A stretch of 63,437 nt of DNA, filler included, from Folioceros fuciformis (taxonomy: Eukaryota), in assembly GCA_049999805.1 (NCBI GenBank). It is 4 parts of 4 records of this genome, joined end to end, with 100 filler letters (N's around TTAATTAATTAA, not from the genome) between each part and the next. Parts side by side here need not be neighbours in the genome. Positions count along the whole stretch, not along the records: positions 1 to 20,555 come from JBNGIO010006279.1; 3 more parts are not named here. One strand, 5' to 3'. Below the pieces are notes generated by a model. The model worked only from the letters and a program-made list of their open reading frames with translations, searched no databases and was not told the origin of the DNA. Both the position numbers and the translations under genes were made by a program. How positions within the stretch are numbered: position 1 is the first letter of the stretch; each line of letters starts with the position of its first letter. Positions 1 to 63,437 of the stretch are shown here, one piece after another.

Positions 1-84
1 TATTTTGTTCCAAATAATCAAGGTCAGAATTATATTTTTCTTTCTTCAAAACAATCAAGGTCAGAAAAACATATAGTTTCCTAT

Positions 85-350
85 ATCGATCAATGTCTTC
101 TTCTTTTATTCGTTTAATATTTTTCTCAAATAAATCTCAAAAACTATTTGCTCTAGAACAATCGTATTCATATAAATATGTGATCTCCTCCATCGATCAA
201 TATCTTCTTCTTCTCTTCATTAAATATTTTTCTCAAATAAATCTCAAAAAATATTTGCTCAAGAACAATTGAATGTATATAAATATGTGATTTCCTCCAT
301 TGATCTAATCTTCTTTTATTCATTAAATATATTTTTCTCAAATATATCTT
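85..350. repeat. Degenerate AT-rich tandem repeat, ~107-bp period, ~2.5 copies
   Basis: ATCGATCAAT..TTTTTCTCAAATAAATCTCAAAAA..ATAAATATGTGAT recurs at ~85, ~192 and ~298. Confidence 0.7.
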
Positions 351-905
351 AAGGAAACAAAAAACCATCTTCCTTAGAAACAATGGAGTTTAAATGTAGA
401 AACAATCAAGTTCAAACAAAGTGGTACATGGATCTCTTCTTTTTTCATTCATGGAATAGTTTGTCTATTAGATCTCCCAAAATATCTATGAGTTTTAATA
501 TATTTGTTTGTAATAATTAAACAATGGAAGATCGACTTGACAAGTATAGCCCATCGTAGAAGAACCATAGTTCAGACTATATATGTTGGCCTCCTGTGCT
601 CACTTCTCAAGGTCTCCAGTGCTTGGTTCATTGAGCTCATTCCTCAAGCCTCTCAAGTGCTTGGTTCATCGTGCTGCTCTGTTTTCAAGCCTCGGAGAGC
701 AAGTCGTGTAGCTATTCTTGTAAGTTTTGTCTTTGTTGTATGTTAGTGATTGTCTTCTTGCCCATGTATCGCAATGTTTTTGTTTTTCTCATCCAGTAGT
801 GTGGGTTTTATGTTTGACATGGTATTCGAGCTTTGTATCATGATTCATGTCTTTTCTTGTGTTATGTCTAATGTGATCATGTTTTGTTATTTGATTGTAG
901 AATCA

Positions 906-1223
906 ATGGCGCGCAAGAGTGTAAACATTGTTTCCTCCGTGGGTGTGGCAGTCCTCTTTCTGGGCATCTACATTTCGATGCTCATGAGCAATGTGCCTAC
1001 TGCTCGTGCGGAGTATGACATTTTGTGTCGTCCTGTCAATTGTTATCATTCGGTGTTTGATCATCTTCCAATTCCGACTTCAAGGCCTCCCAAGTGCGAC
1101 AAGCGATGCAAGGATTGCGAGCCATGTAAGTTGGTGGAGTTGGTGGATTGTAACAATGATTCTGGTAATGGGACGATTACTGGTTGGGGCTGCGCGTGCA
1201 ACAAGAAGGTGTATTACTGTTAG
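906..1223 (+). CDS. EPF/EPFL-family cysteine-rich secreted peptide precursor
   Basis: ATG at 906 follows a TTGTAG acceptor (probable 5'UTR intron). Hydrophobic signal segment (VGVAVLFLGIYISMLM) precedes the EPF-type mature domain SRPPKCDKRCKDCEPC..V....WGCACNKKVY. Confidence 0.8.
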   Translation: MARKSVNIVSSVGVAVLFLGIYISMLMSNVPTARAEYDILCRPVNCYHSVFDHLPIPTSRPPKCDKRCKDCEPCKLVELVDCNNDSGNGTITGWGCACNKKVYYC

Positions 1224-1587
1224 CTCGTAGCTCCGGGTGATTACTACCTTGGTTACAGATGATTTCAAAAGCGAGAATCATGGGTTGTGTATCCGTTTCC
1301 GAGATGGATGTTTTGTTTGTCTGGTCAGTTTTGACTGTCATCCGTCTCTGGTGATTAGTAATAAAGATTTCTCGCGTTGATTTTTTCCGTCTCACCGCAA
1401 TCTTGGACTTCACGGGCTTTCAGTACTGAACACTGCGATGTCCAGAGAAACCTAGGGCAACTCACTTTGCTGAAAACTGTCATGTCCAATAATTTCTTCG
1501 CACGTACAAATTCACACCCCAGCTTTGGCCGCACTCCAAACATGTCTCTGCCAAACTGTCGAGTGTTTCACAGTATTACAAAGTGGG

Positions 1588-3823
1588 TCAGACTGTGTCA
1601 CCAGAATGTGGTTCAACAGTCTCATTCAACAGGTCGGCCTCCTTAAGAGAAGGTGGTTTCACAAGCTGATCATACGGTGGTTGCACACGCTCATCAGAAT
1701 GTGGTTCTACAGGCTCATCAGAATGCGGTTCTACAGGGTCATCAGAATGAGGTTCCAGAAGCTCATCAGAATGAGGTTCCAGAAGCTCATCAGAATGCGG
1801 TTCCACAGGCTTATCAGAGTGTGGTTCCACAGGCTCATCAGAATTCGGTTCCACAGGCTCATCAGAATGGGGTTCCACAGGCTCATCCGAACGCGGTTCG
1901 ACAACATCATGAGAGTCTGGTTGAGCTGCCGGGATTGTTCCACCTGCGGCTGTCTTGCTCCCAGAGACGAGAACGTCTCGGCCCCCCAACAAGACCGAGT
2001 CCTCTACTGACTTTGGAACCGTCGCACCAAGGAAGGTCTCACTTTCTCGGTGTCTGGACTGAGAACCCTCAACAAGTTCAGGATCAATGAAGCGCTCTTC
2101 CAAGCTCCCCGCCGTTGCTATGGAATGGTCTCCCCCTTCAGTACCGGCAGAGCCTGCCGCCACGACCGCTCCGTCTGTGGTTTGCGTAGATACAGAATGG
2201 ACAGCTCTGACGGCCTCTACAGCTTTGCTGAGAGCAGCGTACTTCAACACAAGCTCCTTGTATTCAGCCAGAAGATGCGCGACATCACCAACTGTTAAGT
2301 CCCCCGCCCTGGCATACAGAAATCGGTATTGCTTTTGTATCTCTCCCCGGACAGACACGTTCGCCTCCTCCGCCACTTTGGTCGAAGTAGATGGTATTGG
2401 AGGTAATCTCTCCGTGACAGACTTGACCTGCCTTTCCTCATCCTGGGGAGCCGGCTTCGGCAACTTCACCTGCCCTTCCTCATCCTGGGCAGCAGGTTTC
2501 GGAGACTTGGCCTGCCTTTCCTCATCCTGGGCAGCAGGCTTCGGAGACTTGACCTGCCTTTCCCCATCCTGACCACCTGCATCCTTTCCAACTACAGCAT
2601 CTGGTATCTTATCCACAGCATCAGCAGGCCGTCGCATCCTCCTTTCGAACTCCTCTGGATCCATGGAGAGTGAAGTAGCAGTAAGACACCGAATGAAGGT
2701 TTCTGCAGAAACCATATTGGTAAAGAAGTATGCTGTTTCTGAAACCAGGCGTGACTGATGTCGATACCGTTGAATGAAAAGCAGATTGGAATGCAGTTGA
2801 GGTGGATTAGCCTAAAACAACATCAAGCCAACGAAACCAATCACCAATCTGCTTCTCTCTATCTATCCGAAGGAACACCAGACCAGCTAGAAGGGGTGAG
2901 AGAGTTGATACTTTGATAACAACATAGATGAGCACTGGCAGGAAATCATCAGCTCCGGGTGGGTTGTTGTGGGTAGCCATGGATTCATTGAGCAAAATGT
3001 TGTTGATCATGGTGCAGCAATTGAGGATGCAGACCACTTTGTTCCTGGGGGCCTTGAACGTATTGATCTTCTGCAACTCCTTTTGTGCCAACTGAGGAAC
3101 AAGAAGAAGAATAACAAGAAGAAAAACATGACACAGGGTCTGAAACTCCGCAGAAACTAACTTGCCTGAAGCAACTATACCGCAAGGCACAAAAGTGGTG
3201 GGACAAGCTTCTCACAAGCAAGGACGGTTCATTGTTCATTGCTGACGGTATATCCAAGTGCTCAGGACGAATAAACTGCTGCAGGCAAGATATCTTGTCC
3301 GACAGCTCCTGGTCGATCTCCTTGTCTTCCTCAGACTGCGGAAATGCTCGAGAGTACAGCTTCAACATGAGATACCTCTCAATACCCTACACATAATCCA
3401 GCAAGGTCTCCATGAGCGGCAATCTCCTGCCCTCGTGTCTAGGAGCCAGACGTGCTGCGGAAAGCACGTCTGCGGAAGAAAGCATTCAGGGGAGAGCCAG
3501 GCACACACCTCTCCAGTAGTCTCGATGTCCTCCTCGGACGCCCCTGCCCACATCGGGTGCGCCCTGAAAGCTTCCTCCATGTTTTTGACGAATTCTTGCA
3601 CACTCCTGCTGTCCTTCTCCGGATCGGGAGGGCTTGACAGGAAAGCGAATATGAAACTGTAAGGCAAAGAGAGTGAGCATGGTCTAACCAAGGCAAAGCA
3701 AGCAAAGCCAACATCCAATTCAAAACGAAGCCATCACCTTCTGATGGCTTTGACGATATCCGCAAGGGATGGATGCCGCATGCGTTCCAGAAACTCATGG
3801 AAATTGTAATCGTAGCTCTCCAT
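1588..3823 (-). CDS. VPS9: VPS9-domain Rab5 guanine-nucleotide exchange factor (VPS9a-like), multi-exon, with repetitive C-terminal extension
   Basis: Spliced exons give MESYDYNFHEFLERMRHPS.., PDPEKDSRSVQEF..AFRAHPMW, QQFIRPEHLDI, AQKELQKINTFKAPRNKVVCILNCC, GADDFLPVLIYV and NPPQLHSNLLFIQRYR, all typical of plant VPS9a. Confidence 0.93.
1605..1905 (-). repeat. Coding minisatellite, 24-bp unit ((V/L)EPHSDEP), in the VPS9 C-terminus
   Basis: GGTTCCACAGGCTCATCAGAAT-type unit repeated about 10 times; translates as VEPHSDEP repeats. Confidence 0.9.
2418..2575 (-). repeat. Coding 42-bp repeat (KSPKPAAQDEERQV), ~3.5 copies, in VPS9
   Basis: Visible in both the DNA and the 1588..2715 ORF translation. 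Confidence 0.85.
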
Positions 3824-4674
3824 GGCCGCTCACTCCGATTTCGATTTCGACTTCGATTCCGATTCAAATTCCAAAACCAATTCCCCACAGTGTGGTGCAT
3901 CTCTCAGCCAGATCCAAGGCACACAGCCCAATGTAGCCTCCCTGGTGTGCCGAGAGATGGCTTCATCTAGCGCATGCACCGGACCAGCGCTGCTGCCAAT
4001 CCATGGCACCCAACCCACGCCTGTCCAGCAGCAGCTGCAGCTTGCACACCAGTGTGTCGCGAGGGCATAGCGATGTGCAAGGGCGATAAAGAGAAGGCGA
4101 TGAATGAAGAGGAAGTTGAGGCACAGACCTAGCTAGTCTAACGACGACGATGGCCGGAAGGACTCCTAGTCTATGTTTGTGTTTATGTGTGTCTTTGAGC
4201 CTAATCGTCTGAAATGGCTGACACGTGAAAGAACAAAACAAAAAAGCGAAGCGAAGCAAGCGAGCGAGCGCAAGCGTGCCGTGCCGTTCTGGGCCGTGCC
4301 TTATAAACCTTATGGAGGAGACAGTATATAAACCTACAGTTTTAGTGCAAGGCAAGGAATGGAAGAGAAGAAACAGAGAGCAGAACCAAAGCGGGCAGGT
4401 GCAAGCGCAATAGCAATAGCAATAGTAGTACAGTAGTTCTCCATAGAGTAGCCTGCAGGTCCTAGGGCGGATCGGGAAGGCCGGAGCTTGGGCTTGCGCC
4501 TGCGATTGCGCGTTTCGTTTGCCTTGTGCTTTTGTGCCTTCGTGCGCCGAGAGACCACNNNNNNNNNNNNNNNNNNNNNNNNNNNNNNNNNNNNNNNNNN
4601 NNNNNNNNNNNNNNNNNNNNNNNNNNNNNNNNNNNNNNNNNNNNNNNNNNNNNNNNNNGGCAGTCCGATTTGCC

Positions 4675-5557
4675 ATGGCGGCGGCTGCATTTGCCGCAGG
4701 CGCGGTGGTGCCGCGGGCTGTATCTCGCGCCGCGCCGGCCACCTCCTCGGGTTGTGCGCCGTGCGGGGTGCGGGTGAGCGGGATCACGAGACCCCGGGCC
4801 GCGGCCTCGAGCCTGGGCCGCAGGAGGCCGGCAGAAGAGCTGCAGCAGGAGAGCGGATCACGGGGGCCGTGGCAGGTGGTTCGGTCGCTGGTGCAGGAGG
4901 CGGAGCAGGCGGAGGCGGACCAGGAGGCTGCGGATGGAGCGCCTGCTGGCGTTCAGGAGACCATAACCATGTTCTTCAAGGTGCGTGCGCATCCGCCGCT
5001 GGTGTCGGGCTTCTGCTTGCTTTCACGCAACTGCATTGTCGCCGCTCATGCTGTTGTTTTGCAGGCGGAAGGCAGCCTGAGCGAGGCAGCTGTGCCTAAG
5101 GTGCAGACGGCGCTGGAGGTGAGAATTAGTGCGATTTCGTTGCTCTTTGCCTTTGCCTTTGCGTTGCCCTTGCCTTTGCCTTTGCGTTGCCCCAAGGGAA
5201 GGAATATAAGTCCGGGGTGGCCTGTGCAGGCGCTGGATGGTGTGAGCCATGTCAAAGTGTATGTGGCAGAAGGAACTGCAACTGTAGAGGTGTGTGGATT
5301 GCCCTCCATCTTTTCTCTGCAAAGTTTACCATTCGCTTAGCGACCCGAGCATGGCTTACGGTATGTGTGTGGTGTCATGGCAGCTAACGAAGCAGAGCCT
5401 TGTCCAAGAGTCTGGAGTAGCATCAGGTCTAGTTGAAGTTATCCAATCTAATGGCTTTAAAATGCAAGCGTTAAATTTAGGATTTGATGATGACAATGAT
5501 GACGATGATAGTTTGTATTCCTACGATGATACGGCTGAGGAGGAAGTATCCACTTAA
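4675..5557 (+). CDS. Plastid-targeted HMA/ferredoxin-like-fold protein (heavy-metal-associated superfamily), 4 exons
   Basis: Ala/Arg/Ser-rich transit peptide, then exons ETITMFFK / AEGSLSEAAVPKVQTALE / ALDGVSHVKVYVAEGTATVE / LTKQSLVQESGVASGLVEVIQSNGFKMQALNLGF plus an acidic tail. Introns are GT-AG. No CxxC motif is seen. Confidence 0.75.
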
Positions 5558-6639
5558 TTCAACTGATTCTACTCGCGACAGACTACCCACATCTCACCAT
5601 CGCGTAGTGTTTGCTTCCTCGGTGCTCCTAATGGTTTCCGTACTGGGGATTCCGGGTGCCCCAACGGCCATCTGGGTTGGGGGGCATCTAAAGGATTGTG
5701 TAGTGGGTATCCAACCGTCGTATTCTCAGCACATAGTTCATCGCGAAACAGCGTCAAGCATTGAGGCCCGAAGTCCGTCCTCAGAGATATGTATGGCATC
5801 CACAGCAGGTTCGCCGGCTCTGCTTCAAGCTTTATGTATAAAATCCAATCCAGTGGTCCCGCCACATTCCAGCATCCAAGGGTACTTCCGTGTTTGACTA
5901 AATGGCTAGACACAGGTAACTCTCATCAGCCTATGAAGCGCTATGTATATATGTACACGCAAGGCACCCTGTACTGCTCTTGACGACCGACCGTCTTAAA
6001 CCGGTATCCACAATCGACCTGGTCGGGACTCCCTTACAAATTCCACTTCAGTAGGCTGCCGAAGTCCACATAACCCTTCCAGAGGAGCAACCTGTCACGC
6101 ATGTTTGGGCACCAAATGCACCAGCTTATCATCAATACGTGTAGAAGAAAGCTAGAAGGCATATCCTAAACTGCGTATGCTTCACTCGTGACTGTGTCAG
6201 CTAGTCTATTTCTGTCAGATCACGCCATACTACAAAACACTCTTAATTAGGATTCATGAGCAGCACTCGGTCACCAGTACAATCTGTTCCTTGTCCGTAT
6301 GAATACTGTGTATTCTCAGCTGCATTCCTCCAATAGGGTATCAGATTTAGTCTCAGATTTAATCTCAAGTACAGACAATTGTCTATGGATACCCCTCCCT
6401 CATACTCAAGACTGCACCTCAGTTTAAGAAATAACATAGCGCACCGGTGGAACCATACGGCCACCCACACAAACTCTCAATGCAATCAGAAAACCTCCAG
6501 CATGGGTAACTTTCTTTTCCCCTGCATCATCCAACCCTCCATTAGCAGTCTGACATTTGTTTCATATTCCATATCGTTCATTAGGCTCTAAGGTTAGGGA
6601 AGTTACACTAAACCAACAGAGGACGACAAGTGAGAGACA

Positions 6640-9087
6640 TACCAGAGGTTGCGCCTTCTCTACTTTCTCCTCCAATTCAGCTGCTAGCCTCTCTTCCTCC
6701 GTCTCAACTTCCTTCTCAGCGGCCTTGGAGCGACATCCGTTTTCCAAGGGGGGCACAGGTGGCAGCATGGGTGGATGCAGCTGGGTTGGGAAAAGCTCCG
6801 CTAACAATTTAGGGTCCGGATTGAGTGACTGGAACAGTTTTAACCCAAAGTTACCCTGCAACGAACATGCCCATCAATGTTTGCAACTGTATTAAGAAAA
6901 ACGCGTTATCACACACAAAACTGGCAATTCTAAGTCCTCCTGTTACCTTCGGAGTTATAAGTTTGCAAGCCAATCCATCTATAGCAGATACAGCTAAAAC
7001 TGTCTGCAGCACACAATTACCCCCTCAGTAGGATCAAGGAGGAAAATAATCTTAGCTCAAGAAGAGAACAGCGAGCAAAACAATTTTATGTCGAAACAGG
7101 TTTTCATGAGGTATCCTGTCGTGCTACTACCTGCATGTATGCTTCGATGAGATCATCAACACCAATGCCGATGCGATTAAAATCTCGACTATCCATCAAG
7201 AGCAATCGCTCCGTCTCAGTTCCCCATGAACCATCCGCGTTCTGCGTGGCCACCAACAAAAGTGTGAGAAACTGCAAACAAGGACTTCACACAATCTCTA
7301 CACCACGATGTGAAATTTACGGACCCTGAAGGACAGGTTGGTTCCAAGCATATCCCAGGACTGCGTTCCAGCATCCAACTTCTCAGCCAAAGGTAGACGG
7401 GCCCGTCTTGCATATATTGCAACCGGGAAAAAACCTTCCGGTGACGAACCGATCATGAGCCTCAGATCAGCTGNNNNNNNNNNNNNNNNNNNNNNNNNNN
7501 NNNNNNNNNNNNNNNNNNNNNNNNNNNNNNNNNNNNNNNNNNNNNNNNNNNNNNNNNNNNNNNNNNNNNNNNNCCCTTCAAATTTGGTATAGTCCCAACG
7601 TGGTATAGCCTCCCAGCTCCGGCAACTGAGCTCCATCCATTGTTCCCTATCAGAGCCTGTAATTCAGGGTGAGTATACAAAATAGAACCACCAACTGGTA
7701 AACGCGAAATGGCCCCGACAGCGTAACTATCCTAGTCAACGCTTTATTCCGAGCAACGAAAACCCAACCTGCACAATAAAACGATCATAACGATGTTCGA
7801 TGTCCATAAACTGTTTCAATTCCGCCTCGTGCGTTATAGTCCAGACGCCTTGTCCGGCATTTGCATATGGTACTTTCACGACTGCCAATCCCCCCATTCT
7901 TCGCACCCACAACGGAACCTCTGGTTTTGCGACGTCCCAAATCGTCTCCGGGGTATGGATTGTCAAGCCAGTACCAGCAATATCGGCGTTGTGAAGGTCA
8001 TAGGCCTTGGCTGCCAGCATTTTGTTGCGTCCTCCGGCAAGGCAAGCAAGCACAGGGTTGAAGATCAAAGTGCGCGTAATAGGAGGGATGCGAGACCACG
8101 GTCGCTGGGTAACATATCGTAATGCAGCACGAACTGGCTCCCATTTCTCTTCTCCGAGTGCGTTCAGCCCGTTGCCCATAGCACTGCCATTTGAAGATCC
8201 GAGTCCTTGGGATCTGTGTACCAGATTAGATGTGCATATCTCAAGAACACCATCCTCTCTGCACCGAACTTTGGGATGAGGGTCATCTGCATAGCACGGA
8301 GCCAAATAGACAGACTCCCCTGCAAGATCTGCCAGCACAGCAGCATAGCCTGAAGCTTCCATTTTGTTCTTATCATAAAATACTGCTAGCTTCCCTTCCG
8401 GCAGAACCTCGCCGTTAAACTTCCCGGCCCGAAGAGACGGCATAAATGCTTTCTCCAGCAATGTACGGTAGCCTGCATGCTCCATATCTTCATTTGCGAG
8501 AGGCATAGACTTCTGACCAGATGGGCATGAATTCGTCTCTACGACTACTAGTCGTTTCTGACCCCGATCTGAAGTGGTCGCAAATAGGTCCGCTCCACCC
8601 CATTGAAAGTAACTGCAAACACAATGCCGCAACAGCCAGCTTCACAGACGATTCTTGAAACCTCATGACGAAGCGGAGTAGGCAAACGTCTAAACCTCTA
8701 GGTCATTACAACTACAAAAGATCTATCCGCATCCGCAGCTATGCTAGCAATGTATAGAAGTCAAGCCGAGATATGTACAAATATGCACTCTGAGCAAGAA
8801 CTCAGAGCTGATGATTGCACTCGTGGCGAACCATACCGTGTACTATGCGCCAAAACCTTCACCACTGCTTCGTGATTGGCCTCAGGATGAAGATGGCAAT
8901 ATCGCTTAGCAATACGCTCGTTGCCAAGACATAGAAAAGAGCGGACAAGCGGATGAATTTGAGCGTTCAAAACGCGGGGATAGAAGTGATCGGCCGGCTC
9001 AAACGTCCCCTGCTCAACCAGCTCCACTTGACGATCAAAACAGTAGGCAGGTGAGGACACGACAGGCTGCTCTATACCGGCTCCCAT
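6640..9087 (-). CDS. Uncharacterised ATP-grasp-fold-like protein, multi-exon (3' end uncertain; N-gap at 7474-7573)
   Basis: Exons join to give [21 protein letters not shown] / [66 protein letters not shown] / [30 protein letters not shown] / [29 protein letters not shown]. The VK.P....GQGV, IVQ and DLR motifs match the ATP-grasp pattern. Confidence 0.7.
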
Positions 9088-10397
9088 CTCTCTGACGCTC
9101 TTGTATCAAACTTGTTCCCAAAACGCGGCCGCCAGCCTCCGTCCGTTCGTGGCCTGGATTAGGTGCTGCTCTTTATCTTCACAACGCGCCTCCGAATTGC
9201 CTTGCCAAGTTCAGAATTGGACTCCCGTCCTCCATCAGTGGGAGAAGAAAATCTCCCAATGATGTGAACTTGCCCTCGAGCACAACGTACCGCAATATAT
9301 AGCTGTTTCATGCTTCTTATCCACAGAAAAGACCTCCGCCCCAGATCTAAAGTAGACAGTTCAACAAAGTGAGTGCCACCAATAGAATTACATCACAGAT
9401 ATCACAAATTGAACGCGTCCAAGCAGGGATCCAAAAGCGAGAGACTATCTGGACCGCACTAAGTTCATCTATAGTAAAAATAGCCACACAGATCTGTGAT
9501 CTAAGCCAGCAGGATTGTACGTGAACATGAAAGGAGAAGAAGATACAGACCTCTTGAAAGAAACACAACAGCTAAGAGCTCAGCACAGGCACTTCAAAAC
9601 ATCGCCAAACAAAGAATACAGCCTTAACTCCACATAAGTCCACAATCAAGCCACTGGTACAACATCCAGAGCGTCACACTTAATTGATGGCCGCAAAAAC
9701 ACCTCTCTTCAGGGAAAAACCACAGCTCTTCAAAGAAGGCACCCAGACCCGTCGGCACATGCACCACGCACAAGAGGGCCCGCAAGAAGAGTGGCAGCAA
9801 AGCAAGGAGTCCAGAAACAAGGAAAAAAATCCCACTCCTTCACAAAATCGACCACGCTGGGATGTGCATCAAGCTCCGCCTCCCGCGTGCCGCTGAGTCA
9901 CTCTAGCATCACTAAAACAAGAGTTCCCAGGGCGCAGAAAGAAGCAAACCCGGGCATGCAGCATATCAAAAGGAATCTTATGGCAGCGCGAGCTCGACAG
10001 GCTGTGCTAGGGCGGCGGACGGCGAGCGCACAGGCTGCAGCGGCTTCGCAGCGAGAGCCAGCACACGACAGACGGACCAACCGTCTCCCCTCCTCCGGCC
10101 TTCAACTCCAGGGTGGGGCGCGGGCTTCGTTCGTGTGCCACGTGGCGAAATGAGCATATTCTCCCTGGATGAACGCCAGACAGGCATGTCACGATCCAGG
10201 GACAACGTCACCATACGGATATTGGTCCGAATATGACAATGCGACGCGGATATGTCGTAAACGCGAAACTCGAACAGATGTGTCTTTCACAAATACCGGC
10301 TTCCTCCTCCCAGTTTTCAATCACTGCTGACTGTCAGGAATTAGTAACTGGATAGGTCCAGACGGGACGCTGCGACTGGTGCTGGTCAATCCTATCA

Positions 10398-12690
10398 CTA
10401 CGGAAACTGGATGGAGCTGCAGCAGTGGTAGTAACCGTTGTCATCGTAGGCGAACCGTTGAGACAGATGGGCTTCGGTGATGACGTATCTACCCCACTCT
10501 TTGGCCCCGTACTGCTCGATTATTGACCTGGCATCGAAGGGCTTGCGCTTCCGAGACTGGCCACGCCTTCCTCTGCCAAAGCAGACACCCTCTTGTCATT
10601 GTCGGCTGAGAATATCAGGATAACAAGTAACCGTGACAGCTGAAGAGGGCAGGATGGTACAAGGCACAAGTGGAGAGGAGATATTCACCTTTTGCGGTGG
10701 CTCGTGTTCATCAGCGTTGCGTGCAGCTGTAGGAAGAGGACAGAGTCACGAGATTGGGCGCTGCGAAGAATCCACGAAAGCCAGAAATGCCTGTACTAAC
10801 CTTCAAGGGTTGGTCCTTATCACGGTCCATGACGAGCCCGGCTTGCGTAAACGCATCGATCAGAACCTCTGGTTGTTATGGTTCAGGAACCCAAACAAGG
10901 ACATGAGCAATGAGAATGTGAACGATGAGTATGGCTGACAATCACAGGATACTGCATGCTGCCATGAGCCGGTTTTCCTGGCCTGGTTCTTGGACCTTGG
11001 CGTACAAAACATGAGCCTTGGCAAGATTCGACCTCATGCAGTCCTGACACGCCACGAGTGCAGGTTAGTGAAGATTTCACCCATAGTTCTCTTCAGCAAC
11101 TTGGTGTAGAGCTGGATGCAGAATAGATGAGTAGCCGCAGTATAGGTGCAAGGGTCTTACCACACCATTTAGGTCTATCTCAACTGCTCGACTGTCCAGC
11201 GCAAGAAGAACCGGCACACGAATTTTCTGGGATGCAATATGTTACGAACAAGAGAGGACAATGCTCAGTTCATTTAAAGTAGTACAAAATCACCCTTCAG
11301 CAACTTGGGACCGGAAACGGACTCCTGACGGTTAACTTGCCTGCAAGACGTCTATCGCAGTCTGGATCCGATCTCCATTCCATAGCTTCAACATCAGCAC
11401 AGTAAGGTGAAATGTTTTCGCGTTGACAAATATGGACTTGTCTATACCTAGATATGCTCATACCACAAAATGCTCGTTATTGTCTCACAGTCTCGTAAGC
11501 AAGACTTGATGGTGCTTTGCAGGGAAGCAACATGACCAATACCTTCCCCTGCTTTCCTGGGGTTCACAGCAGTGGACATGGTCTCACCCTCTTCATCGTC
11601 GGAGACCTCCTCGACATTGTCCTCGCCACCGTTGACTGTGCTAAGGACTGTTTCTTCAAACCTGACAATTTCGTCGACCAGAGATCCATGTAGTGCAAGC
11701 GGCAACGAAATGAAATGTGTGTACTGATAATTTGGGCTTCTGACAGCCTGGAAAACGCAGCACAACATATTCCTGGATACTCCGTCTGTCAAGACATGGT
11801 CTCAGCACATGAAGAAAGAACCGGCTTACCTGTTCCACGACTTCATCTATGGCTTTCATAGCCTTACTGACTGCCTCCTGAGTTGGGCCCTTAACAACTG
11901 TGTCGAAGGAGGAAAAAAACAAAAGGAAGAGAAAGCAGAGCTTTCCAATCAGTTACTGCATAGCATTTACCCTAAACTGAAAAGTCTGATCATTTAAGAC
12001 GGGTTAAGTCCATCTCAGAAGATGGGGCTTACTGATGACTGAGTTGAACTTTCCTGCAGTCCACTTCGAGGGAATGTTCAGCTCTGCAGCACTGTCACTC
12101 TCAATCTTAGCCTTGGTTGTTCCCCCTGTTCCAACAATGTACTTCAGAAGACTTGTATCGACCTGCAACGAAGGTCTGACAGTATGAATTTGATCGCTTT
12201 TCTCATTGCTGGTGACTGTTTTTTGGCGGCCACACTCCTGGTGAATGGGTGTCGGCGTGAGCGAAGGACAGAAACAAACTTGCCCTTCTTACGACACAGA
12301 CCACCGACCTGATAAGAAGCTACGTGCTCCTGTGCCTTCTCCGTTCCTGCTGCAGGAGCTGCTGTCACATCTACGTCCATCAGACTTCGAGAGCCAGTTT
12401 TGTCTGCGCGAGGAACAAAACTCTCTTTATTGAAAAATTAAAACAATCATGGTCACGACACAACATGACCCTGTCCTCCCATACGCATGCAGTCGAATAA
12501 AACTGCGGATGACACTAGGTAGAAGAAAAAACTGTGCCTTCCATCGACATGGACACCAATTGATTTTGCTGGCTTGTGGGTCCGATTTGCGAACTACTGG
12601 CGGCCACCTGCACGGTAGTGGAGTACTGCCGAGAGGCCCCCTGCCCTCTGGGCTGGGCGGACACTGCAAACCTCAGATGGGGATCCATAC
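10398..12690 (-). CDS. ASCC1-like protein: KH domain plus AKAP7/LigT-type 2H phosphoesterase, multi-exon (start approximate)
   Basis: KH GxxG loop (YIVGTGGTTKAKIE), YTHFISLPL, two HxT motifs (FHLTVLMLKLWN and LHATLMNT), and C-terminus FDARSII..EWG.Y.ITEAHLSQRFAYDDNGYYHCCSSIQFP* with stop at 10398. Confidence 0.85.
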
Positions 12691-13126
12691 AAGATTTTGA
12701 ACAGAACAAAGGCAACTCGAACGTAACAATCTTCACAGGCCTAGTGTGCACCAAGGACCTCTGGAGAAGGCCATGTGCACCATCAACATATTCGAAAAGT
12801 ATGATGGAACTGTGAAAATGAAGGTTGTTGCCGTACAATCACAATAGTTTTATCTCACTTTCACCCTTTCTGGTGCTGACACATCCTTGAGAGCAGAACA
12901 AATTCTTCGCAGAACTGTCCCTCCGCTGGCCACAAAAAGCAAGCACAGAGTCAACAGACCTCCACAGAGTATGGAGGCCAAACGTGACCAGCATCTGACT
13001 GCTCAGTCAATTGTGCAATCACGTGCTAATCTTCCACACTCTTCCCCTTCACCACGTCCAGCAAACACAAAACAAGACTGTGCAGCACTCGTGTTCTCAA
13101 GATGCAACACACGACACGGTCTTGCT

Positions 13127-13615
13127 TCATCGTCCAGTGTCTCTCAACGTGACTAGGGACTTCATCAAGCTCGGGCCAATCTTGTCAGCAATGGCTCCTT
13201 TGTCAGACAGCAAGAGAGCTTTCTCCTTCACCGCACTTTCCAGTCCCTTCATGGAGCTCTCCAGTTTCTTCTCCTCCTGCTCGAGAAGGCTGTGAACCTG
13301 GTGAAACGGGAGGCGGACGAACATGTCCAATCCTTCAAACATCATCCAAGTGCGGGTGGAGCCATCATAGGTGCCACAAACAGCACAGCCTTGTCCACCA
13401 GCTGCCCTAGCACCACCCCCCGCACTCTGCAGCGGCGGAACGCTGCTGGTCGTGGTGCGAGCCTGTCTCCGCATCGCAGTTAAGGACTCCCTGATCCTGT
13501 TCCGTGCCACATCACAATCAAGCATGTCGCGGCGGGCTAGCAAAAGCCTCTCTGCTTCCGTCTCCACTGCCACAATTTCTTTCTGAAGCTTCTCCGCAGC
13601 GTCAGCCAGAGCCAT
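13127..13615 (-). CDS. PDRG1: p53 and DNA damage-regulated protein 1-like (prefoldin-like), single exon
   Basis: E.EAERLLLAR..D..RN..RE.LTA.R..A.TT.SSV, a CAVCG plant-type insert, DMFVRLPFH and a coiled-coil C-terminus; matches the plant PDRG1 pattern. Confidence 0.75.
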   Translation of the reverse strand: MALADAAEKLQKEIVAVETEAERLLLARRDMLDCDVARNRIRESLTAMRRQARTTTSSVPPLQSAGGGARAAGGQGCAVCGTYDGSTRTWMMFEGLDMFVRLPFHQVHSLLEQEEKKLESSMKGLESAVKEKALLLSDKGAIADKIGPSLMKSLVTLRDTGR

Positions 13616-14454
13616 GGCCGCTCCAAACTCGGCTTCGCACCAAAAGTCTGGCGGCCACAAATCGCACAATCCCTACCACCTCACCCCACGTTGCAAGCCA
13701 CTCCAAGAGCATTCAGCCTGGGATAGTTCTTACCGCTGCTGGGGAAACGCCGAGACACACCTCATTCGCAAGCTGCGGACTTCCTCCGCGCTCCCCACGT
13801 TCACGTCCCAAGTGTTGTGAACGAAGCATCCAGCGGGAGGCGTCCGGCTGACCGGCACAACAAACAACCGACGACGGGACGAACCGGTATTGTTTAGTGA
13901 TCGGTCTTGTTCACCGTTTTGTACTGGTTGCCACTGCCGGCTTTCCTCAACTTGAGGTCTCGGGTCAAAAGGGAGCCTGTAAACGTGAGCAGAGACATCT
14001 GTACATATTTGTATCGTGATTAATATGTATGTGCTTTTGGGGTATGCCCGATAGTCTCCTTCCATGCTTTCTTTTCTCAATACGTACAACCTACCACGAC
14101 AAGATGTCGGGAGATGACGGCAGGGTTTACCGGGCTGCGGGGGCTTGCTATATGGAATACCGATACGGATAGTGGCTGGACACACATTTTTTTTTTCTAA
14201 TACGTATATCAAATATATCTCTAAATCTAGTATAGATACCCATATAATACATAGCCATGTCATGGGGCCCACCTCAGTATGGTATACCATAATTTTTTTT
14301 TTTATGCATCAAGGTTATGGATCGATAGGGACACATAAGGTTTTTTTTAGGGTTTATGCACGACATCCAAATGTTTTTAAGCACACGGTATACACAGGAA
14401 AAAACAATCGCCATCCTTCCATCACCAAGGGTTTAGGGTTTGATGTCCTGATGT

Positions 14455-15497
14455 TAACTGATCACCCACCCTTAGACGCGTGACGAGCCTGCTAGCCTCT
14501 GCTTCCTTCCCTCTAGCCCGCCCGAAGGGTTTGAAGGTGTCATGAAACTAATCACCCACCCTTCGACGCGTGAAGAGGCTGCTAGCCTTCGCTTCCTTCC
14601 CCCTTGCCCGCCCGAAGTGTTTGAAAGTGGCATGAAATGGGCTGTTGGGTTCGTGCCCGCCACCATTGCGACATTAGGCAATTGGGATTCGACATGCTTG
14701 CAGATGGAATGAAAATCTTAATAAGTGATACTCGCTCAGTACAAGGGAACACATGTTTGCTCCTATCACACCACAATTGGCCTCACAAATGTCAAGTTCA
14801 TCATAAGCCTATTGCAGCTTCTGCCTCTAGGTAGGGCTTGAACAAGACCCAGGGTTCAAGGCCCTTTCAACTTGTGGCATGAGGCAAACAAGTCATTGAA
14901 GGCATGAGCCTGACAAGTCATTGAAGGTATGAGGCAAACAAGTCACATCGCACGGCTACTACAAGTCACATCGCACGGCTACTACAAGTTACATCGCACG
15001 GCTACTATAATAACCGATGAAGAAGCACAGTCACGGCCACAAGCCACTTACTTTGCGAACAAATACATCATAAGCTTTGACATTACAGGAGCATAGTCGC
15101 AGCCACAAGACACTTAGTCTGGAAACAAATACATCATAAGCTTTGATATCAGAGGACCATAGTCGCGGCCACTAGCCACTCAGTTTGGAAACAAGTGACA
15201 TCATAAGCTTTGACATCAGAGGACAATCTTCGACTCCCTAAGCACATGTCAAAAACATTGCAAAACCCATGGCACACTTCAACGAACATTGTAAGGTTTC
15301 TCACCAACTCCATCAATGGTCTTCTTAGATCCCTTACCTGCACAACCTGTCACCAACTCCATTAATGGTCTTCTCAGATCCCCTGCCTACACAACCTATC
15401 ACCAACTCCATCAATGGTCTTGTCAGATCCCTTGCCTGCACAACCTGTCACCAACTCCATCAATGGTCTTCTCAGATCCCTTGCTTGCACAATCTGC
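14455..15497. repeat. Patchwork of adjacent distinct tandem repeats (~90, 25, 21, 66 and 49-bp units)
   Basis: 90 bp x2 (14461/14551); 25 bp and 21 bp units (14876-15008); ~66 bp x3 (15023-15222); 49 bp x4 (15301, 15350, 15399, 15448). Confidence 0.85.
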
Positions 15498-15829
15498 ATA
15501 GCCAATTCAATTAATATTGTCCTTCACAAATTCCACATGGCCATACGCAAGACACAATATAACGAATATTGCTGAGCACCATCAGGGTTATGTGCATCAC
15601 AGGGACATAAGGAAGGAGAAGGCGCCCTGCATGTGTGCTAAGCCTACCACCCTTCGCCTCCTTCCTCCCAACCCCAAGGCTTCGAAGGCGAGGCGTCAAA
15701 CCACGTCGGGCCCAGGGTAGCCGGCGTCGCAGGACAGTCGACGCCACAAAGGAGGAATGCTATCGCGGGGTTCCGAACGCTGCGAGGCAGTAAGAATAGT
15801 GCATTCGACCGTGGCAAGAACGAAAGTGC

Positions 15830-16580
15830 TGATTGCCGAGATTGTGGACAGACTCGTGCGATTGTGTATCTTCCAGACGAATATAAACATAGACATCTGT
15901 CCTTCCCATGCAGAGGAGGAGAATGTGTTTTGTGTGGACTGCAACAATGACAAAATCATTTGTCGGCGTTGTTTTACACTACAGCACGGTCATTGCAGGT
16001 ACATAGATGTACAATATCTCTTTCCGAAAGGCTTCAGAGTAGAAACTTCGATGTTAGAATAGTTGGGAATCGATAGCTTACGTCTCAACGTAAAAGATGC
16101 CCACCGCCATGAATAGAAGAAATACACCTTACTTCGCAAGCCTTTGCTACCGGTTAGGATTACGAAGCTTTGTCCAAGGTGTCTCCGATGTAGATGCAAC
16201 CTTGGGTAAACTGAGAGACAAATGTGTTCTTTGGCTTGTGGTTTGGAATTGCAAGATCCTTAACGAACTACCTAGAATCTGGCGAGTGCGATGCGTCAAG
16301 AACCCTGCGCGTAGCGGGGCTACCCGCCCACGCTGCTCAAGGTGCCGACCTCGCAATGGAAACTACGACGTTAGAACAACTGGGAATTGGCACGTTATAT
16401 CTCAACGTAAAAGATGATCACCGCCATGAACGGAAGAAATACACCTTACTTCGCAAGCCTTTGCTGCCGGTCAAGATTACGAAGCTTTGTCCAAGGTGTC
16501 TCCAATGTAGATGCAACCTTGGCCAAACTGAGAGACAAATGTGTTCTTTGGCTTGTTGTTCGGAATTGCAAGATCATTAA
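15830..16580 (+). pseudogene. Divergent PLATZ-like zinc-finger gene relic with a 317-bp internal duplication
   Basis: N-terminal CPSH..NVFCVDC..ICRRC..HGH and C-terminal CLQC-x11-CSLAC reproduce the two PLATZ zinc-binding motifs. The first duplicate carries in-frame stops. Confidence 0.55.
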
Positions 16581-16632
16581 CGAACTACCTAAGATCTGGC
16601 GAGTGCGATGCGTCAAGAACCCTGCGCGTAGC
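16053..16632. repeat. Direct duplication, 317-bp period
   Basis: CTCAACGTAAAAGATG occurs at 16084 and 16401; AACCCTGCGCGTAGC at 16301 and 16618. Confidence 0.9.
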
Positions 16633-17279
16633 ACGGAGCACTCACCCGCACCGCGTAGGGTGCCGGCCTCAACGCGAGGCACTTGCGAGGGCGACGCAAC
16701 GCTGTGCGGGACGCGGTGCACCCGAGAGGGCACCACCGTGCCGCGCGGGGTGATTGCCCTAACGCGGGGCGCGGGGAGCCACTCTAAAGCGCGGGACCTG
16801 CGAGGGCACTGCCGCGTGCAGTGCCACTCTGCAACGTAGGGCACTCGCCCACACTATGCGAGCGCCAGACCGGGTTCTGCGCCGCAGGCACGGGGCGGAT
16901 AGGCCTCGCTGCAAAGGGCGCGGTGCGAGGGCCACACCGGGGGGACGGTAGGGGGACGGCAGCCCCGCTGCGCTAGGCACAGGAAGGCGGTCGCAGCGAG
17001 GCATTAGCCATAGGAGGGTGCTAGGCCATCTGAACCCTGGTGCTTGGATCATAGTGATGGAGATACTAGGTGGCTGCAGTGCAGACTGCGAGGTTTCCAA
17101 CTTTCGTTTACCAATCGAGTAGGTTAGCAGTATGTTGTGAATGTAAATCGATGACAAGGGTTTTCGAGTCCAGAACGAATCCGCACCTACTGTTGTGCCC
17201 TTGTGTCTTAAGATATTGGCCATTACATTGGTTCCTTCTTCCTGCCATCACAACTACATCCTTGGGAATATTGTATTAA

Positions 17280-19499
17280 TCCGGAAAATTGTCTTTGGTT
17301 TGCAATGTGCCGAAACTGTGCACAGTTAACAATGATTTGGTTATGGGGCGACGGGTTCATGATCTCTTCGTGAAACTTGGCTACGAGTCGAATGCATACG
17401 CGGGAAACCATATCTTGCGCATGTAGGCATGTGGAGGTAGGCTAGATGAGGCCATGCATGTGCTCACCAGAGTGGACAAGCCGGATGCTTTTATGTGGTC
17501 TTCCATAATCTCCGCTCGCGCTAAGCATGGGAAACCTGAGTGGGCCATACAACTGTATCAGGTGATGCGAAGGTCAGGAGTGAAGGCAGATGCATACGTC
17601 TTCGTAGCTGCCCTTCAGGCTTGTGCATTGGCTGCCGACTTGGAATCTGGCAGAAAAGCGCACCGTGATGTGGTGCAGAGTGGTGTTCCTGCTAACTTGT
17701 GTGTGGGCAGCTGCCTGGTGGACATGTATGCAAAACATGTGTACGGACAAATGGAGGAGGCGGGCGTCATTTTGGCTGACCGTGTTACTTTTGCTGGCCT
17801 TTTGAAGGCCTGTGGAAGCACTGGTGCCTTTCAGAAGGGCATGAAATTGCACTCACAGATAGTAGAAAGAGGACTGCTGGATGACGTTCTGGTGGGCAGC
17901 TGCCTGGTGGACATGTCTGCGAAATGTGGCAAAATGACAGATGTACGCCAGGTTTTTGACAGCATGGGCTCAAAGAATGTAGTGACATGGAATGTTCTGA
18001 TAGCAGGGTATGCACAGCAAGGACTCGGCCAAGAGGCGCTTGTTGTGTATGGACAAATGAAGGAGGCAGGCTTCAATTTGGCTAACGACGTTACTTTTGC
18101 TTGCCTTCTGAAGGCCTGTGCAAGAACTGGTGCCTTACAAAAGGGCAGACAGCTGCATTCACAGATTGTTGAAAGAGGACTGCTGGATGACGGCTCGGTG
18201 GGCAACTGCCTGGTGGATATGTATGCGAAATGTGGGAAACTGGAAGATGCACGACAGGTTTTTCACAGCATGGCCACAAAGGATGTGGTGACATGGACAG
18301 CGCTAATTGCTGGGTATGCACAGCAAGGACTTGGCCAAGAGGCGCTTGTTGTGTATGGGCAAATGGAGGAATCTGGTCTTACTTTGGCTAACCATGTTAC
18401 TTTTGCTTGCCTTCTGAAGGCCTGTGGAAACACGGGTGCGTTACAGATGGGCAGGCAGCTTCACTCACAGATTTTCCAACGAGGACTGCTGGATAACGTA
18501 GTGGTGGGCACCTGCCTGGTGGACATGTTCAAAATGTGGTGAAATGGAAGATGCACGCCAGGTTTTTGACAGCATGGCCACGAAGGATGTGGTGACATGG
18601 AATGCCCTGATTTCTGGGTATGGTGCTTGCAGCTTGAGGTCACAAGGCACTAGCTTGTTTTGAGGAGATGTTGGTTGCGGTTCATCCTAATGATGTTACT
18701 TTCACTTACGTCCTAGTAGCATGAAGCCATGAGGGATTGGTCCACGAGGGTCGCAAACAATTTGATTCCATGACTGAAGAGCATGGCATCAAACCTACTA
18801 TTGAGCATTGCACCTGCATGGTTGATCTTCTTGGGCGTGCTGTCCACTTAGATGAGGCAGAGACAATGCTATTGTCATGTGAGTACCAGAGTAATGTTGT
18901 GGGCTTGACATCTTTGTTGCATGCCTGCAAAAGTCACGGGGATGTAGGGAGGGCTGTGGTGTTTCGAAAGGATTGCTAGGCTGGAACCTCAAAGGGCGTC
19001 GGCCTATGTTCTCATGGCCAATACCTACGCAGATGCAGGTATGTGGGGCAATGTAGACAGGATAGAAACGCAGAGAAGAGTAGCAGGAGCTAACAAGAAA
19101 TCTTTAGTAGCGACCCTTGAGGTGAATAAGGAGGTGCATAGATTTTTGGTGGGAGAAAGGAACGAGAGTATTGCTCTTAAAGTGGAGAGCACGAATGCCC
19201 AGCTGAAGCAGGAAGGGGGATATGTACCACAAACGAAGTTGGTGTTGAAGCAACTCTATGAGACAGAAAAGGAAGATTTGCTTTGCGGGCATGCTGAGAA
19301 GCTAGCTCTGGCTTTTGGCCTCTTGAACACACCGAGCGGCACTCCTCTGGTGGTAACGAAAAATCTACGCATGTGCAGTGACTGCCAGAGTTCCACGGAG
19401 ATCATGTCAAGGCTTGAACACAGACGCATTGTTGTAAGGGATGGATCCCGTGTACATCAATTCGCAGATGGCTGTTGCAGTTGTAAGGGTCGGCCGTGA
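17280..19499 (+). pseudogene. PLS-class PPR with E and DYW:KP-type (HAE..GRP) deaminase domain; disrupted
   Basis: P-L-S triplets (VTWNVLIAGYAQQG, VTFACLLKAC, CLVDMYAKCG) and a C-terminal LCGHAEKLALAFGL..KNLRMCSDC..CSCKGRP. Lesions: in-frame TAG near 17425, frameshifts near 18530, 18635 and 18960, and a TGA near 18722. Confidence 0.88.
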
Positions 19500-20337
19500 G
19501 AGAGAACGACGTGTAGCCAGTGTAGGCCTGGGATTTTGGGAACGCGGTTGGCATCTGCTTGAACATCAGGGGGTCGGGGCTCCGGTGCAGTCTTGGGATT
19601 ATGGCTCAGATCCAAAGGAATCGGAGCTGCGCTTGCCGCATCCAGCTTGTAGCGCCATGAGCGTGACTTGGCGAGTTCTCGCTAACCTGCAAGGCTCCCG
19701 GACCCTAGGATTGATGTCGGTCTCGGCATCTCCACCCCTTTCTGTGAGAGATTTTGTCTAAGGGGGTCCTGCCTGCTGGTAGCTGCGGGTATACGTGGTT
19801 CAGGGTTCACACAAGACAACTCCAACATTCTGCAACAATTTTCAACTTCGGAACTCCAACATCCTGCAACACCTTCCAACTTTGGAGAAACGGGGACAGT
19901 TGAAGTCATCTGATGCGCGCTCATACACGGCCGCACAAAGTCTGCAGGACTGGCACGTAGGTTTCAGAACTTTTCTTGGCTCTCTACAATGTGTCCACAG
20001 CATGAAACCATTATCCCTAAAGCCTAGAGGGAGGCACCTTGGAAACGTCTACAACAGCATCGACGGGAACAGTCAAACAGCCATGAAACTGTTGCAGGGA
20101 CACTGGTGCACACGCCATGCTGAGCTAACTAGGCATAACTCCCTCGATGAGCTGGGAATCGAGATTATGGCTCACATCCCTGGCATTGTAGCTTCCAGAA
20201 GGAAATTCGGGGCCAGCTTCTACAACTTTACTCATGACATGGCGAGCCCTTGGCTATCTACAGGGAGCCAACGCCGACCACCTATCCTTCCAGTTTGAAC
20301 GAAATCTCACCGTACCTCAACCTCGACGAGGCCAGGA

Positions 20338-22815
20338 TGTTAGAGTTGGTGCAAGCCCACGACGAGGGCCATATCCTTGCAAGCCGTGAACTCGAGTAGG
20401 CTTGTGGGTATTACGGGTAAGACCCATTTTGGGTGGTAATTACTATCTTAATTACTATTGTAGGGTAAAAAGTTATTTTATACTTACTTTTTATCGTAAA
20501 GAAAATTATAATTATATATCTTGTAATTACATTGTATATTATATATGTATATATANNNNNNNNNNNNNNNNNNNNNNNNNNNNNNNNNNNNNNNNNNNNT
20601 TAATTAATTAANNNNNNNNNNNNNNNNNNNNNNNNNNNNNNNNNNNNNNNNNNNNGGAAAAGGAAAATATAAAGGCAGCCCTTCACCTGGTCAAAGAGGG
20701 GACACTCAAGTTCCTTCCAAATGTCCGGGCAATTGCAATTGGTGTGGTATTCCTGGACATTGGGCAAAAGAATGTCGTAAGAAGCGAGAAGGTGAACCTC
20801 AAAAACAACCTAAACAAGCTGCTAGTCTTGCAGTCAAAGAAGCATCAGGAGGATTGAAGGCACAAGTGAAGATACTCAAAGTATGCTTGTCAAGTTCTCT
20901 GAATGATGATGGTTGTTGGTATCTCGATTCGGGAGCTACCACTCATATCTGCAAGGATAGAAGCTTGTTCACCACCCTACAACCTGTATTAGGAAGTGAT
21001 AAGGTTTTTTTAGGAGATGAACAAAGCAAAACTAGCTTGCAAATACAGGGAAAAGGTACCTGTACTTTCAGCCTTCACGACGGAACGGCCCTGCTTCTTG
21101 AGGATGTTCTTCTTGTCCCAACTATGGCTAAAAACCTCATGTCTTTAAGCCAGCTCATGCGTCTACAGTTTTTTAATTTACGAGCAGATCATGAGCATTG
21201 CTGTTTTTATTGACGATCTTCCCCTAGAACATGTGTTTTTAAAGGACTACTTGTACAAGACCTATACAGATTAGACATTACTTGTCAACCAGCTGCTGAT
21301 GCACAACATTCAGCCCATTCAATAGGAGACCTTCAGTCAAGTTCAGCAAAGGAAGCCATTTTGTGGCATGCCAGATTAGGGCATGTCAACAAATCTAAGC
21401 TAATTGACATGTCCGTTACGGAATGTCACAAGGAACCTCTTCCAAAGTGCTTCAAACACTTACCTATTTGTGAATCTTGCATATTAGCAAAGCAAAAGGA
21501 ATTCCCTTTTCCAAGCGCTTCCCTACATAGGGCAACACATCCACTTGGGTTAGTACATGCGGATATATCAGGAAAAATTAGTGAACCTTCCCTGGGAGGC
21601 TCAAAATACTTTTTTACCTTAACAGATGATTATAGCCGCTATACATGGACATACCCAATGCAATCTAAAAGTGACACATTTAGTTTCTTCAAGGATTGGT
21701 TTTACACAGCTCAAAGGCAATCAGGACAACTGCTTAAAACATTAAGGACTGACAATGGTACCGAATTTGTCAATTCTTCCTTTGACTCCTTCCTTCAAGA
21801 AACTGATGTCCTTAGGCAATTGACTATGCCCTACACACCTCAACAAAATGGTGTCTCAGAACGTCTGAATCAAACTCTACTTGGTATGACCAGAAGCATG
21901 CTATTGTGGGCAGGTCTACCTCAAGGATACTGGACCGAGGCTGTTGTTGCAGCTACCTATATCCTGAATAGGATTATTACAAGCTCAGTTCCACTCATGA
22001 CACCCTGTGAGGCATTCTGGCATAAGACACCAAGTTTAGCACATCTTAGAGTTTTTGGATCTAAGGCTTTTGCTCACAAACCTTCTAAGAAACGCAAGAA
22101 ACTTGATCCAAGGGCACAGGCTCTTATTTTTATAGGCTACAGCGAACAAGCTAAAGCATATAAGTTATATCATCCCCACAAAGGAGATATTGTATTAGCA
22201 CGTAGTGTTACATTCTTGGAAAGAAGTTCACCAGCCACATCAGATGGTATACAATTGGATGCTGAGGTAGATACCTCTTCGGCTGAAGCAGCAGATTATC
22301 CACTTGATGATCTTGATGCGGATGAATTGAGCCAGCCTGCAATTCCCCCAGCAGATGACGGGTTAGATACCCTAATCCTCCCATCCCACATGGCAATCCT
22401 GAACAACAACCAGATCCAGTACAAGAGGAACTCGCTGAGGAGCCTGATGTGCTTTTACTTGTTCCGGATGATCAACATGTTATTGATGACCCACCTGTTT
22501 TAGATGAGCCTGCTCCTGTCCTTAGACGTTCCACTCGACATCATGCCCCACCTGCAGAATGGCAGGAGCCTCCTTATCAGTCAATAGATTTTAGATCTCA
22601 TCTTGCTGTAAAACAATCTTTACCAGATGAGCCCACATCCCTTACCCAAGCTTTTACAGGTCCTCAAAGCATGCAGTGGAAGGCTGCGGTAGGAGACGAG
22701 TACCAATCCCTAGTCAAAAACAAAACATGGGTTTTGTCAGATCTACCACCTGGCCGGAAAGCCATATCATGCAAATGGGTATTTAAATTGAAATTAAATG
22801 CAAAGGGAGAAGTTG
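20338..22815 (+). mobile_element. Ty1/copia retrotransposon 5' part (gag zinc knuckle, protease, integrase, start of RT), decayed and truncated
   Basis: CNWCGIPGHWAKEC, WYLDSGATTHIC, WHARLGH, HADISG..TDDYSR..RTDNGTEF..QQNGVSER and KWVFKLK. A possible 5' LTR starts TGTTAG at 20338 and runs into the gap (weak). Confidence 0.9.
20556..20655. other. Assembly gap with TTAATTAATTAA spacer (also at ~34648-34747 and ~46107-46206)
   Basis: An identical 12-mer with stop codons in all frames sits in the middle of three 100-nt N blocks. Confidence 0.9.
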
Positions 22816-25800
22816 TGAAAGGATGGCTATGTTTCCTTCTCGTTAATAGATAATAGTTACTTATAATTAATTACGTAGTTAGAAGTTATTCAACGGCCAA
22901 CTGTCAGCTTGTTCATTATATAAGGAAACACTACCTAATAAAGAAACTGTATTCTGTGATATTTGTTGTTGCTCATGGTATCAGAGCCGGAGTAAGCAAA
23001 TTCGTGCGTTCGCCTAGTCTAATCTGCGCGCGTTTGTGCAATGTCAAACGACAGTCACAATTCAGCACTAGGACAACGAGGTGCGCATCGACAGGGAAGT
23101 TCTTCAAGACAAAATCAGTTCTAATCGGCTGATTTTCTGTCGGACTTCTCGAACAAGTCTCATTACTATTGCAGAACATCGCCATATCACTTCGCAACAC
23201 AGGCGCCTTACGTACCTGCGTGCGCACGGGTCAGGAGAGCACGACACCGTGCCATACCTGCCCAAGAACGAGTTGATTATTCCCAGCTTGAGGCAATCGC
23301 TGACCTTGAAATCAAGATTATTCAATCAAGTTGAGGATTTAATTGACTCGTTGGAAGAAGCGAAGAATACCCTGAACGCAGCAGTAAGAACATTACCGAG
23401 CCGCTCAAATCTGAGGCTGGAGGTGAGAGTGAGCCTCAAGTGGATATGCGCCTTAGCTCTAATCTTGCATGTCCTCTTCTTCTGGGGGCGTGCTAGCAAT
23501 ACCTCCGTTACCTCCAAAACCTAGAAAGAATCAAATAAGATCCCGTAAAACTATGGGAACAGTTAACAATTATACTACGTTTGATTTTAAGAGAAGGATC
23601 GCTTCTCTGGCAAAGACTTCGAAATCTGGGCAGCTCGTGTTAAGGCGATTCTGGAGGAGAAGGAGCTGTGGGGGCACGTGACAGGCCAGGTAGTTAGACC
23701 GGTACCCGTTGACGTGAATCTCCCTACAGCAGCAGAAACAAGGGATATACAAGCCTGGGATAAAGATGAGAGAAAAACTAGAACAATCTTAATGCAGGCC
23801 CTGTCCATAAAGACCATGCATCATATGTTAAGCACGGTCACAGCAAAACAGGCCTGGGATCAATTGCAAGACAGCTATGCAGCTAGAGATACCTTAGCTC
23901 TAGTCATGGCCACTCAGAGTTTTTACCAACTAAAAATGAGTGAATCAGATTCTGTGGAGAAGCACATCACACAATTCAGAGTGAATAGGTCAAAACTGGC
24001 CTCCCTAGGAACCACAGTTACTGAAGAACAGGCAGCTGTCGTGCTACTTGCATCCTTGCCATTAAGTTGGTCCATTTTTATTACATCACAATAAGGCAGA
24101 CCTAATTTAACAGTAGCAATGGTCATATCCGCAATGTACCAACATGAGAACACCAGGAAACTTACTGGACTGCAGCAAGGCCAGGATGGTGGAGGCACAC
24201 TTTTCGCAAAAGGACGTTTTCAAAAAACAGGAAGACCCTGGTCGCAGCAGCCAAAAGATCAGACTTCGTCAAATTCACAGAACCCCAACAAAAGAAGCTT
24301 TAAGTGCTCATANNNNNNNNNNNNNNNNNNNNNNNNNNNNNNNNNNNNNNNNNNNNNNNNNNNNNNNNNNNNNNNNNNNNNNNNNNNNNNNNNNNNNNNN
24401 NNNNNNNNNNNNCCAAAAGATCAGACATCGTCAAATTCACAGAACCCCAACAAAAGAAGTTTTAAGTGCTCATACTGTAAAAAGCCTGGGCACTTCTGGA
24501 AGGAGTGTCGTAAGAAAAAATTTGACGATCAGAAGAGAGGCATATCTCAATTGAATAAATCCCACACTCACCTTGCCTCATCTCCTGGATGCTTCATTGT
24601 TAAATGTAATCTGTCAGCAAGCCTTGACAGTTCAAGCTAGTACTTAGACTCTGGAGCCTCGAATCATTTCTGCTTTGACTTGAGCATAGTAAGAAATCTC
24701 GAGGCATTTGATCCTCCAAGAAAAGTGGCTCTTGGAGATGACCGGCTGTGCCCTATTGTGGGTCAAGTCACAGTCATACTGCAGCTGGCATCTGGGGCAA
24801 CTTTTCAGTTGTATCCAGTTATGCTAGTCTCTACATTAACCAAAAACCTGATGTCAACCATAAGCTTGGGCAGTTTACAGGATCGTGCATGAGGATGATG
24901 AAACAGTACTCTCCTTGAAGTCTGAGCCTGGAAAAGCAATAATGACTGGCAAACCTGACAAGGGTTTGATATTGCTAGACGCCAAATCAATCAAGCATGA
25001 AGTCGTGAAGCTGTCAATAAAGGATGAACAGCTTACGAAGCTTTGGCATGGCAGGCTTGGGCATCCATCCAAGCGCAAGCTGCACGAGCTTGTAAATGGA
25101 GGTTTGGCATCAGGAGTTCCTCGATTTTATATTGACCCAAGTTTTGGCTGTGACCCCTGCGTGCTTGGAAAACAAGAAAAGCTGCCTCATCGAAAAAGTT
25201 CAACAAGGGCAGAGCATCTACTGGGACTTGTCCACACCGATGTGTGTGGGCCCATGGAAAACCAGTCGTTAGGAGGAAGTAAATACTATGTGACCTTCAT
25301 AGATGATAGAAGTCACTTCACGTGTGTTTACTTCCTACATAAAAGATCAGAAGTATTCGATAGATTTAAGGAATACCTGAATTATGCCAAGAGGCAAACA
25401 ATGTAGCAGCTTAAGGTCCTTCGATCTGACAACGGAGGAGAATACGTGTCAAAACAGTTTAATGAGTTTTGCAAGCAAAAAGGAATACACAGGCATTTTT
25501 CCGTGGCCTATACCCCGCAACAAAATGGGGTTGTTGAAAAGCGTAACAAGGATCTAAATAACTCAGCACGATCCATGTTACAGGCAGCCTCCCGTCCAAA
25601 GGTTTACTGGGCAGAGGGGGTAGCAGTAGCAATGCATGTTCAAAACCGACTCCCTTCTAAGAAAATACCTGGATTCACACCGTATGAATTATGGACTGGG
25701 CGAAAGCCTGACCTTAAGCACTTGAAAATATTTGGCTGCCTAGCATATGTGCACGTTTCTGCACAACATAGGGCCAAGTGGGATCCAAAATCACAACGTA

Positions 25801-28199
25801 TGATGTTCATTGGTTACTCAGATAGTGTAAAAGGTCTCAAGCTTATAAATCCACAAACCAAGAAAGTAGTGTATGCAAGGAACGTGATTTTCAACGAAGT
25901 TGAGATGTGGATGAAAGTGCGAGGGAGGTCTATGGCTGACCTCGACCTTGAACAGGAACCAGAAGTTACACAGTATCCTCCTGGATCTAGAAACGAAGAT
26001 CCAGATGATGCATAGCAACTAGCGCCGCCAGTCATGCCTCAAACACCATCTCGAGCTAATCCTGAGCCGAGAGTCGTGGGATCACCTGATCCAGGTGGCG
26101 GCTCTGAGCCTGAACCTACATATCAGGATAACCAGTCACCAAATAATGGACATCAAAACAAGGGAGAACATGATCTCGAATCTAACCACAGCTAGGTCCA
26201 AGGCGCTCAACCAGGACTCGACTTCCGAGGGATCTTTGGAGAGAACCGCCGCTAACATACAATCATGCTTCTACGTTGGAGTATGAGACTATGCTCGCAG
26301 CTGAGGAAGCTGAGCGAGGCGATGATCCATCCACGTACAAGGAAGCAATCAATGGTAAAAATTCAAAGAAGTGGAAAGCGGCCATTAAACTTGAGCTAAA
26401 TGCACTGCTAAAAAATGATACTTGGACTCTTCAACCACTCTCGCTTGGACGAAAACCTATCAGCACAAAATGGGTGTTTAAAACAAAATTCAAGGCAGAC
26501 GGGACACTTTACAAGCTGAAGGCGCGGCTAGTGGTGAAGGGCTATTCGCAAAAACTAGGGGAAGATTTCCTAGAGACCTTCTCCCCTGTTGTTCGTATGG
26601 GCTCGGTCAGATTTCTGGTGGCCCTCGCAGCACAGAAGGATCTGGAATTACACCAGATGGACGTCCAATCAGCATTCCTCCATGGTACAGTTGATGAAGA
26701 AATCTATATGGAGCTTCCAAAAGGCTATGCAGTAGAACCTGGTCAGGAAAACCTCGTATGCAAGCTAAAGAAAGCTTTGTATGGCCTAACGCAAAGTCCC
26801 AATAGATGGTTTGCTTGTATTCGAGATTACCTCGTTCAAATGGGTTTCATCCACAATCCGTTAGATCAGAATGTGTTTCTTCTAAGAGATCGTGATGGAT
26901 TTGTCCTATTTGCGCTATATGTAGACGACACGATACTTTGATCAAACAGCCCTGCAGGAACACTCAAGAAAGCAAAGCATATACTGAGCTCAAGATTCTG
27001 TATGATTGATATGGGAGAGTTGCACTCATTTCTTGGTGTACACGTTAAGAGAAATCGGTCAGTATATGAAATCCGGTTATCGCAAGAAGCCTATGTTTTG
27101 CACGTATTGAAGAAATTCAACATGAATACCTGCAAGCCATGTTCTACGCCTGCCTCAACCTCCTCTCAATTGATAGCATTACCGGAGCCATTAACAGAGG
27201 ATGATATAAGCAGAATGAATCAGATACCCTACAGAGCTGCCTGTGGATCCTTGCAGCACTTGCAAGTTTCCACCCGTCCAGACATAAGCAAAGCGGTCTC
27301 CTACATGTGTCAATACTTCCAATCTTACGGAGACTCTCACTGGGCTGCAGTAAAACGGGTGCTCAGGTACCTCAAGGGAAGCATGAATTTTGGATTACTG
27401 TATGTTGGAGATGGCAAGCTGGAATCCCCAACGCTGGAGCTCACGGCCTTCTCAGACAGTGACTGGGCCGGGGACAGAGAGAGCAGAAAGTCGACGGCAG
27501 CATATGTACTGCTAGCCGCAAGTGCAGCTATATCGTGGAGTAGCAAGAAGTTACCAACAGTGTGCCTATCGTCCGCAGAGGCGGAGTATGCCGCCTACAC
27601 AAGCAGCAAAAGAAATTGTGTGTCAGCGCAGGTTTGCGGAAGGCATCGAGATGGGTTATGACAAACCAACGAAGCTGTGCTCGGATTCGCAATCCGCCAT
27701 AGCGCTCACGCAAAACCCCATCTTCCATGGCAAACCCTAAAGCATATCGAGCTGAAGTTCCATTTCATTAGGCAGCTGGTGGAGCTCAAAGAAGTGCAGC
27801 TTCACTATGTGCCGACAGATGACAATCCTGCAGACGCCTTGACGAAGCCACTGTCGAAACAGAAACATTGCAAATTCTGAAGTGCACTCGGTGTGCACGC
27901 ACTGTGAATCACCCACAGAGAGTGTGCGAGAACTGGGCGGTACGGCTACATTCAGCACGCGCAAAGGCGAAAATACGCGCGACGAGTTTTTTTCGAAGTT
28001 GTAGTTAACTATTTAGTCTAACCTAACGTATCGGAAACAGAGGGAGTGAAAGGATGGCTATGTTTCCTTCTCGTTAATAGGTAATTATAATTAATTAGGT
28101 AGTTAGAAGTTATTCAACGGCCAACTGTCGGCTTGTTCATTATATAAGGAAACACTACCTAATAAAGAAACTGTATTCTGTGATATTTGTTGGTGCTCA
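22816..28199 (+). mobile_element. Full-length but decayed Ty1/copia element with short LTRs (22816-22975 and 28047-28199)
   Basis: TG..CA LTRs of ~160 and ~153 bp; PBS TGGTATCAGAGCC at 22976; PPT AGAGGGAG before 28047. Internal gag-PR-INT-RT(YVDD)-RH(SDSDWAG, KHIELKFHFIR) with several stops and frameshifts. Confidence 0.95.
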
Positions 28200-31100
28200 C
28201 TTTTCAGTCATGGACAAGAGTCAAGCCCGATGTTGCTTATCTTCGGGTCTTTGGCAGCACAGCCTACGCCCATATCCTAGACAAGCTTAGACAAAAGTTT
28301 GCATTCAAGTCCAAAAGACATATGTTTATAGGTTACACACCTGGGATTCATGGGTATAAGTTATTTGAACCTGTTTCTCGCCGTGTTGTCCATGCTCGAA
28401 CAGTTGCTTTTGATGAACGTGTTGTGCTTAACCCTCCTGATGACTCACCCCCTGTAGAAGAAAATCTAGCTCCAGCAACTAAACAGTTTGATGTGGTAGA
28501 ACCAGAGTTTTTTTATATTGTTGATTTTCCCTCTGTTGATCCTGATCCTGATTCTTCTGTTCAGCCTTCCGCCTTACCACCTGCTCCATGAGTTCCTGTT
28601 GAGCCCGATCCTCCCTCCAATCCTTCTGATGCTGAGCCTGATGACGATTCACCTGTTCATCAGCCTCATCCAAAACCAGAGCTCGATGTTGATGATCCTA
28701 TCGAGTATATCCTTCATGTCCCTGAACCCTCTGCTCCAGTTCCTTAACGTTCCACCCGTCCTCACCGTGGACTTGACCAGTGGCTAGAGACGCCTTATCA
28801 GGCTGAAGACTGGAGGACATAGCGAGATATGGTTACACCTGTTTCTCAATCAGTGGGAGCTGGTCACGAACCTTAACCTGTTCACGAGTTCGTTCAACTT
28901 ACTATGCAGCGTGGTTATGAACCACAGTCTTATTAGGTTGCTGTCACAGGTCCTAAATCTCAGCACTGAATAGCTGCTATTACCTTAGAGTATGACTCCC
29001 TTCTTCATAATTGCGCTTGGGAGCTCTGTCCCCCGCCTAAGGGGAGGAAGATCGCCAGCAGCAAGTGGGTCTTTAAACTCAAGTATAAGGCTGATGGAAC
29101 TATAGCAAGGTACAAAGCTCGTCTTGTGGCCAGGGGATTCTCTCAAGTGCCAGGTTTAGATTATCATGACACCTTCTCTCCGGTTGTTAAAGCACAGTCT
29201 CTATGTGCCCTATTTTCTATGTTAGCATTCTACAGCCTATTTATCCATCAAATGGATGTTAAGACTGCATTCTTACATGGTAAGCTGGAAGAAGAATTTA
29301 TATGGCCCGAAGGCTACAAGAAGAAAGGGCATGAGAACTGGGTCTGTAAGCTGTTGAAAACAATCTACGGTCTCAAGCAATCACCCAAGGCCTGGTATCA
29401 ATGTATTGACGAATTCTTACTTGAGCTTGGCTTCAAAAAGAGTGATGATGATTTGAATGTATATTTCTTGCAAGAATACACAGACTTCGTGGTGTTAGCG
29501 TTATATGTGGATGACTGCATTTTGCTTGGCACAAACCTTGAAGGCACAAACCTTGAAGGCATAAACAAGGTGAAAGGACTCTTATCTGGCAAGTTCGATA
29601 TGGTTGATGTAGGGGAACTCTCATATTGTCTTGGCACCCAACTCCTGCAAGATACATCCAATGGCATTTTGATTATTCACCAAGAGAAATACATGCATGA
29701 TATGCTGTTTAAATATAAGTTGACAGCTGCTAAACTTGCCTCAACCCATATGGAGGCCGGTAGTAGGCTTATGACTGAGCATTCTCCAGTCACTGATTCT
29801 AAGAAGCTGGAGATGGAAAGTGTACCTTATTCTCAGGCTCTTGGGTCGCTCATATTATGTTCGAATCAGACAAGGCCAGATATATCACTACTGTTAGTAT
29901 GGCTTCCCAATTCCTTAAACAGCCTAGAAGAACTCATTGGACTGCAGTGAAACAGATATTGAGGTATCTTAAAGGAACCAGCAGTCATGGTATACACTAC
30001 ACTAAGCAACAGTATGAAGGTGAGTCACTTATCTTGGTAGGCTACTGTGATGCTGACTGGGCAACAAATCCAGACTCCAGGAAATTAGTTTCATCTTATG
30101 CATTCTTGCTGGTTGGAGGAGCAATCACTTGGTCATCTAAGAAACAGACCATAGTTTTGTTATCGTCCACAAAGTAAGAGTATTATGCTCTTACTTAAGC
30201 AGCCTAAGAAGCAATGTGGCTACTAAGGCTCCTTAAGGATTTAGGACAGGAGCAGATTTAGCCCACGACAATTTATTGTGACAGCACTGGAGCCCTGTTA
30301 CTCGTAGAAAATCCAGCTAAACATAACTTCAGCTAAACATAGCTTTCATGCGAGAACTAAACATATTGAAGTGCATCATAACTTCATTCGTGGAGCTGTA
30401 TCCTCAGGCCAGATACATTTGGAGTACATACCTACATACTCAAACGCGGCAAATGTGTTAACAAAGCTCTACCTAAAGGTAAACATCATCAGCTTAAAGA
30501 AGCTTTAGGAGTCTTGGACTCCTCTTACCTTTCTAAGTAAAGAGAAAGGCCGAGCCTAATTGTCACTGTCATTGAGTGTATTTCATGGACTAGATCTAGA
30601 AGGCCGCAGACACAGAATCACCGTCAAAGTCTGAGCTACTACTATCAAGCACATCAAAGAACACACAATGTGTATCTTCATTCAGTTTTCCTCTCTGCAA
30701 CTCTAAGCAATTGGGATCAAAATTATGTCTTGTTGGTTTCTCTCTTATGTCGTTGTCCTTTGAAGCATAGTCCATGTCAAACCTCTCACACATCCTCTGT
30801 TGAAACTCTGTGAGGAGTTGATGACACTGCAGTCAAGAAGTTAGTTTGGATAGCGTCCTCAAACTACAGCAATAGTATGCATAAAATTATAGGCAAGCTA
30901 GACAGACTTATTGTAGAAAGAAATAAAGTTTCCATTTTCTCCACCCCATCTGAACCAGTCTTCCCTCACCATTTCTATTCCCGTAACGGTGCAAACATAA
31001 GCTTTTCAGGGGTAAGAGGGTTGCTCATCCCGTCTCCATCGGTCACCAATCTTACAATCTTGCTTCTATGTCCCCTAGGCAGAGTACAGGGTCTTGGGTT

Positions 31101-31975
31101 GTGTGGCACTGGTAGGACAACATACTCATCTTCAATCTGCGGAGGAAGCTTCACTGCATTGAGAGGACCCACAAGTGAAAAGCAGTTGTGTTCAGTGGGA
31201 GCATGCACTAGAGGAGCGGGAGAACGCGATGGGGCGCTTGAACTTGCAGCTAGAACACCGGTAGCCTAGAGCTGTCTTCGAAGAGTAGAAATCTCGTGAG
31301 TGAGAAGAGCTTCGGGGTTCTCCATCTGTCGGATTTTCTTCATCCAGCGCGCGTCGGTGTGTGTGGCCTCGTGCTTAACTTGCCTCAATCCTCTTGGAGT
31401 ACGGTCGTGGCGAAGGCGGAGAGGCGTAGCATCGCGATAGTTGCATTTGGGAGCTCGCGCAGGAGCATCTTCTTCGACAAGTGCTGGTGTTGAAGCAGTA
31501 ATGCCAGCCGCCGCCATAGCGGCAGCAGTAGGAGCAGGATCTTCAAACTTCTTTGCAATAGGCGGACTGAGCTCGGAGCTGGAATCTAGCGCCCCAAGTG
31601 GTTGACTCGAAGACCCTAGCACAACTCCAAACTGAACCATCTTGTCGGGCACTTGGAACCTGCAACAGGAGCTAGCGTCTTGTACTCCTGAGCAAACAAT
31701 TTAAGCAAAAGGTTTGATGATGACATGCGCGAGTGGGAGCTGAAGTACTTGTTTGGAATTCCTCGTGTCCATGCTGCGCTAGCGAACGTTTACACTAAGT
31801 TTAGTAGATAGATATCGATAAAATACCTAAGCTTTTTGCAATGAGTGGGAGTGTTGAGTAATTATTATACATTGCTATGCTTAGGGCTAGCACCTTAGGT
31901 AGTTAGGTCAGTTTGGCAGTTACAACTGCCAGCACTACTTTGATACTTATGTAAGGATTAGAAACTACTTTTATA
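28200..31975 (+). mobile_element. Ty1/copia 3' part (end of integrase, RT, RNase H), decayed, with a long 3' region and a putative truncated 3' LTR from 31852
   Basis: YLRVFGS, ARGFSQVPGLDY, HQMDVKTAFL, LYVDD, YCDADWA and RTKHIEV to ~30540; then GAGTGGGAG (PPT-like) followed by TGTTGAG at 31852. Confidence 0.8.
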
Positions 31976-34647
31976 TTATTCTTCCTGGACATCATGTGTG
32001 TAGAGCACATTTAATATACGAACACAAGATGTACGATATAAATTTCCTACCTTAGACATTTGTACTAATTTTTGGTTGCTCGGATGACCAAGACGACAGT
32101 GCCACAACATGGTGTGTTTAAGCGATGCAGAATTAGAGGATGCTACGTTGATAGAATGTGTAGGACCCACTTTAACTCAAAGTTTGTATAACCCTTCTTC
32201 TAGTGTGCCTATGCAGATGATATGTGACTTATTGGAGGTATATGAAATAAGACAACTATCTGTGTGAAGTATGAATTGCATACTGTGTTCATAACATAAA
32301 CTAGAGGCAGAGACTAGATTTTTACACATGGCTGGTACATGAAGGACATGATGTAAATGTAGAGTATGACCTTTGGAACATCTGAGAACAACTGAACCTG
32401 CTCCAACTATTGGGAGGTTGTGATCATCACCCAAGAGGACAGACTGGTGTCCTGTGGTTGGGGAGTAGGACTCAAAGGAGTCTTTGTCATAAAAGATGTG
32501 TGAGGTAGCTCCGCTGTCAAGGTACCAGTATTGATTAGTAGGCTGGGAAGATGCCAAACATATTGTAAGTGCAGAAGGGGTTGAGGAAGATGGTTTCTTC
32601 ACAGCAACATGTGCGCTAGGTGGGGCCTCTTTCCTAGGCTCACCGCTTTTTTTCTTTCTACAATCTTTCTCCATGTGATTTGGGATTCCACACCAATTGC
32701 AAATAATTCTTGTCTTCTTATTACCTCTTATAGGTGTGGAAGAAGACGGAGAAGCTCCTTTAGAGAAGCCTTGAGAGGAAGTGGTAGGTCTTGTGGAAGG
32801 AGGTCCTCTAGTGCGGTTTTGACCGCGACCTCTGCCTCTGCCCCTTCCTGTGAACATCACCTGCTGTCGGCTAGCTCATGAGTCGAGGCGTCAACTTGAT
32901 TCCTCCTGTATCAATGCTCCGATCAACTCATTTACACTTATGTCCAAGGTTTCGTGCATATCCATATTTTTCTTTGCAGTTCTTAAAACAACATTTTGAG
33001 TTGTCACAAATGATCTATAGAAGGATGGAAAAGAGGATAATAATGCGACAAAGCATGTTAATTCTGAGAGCTTGGAGTTGGAAGCAGCTTCAAGTTGGGA
33101 TCTTGCCATTTGGAATGCACTAATATGGTATTCAATGGTATCATATTCCTTCATCTTAAGGTTATGAAAATTACAAGTAGTAGTCATCAAACTCATAACA
33201 TCCTTGGAGGAGTATAATTGTGTGAGGTGGTCACACATTTCCTTGGAGGATCCTGCCTCGATAATTTTCCGTACCATTTGAAGGGAAAGGCCACTGATAA
33301 TGATGTCCTAGGCTCTCTCATCTTTCGCATCCCAGGTACGTTTTTCATTGGTACTCCATACCCCTGGCGCTCTAATGCTCCACTAAAAATATCCCATAGG
33401 ACACGGTTGCGCAATACTTCTCTCATTCACAAGCGCCAACGTCATACATAGTCTTTGCCATTGAATCTATTCTTCTCTTTGAAGCTGTCTCCAAAATTAT
33501 TGACGACCAGTGATTTGGTATCAGTAGAACCTTTGTCATTGTTGACTTCTACGTCAAGTTGCTCTCCCTCATCTTCTCGAGCAGCCATTGCAGATGATGT
33601 TTAAAGGCCACGACTATGTTGCATGCGTGGTGTTTTGGAAGAGATTATACCAGACGATGTTGCAATCACATCAAAAATAGATTCTGCAAGTAAAAACTTT
33701 CAATTTTGTAAGAACTTTTAGACATTTTAGATTTAAATTCTACAATGCATTGTGTTAAACGATTGAAGGCATGAGCCAAATATGACAATTTTTTACTAAT
33801 GACATTGTGTCTAAGTTTTGAATCTATTTTGATAGATTTAAGAAGAGGTTGCAAGGAATTTGTGCTTCTAATCACAACAGGACCAGCACGTAAATTAGGA
33901 ATTTATTGAAGTGCTAAAGCTAAGGATTCTACTTGTGATAAACTAAAACAAGTAAGTAAATCTTTCTTAGCCACCTCAATTAATTCTCTTTGATTCTTTT
34001 GCTTGATAAGAGTTGCATCAATGAAATTGCCAATAAGTTTGGAGTCTCTTTCAATTGAATCTACAAATTTAGTGGAATTTTTATAATATGATGCATCCTC
34101 TTTTGTTACAGCCTTAAATTTTCTCCTACTTCCTTGCCCCATGTGGAGGAGTCAAGGAAGTGATGCACAGTTTGTGCATCATAAAAATATAATGTTGATT
34201 ATAATTATAAAGTTGCCTCCAAGCCAAAATTCCATGTTGCAAAAGAAGTAATGCACAAAAGAATTCATGCTTATAGGGGAGGCAAGCATGGTGCTCAAAC
34301 ATCTAAAGTAGGATGCTCTGATACCATGATGAGAATCACGCATGTACGTACTTGCCAAAAGAGTTTGTACAGAATTGATTGCATTACATAATAAAAAGTA
34401 CATAAGTGTTTATATAGAAGCCTAGAAGATGGTTACAACAATAAGTTGTTGTAACCATAAGTTGTTATAACAATAAGTTATTATAACTACTAACTATTAA
34501 ATACCTAAGGAAACTACTTATTGCCCTAGACATTTAATAAATTTTAAGCAAAGGTGCCCTAGTGAATAGTGCCCTATACCTATTATGTTTCATCACATAT
34601 ATGTTGTAGCACTACAACATACTAAGAATTCAAACATACATATAACT
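31976..34647 (-). mobile_element. Ty1/copia 5' fragment (LTR, PBS, gag, protease, GAG-pre-integrase), truncated
   Basis: Minus-strand ..CA|TGGTATCAGAGC PBS at ~34315-34326. Gag from ~33588 (RFNGKDY), CNWCGIPNHMEKDC, WYLDSGATSH and LWHCRLGHPS. Confidence 0.88.
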
Positions 34648-34749
34648 NNNNNNNNNNNNNNNNNNNNNNNNNNNNNNNNNNNNNNNNNNNNTTAATTAAT
34701 TAANNNNNNNNNNNNNNNNNNNNNNNNNNNNNNNNNNNNNNNNNNNNGA

Positions 34750-37700
34750 ACACCACTCATGACGACATTCAGTCTCGCCCAACTTCCCAGATAGACTCAC
34801 ATAACGCCTCTTACCCCAAACTCAACGACCTCCACACACGGGTGCTGACTCTGGCCGGCTCTTCTCACGGCTCACATACACACACATACAAACACCCCAG
34901 TCTCAGCAACATTCACATACACCTCCACTCAAGGGTACTCCAGCGTTCCCTCCACAACTTCGTCACCACTTTGGCTTTCCCTCAGCCTCGCCACATTCGT
35001 AGCCAACCCGCTCGCGGTCGACGGGTCAGAAAGTAAGGGAAGGGATGGACACCCCCTCCACTCCGGAGTCGGCGGATTCGCCATCCTTCCTGCCAACCCC
35101 GCGATCTCGTTCCTCCACTTCTCGCCTCCGACTTTCACTTGCTCTCTCAACTTCATCCTCCACTCACTCTCATCTTTAGTCACTTCTTCTCTTAATCTCC
35201 TCCTCTTAGCGCACTTCCCCACTCAACTTCCCCCTCTTCTTTTCAACACACTTCACTTCTCAATAGTTTAAGCGCGGCCACGATGTCATGAAATAAGGGA
35301 AGTGAAAGCCACTTCCACTCCGCAGTTGGCGGATTCGTTCCCTTCCCCTCTCACCGCAACACACAACGAGTTAGTACCAAGGATAGCAGGGAAGACGTCT
35401 TCCACTCGGCGCGAGGGTTCTCCTCCCGATTCGTCCCAAGAGCCTCCTCGTCGCGAAGCAACCAAACCACAATGTCACCACTCAAGAACGTTGTGCGCAC
35501 TTGCCTGCTCGGATCTCCCTATCTGCCAGCGGTCGTCACCAAGCTTCCTTAAGTCGGGAACGTCTATTTTTTGCTATGTTGTGAGGCGCCAACATGCCTC
35601 TTATACATGCTGGTGGCGGGTCCGCTTCCGCCATTAAGTGTGGTCCATGGACAGGGGGCGCTCTTAATTATGAGCAGTATTAGGTCTAAGAAAAAGCATC
35701 TCCTAAAGATTCTAAAGAGGTTTACTATAGGACGCATTTACTCTCGCCTCTCTCATCGCTGCGTTCGCCTCCTGCCTGGCCGTCGCATTCCTCCTCTCAC
35801 TCCCCCGCCTCTGGCTCTGATCGGGCAAATCCTCCCAGAGGATTTCTACCTCACTGCTGCTGCTATTGGATACTCTCAGCGGCGGCGCAAGTGGGTCCTT
35901 TTGCGGGGGACTCCTCCTCTCCTCCCGTTGCCTGTTGCTGAGGATAAGCACTAGCTCTCGTTCAACCCACGCCTGCGCCTCCTCCTTCGTCAGCTCCACC
36001 AGAATTGCCTCTGAGTAGTAGGGAGGCAGTCCCCACTCTCGGCAGCAATAGTAGAAGGACCCCTTGTGGGTCCTTAATTGCAGGTCGTAGCCCCTCGTCC
36101 CTCCCCCTCCTCCCGCGGGCTACTCCAGACTATCTGCCCTTTGCTCTCCAGTGGCGCTGAAGGATCTTCCATCCCCCCAGCTGCTGCTCCTCCCTACTAT
36201 GTCCTCCTCGTGCGGGTTGCCCTTCCAAACCTGCAGGTTGCAGGTCCCTCGACGACTGCCTCTTCAACTACCGGGGTCGGGCTCTCCTCTACCGGCATTG
36301 TCTCTTTCCGACCAGTAACTTCTTCAGCTACCTTCATTGTGGCTCGACTACCTCGCTAGGGTCTGCCCTTCCCCTTTACTCTGCTCTAGGCTTCATTCTC
36401 GGTGTGGTGTTCCAAGTGCCCTCGCTGAAGGAGGGGAAGTATCATGCCTGAGTTCCAGATCCTGCTGAGGCTAGAGAGGGAGTGGGGTGAGTCGTACAGC
36501 CTGGTGACCGTGGGGGTTGGTTCATGGCACCAGCGAGCATTTTTTGAATCATCTTGGTGCACTGGAAGTAGGATTGCTTTTGTTCCCGTTAGCTTGCTAT
36601 CCAGTGGGAAGCCTGTCCAGGGGGTGTTCTGAGTGACACTCTGTAGGATCGCTTGAGGAGCTACATGGTGAAGGAGGAGAGGAGGAGGCAAGGAGGAGAG
36701 GAGAAAAGAGAGGTCACACTCTCACAATAGAGTCTCTATACAAGGGAGCTCAAGGGGGTATTTATACCCTCTAGAAGAGCTCCCTAGGAAGCTTCACAAG
36801 AAGCGCACACAGGAAGCTTCCTACAGATTAGCTTAAGCTAATTTAAACTAATGGTACTTAACTAGACACTAATCTTAGACTAAACACATTAGTCTAAGCA
36901 CATTTGGCTTTAATAACCCAACGGAAACAAGCTTGGTGGGAAGAAAAGAGTTGAATTTTGTGGAGGAAGATGGTGAAAAGGAGAAACGATAGCAAACTTT
37001 GCGAAGACTCATATTAGGAGGATCTAGACCTTACAGTTGGACTCTACTGAAGGCCTTTTGTGACAACATATTAATACTTAAGAGACATTTTCCAAACGTA
37101 GAAAGTTTGATAGATAATTTGAAAAGAAGAGAAGGAGAGAAGAACTTAGTGTGAAATAGTTCGTGACGTCAAGTATTCAAATTGATATATTCAACTTTGT
37201 TTCCTTGTTGGTTTGGATACAAGCTAGTGTAGGAAGGGAGTGACGTTAGAAAGTTCTAGGTTATTTGGTTTAAGTTGTTGCTTGCCAAGTGTGAAACTTT
37301 GTGAAATGAGAAGACCTATAATCAAAAGTATTAGGACGACATGAGAGACAACTAGGCAGGCACATCTATCATCAAGGTTTAATGGTAGAGCAGAGGATGA
37401 GGGAGTTGAAAGAGTGGTTGGGATTGCTATAGTAGGTAGAGGGAAGAGCTGAAAATTTACAAGAGGAGTGGTGGACCAAGATTGGTAAGGAAAGAGGAGA
37501 GTGGCAAGAGGCTTGAGGGAGCGTTTACCACAAGAGCCAGTTTGGAAGGAGAGGAGGGAATTTTGCGTGGGATGAGTGGACCAGATAGAAGTGAGAGAGA
37601 AGAACTTGTGGGTACGAACCTTGAATAGAAATTTGGCAATGGGAACAAGGAGTCTGAAGGAATTGGTGGAGGAGAAGGAAAGTTACACTTGTCAGATGAG

Positions 37701-38435
37701 GAATTGAGACATTTGTGTAAGGAGAGAGGCTTTGTGATTAGAGATCGAGAGCTAGTGATGGATGTACAAAATCGTACAGTGGAAGTTGTACGAGCGCAGT
37801 TACAATCGGATGGAGTGGATGGAGGGGTGAAGTTGATGGGTGGTCAAGAGAATCGAATGTTAAGCATACTGTCAGATCGAGTTTTAAGATTTGAGAAGAA
37901 GGGTAGGAGTGGAGTAGCATTGCTTGTCAAGATAGAAAAATATACAGGACACCCAAAGTCTTCAGTTTCAACCAATCAATTGTTGTACATGTTTCACATG
38001 GTTAAGTTGCAAGAATGTGGGGTGCAGGATATTGAGCTTTATCCTAGGTATGAATTTACGCTTGGGAAATTTGTTGGGTGGAGATGCTTATAAGTTTTAT
38101 TTGAAAAGTTTTATGGATTTGGTAGTAACTAGTAAGCATGCTGAGCCTTGTAAAGGAGTTTTTCAAGCGGGTTGCAGATGAGGTTCCATCAGTGAATACT
38201 ATAAAGATAGAAGAGATAGCAAATTTGAAGAGAAAACTTGATGAGACTGCGCTTATGTTTTATAATTAGACTAGTCAATTGGTGATGGACACGGGGATGC
38301 ATAATGAAATGGAAGTTTGTTTCAAGTATGTTTGTAATCTGGATGAGGACATTAGGGAAGATGTTTTTAGGGAGCTGACATCATTGTATGGAAAAACATA
38401 TACGTTAGAGCAAGTTTTTCCATTTTTCCAGGTGC
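34750..38435. mobile_element. Probable heavily degraded retroelement remnants (gag-like, possibly Ty3/gypsy)
   Basis: Strong purine/pyrimidine strand skew and broken charged ORFs (37689..38093 and downstream) lacking host-gene exon structure. No diagnostic enzyme motif was found. Confidence 0.35.
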
Positions 38436-38481
38436 GAGAAGCATGAGCAGGCTAGGGCACTGTTAAAAGCTCATGCTTCTC

Positions 38482-38507
38482 TAACCCTAAACCCTAAACC
38501 CTAAACC
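38482..38507 (+). repeat. Short interstitial plant telomere-type repeat (CCCTAAA) / telo-box
   Basis: TAACCCTAAACCCTAAACCCTAAACC. Confidence 0.8.
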
Positions 38508-38920
38508 ACTTCTCTCCTACATGGGCCAAGTTCATGTCACTATTGAGCTGTCCTTGTAGGGTTCATAAGGTCAAATTTATACCATAACCAAGTTATATTT
38601 TTATTCTTCTGAAATTGACTGGTGCAAAAAGATCTACTAGAGAAAGACTCTTGATCTTTTCGTACAGGTTCATATGAAGTGCGTTCCAAAGAAAATAATA
38701 GAATGTAGAAATAATTATGTAGACGCTGTGCCAATGTATCTTTGTTGGTACTGTGTGTGTGGATATTTTTTTTGTTGGATAATCACTCTGTGCTCCTGTA
38801 CTGAACTTGCCGAGAAGAAGCTTCGGAAACGGGTGGTAGCATTGGGGAAAGCACCCCCGGAGTTTGAGGTGCGAGCTCGTGGGATGAGGTATCGACTCCT
38901 GAGATCTGATGTGAGCGGAG

Positions 38921-39655
38921 ATGCAGGCGGATGGAGTGACGGTGGCGTCGCCCTCGCTCTCCCCGGAGGCAACCGCTGTTGGAGGTGGTGGTGGCGCCAA
39001 GACGAAGAAAGGCAAAGGGAAGGGGAAGAACGAGGGCCAGGGAGCACCAAAATCTAGGCCCAGGCCTCGAAAACCTAAAGCTGCAGAAAGCGTCGGAAAT
39101 GAGGCTACCGAGGAGTATGCTGCTGCGGAAGATGGCCCTGCACACGTCGTCGGCGGCAGGAAGGAGGCTGGTAGCAAGGGCAGGTCCCAGGCCAAGCCTC
39201 GCAAGCGCAAGCTGGCCACGGCGGAGGCTGTGGCACTGGATGCTGATGCTGAGGATGTTAAACTGCATCCGAAGCAGGCGGCTCGCATGAAGAAAACGGG
39301 CGGGCCGGGCAGAGCCAGGAGCAAGGTCAAGAAGGTGGACGCGCCGGCCAGGGAGCGGCAGCGGGGGGCTGACACCGACTCTGACCTGGAGTTGCGCTCG
39401 GACGCGGAGACGGAGACCGACGCCGAGGTGCTGAGTAGGGACGGGGTCAAGTGCCGCAAGCTGGAGAGGGACTTACGGCTGCTGGAGGAGCAGAGCGTGG
39501 ACATCTCCCGGGAGTTGGAGGAGACGGAGGATCTGGTGAAGGAGTTGGAGAAGGAGAAGGTTGCGCTCCTGGATGAACTCCTCATTCTGGAAGGCCTGGC
39601 GGTCAATCCCTACCCTCCCTTCAGACCTAAAGAGAGCGCGCAGAAGCGCAGGTGA
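38921..39655 (+). CDS. Lys/Arg-rich, probably nuclear protein with a C-terminal coiled coil
   Basis: 244-aa GC-rich ORF with basic NLS-like clusters and C-terminal LLEEQS..I.RELEE.E..VK.LE.EK.ALLDEL.ILEGL. Confidence 0.7.
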   Translation: MQADGVTVASPSLSPEATAVGGGGGAKTKKGKGKGKNEGQGAPKSRPRPRKPKAAESVGNEATEEYAAAEDGPAHVVGGRKEAGSKGRSQAKPRKRKLATAEAVALDADAEDVKLHPKQAARMKKTGGPGRARSKVKKVDAPARERQRGADTDSDLELRSDAETETDAEVLSRDGVKCRKLERDLRLLEEQSVDISRELEETEDLVKELEKEKVALLDELLILEGLAVNPYPPFRPKESAQKRR

Positions 39656-40355
39656 CTTACAGTTGCTAGTCATCGGTGTGAACACTCGCTCCTGCGGTCT
39701 CTCGTCAACTTCGAAGCCTCGGTTGCGGGTGAGTTCAGCCGGCTGAATTGTGAGCGCAAGATATCCTTGTTGGCTGCAGCATCTGGGCAACTCACTCTAC
39801 ACTCTGCCTGCTCTCTCACAGAATCGCCTTGGCGCCTCCAGAGCGCAGTCTTGGCCTGGTGCCGGCCCCTGCGTGTGAGAGACCATGCCCTGTTTCTGAC
39901 TTGTGAGTACAGTCCGTCTTAAAAATGCTCATGGTCTCTTTCTTGGTGGATTGAAGGTGCTTGCCTGCATGCGTTGATAACTAACTGACTCGGGCTTTTT
40001 TGTTCTCAGGTAAATACTTATGCTTTTAGGGAGGGAATTTGGAAAAGGGCTTCGTATCTTTCTAAATCCGTGCAAGGGAGTTACAGATGTGTAATAGAAC
40101 CATGTGGTTCAATATTGGGTGGAACTGACTGCCGAGAAGCAAAACTGTTCGGGCACGTTGATGCCAAGCCAATGTACTCTAGACTAAATCCCATGTTGTA
40201 ATGATCACTGGCGGAGGACAAACTTGCTCGTTGATGCCATGCTAGTCTATACAAAATGTTGTGATGCGCACTCTATCTTACACAAGCTAGGATTCGGAAT
40301 TTGTCGAGGACCAAATATTCACCCACAGTCGGTCCTGTTGCGATGGAGAGCAGAG

Positions 40356-41558
40356 CTATGCATATTTGGAGGCAGCAGCAAGGGCACGGTGGGCCTTGTA
40401 GTCTTGCACGACGACGATGGCGGCATAGAGCAGGAGGAAGGAAGTGACGCTCCAGAAAATGGCCGGGGCGACCACATTGTTGATGAACATGCTGCAGAGG
40501 ATTGCCCAGCCCATCATGATGGTGCCCCAGGCGGAGCCGGTGAACCAGATGGGGTCCCGGGTGAAGAGCGCGCGGGGGACCATGAGCCCATTGCCCGCCA
40601 TGCCCAGGAGAGTGGTGAGCAGGGAGATCCCGGCGAGGCTGGCGGGGTTGGTGAGGCAGGCCCAGAGCTGCGCCAGCGGCATGAACATGAAGAGCAGGGT
40701 GGCGGTCCAGGCGGACAGCCCCGTCCACACTCCGCGCAACCGCTCGGGGAGCTTCCCAGCCCGGGTGAGGAGGATGAAGGAGAACCCGGCCAGAGCGGCT
40801 GCCGCGCCCGGGGCGCTACTCTTCTTGGCGGAGAAGGTGGAGAAAACCACCTGCGGGAGGACGGAGATTCCGACCAGCCCCGCAGCGTCCTGCCACACCC
40901 CCCACACGGCCGGGGAGAGCACGTTCCTGAAGTTAAGAAGGTTGAGGAGCAGGCCCAGCGCTACCACCACCGTGGTAAAGAAGAATGCCGGTGGCGGCAT
41001 GAAGCCCGCCAGGAAGATCTGCGACAGCAACACGAAGGTGGATATGACGCCCACTGTTTGCACCAGCGTCGCCCCCCGCTCCTTCTTGGCCGCGAAATAG
41101 GAGAGCAGGAGCAGGTTGCCCAGCAGCCCAGTGGAGTAGCCCATCCATGGCAGGATCCCGATCGGGGCTGGGTTCCCGGCCAGCAGGTTCCTGCCGTTCT
41201 TCACGATCTGCGGGGTCATGAGCAGCAGGAAGGCCACAGTGGACGCCTCCGTCAGCTTCTCTGTTATGCCATCCCACAGCTTGTATGCGGCCGGGGTGGA
41301 GGCCTCAGCCCGAGCCTGGCCCCTTCGCGCCGCAGCGCTGCCCCTTGCTTTGGGCAGAGGAGCCCAGGTGCTGATCTCGGGGCGTCTCGCCTTCCCGGCG
41401 GGGAAGAGCTTCCATGTAGATCCGCCATAGCCTATGCCATTTCCATACCGACTCTCCGGGAGTCGCGCTGATTTCGACGCAGGTGGGAATGTGGCGCGCA
41501 CGAGAGGCAATGGCACGGTCCGGGCAGGACTCTGCCAAGGGCACACAACGGAAGACAT
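40356..41558 (-). CDS. MEX1: Plastid maltose exporter MEX1/RCP1-like, intronless
   Basis: Transit peptide followed by a multi-TM protein with W...T......FLLL..PQI..N..NLL.GN, PW.G..TGLLGNL.LLSYF..K.E, SAWTATLLFM.MP..Q and GNGLM.PRALF.RD..WFTGS.W. Confidence 0.92.
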   Translation of the reverse strand: MSSVVCPWQSPARTVPLPLVRATFPPASKSARLPESRYGNGIGYGGSTWKLFPAGKARRPEISTWAPLPKARGSAAARRGQARAEASTPAAYKLWDGITEKLTEASTVAFLLLMTPQIVKNGRNLLAGNPAPIGILPWMGYSTGLLGNLLLLSYFAAKKERGATLVQTVGVISTFVLLSQIFLAGFMPPPAFFFTTVVVALGLLLNLLNFRNVLSPAVWGVWQDAAGLVGISVLPQVVFSTFSAKKSSAPGAAAALAGFSFILLTRAGKLPERLRGVWTGLSAWTATLLFMFMPLAQLWACLTNPASLAGISLLTTLLGMAGNGLMVPRALFTRDPIWFTGSAWGTIMMGWAILCSMFINNVVAPAIFWSVTSFLLLYAAIVVVQDYKAHRALAAASKYA

Positions 41559-42080
41559 GGTGGCCGCTGTTGCTTCTGGCGGGCTCTATCCGAAACCCAA
41601 GCCTTGAGCTTTAATATTTATGTGTCAGGGTGAAGCGAGGCGAGGCAAGGCCCAAATATCCATAGCTCCAATCCCGGCGAGGCTGAGTCACCCGGGATCT
41701 GCCGCATGTGCTGATCCAGTGCGGGCAAGGCAAAGCGCAACCGGCGCTGGAGGCGGTGTGTAAGGCTTCGCGCAACAGCGCACCTGGGTGCGAGGCGGGA
41801 GGAGGAGGCGTAGTGCAATCCAGCCGGGCGCCCTGAGCTGGCTCTGGCTGGATGGGTAATCATCCTTGTTCTCGTCAACCTGCCTGCCTGCCAGTTTCAG
41901 AACAGCTTACTGTGGGTCAGCCACTTATCAAAGCGATATGTAACGAGACCATGTAACGATACCATGAGAACTGCCAATTCTGTACCTGAGCCGACAAGAG
42001 GCAGAAAAAGATTCCTCCGCAAGATTACTCCTGCGGAAGAGAGGAAGCAGTTGCGGGGAGAGCGAGAACGATGCCCACCA

Positions 42081-44241
42081 TCACGTCATAGGTGTTTCAC
42101 TGTGGATTGCGTGCTCAGTTTGTTCGAGGCCGGAAGGCCTAGGCAGCACCGCACCCAGAGATGTGTACGTGACGTAATTTGGGACAAAGCCATTCACTTT
42201 CATTTCTTCCAACAGCTCCTTGGCCTGATCTCTCTGACCTGCCTTCGCAAGCACGTTGATGAGACAGTTGTAAGTGATCAGGGTGGGAGGCAGTCGCTGC
42301 TTCTTCATGTCCTCGAAAAGCCTGGCGGCGTGGTCGGTGCTGCCAGCTTTCCCTAGGCCATCTATGAGGGTGTTGTACGTGATCTGATTGGGGGTCTCAC
42401 CGCTCGCCTTCAGCTCTTCAAACAGGGAGCAAGCATCGTCGATTCTTCCCCCGTGGGCGAGCCCCTTCAGTAGTATGTTGTAGCTGCTGACGGAAGGAGC
42501 CATTCCCCCGGCTTTCATGTCCTCGAACAGATTCCAAGCAGCCTCAATTTGTCCAGCCTTCACCAGGCTGTGCATCACAGTGTTGCAAGTCAAGACGCTA
42601 GGGGAAATCCCCTCATTTTTCATCTGACTGAAAACTTTTAGAGCTCTCTTTCCTTGCCCACCTTTCTTAAGAGCCAAGATGAGCACGCTGTAGGTAACCA
42701 GATCAGGACTGTATCCCTTTCCCTTCAGCTCGTCATAAAGCTTGCGGGCCTCACTTATCCTGCCACCCTTGACTAACCCGTCCATTAGTGTGGTGTACGT
42801 GTACACATCTGCACCTGCCCCACTTTCCTGCATCTCTTCGAAAAGTTTGGAAGCCTGTTCCATCTGACGGGTCTTGACCAGCCCATGCAGATAGCCGTTG
42901 TACGTGTGTAGGTTAGGGGCCAGACCTTTGCTCTTCATCTCGTCCAGCATTCCATGGGCTTCTTGCAACGCACCAGCTTTAGCAAAGCCAACGACCATAA
43001 TGGAATATGTGACGACATCAGGGCTACGACCTTTGGCTTTCATCTCCTCAAAAAGCTTGGAGGCTGCTTCGATTTGCCGAGCCTTTAAGGTCTGCCAAAT
43101 TATCATGCTGTAGGTTACCACGTCCGGGACATGCCCTCTTTGCTTCACAAACTCAAACACCTTCACCGACTCGAGGAGATCTCCCTCCTTGCAGAACACA
43201 TCTATCAGGATGCATGCTGTGAAGATGTCCGGGTGGCAACCAGCCTCACCCATCTCCTGATACATCCTCCTGACGCTGTCATAATCTCCACCCCTGTAAA
43301 GCAGGTCCACAAGACAACAATAAATAAATTGTGTGGCCAGGGAATTATCCTTGCCCATTCGCCGAAATGCTAACAGTGCAGCTCTGAGATGCACAGGTGT
43401 GGCACAGTCTCTCAAGACAGTGGAGAAGGCCTTGGTGTCCAAACAGAACCCATGGTTCTTCATCTCCACAACCAAGTCCCATACTCTCCCGAAATCCAAA
43501 GCTCGAGCCAGAACTGAGATCAACGAAGAGTAAGTCCGCCTAGAGTGCTGATAGCCCTTCTGTTCCCCTGCCCACCTGAAAAAATTGTATGCTACATTCG
43601 AGTCTGTCACTCTGTTCAAAATAACAACAACTTCCTTAGCCAGAAATTTGAGCTGCAGCTTCTTGAGGGCTTCTTCAGTAGCTGACCCCCACTGCTGCTG
43701 CAGTATGTCACATGCATGACTCACGGCCCAGCCAGGCAAATGCTGCTGACTCTGGCAAACAGCAGAATGGTATGGCCGCCACCCCTGTGCGTTTTGGCAC
43801 ACTGCTTCCTTCGTCCCCGGTCTTTCAACCAGGAAACACCGGGCTCCCAGAGCATCTGCCACCCCCGTCACACGGATCCCTTGCTTCCAGGACAGCACAA
43901 GCTTCCGGCAGAAAGAGAAGTGCAAATCTTGGGAGGGCCCACAGAGGTTTCCGCCTCCTCTTCCTCCACACCCAGCTCTCAATCTCGGGTGGCTGGACCA
44001 GAAGCCTTGATGTGCCAGACGACGGCGCTCCTGCAGCTGCATCGAACACCATCCATAAGCCTGCTTCCGCATGATTCGAGTGCTTTCCGGGCCCAGGAGT
44101 CATGAGTCTTGCCATCACCAAGACACCCACCTGCAGCAGGGAAATTTGGACGGCATAGCGGGAGCAGTGCAGCGTGACGATGTCTCGGTAGCTGGGTAGA
44201 CCGTCGAGCCACTGCAAGGGGCCCCTAGCCGCCGCCATCAC
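42081..44241 (-). CDS. P-class pentatricopeptide repeat protein (start uncertain)
   Basis: About 12 tandem 35-aa P motifs (PDVVTYSIM.., PNLHTYNG.., PNQITYNTLIDGLGKAG), preceded by AYNFFRWAGEQKGY.HS..TY. Confidence 0.92.
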
Positions 44242-44402
44242 CGATTCCGACCAAGGCTAATTCCATGGAGGTCAAGTAGCACCACCCGATGAACGGGGTG
44301 AGATGCTGGGATGGAAATGTCATGTTCGAAGTTCCAGCTCTGCCTTGTTAGTCAAATATTTTTGAGGTTGATACGTGTCGTTTTCCTTCTCGGAGACTGG
44401 CA

Positions 44403-45016
44403 ATGGCGGCCGGAACTGGAGCGGGATTCAAGGGGGGTTTGGCCCGCTGGGCCGGGGAGCTAGCCAAGGGCGTGTACGGATACTGGGAGAAAGGGCGATG
44501 GACGCCCCTGGCCATCAGTGCGCGCCATCGCGCCCGTCTGCGGAAGGAGACTCTGCTGGCAGGAGGGTAGGCCGCGCTGCCTCTTACTCCCACAGCGGCA
44601 GGTGTTGGGGTTTTGGGACAAACTGACCCTCCAGGGATATGTGCAGGGATTGGCCGTACGACGCCCCTCGGAAGGAGATGAGGACCCGGCAAAAGGGTCA
44701 CAAAGTGGATCGGGAGGCTGCTCTGAAGTACGTGTTCTTGTTGCTCACATCAGCAGGCTGAAGTTTAGGGCAGGCAAGGTGAAGGTTTTGTGTTTGTCTC
44801 ACGCCATGACTGTTGCAGGCGGGCAAGGACGGCCGAGCTGATGGAGAAAATGCCTCAAATGCTGGCAGACATGAAGGTATTGCAATTAGGGCTGTTCGCG
44901 CAGGATGTGTGTTCCAAGACGCTGTTGTTGGCATTCCAAAACGAGTATCCTCCCGGCTGTGTGTGTTCCAGAAGCGGAGATATGAGCGGAAGATGGAGTC
45001 GGAGAAGAAGAAATGA
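44403..45016 (+). CDS. Mitochondrial ribosomal protein mL59 (MRPL25-like), 4 exons
   Basis: Spliced product W..AISARHRARLRKETLLAG/..WPYDAPRKEMRTRQKGHKVDR/..LMEKMPQMLADMK/KRRYERKMESEKKK*. The KGHK..R and KMPQM motifs are characteristic of mL59. Confidence 0.8.
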
Positions 45017-46206
45017 GCGGAAGATGGAGTCGGAGAAGAAGAAATGAGCGGAAGCCTTTGCCCTCCAGAGTCAGTCCTCCACTTTTGCAGCGTATGTACG
45101 AGAGCCTGTCGCACCCTGAAAGCTACTCACAATGAGATTAGCGTGTGAGATCGGTGTCGAGCAGCAGGCAGCAGATGATGTGTCACGTCTAATTACGTGA
45201 GGGAGAGTTGCCTTACTTGTCAGTGGCTATGGCGTGCAATGCAGACCGCTTGTGTATCAGGCGGCTTGTCTTGTTTTAGAGACCTCCTTTGGCGGAGTGC
45301 TGTGCAGCAAGGTGTTGAGTGTGTTGCAGACTATTCGATACAGGAACAGAAAGGATACAGGAACAGAAACATTGGTAAACTCTTGTCACCGCCCCGGGCC
45401 CAAATATTATTCCGATTCCGAGGTCCCGAGCGTGCCGGGAAGGAGTGAGGCACAAGCCTCGAAACCGGGGTTGGCTGGCTGACTGGCTGTGCCAGTCCCA
45501 TTACGCGCCACGCGCCCCTGCATACGACATCCATTCCTCGGCCTCGCTTTTGCTAAGTGCGATGGCGAGCGCATATAGAATTGTAGATGAGCGAGAAGAG
45601 TTGCCCCCAGTGGATGGGCACGCGACGGGGAGTTTCCCAAGCTCGAGAGGTGCTTTGTGTGGTAACTGGAGACTCCAGCGAGGCCGGTGCATCCGGCGAT
45701 GGGCCCGCCTGAGAGTGAGCTTCTCGTCACCTCCCCGGGCTGCGCCATCCTCGAATGTCGCGTAAAGGGAGGAGGGGGGCAGTGGAGACGAGAGCAGAGG
45801 AGAGATGAGATGGGAAAGCGAGAAAAGAGTGAGGCAAGCGCGTGGCCAGTGCAGTCGGGGCTGGGCCGGAGCCTGGAGCTGGGCGCTTCCTTCCCAAGGT
45901 GCACCCCGTCCCCTGCATCTCACCTGCATTACAAGCACGCGGCGAGAAGTAGAGACGAGATAGCCGGGTGCGGCAACATGCAGACGGCTGCTGCGCCGCC
46001 TGGGCCAGACACCGACCCGCCGTCCAGCCCGGCTTCCGCTGTCGCCAACGCTCCTTCTTCTTCGACTGGCATGTCTAAGTTCTCGCTGCTGGGGCAGCAG
46101 CTGCATNNNNNNNNNNNNNNNNNNNNNNNNNNNNNNNNNNNNNNNNNNNNTTAATTAATTAANNNNNNNNNNNNNNNNNNNNNNNNNNNNNNNNNNNNNN
46201 NNNNNN

Positions 46207-46356
46207 CAGCGCCGGCCTCAAAGCGAGGCCGCTTCTTCCTCAGCGCCGGCCTCAAAGCGAGGCCGCTTCTTCCTCAGCGCCGGCCTCAAAGCGAGGCCGC
46301 TTCTTCCTCAGCGCCGGCCTCAAAGCGAGGCCGCTTCTTCCTCAGCGCCGGCCTCG
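46207..46356. repeat. Perfect 34-bp tandem repeat (4+ copies, starting at a gap edge) with an internal hairpin
   Basis: CAGCGCCGGCCTCAAAGCGAGGCCGCTTCTTCCT at 46207, 46241, 46275 and 46309. Confidence 0.9.
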
Positions 46357-46438
46357 TGGCCACTTTGGCACAATGGCCGCCGAGGCGAAGGCCCCGGAGC
46401 GGACATCTACCAGAAGGATGATGAAGAGCCCCTCCGTT

Positions 46439-49400
46439 TGTTAATAACACAATATCCCAAAATAAGCCCCAAATAAGAGCCTCAGTTCAATACATTTAGA
46501 GCAATAGCCTATGCCTACTTATATAGTCCTAGATGTGGTGCACACAAACTCTAAACAATATGGGTTTTCTAACACTCCCACTCAAGACATCTATCACTTA
46601 TCCAATACATGACTTACTCAATTAACCCTAGCATCTTGCTAAACTTCATATGCTTCTCTAAAGCTAAACCTTTCGTAAGAATATCAGCACGCATGTCCTT
46701 TGCAAGACAATAAACTAAAACTATTTCCTTTGATTGTACTTTCTCCCTGATGAAGTGATGCTTAACTTCGATGTGCTTAGTCCTTGCATGGAAAATAGAA
46801 CTTTTAGCCAGATGAATACAGCCCTGATTATCGTTGAAGATGGGCGTTGCACCTTGCTGCTTGAACCCCATTTCTTCGAGCAATCGCCTAAGCCATATAG
46901 CTTCCACAATTGCAGCAGAGGTTGCCATATACTTAGCCTCTGTAGAGGATAACGCCACTGTAGGCTAACACCTGCTACTCCATGAAATGGCTCCCCCAAA
47001 TAGCACAAAGGCATACCTTGTGGTAGACCTGCAAGTATCGACATCTCCTATCCAATCTGCATCGCAAAATCCCACGATACTGGCTTCTTCGTCCTCCTTC
47101 GTTTGGTAAGTCAATATCCAATATTTTGTGCCCTGCATGTATCTGAGTATTCTCTTGACGGCTTGATCATGTTGTGGCTGGAGTTTGACCAAGAATTGGC
47201 TCGCAACTCCCACTGCCTCTATAATGTGGGCCTAGTGCTTGTCACCAAATAAGTAAGGCAACCAACAATACACTAGTAGAGATGCTTATCTACCTGTTCC
47301 TTCACATTGGGATCCACCACTTGTGATAACTTCTCATTGCGGATCATTTATAACTTCTCATCTGCGTCAGTTTGCAATCTAGCATCCCAAATTGTTCTAG
47401 TATAATATGCACATATGTCTGTTAACTTAGAGAGATTGCCCTGTTGGTCCTATCTCTGTCAACCTTTATACCTAGAAAATGATGTAGCTCCCCAAGGTCT
47501 CGTACAGCAAAGCTTTCGCTGAGCCCTCGCTTTGCAGAGGCCAGAAGCTCCTGATCATTGCTGACAATGACTAAATCATCCACATACATGGCAATGATAA
47601 TAACAGAAGCNNNNNNNNNNCACATAAATATTCCAATCTGCATTAGTCTTCTTGAAACCTCTAGACTGGAAATGATCATCAATTTTATGATACCAAGTAA
47701 GGGCGGATTGCTTAAGACCATAAATTGCCTTTTGTAACTTACATACCTCGCCCTCACATCCAGGTACCATATAGCCCTCGGGTTGCTCCGTGTAGATCTC
47801 TTCATTCAGATCCCCATTCAAAAAAGCAGTTTGAACATCAATATGATGTACCTCCATATCCAAGGCAGCGGCGATAGCAATGAGTGCTCGGATAGAAGCT
47901 ATCTTCGCAACAAGTGAGAAAGTATCGATATAATCCATGCGTGGAATCTGCGTATACCCTTTCCCTACTAGGCTTGCCTTGTAATGCTCTATGCTGCCGT
48001 CAGCTTTTCGTTTAATCTTGAAAGTCCACCTTAATCCTATGCATCTTCTTCCAAGAGGTAGGGGAGTAATAATCCACGTTTTGTTGGCGATGAAGGAGTT
48101 GTATTCACTGTCCACGGCTGCTCTCCATTCTTTTGCCTTTGGGCCTTCGAATGCCTCCTTCAGGCTGTGGGGTTCTCCAACATCTGCAAAACACACCTCC
48201 TCACATCCATTGATAGAATCGATAAGCCTTTGAGAAGGCTTACGCAACCTAGTGGATCTACGTAATTCCGGTTGCGGTGCTATAATAGGATAGTCTACTA
48301 CTTCTTCAGAAACATCGGAAGTTTCACTCCTGCCCCCCTCGATGTCGCAATCTACATATGCGGCTGGGGGTAAGGCTCCAACAGCGTCTTCAACTGTAGG
48401 GACATTAGGAGTGTCACCCCCTTCCCCCTTATGTCACAAGGGTGAGAAGAGTCGTCAAGCATCGGATCAGGAGGGTTTTAGGTGGCAGCTAGTTGGAGAA
48501 GGCACACCGCTGTCTTCGGCAGATTGAACATCTGAAGGGCCCACTCCTGGCAGTATCTCAATAGCCTCCTGAAAAACAACATCCTTGCTAAAAAAGACCT
48601 TTTTCGTAGTGAGATTGTATAACCTATAGCCTTTGATTGTATCGGAATAACCAAGCAGGAGACACTTCGTTCCATTAGCATCCCATTTGGTCCGTCTCTC
48701 CTTCGGGATACAAGCGTAGACCACGGAACCAAAAACCCTCAAATGTCGGATATTAGGTTTTATACCAAAGCAAGCTTCCTCTGGTGTCATACTGGGTACG
48801 GAACTCTGCTCAACACATAGGTTGTTGTCATGACAACCTCTCCCCAAAAGTTGATCTGCAAGCCATTGTGAAACAACATGCACTTGGTTGCTTCCACAAG
48901 GCTCCGTATCTTCCGCTCCGCGACTCCATTTTGTTGCGGGGTGTGCGGAATCGTGAGTTGTCGTTTGATGCCGTTCTCCTTACAAAAACTTTGGAACTGA
49001 GAAGAGACATATTCTCCTCCGTTGTTGCTCCGAAGCATCTTAAGGCATTCACCACGTTCGGTCTCGACCATAGTCTTCCACTTCTTAAAAGTCTGGAACA
49101 CATGAGATTTCTCTTTCAAAAGGTAAGTCCATGTCTTCCTTGTAAAATCATCAACAAAGATGAGCATGTAGTGATTCCCACCCTATGTAGGGTTCCGCAT
49201 GGGCCCGCTTACGTCAGTGTGGCCTAATTCCAGCGCCTTCTACGCACGATGTGTCGCAACTTTAGGAAACTTTGTGCGATTTAGCTTCCCCATCTAACAT
49301 CCTGGACGCAACCGTGTTGCAGTAATCTCCATCAAATCCAATCCTGTCACCATGTCATGAGTCATCATCTGCTTGAGTTTGTCCACTCCTATGTGGCCCA

Positions 49401-52400
49401 AACGCTGATGCCATAATTCGACAGACCCAATGTGGTTGTGTGAACTGGCCACGAGCGTACAAGCTTGCTTTCTCATTGAAGCACATGGTTTGTACAAATT
49501 TCCCACACGAACACTACGAGCAACCACGTGTGACGGTTCAGGCTGTACAGGTTGAATGCGACAGCCTGCGGAGTTGAAGACTATTTCATGACCTGCATCT
49601 GCAATCCGCGCAATAGAAAGAAGATTCCTCATGAAATTAGGTACATGATGCACATTCTCAATACGTGCAGGGTTATCGCCCTGCAATTGAATGTGTAAGA
49701 CTTATTTTCCCTCGATATCATGTGACGTATTGTCACCGAGTGCCACTATATGGCCCTTATGGAGTATAGTGTAGCCAGTAAACCTTGGAAGGTTGTAATT
49801 GAAGTGATGAGATGCACCAGAGTCAAGATAAAGACTCTCATCCTTCGTCGATGAAGTAGCTCCATCGCTAGCCATGAAAGATTGTTCCTGCTGAGGTTGC
49901 TTTCTCATTTGATTGGCTTGAGAGGACTTCTCCTTCTTCGACTCGTTTGCCAACCTGGTTTTACATTCTTTGGCATGATAACCTGGCTTCTTGCAATAAT
50001 AGCAAGATCCTTTCATCGTACGGCTCGTACCATCCTTCTTCATCTCGTCTGTAGACTTAGACTCGTCCTTAGACTTGAACTTCGCCTTTGCTTTGCCTTT
50101 CTTGGTGAAAAGGACGGCGTCAGCAGTCTTCTCTTTCTTGTTTGGAAATTCCAATTCTTCCTGCAAAAGCAATTTGACCACCTCATCCAATGATGGTGGC
50201 TTGTCGCTTGTACGCATCGCGATCGTTGTCTTGAAGGCCGACACAAATGGCTTATAGGTTGATGGTAAGCCACTCAACAACACCACAAGGATCCTTTCCT
50301 TGGTTGGTTTGATGTCCATCGCCTTCATGTGGTCCCCTAAGGTCTTTAACTTATTGACATGTTGCAGGATGGTGTCGCCTGTGGCCATCGTGAAGTTCGC
50401 AAGTTGTTGTTCCAACAGCATCGAACTTACCGTGTTTTTCTTTTTGTATGTATTGCAGAGGGTGATCCAAGCTTCTTGTAACATTGCGCATTCGCTCAAT
50501 TGAGAGAGAACATCATCCTTTGTCGAGGTCTTTCTTTGTGGGTGCAACATCGAGACCCTTATCAGCGAACTTCCATACTCCATCCTTAATAAGAAGCATC
50601 TTTAACTTCCATAAGGTGAAGTTCTTCCCTCCAAACTTCTCCACCACACAAGTTTCATCGAGAAAACGTGTCTCCATGTTCTCGTCTTTTGCAGCCGAAC
50701 AGAATGACTCCCCGACACTATCGTCAAGCTTCACTAACTTGCACAAGGGACACATAGTCCGAACAGGATGACTTCCCTGCACTATCATCAAGCTTCACTA
50801 ACTTGTACAATAGCTTCACTAACTTGCACAAGGGACACATAGTCTGTGTGGCCTTATACACAATGCAAAACAAGCAAAGACATCATCAAGTATGTACACA
50901 TAGTATGTACACAATGCAAAACAAGCAAAGATATTGTCAAGTATGTACACAATGCAAAACAAGCAAAGATAATCCTACATACGCCCATGTAGGCAGCTCC
51001 CGAACCAAGCAAAGATAATCTTGCAACCAAGCAAAGATAATCCTGCAACCAAGCAAAGATAACCCTGCATATGCTCATGCAGGCAGCTCCCAAACCAAGG
51101 GCCTTGTGCTCATGCAGATAGCTCCCAAACCAAGGGACTTATGCTCGTGCAGGCAGCTCCCAAACCAAGGGACTTGTGCTCGTGCAGATAGCTCCCAAAC
51201 CAAGGGACTTATGCTCGTGCAGGCAGCTCCCAAACCAAGGGACTTATGCTTGTGCAGGCAACCCCCAAACCAAGGGACTTGTGCTCGTGCAAGCAGCCCC
51301 CAAACCAAGGAACTTATGACTAAACATGGGGTCTCATGTAGCTCCCAAACCAAGGAACTTGTGACTAAACATGGGGTCTCATGCAGCTCCCAAACCAAGG
51401 AACTTGTGATTAAACATGGGGTCTCATGCAGCTCCCAAACCAAGGAACTTGTGACTAAACCAAGGAACTTGTGACTAAACCAAGGAACTTGTGACTAAAC
51501 ATGGGGTCTCAGGCAGCTCCCAAACCAAGGAACTTGTGACTAAACATGGGGTCTCAGGCAACTCCCAAACCAAGGAACTTGTGACTAAACATGGGGTCTT
51601 AGGCAGCTCCCAAACCAAGGAACTTGTGACTAAACATGGGATCTCAGGCAACTCCTTAACCAAGGAACTTGTGACTAAACATGGGGTCTCAGGCAACTCC
51701 CAAACCAAGGAACTTATGACTAAACATGGGGTCTCAGGCAGCTCCCTGTGACTAAACCACGACCTATGACTAACACGACCCATGTTTAGTCATAGGGTCT
51801 CAGACAGCTCCCAAACCAAGGAACTTGTGACTAAACAGGGCTCTCAGGTAGCTCCCAAACCAAGGAACTTGTGACTAAACAGGGCTCTCAGGTAGCTCCC
51901 AAACCAAGGAACTTGTGACTAAACAGGGCTCTCAGGCAGCTCCCAAACCAAGGAACTTGTGACTAAACTTGTGACAAACTAAGGAACTGTGACTAAACAT
52001 GGGGCTCTCAACTTGTGACTAAACATGGGGCTCTCAGGAAACTCCCAAACCAAGGAACTTGTGATGAATAAACATGGGGCTTTCAGGCAACTCCCAAACC
52101 AAGGAACTTGTGAATAAACACTCCCAAACCAAGGAACTTGTGAATAAACATGGGGCTCTCCAGCAACTCCCAAACCAAGGAACTTGTGAATAAACATGGG
52201 GCTCTTAGTCAGCTCCCAAACCAAGGAACTTGTGACTAGACATGGATGGGGCTCTTAGGAATCTGTTACCGCGTTAATAACACAATTACTTAATACAAGT
52301 ACCAAAATATAGTTTTAATCCAGTGTACTTATCTTAATGGCCTATGCCTATTTATGTAGTCCTAAATGTGGTGCACACAAACTCTAAACAATATGGGTTT

Positions 52401-52407
52401 TCTAACA
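46439..52407 (-). mobile_element. Decayed Ty1/copia element with 136-bp LTRs (46439-46574 and 52272-52407)
   Basis: Minus-strand LTRs start TGTTAGAAAACCCAT; PPT GAGTGGGAG; degenerate PBS CGGTAACAGA. Coding motifs: gag (KFGGKNFTLW, CYYCKKPGYHAKEC), YLDSGASHH, integrase (VDDFTR, QQNGVAER), RT (MYVDD) and RH (CDADW, RTKHIEVKHHFIRE). Confidence 0.93.
50990..52258. repeat. Minisatellite array (33-bp then 39-bp units) within the copia 5' leader
   Basis: Core GCTCCCAAACCAAGG(G/A)ACTT(G/A)TG recurs throughout, with tails CTCGTGCA.. (33 bp) and ACTAAACATGGGGTCTCA.. (39 bp). Confidence 0.95.
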
Positions 52408-52863
52408 CCCTATCCTTTGGCTTGCCAGACGAAGCTTCTTATGACATAAAAGGAAGAAGACATGCTCGGGAAGGACGAACACAAGGAAGCTTCTTTGTGT
52501 TGTACTTCTGGTCGCAAGCTAGGAGGCCACATGCAAAAATATTAAAGTACACACATCCCGTACACTCCTTGGACTGAGCTGTCATACACAGAGGGACTGG
52601 GATACATTATTCTGTGTACTCAGTAGGACTCCAGGTGTCCTGCAGGAGGATTTGTGTGGCCATTTGAATCCCAGAGATATCCCCTGCATTATCTGTATGT
52701 CAGACATCACGATACATGTTGTCTCACACACACCTCGACGTTGTCCAAGCACGAGAGGCATGTTCTGCTGAGGTCTCGCAGCAGCGGTAGGCTGAAACAG
52801 CTCCCTCGACACGAGCTGAAGAAGTCCTAGATTTGCGCTAGGACGCTCACATCAAATCTGGGG

Positions 52864-54070
52864 ATGGCGAAGGTGATGCACTATGATCTCAGCTACTTTA
52901 TACAATGTTGTGACCATTGCAATTGACCATGTGCAGGCTGACAAAAGGTTGTTAACATGTCTAATTTACTTGCTCGGCCTTGCTGACCAGACTGTTCGAG
53001 AGCGCTTCACTGAAGCTGCATCTCGACCACTTGTTCCCGCAAATGCTATCCCCGTTGATGGAGTTGCAACGAAGGACGTGACCATGGAGAAGGAGACGAA
53101 CATTTGGGCTCGTATCTTCCTGCCCGATGGGACATCCAAGAAGCTTCCGGTCTTGCTCTACTTCCACGGAGGAGGTTTCCATTACTTAAGTCCAGATGCC
53201 AGCTTGTTTGATCGATGGTGCCGCGATCTGGCAAAGGAATTGGAGGTGTAGTAATAGATGATGATCCGATGTCGATGGTGACGCACTCGCTCTTGCAGGA
53301 GGAGAGGCATCTGAACTGATGGTATTTTGCCACACTGTAGGTCATCGTGGTTTCAGTCAACTACCGCCTTGCTCCTGAGCATAAGTATCCGGCAGCTTTG
53401 GTCGACAGCTTCAAAGCCATACAATGGCTGAGCACGCACCATCAGGAGCACCTGCCTTCGTCTGCAGATCTTTCCCGCACTTTTCTAGCGGGGGACAGTT
53501 GCGGTGGTAACATTGTGCACCACACTGGAGAAAAAGCAGCTAAATCTAGCCACGAGCTCAATCCACTGTGTATTGTGGGCCACATCTTGTTACTGGTACG
53601 TGTAGCATCTTCCATGGAGGCTTCAGCTTGGACGGACGAACTAACTTACTGACAAGGGAACTGAAAAGCTTGTGTGAATGCAGCCATTTTTTGGAGGAGA
53701 AGAGCGGGTGTCGTCCGAGCTCACCATCCTGAACCCGGAGTTCTTCACACTCGCAGAATGTGATGAAATGTGGAAAGGATATCTTCCAGAGGGTGCCACG
53801 AGGGACCATCCAGGATGCAGGGTTTTCGGACCACACAGCGAGGACGTGACTGACATAGCTCTGCCTCGATCACTGGTGGTGGTGGCTGACAAGGATGTCA
53901 TCATGGACTGGGGATTAAAGTACAGTGAAGACATGAAAAAGCAAGGGAGAGATGTGGAGGTAGAGGTGTTCAAGGGTGCATACCACGCCTTCTACCTTTT
54001 TCCGGATCACCCAGATAGGCCCCTGCTGTTGTCCAATATGAAGCAGTTCATCCATGGTATAGCTACTTGA
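52864..54070 (+). CDS. Carboxylesterase (CXE / GID1-related HSL-family alpha/beta hydrolase), multi-exon
   Basis: LPVLLYFHGGGF, VSVNYRLAPEHKYP, FLAGDSCGGNI, QPFFGGEER, catalytic Asp (DKDVIMD) and His (GAYHAF). Confidence 0.92.
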
Positions 54071-54715
54071 TGGGATGGACACCGTGAGAATTGTGGAAGC
54101 CCCCTGGGCTGTGCAATCTCTCCCATAAGTGACCAGTATCCGAATTGCAGGTACCAACACCACACCATCTCGCGCTTCCTGACCCAGCAGAGCCAGATGT
54201 TTGCTGCACTTTTTAAGGATTGAATACGAGGTACTGTAATGTATATAAATTGCTAGCGGCTTCGATTACCCAGAATGTGATGGCAGATATGAGTCCTTGA
54301 ATATGAGCACCACGGGCCATACGTATGTGCTGTTAGTGTTTCCCTGCGTAAATCAGATTCTTAGCCACTTTAGAGGGTCAGTCGTATGCGGTGTTCGACC
54401 GATCCCGTCCCGACCCGGCTATCAGTTTGCAGGGACGTGTGCTTCCTTGTTCTCTCTGTACTTTTTCTTAAATTAATCAGCACTATCTTACACTGTCAAA
54501 ACGTGAAGCCTCGACAGTATGTTGAGCTCCTTCCCTTTCCAGCCAAGGTGAGTTACAACCTTGCTGGACTCTCCAGGGACGTAACAACATAATGTACACT
54601 CAAAAACAACTTCTCCTTCCGGAATGCCACGGAAGCTGATGGAAGGACGGCTTACAGAAGGAACACCATCACGGGAACTTTCATGAGCTGCTGCCCTGTC
54701 TTTCCAGTCTTCTAG

Positions 54716-57144
54716 TCACGAAAACTTCTTTTCCTTGATGGCTACTCCTTCCCGATACACTTTCAGACTCCATCCGCTGATGAAAAGGCCGAATGCCGTG
54801 AAGGCAGTTACCCAGAACCAGAAGATCCATGGGGGCATGGGTTTAGGATAAAGCCCTGTCAAGCAACAGTAAGCCGGCGACGCCTTGTCAATCTCCTACG
54901 CTGAGGCAAAGGGCAAGGAGTGGCCGAAAAGTGCTACACTGATGCATACCTCTCCCGAATTTCACACAGATCAGCACCTCCACGATGCAGATGGCCAGTG
55001 AAAGCCAGCAAAATGCGCCTACTTTCTTGATTGGCTTGCTGCATCAAACAACAAAGAACGGTGTCAAGGACCACCTGGATACTAATTCACATGGTATTTT
55101 GGAGATTGCAACCATCTCCTGCATTTCGAGCGGAGTGCAGACCTATTCTGGAGAAACGAGTTGTACTCTCGAATTGCAGGATTTGCAATTAGCCACCAAA
55201 CAATTAATCTGTAGGTATTGATTGGGTTCCTTGGTGGTACCCATAGACAAAATTTCAAGAAGAAAGCGTTGACCTCGACCACTAGGATCACCCCAACAAG
55301 GAGCAACACTTGAAGAAACCGCAGCGGCCCTTTGAGGAGATCCCACTCATCCTTGTCCCAATAAGCCGGTGTAAACTGACCCAAGGATCGTCGAACCTGA
55401 AACACCATCACAAGTTCGTAAGTGCAAGAAGCGCGTCTGGAGGTTGTAAGAGCAAGAGCAAGCCAAAGCAAGAGGAGAAAGAGAATGCCAAAGGGCTGTG
55501 CTCACACCTTGGCAAAGGCAGCATACCTTACCAAGAAGAGTGTGCTGACGACTTAACCCCACCCATTCATATGTCTTCCCGTCAAAGTAGCGCACAGTTT
55601 TCATGCCCGCCCAGATTCCTGTGTGCAACAAACAAGCTAACAGTAACAGCCAAACCTTCTTGCTTTTCCTCCGGCACCAGATGGTGCAGAAACCTACCAA
55701 ACAAGTTGCATGTCAACACGTCCAGTATGATGCTGTCCCACCAACACTCGTTGAAATTTGGCAGCATATGGTTGAAAGTCACCTGCAAAATGAGTGACAA
55801 ACGTTGCGGATACGGATAAATACCCGTTTGAGTCAGAAAAACTGCAGAAAATCAATGGGCTCCCTCATAACCATAACAAGATGGCCCAAAGATATTTCAG
55901 TACCCACCTCCATCATCTCGAATCCAATGGACAGCATCCACAATAGAGGAGCATTGCGGACCATTATGGCCTTCCCCCACCAACCCAGTATGTGTGCCAC
56001 CACAAATTCATCAAACAATGTCTCCTACGCAGAAAGGAATTGAAGATGAGAACCAGCCTCCCCTTTGGGCCGAACGTGTTGCTGAGTTGATTGAGAGGAT
56101 CAGAATAAGAGAACACGTGTCGCTGGATGCAGTATTGTACATGGACATTGTTGAAAGGACCCTTGGGATTCTCTGGGGTGTAGACTCTACAATCTGAGCC
56201 ATATGATCTCTCTGGAAGCTCTGCACATACAATCGATTTCGTGAAGGACTTCCGTACACTTGACGACGCCTACAAGATGAGCAGATGAAGACGTGTGGCA
56301 GCATGCACTATCATAGAGGCACAAAAACCATACCAATTCCAAGCTCAGGATGCAGAAACTTCATAAACTGGCGAGCATCTTCACGTTTCTGTAAGGACCA
56401 CCATAGAGATCCAATAAGCATCCCCCATGAAACGCACTCATGTTAGGAGACCAAAAGACTGTTAACAGCAAAGACTCTTTCGGGACTCAATACCTGGAAA
56501 AGAAGAAACGTCAAGAAAACCAGGTACACCACAGCAATACCATGCACCAGTCGCCAAACTGCAGGATGTGGTCTTATTAAAATCCTGCTATGCGGTTGAA
56601 AAGATCAGCAACCTAACCATGACGAAATGCCTCTCAAAATCCTAAGTTTGCAACTGAACGCGGTACAGGGATTGTGGCATTGGTTTACGTGGGTGGTGCC
56701 TGCAGCAAGCAGTAGCCCAGAAACACTGCTATCATCGCCAAAACACCTCTGTTCATGGCACCAACAGTGCCCACTGTTACCACAGACCCCATACAGATGC
56801 CCAAAGAAAACCTTTCAAAACAACAGCTTCAGGTGCTTACGCCCTCATGTGGGCTACAGAGTCGGTTTCAGGTACCTCCACCTGCAAAGCTCCACTGGCC
56901 CATCTGCACCAACAAACAGAGTCAGCTTCACACTGATAAGATCATAGAAAACTGCAAACGAAGTACAAGTCTGAGTGACATACACGAGGGCACAGGCGCC
57001 GAGCAGCAGCAAGGTGAGGGTGCGAGGCTTGTAGAGCCAAGCCGTCCAGGGGTCCAAGTCCTCCACCACGATGACACGCAAAGGGTTGCCATCATCGCTT
57101 CGCGGAACTCTTGCACCCACCGCCAGTTCCGCATGGGAGAACAT
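54716..57144 (-). CDS. PSS1: Phosphatidylserine synthase, base-exchange type, multi-exon
   Basis: [76 protein letters not shown] and [18 protein letters not shown]; stop at 54716. Confidence 0.93.
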
Positions 57145-57428
57145 GGTTGGGAGCAAGGGAAGGAAACAAGAGTCACATCTCTCAAACTGGGACCTTGAGC
57201 TCAACTTCCTCCGACCAACGACTAGTTGATTCTGAATTTGAAGCACAGCAGGAGCATATCCCACTCCGCTCGCCGCCACGGATATATTCCGTCCACGCGT
57301 CACAGTTTGCGGACGTGTCGAGGAAATCGGGTTCTTGACAGCTTGTGAGTTATGGCATCAATCTTCAACCAGCTCTTTAGTCGACTCTGTGTCCCGGCTA
57401 CATCTAGCGTGGACATGCTGAGCGGTGA

Positions 57429-59857
57429 ATGATGGCGGCGCGCATGGCTTGCTACACTCCTCCCGCTGCCCACTGTGCCGAGGTTTGCTTTGGACGCCTT
57501 CAATCTGCGAAGGATTCCCAAGGTGCTCGCGAACTGCGGTGATGGGTCGTGTACGGACTGACCTCGGGGTTCTTGCAGGGCTGGCTTACTGGGGGGCCTG
57601 TTGGAACGACGGGCAACAGGCACCATGCGGTGCGCATGTCTGTCATTTCAGCTCCTCGCGTTGATCAGCAACAACGTAAGCTTAGCGATGCGCTTCAAAT
57701 AGGTGTTCTGGGCGCCAGTGGCTACACCGGGTCTGAGGTATGAGCAGAGGTTGCTGGTTGGGTCTGAGGAATGAGAGCATGAGTCTGACTGACGTCAAGC
57801 ATTGCTGAATTGCAGATTGTCCGGCTTCTCGCTTCACACCCCTTCTTTCATGTGTCGTTCCTGACGGCGGACCGTAAAGCTGGGCAACCCCTTGCTTCTG
57901 TTTTCCCACATTTGGTGGCGCAGGTGAAGCCTGCTTTTCTGTTGATGTGCTCGAAAGGCATGCATGCTGTTTTCCATTGATGCTGTTGGCACTGAACGTT
58001 CCTTTCGGTGGCAGGAGTTACCTGATCTAATAGCAGTAAGGGATGCTGATTTTGCTAAGGTTGATGCGGTCTTTTGCTGCCTGCCCCATGCAACGACGCA
58101 GGTCCACTATCTTTCTACCTTCAAGGCTCTTCTGACAGTTGTAGATCTGGTCTGCAGCTAATTTGCAAGATTTATAGCTTTTGACGTGTGTGTATAGGAT
58201 ATTATTTCAAGTCTACCAAGTGACTTGAAAGTGGTCGATCTCTCTGCGGTGAGTAGGCTCCTTGACCTCGTGTCCCTGTGAGAGCAAGTGCACAGCTTGT
58301 CCTTATTCTGGCTGAAAACCAGTTATCTTGTCCTGAGAATGGAGCAATGTGTGGGTCTGTTCGACTGGGTGATTGCAGGATTTCCGACTTCGTGATGTGA
58401 AAGCCTACGAAGAGTGGTATGGTGGTGCTCATCGTGCGCCTGAGCTTCAGGTAATTTTGGAAACAACTTAAATCTGTTTCCCATCACACTGACGTCAGGT
58501 CAGGTTGTAACTGTTCTTTGTGCTCATTGTCTGTTTGGACGAACCTGAATGTGTGTGCAGAAGGAGGCAGTATATGGGCTAACTGAATTGCACCGAGAGG
58601 AGGTGAAAAAAGCAAGGCTGGTAGCTAATCCTGGTTGCTACCCAACCTCTGTCCAGCTACCTCTCGTCCCATTGCTCGAGGTGTGTTCTTATTTGCCTTC
58701 AACGAAGTGCAATTTGACCGGTTTGGTGGAGGGTTTAATGCATGTGGTATCGTGTGACACTTAATGAGTTTGAAGTTGTTGATCTGTAGGATGGCTTAAT
58801 AGAAAAAGAAAACATAACTATTGACGCAAAGTCTGGAGTCAGTGGTGCAGGTCTGTGGACATATGATGCAGTCTTTTGTCACTGAACAGTGCACATGTAT
58901 GGTCAAAGCTGTTTGATGTTATCTAGTCTCTCTGCCTTAAGTCCGTTTGTTGCTTCCTTCTGCAGGGCGTTCCGCAAAGGAGGCAAACCTGTACACAGAA
59001 ATTGCAGAAGGACTCCATTCTTATGGTGTCGGTCGGCACCGTCACAGTAAGCTTGGGAGATCGTGCGTTATGGTCTTGTTCTATCCCTTTTACTGCCTGT
59101 TTATAAATACTTGTATATCTGTGATGTGCAGTGCCTGAAATTGAGCAGGGTCTGAGCGACGCGGTGGGGTCACAAGTCACTGTCAGCTTCACACCACACC
59201 TTATTCCCATGGTATTTCCATAGAATGTGTGGTGCTGTAAACGCAAGGGCAATAATTCTATCCTACTTAGCCCTGTCTTGGTGCTAATATGGATCTCCTT
59301 TGTTTCCCCAGAGCAGAGGCATGCAGTCGACCATCTACGTACAGTTGAAACCAGGGGTGACAGCGGAAAATCTCCATCAAAAGCTATCGTCACGATTTCA
59401 GGTTTGCATCTCCCTTCCCAGTAATGCTGACCACGATGCAGCCATGGCACATGTCTTTGTCGCATGGTCACGCTGTCTAGCAATGCTGAACAAGTTGTGG
59501 AACTATGCTTGACTGTTTACTGTGGAATCTTCAGGATGACGAGTTTGTCATTGTGCTGCCCAAAGGTGTAGTACCACAGACCCGCAACGTTCGAGGGTCG
59601 AACTACTGTGTGATGAACGTATTTGAAGATCGCATTCAGGGACGAGCAATCATCATATCAGTGGTAAGTAGCTGGCAGGAAGATGCTTGTTCTTCTCACA
59701 GCCCAGTCCTTAATACGCTCATGGGTTGCATTTCTTCTTTGTATGGCAGCTTGATAATCTCGTCAAGGGCGCATCTGGTCAAGCAGTTCAGAACCTGAAT
59801 CTGATGGTGGGCTTGTCGGAGACCTGTGGTCTACTCCAGCAGCCAATGTTTCCGTGA
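57429..59857 (+). CDS. argC: N-acetyl-gamma-glutamyl-phosphate reductase, plastid, multi-exon
   Basis: [72 protein letters not shown] and [16 protein letters not shown]; stop at 59857. Confidence 0.96.
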
Positions 59858-60989
59858 TCAGATTCAGGTTCTGGCCAAAAGATTTTGTGAAGTCATCACC
59901 CTGTGTCAGGTACTGGGTTACATCACGTAGGTCTGAACCTATCGGGAACTTGCAGAACTGTGAAAACTGAGCTTTCCCATTGTCGTGACGGGAAGGCACG
60001 AACGAGCTGTGCCGAGGCAAGCTCTTCCTCCAGCCTTCGCCATCCCTTCCCGTTCATTTTCGTCCTGGCGGGGTGATCTGGGCCCCTGGCCTTTGCTGTA
60101 TCTGAATGCGGTACCGGGATCGTGGCATAGGTTTTCGTGGGCTGTCGAGGCATCAAGCAATGGTTTTGGAACTCTGCAGTCATCGCCAGAACACTCTGTT
60201 TCCCGGACCTCTTTCGCCAGCAGGGGTCCACCATTAGGCATCACAGAATCGTCAACGTGGTCTTCTGAACAGCTTCTTTTTTACCTCCGAATGCTAGACA
60301 GCGAGGACTAGTTCCACGCAGATACTCCACAAAGCATTTCCCCCCCGCGAACCTTCTAGGATTGCGTTACCGCGCGGTCGCTTCTGCGAACGTTCAAAGC
60401 TTGTGGCTTGTGACAATGCATGCACTGACCTTCTTGTAGGTCCCGACGGCAAGCCGCAATATCTTGGAGATCTGCAGTCCGCGTCGCCACGCCGGAAAAC
60501 GCGCCTTCGACTCTGTTGGCTGCCGTCGGCAAATGCCGCACGCTGCAGAAGAAGCCGCTGAGGATGATTCAGCGTCTGGCATTTGCCGATGGCTGTCAGC
60601 AGACGCTGGCGCCTCCCTCCTGTACCCCAAGGTTGGCCGTGATTTGATTATTGGCACATAACCATCACACTCGATGCCAAGCGCAGGTGTTGTTTTCATT
60701 TCCATCCACCGTTCAGTTGTTGCGCGTAGAGTATCTAACCCCAGCTGTCTATCAAGCTGATCCTTGTTTCAGTCTCGCTTCTACAATTGCGTGCTAGAAG
60801 TTTCCCCAGGGTCAGGGCCCTGCTGCGTGTGAGCCACTTGCTCTTTTCAAGGAGCTGCTGCTGGTGAGTGAAGATGCCGGGTTTGATGCTCCGGAGGCCT
60901 TTGTGTGTCCCAGTATGGCGTTTATGTCTTCCAGATCACAGTCAACAAGGCAGGAGGCCTGCTTCAGCGCCGAATTGCCCTTGGCATTT

Positions 60990-63437
60990 GGTACTATACC
61001 AGACTCGTTGCTTCATGAACATTTATCCTGCCCTGATCAGGGCGGTTTAGGATGCATTGGACTGAGTGGTCCCAATACCTTGTATGTGGTACTTCTTTTT
61101 GTACATGTGACAATGGACAGGCCAGGCACTGGCCGGCAATTTGAAGTTGTTTTAGGATGCGACTGTCCTCCTGTGTGCTGCACATGATCATCTGTTTGTA
61201 CCTGCACATTGAGCTTGAATCATCCCCGAATGCCCTTTCTGAAAGATTTAAACGGTTGGAATGAATACGCCTGACGTTATCTGCAGGCAGCTGCCTCATC
61301 CACATGTGGGTGAAATGCGGATGACCCTGACCCTGTCTGGGCATATGTCTAAACTCGATTCCCCCAATTATGTCTCCATTTGGCCCTAGAAGTGGTTTGG
61401 GAAGCTCGACCTTCACACGTGGAACATGACAAACACGAGCAGCCTTTCACGTTTGTGAACATGTTCGGCCATGCCATACAGACATTAGTTGCTTGCTCCT
61501 GAAGGACTTGCTGTCACAACAGTCGAATTCCAGCCAAGGATGCACCCAGTAGAAGACTTTTTACCTTGAAATTCGTGTAGGGCCAGGATGGAAGCCACCT
61601 TGAAACCCCTTGAAATACTATTATGGCCGTGCTAAGCGGCCAGTTCCAATCTGGTGTGGTGTGGCAATGTCGCTTCTGCTCAGTCGGGAAGCTTAGCTGC
61701 AGCGGAGACAGCTGGTGAGCCGGATCCAAGAGTTTGGGGCGTACGAAGGATGTGGGAACAGCTGGTGAGGCGGATCCAAGAATCTGCGACGTACCAAGGA
61801 TGTCAGCAATACGGCTGCTGACGGCCACAGGCAAATGCCACACTCTCATGAGGAAGATTTAGCGTGTGGCATTTGCCGATTGCTGTCTGCAGGCGCTGAT
61901 TGCTTTCTCGGGATCGCAGGCCCTGTAAAGAACGGAAGCCGGCTTGTGGACGGGTACGCGAGCGGTGGTTTCGTGAGACGGTCATAGACGTCTGCATCTC
62001 TCCGAGAACCGAGGGTAATGGGCAACCTATTGATCCGGCTGAACATCGCCGCTGGTTGGTGGCCAGTGCCTTCATCTTTCTCGGTCAACCTAGTCACTAG
62101 CCTTCTTGTCGCTGCTCACTCTGAAATACTCAGGTTTCAGCTACTATCTGCATCCTCGAAGTTGATCTAACCATCTAGACATCACTGCATGCGACCGCTT
62201 GTGAACCTGGCATGGTACTCTGGTTGCTTCAACAGTTGAACGCTAGCCTTCACCCAGACTTACTTAGTATCAGGACTTCCAGGATTTTCACTTTTTGGCC
62301 ATGTGGTATTAGCTCCAGAATTCTGAGCATCCCGCTGGCTGTTGACTGCTGAGAGGAGCTAGAATGATTGAGGAGCGATGGTACACATGGTTGACGTGCA
62401 GATATGAATGTTTTGTCTGACTTGATTATCGGCTCACCTTTTGCGTTCAGGATCAAGGTGCACTGGCATGTCACCACGTACGCGGATGCCAGGCTCAGGT
62501 GTTGTATCCATTTTCCTCCACGTACGGTTCTCTTGCTGCCTCAAACCTCAGCTGTTTTCAGTGCCTGAGCTGGTATACCCGAGTCGAGTTGTCCATAGAC
62601 GTGAATTTGTGGTGGATCTCAAGCCATGTATTCATAGGAAATATCAATGTCTTCTTGCAGATCACCTCGGCGAAGAGGTGACTACTGCAAAACAACAGAG
62701 TCATCGACACCTTACGCAGTCTTGCAGAAGTATCTCCAACGGCACGCAAATTCAGCCACCTATGGTTATTGCCAACCAAAAACATGCAATCCGTAGACTG
62801 CCACACCTTTATGGGGCAAACCGAGCTCTCACCGAAGCTGACACGGAGTTTCAAGGTCTCTTTAATCAAACTAGTAGAGTGTGTTGATTTGCTGTTGGGC
62901 GTCGGGTGATCACACATAAAGCATATCATTCGTTGCAAACTTTCGTTGCATCCATTTTAGACTGCAAGTCAAACAATCGCTTCTCTTGTCTATCTTTCAT
63001 AGATTCACCCCTGCAATTGACGCTGGTCCAGTTGAAGGCACCTCATTTTGTCTGGAATTGTTCTAACAGGCGGGTGGAAGAGGTTTGGCTTTCTAACAAC
63101 AGCGTTGAAACAGGCGGGTGGAAGGGTTTGGCGTTGACTCCGAGCTTGGAAGTGGACAACCCTGGAGAAGGAGCTGCTGTGGACACAGCGCAATCAGAGA
63201 TCCTGGTCTGGTCGCTGAAGATTGAGCCTTACATTGTGACCGTGGGCGATGCTGTCGGTATCAAAGGATGCCTTAAAGTAACTTGTCAAGCTTTCTACCC
63301 TGGCTTAGGATTAGTGAGTATGCTTAGATCAGATCCGTGCCAAACTTCCATCCCTGCAGCTCTTGAGGGGGAATCCATTTTTCTTTGGGAACTTGCAAGA
63401 AAGCCTAGCCCCCAGGCCCAGACCTCGGCAAAGCCCT
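60990..63437 (-). CDS. Possible exons of an unidentified multi-exon gene extending beyond the window
   Basis: Several minus-strand open segments bounded by AG/GT (e.g. IKETLKLRVSFGES.., VICKKTLIFPMNTWLEIHHKF, IEFRHMPRQGQGHPHFTHMWMRQ). No family was recognised. Confidence 0.3.

Follow-up and report, generated by a model that had tools for sequence, protein, structure and literature searches.

What kind of enzyme is encoded by a spliced gene of Folioceros fuciformis whose translation carries the motifs of an ATP-grasp ligase, and what might such an enzyme make? The gene lies in the window, by which we mean the whole stretch of DNA that was analysed (63,437 nucleotides, filler included, from assembly GCA_049999805.1). 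A sequence-only reading of the window had placed between positions 6640 and 9087 an intron-containing gene for a circularly permuted ATP-grasp, possibly an amide or peptide ligase shared with microbes. We followed that proposal through the gene model, the transcripts, the family and its history, the predicted fold and the bacterial neighbourhood.

An intact and transcribed gene

We modelled the gene on P0001, its closest full-length relative (590 amino acids, from a transcriptome collection), by tblastn of P0001 on the window, splice-site reading and a script check. The gene is on the minus strand, and its motif-bearing exons lie within 6640-9087. Coding exon 1 (8837..9087), found by tblastn of P0001, starts with an ATG at 9087-9085 that has an in-frame stop just 5' of it (ORF 8761..9105); its last two bases open a codon, its donor is GTATGG, and the contigs join 8612 to 8837. 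Coding exon 2 (7769..8612) provides 281 full codons, includes the FIVQ motif and is 89% identical to P0001 over 281 amino acids. The motifs DLR, ARRAR and GTNLS are found in coding exon 3 (7325..7656), which also contains a run of N. Coding exons 4 (7131..7241, reading ...EAYMQ) and 5 (6947..7003) were both placed by tblastn, contigs and the frame script, and coding exon 6 (6643..6855, donor GTATGT) holds the start of a plant-specific C-terminal extension consisting of a Pro-rich linker and an acidic helix. The 5' untranslated region occupies 9088..9300 and extends past 9300, given that record 2 of run X1 spans 8837-9300 unbroken and continues for 589 letters further upstream.

The transcript evidence comes from contigs of four runs, which we aligned to 6200-9300. 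These runs were labelled "RNA?" by guess, and we take them as transcripts because their contigs lack introns: an intron-less contig was present in all four, skipping exactly the five internal introns (8613-8836, 7657-7768, 7242-7324, 7004-7130 and 6856-6946). One public run contained 0.76 of the sampled words of 7574-9200, which is approximately the exon share of that interval. Run X1 is identical to the window; the other three are ~93 to 95% alike and, judged by that divergence, come from relatives. The gene is nuclear, intact and transcribed, and the genome is like that of a non-flowering plant.

The 3' end of the gene is alternative, with two last coding exons, also on the minus strand. Exon a (6486..6521) follows an ATGCAG acceptor, adds 11 amino acids and a stop, and leads into a 3' untranslated region that reaches to at least 6200; its tail, GKRKLP..., resembles that of the Sphagnum protein, and X1 record 1 joins 6520/6521 to 6642/6643 and covers 6200-6520. 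Exon b (5996..6091, acceptor TGACAG) adds 31 amino acids and a stop in the frame of the ORF 5996..6094. Exon b lies outside the 6200-9300 contig alignment, and its support consists of the loose ends of X1 record 2, X2 and X3 at 6641, the letters of which are those of the window around 6063-6089. Counted in this way, exon b is used by the main contigs of three runs and exon a by one X1 contig. Depending on the last exon, the open frame encodes 584 (a) or 604 (b) amino acids, and all seven introns, five internal and one to each alternative last exon, are of the GT..AG type. The 100 N at 7474..7573, inside exon 3, stand for a real length of 11 letters, as 7473 and 7574 were bridged by 11 letters in all four runs. 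With these letters filled in, the reading frame is uninterrupted and the protein is as long here as P0001, so the N run is an assembly placeholder and not a disruption.

The sequence-only reading was right that the gene contains introns, as the seven GT..AG introns, the open frame and the spliced contigs of all four runs show, and all seven motifs that it quoted are found in translated exons (FIVQ and others in exon 2, DLR and GTNLS in exon 3). Its span of 6640..9087 stands at one end, where 9087 is the ATG, but not at the other, where exon 6 already ends at 6643, 3 nt before 6640 is reached, and the last exon or exons lie below. The short last exon or exons below 6640 and the assembly gap in exon 3 were absent from it. 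Its neighbours in the window are an exon encoding a VPS9 domain and a gene for a PPR protein that carries E and DYW domains, so the context is that of a plant nuclear genome. Rfam gave no match across 5000-10500.

Distribution and history of the family

A search with exon 2 returned 681 proteins of 493-2000 amino acids, with a best E value of 1.9e-167, a result that chance cannot explain. Among the matches listed, the gene is carried by the liverworts Calypogeia and Marchantia and the moss Sphagnum, the lycophytes Diphasiastrum and Selaginella, the ferns Adiantum and Ceratopteris, and the gymnosperms Cryptomeria and Taxus together with two "Gb_" entries, which we take to be Ginkgo; the alga Closterium, the green alga Botryococcus and the chytrid Entophlyctis are listed as well. 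The named eukaryotes are 59 to 89% identical to exon 2 (gymnosperms, 67 to 77%), and bacterial proteins of ~500 amino acids among the matches listed are 54 to 64% identical. No angiosperm name occurs among the best 120 of the 681 matches. Because the gymnosperm proteins score 67 to 77%, an angiosperm orthologue would be expected in the listed range, and it is on this one exon 2 list, the best 120 of 681, that a probable absence from angiosperms is based. HMMER, run exhaustively over 1.84 billion cluster representatives, found only 417 clusters (50% identity) at an E of ≤0.001, which indicates a compact, slow-evolving family. Cluster look-ups added Podila and Haplosporangium (Mortierella-like fungi), Fonticula, the red alga Cyanidium and a Trichuris record, and the Atlas contains a eukaryotic cluster found most often in Mucoromycota. 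By a pattern scan with the bacterial alignment, applied to one genome per prokaryote species, we found 596 bacterial or archaeal species loci, distributed over Myxococcota, Planctomycetota, Bdellovibrionota, Cyanobacteria (Leptolyngbya-like), Saprospiraceae, Rhodothermota and Chloroflexota.

The identity of the window protein to P0001 amounts to 88.4% and that to P0052, a Bradymonadia protein, to 61.9%; all 19 of the invariant or near-invariant residues that were checked are kept in the window protein. The plant enzyme has no N-terminal extension relative to the bacterial ones, and a cytosolic location is therefore likely. When 12 long relatives were considered as possible fusions, 11 had no Pfam domain; the remaining one contains an RFC1-like AAA region and is probably a merged gene model.

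Searches of profile databases did not place the family among named enzymes. Pfam and NCBIfam gave nothing at threshold for the six exon translations or for the full-length relatives, and Pfam gave no family for the window exons at an E of ≤1 or for P0001, P0052 and the Marchantia orthologue P0009 at an E of ≤10. Sub-threshold matches to ATP-grasp, RimK and YheCD models of Pfam were weak and were found in up to 8 of 47 family members. Eukaryotic glutathione synthetase families are absent from the 22 families matched by any of these 47 members at an E of ≤1, and at the same cut-off none of the 47 matched the glutathionylspermidine synthetase or CP_ATPgrasp families. Against the PDB, a single-sequence search found no match and a profile search gave only matches at an E of 0.67 to 1.9. 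The named proteins among the best 120 of the 681 exon 2 matches are all "hypothetical" or "uncharacterized", in keeping with the earlier remark that no angiosperm housekeeping ATP-grasp could be recognized here. A literature search found nothing describing this ATP-grasp family; PMC7826186 has MysC-like ATP-grasps as its subject.

Trees of 73 and 49 rows were built by a quick method. In both, the green lineage forms one clade (SH-aLRT 99) with Botryococcus outermost, then Closterium, then the land plants, an order broadly in line with plant relationships. This clade grouped with Planctomycetota, with Cyanobacteria and Rhodothermota, and with some Myxococcota, and no sister group had support. 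The fungal sequences and one eukaryote form a second clade (support, 96) beside Saprospiraceae and Chloroflexota, and the two eukaryotic clades are split by a branch with a support of 98. Forcing all eukaryotes together cost 34.9 log-likelihood units (AU P = 0.034) in a test of 46 rows, from which the long rows of Trichuris, Fonticula and Cyanidium were left out and in which the group was chosen after seeing the tree. On our reading, green plants may have acquired the gene once, long ago, or may have retained it, angiosperms and other lineages having lost it later; the fungi would have a separate history. Both the distribution and the trees fit the suggestion, made from the window alone, of a gene common to plants and microbes through horizontal transfer or patchy retention. 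We also considered whether the gene might be tied to plastid peptidoglycan or to sperm with flagella, an idea that we rejected because the gene is present in conifers, Closterium and fungi.

Predicted fold and active site

For structure prediction P0001, which is 88% identical to the window protein, stood in for it. The AlphaFold2 model, made from the 47-sequence alignment, has a pLDDT of 89.9 and a pTM of 0.90. Its low-confidence parts are a plant-specific loop at ~211-240 and the linker in the plant-specific C-terminal extension; the acidic helix that closes this extension (residues 559-578) has a block pLDDT of 91 to 92 in the same model. The three-lobed ATP-grasp fold is present, and a Foldseek search of the PDB gave 55 matches at an E of ≤0.001, the leading ones being 3k1t, the glutathione synthetases of yeast, potato and human, the E-64 ligase Cp1B, 3n6x, and glutathionylspermidine synthetase, YgiC and YjfC. 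The TM-scores are low (0.27 to 0.42, with an rmsd of >10 Å), which we attribute to domain movements in a multi-lobed model of 590 amino acids. The AlphaFold2 and Foldseek results thus point to an ATP-grasp, as had been anticipated.

The alignments also bear on the arrangement of the fold. The permuted enzymes (3k1t, human GS, hGS, YgiC/YjfC and GspS) align from 28-61 to 463-499 of the model, whereas the classical ATP-grasps (LysX, Ddl, RimK, GshB and PurK) align over ~157-493 only. When the family was compared by hhalign with the profile of a GshB-like protein encoded beside the gene in bacteria, the two aligned over 231 columns (probability, 83.9; E, 7.7e-6), pairing the ATP-binding Lys and Gly-rich loop of the family (VVKVPY..GQGV) with AVLKPLQGTRG, the hinge strand FIVQ with VMVQ, and the D-x-R strands with each other, such that D399 falls on the invariant D216 of the GshB-like profile. 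That profile has an invariant E-I-N..S-T-G-G at its C-terminal side for which the target has no counterpart there; a similar stretch, E-T-N-S-C-P-S-G, is found in the target at 109-116. The whole-length collinearity with the permuted enzymes, together with the position of E-T-N ahead of the ATP-binding core, shows a circular permutation. In the model, then, the enzyme has the layout of a circularly permuted ATP-grasp of the glutathione synthetase/GspS type, and the earlier proposal of this permutation agrees with the finding that only permuted enzymes align from ~30 to ~475 and with the E-T-N near the N terminus.

Across the 47 sequences K330, G337 and Q365 are invariant, and all three are kept in the window protein; E109 is likewise invariant and N111 nearly so. 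E109, N111 and D399 are candidate metal ligands. The roles that we assign to individual residues are predicted from their conservation and from the chemistry of the superfamily.

Bacterial partners, proposed function and known systems

The bacterial neighbourhoods, which the sequence-only reading had proposed to inspect, proved to contain two frequent partners. Neighbours were counted by tblastn with three examples per neighbour in the 80 bacterial loci kept, and the counts are lower bounds, some loci ending close to the gene. Within 2.5 kb of the gene, 63 of the 80 loci have an AstE/AspA-type zinc hydrolase (PF24827), which resembles DoeB weakly and scores far under the cut-off of the DoeB model; in 45 loci the hydrolase gene follows directly downstream on the same strand. 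In 50 loci the same distance includes a GshB-like ATP-grasp (PF02955 and PF02951), whose scores of 289 to 297 bits fall short of the 408 that the nearest NCBIfam subfamily requires. Both partners were present in 46 loci and neither in 13, and six Bdellovibrionota loci have the hydrolase with no close GshB-like gene. Two cyanobacterial genomes encode a separate GshB that scores 239 to 241 bits, compared to 151 to 153 for the cassette copy, plus a GCS2-type gene; Enhygromyxa has a canonical GCS2 and a much better-scoring GshB besides the cassette, and Saprospira has the GshB-like copy of the cassette only, with no recognized GshA. By these comparisons, the neighbour of GshB type is distinct from the housekeeping glutathione synthase. 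A small Ser/Thr kinase and a PP2C phosphatase occur in ~10 to 12 of the 80 loci, in Myxococcota and Planctomycetota. LysR regulators adjoin the gene in Bdellovibrionota, and a gamma-glutamyltranspeptidase adjoins it in one cyanobacterium.

Neither partner was found in the window or as a eukaryotic cluster in the Atlas rows shown, and no plant name occurs among the 120 listed matches of the search with each. One MMETSP transcript is among the listed matches of the GshB-like partner. With the partners unseen in plants, the bacterial context may not carry over to the plant enzyme.

Our main reading, which we hold at a probability of roughly 0.7, is that these proteins form a family of unnamed, slowly evolving permuted ATP-grasp ligases that make a small dipeptide-like amide, with bacterial partners that cleave or extend it. 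MgATP would be bound between the central and C-terminal lobes by Lys281, Lys330, the Gly337-x-Gly339 loop, Gln365, Asp399 and Glu109/Asn111. A substrate carboxylate would then be phosphorylated to an acyl phosphate, and an amine would attack this intermediate to give an amide or isopeptide bond, ADP and Pi. Such carboxylate activation and amine coupling is the most likely chemistry, judging from the fold, the conserved residues and what is established for the superfamily. The product would most likely be a small dipeptide-like metabolite, such as a conjugate of the gamma-glutamyl or beta-aspartyl type, rather than a protein; we favour this because the products of the whole-length relatives are all small amides (glutathione, glutathionylspermidine and E-64 intermediates) and because the family of the commonest partner cuts N-acyl amino acids. 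In bacteria, the adjacent AstE/AspA-type zinc amidohydrolase may cleave the product or a precursor of it, and the adjacent GshB-like ligase may often extend it; plants apparently retain the first ligase only. One AstE/AspA-type enzyme, CphZ, is described as cutting the isopeptide dipeptide beta-Asp-Arg (PMC9974463). More tentative, and in our view rather doubtful as a whole, is a fuller version in which the small amide, a glutathione-like, isopeptide or amine-conjugated compound not recognized before, is a metabolite of many bacteria, some fungi, algae and all major groups of non-flowering land plants, gained once from bacteria before the chlorophyte-streptophyte split and lost in flowering plants.

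Four other explanations were weighed. A gamma-glutamyl-amino-acid ligase, that is, an analogue of GshA that together with its GshB-like neighbour would yield glutathione or a glutathione-like tripeptide, seems fairly unlikely. PF08886, the rare ATP-grasp-type GshA family to which we take 3k1t to belong, matched none of the 47 members nor P0001, P0052 and P0009; at an E of ≤0.001 it was missing from all 5 gene-carrying genomes tried, a weak test in that control genomes were also without a match. The two cyanobacteria and Enhygromyxa already possess GCS2 and a better GshB, the Bdellovibrionota loci do without a GshB-like partner, no plant name occurs among the 120 listed matches of that partner, and glutathione synthesis has no role for the hydrolase. 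Plants, moreover, make glutathione by other enzymes and have a glutathione synthetase of their own. An enzyme that couples the carboxylate of a peptide or amino acid to a polyamine or other amine, like GspS or YgiC/YjfC, would give the AstE/AspA-type neighbour an amidase role; we consider it unlikely, since polyamine genes (arginine decarboxylase and a deoxyhypusine/homospermidine-synthase-like gene) are adjacent in only 3 of the 80 loci, no member falls in the glutathionylspermidine synthetase family at an E of ≤1, and GspS-type structures score below 3k1t.

The very high conservation and the kinase and phosphatase neighbours would also fit a macromolecular substrate. In that case the enzyme could act like RimK, LysX and TTLs, attaching residues to the tail or a side chain of a protein or peptide, with the M14-like partner hydrolase trimming them and phosphorylation exerting control. 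We regard this as distinctly unlikely, because the classical enzymes match residues 157-493 only, the whole-length relatives are small-molecule ligases, and the surroundings of the cassette in the 80 loci showed no conserved small gene that might encode a substrate. It is very improbable, finally, that the gene is a bacterial contaminant, a pseudogene or an artefact of assembly, which could be argued from the 100-N gap inside exon 3 and from the bacterial nature of the closest non-plant relatives. Against it stand six or seven GT..AG introns in an open frame, spliced contigs that close the gap in frame in all four runs, flanking plant genes, a green clade that broadly tracks plant relationships and the retention of all invariant residues.

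A permuted ATP-grasp amide ligase is a known kind of enzyme; the literature searched contained no description of this family, of what it acts on or of its occurrence in non-flowering plants. The family is ~60% identical between plants and bacteria and extends over 596 prokaryote loci, green and red algae, land plants from bryophytes to gymnosperms, and several fungi, yet we found no name, Pfam model or paper for it, and few families equally conserved and widespread are still nameless. If the predicted chemistry is true, a metabolite or a modification is missing from the metabolic maps of both plants and bacteria. That the family is missing from the angiosperm models would account for its neglect by plant biochemistry.

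Among known systems, PDB 3k1t, titled a "putative gamma-glutamylcysteine synthetase" from Methylobacillus flagellatus and so putative in its activity too, resembles the target in fold over its whole length at 14% identity; no PF08886 sequence was found in 182 sampled genomes of one class. The eukaryotic glutathione and homoglutathione synthetases (2hgs, 1m0w, 5oes and 3kal) likewise align over the whole length, at 10 to 12% identity, but their Pfam families are matched by no member, and their neighbours and taxonomic distribution differ. GspSA of E. coli, YgiC, YjfC and trypanothione synthetase have no match to the target at the sequence level, and whereas the amidase of GspSA is a fused N-terminal domain, the hydrolase beside the target is a separate zinc AstE/AspA-type gene. 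The classical GshB- and RimK-type ligases, to which the second ligase of the cassette belongs, are unpermuted, with their E-x-N strand on the C-terminal side, and lack the first 156 residues of the target. The fungal ligase Cp1B (9cjn), from the biosynthesis of E-64, is by fold among the closest known systems.

Assembly gap, alternative last exons and plant-specific segments of the ligase

The 100-N assembly gap at window positions 7474-7573, which falls inside exon 3 of the minus-strand ligase gene, is a fixed-size placeholder: spliced contigs from four public sequence runs showed that it stands for just 11 real letters. The gene also has two alternative last coding exons, both on the minus strand, which give the protein different short C-terminal tails. 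The distal exon (window 5996-6091) is used by the main contigs in three runs, and the proximal one (window 6486-6521) encodes a tail like that of the Sphagnum protein.

Land-plant ligase proteins carry a C-terminal extension of 60 to 90 amino acids that is absent from the bacterial proteins. It spans residues from about 525 to 590 of P0001, the closest full-length relative of the window protein, and is encoded in the window by exon 6 together with the last exon. The extension consists of a proline-rich linker and an acidic helix, the latter predicted with a pLDDT of about 91 to 92. A disordered insert at about residues 211-240 is also present in land-plant ligase proteins.

Eukaryotic relatives and other genes in the window

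The locus tag of the Marchantia polymorpha orthologue (P0009), Mp_Vg00360, suggests a location of this gene on the male (V) sex chromosome. Exon 5 and some of the C-terminal extension are missing from the gene's annotated model. In the chytrid Entophlyctis luteolus, the whole ligase is duplicated in tandem within a single protein of 1,136 amino acids (P0002), and in our trees the closest relative of each half is the other half. A very divergent family member of 912 amino acids (P0152; end branch, 2.6 to 2.8) comes from a record of the nematode Trichuris suis, where it could represent either contamination or a real transfer.

Elsewhere in the window, PPR-repeat ORFs followed by E-motif and DYW deaminase domains (17427-19499, plus strand) make up a gene of the plant organellar RNA-editing factor type. 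Downstream of the ligase gene, an ORF at 1588-2811 (minus strand) opens with a match to the final part of a VPS9 domain and likely represents one exon of a gene for a VPS9-domain protein.

Bacterial neighbours of the cassette

Polyamine-type genes, namely, an arginine decarboxylase and a deoxyhypusine/homospermidine-synthase-like gene, adjoin the ligase/hydrolase cassette in only 3 of the 80 bacterial loci (L015, 4546-7809; L016, 4707-7720; L033, 2-2767), and the pair is oriented divergently from the cassette in the two Rhodothermota loci. In a Bacteriovoracaceae locus (L061), a gene for a RimK-associated "ATP-dependent zinc protease" (PF05618; 3895-4338) and a weak RimK/GshB-like match (at about 5200) both lie a few kilobases upstream of the ligase. 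Genes for a small Ser/Thr kinase and for a PP2C phosphatase directly adjoin the cassette in about 10 to 12 of the 80 loci (L008, L038, L040, L042, L052, L054, L075, L078, and L080, among others), which belong to Myxococcota and Planctomycetota. These kinase and phosphatase neighbours hint that the cassette is under phosphorylation control.
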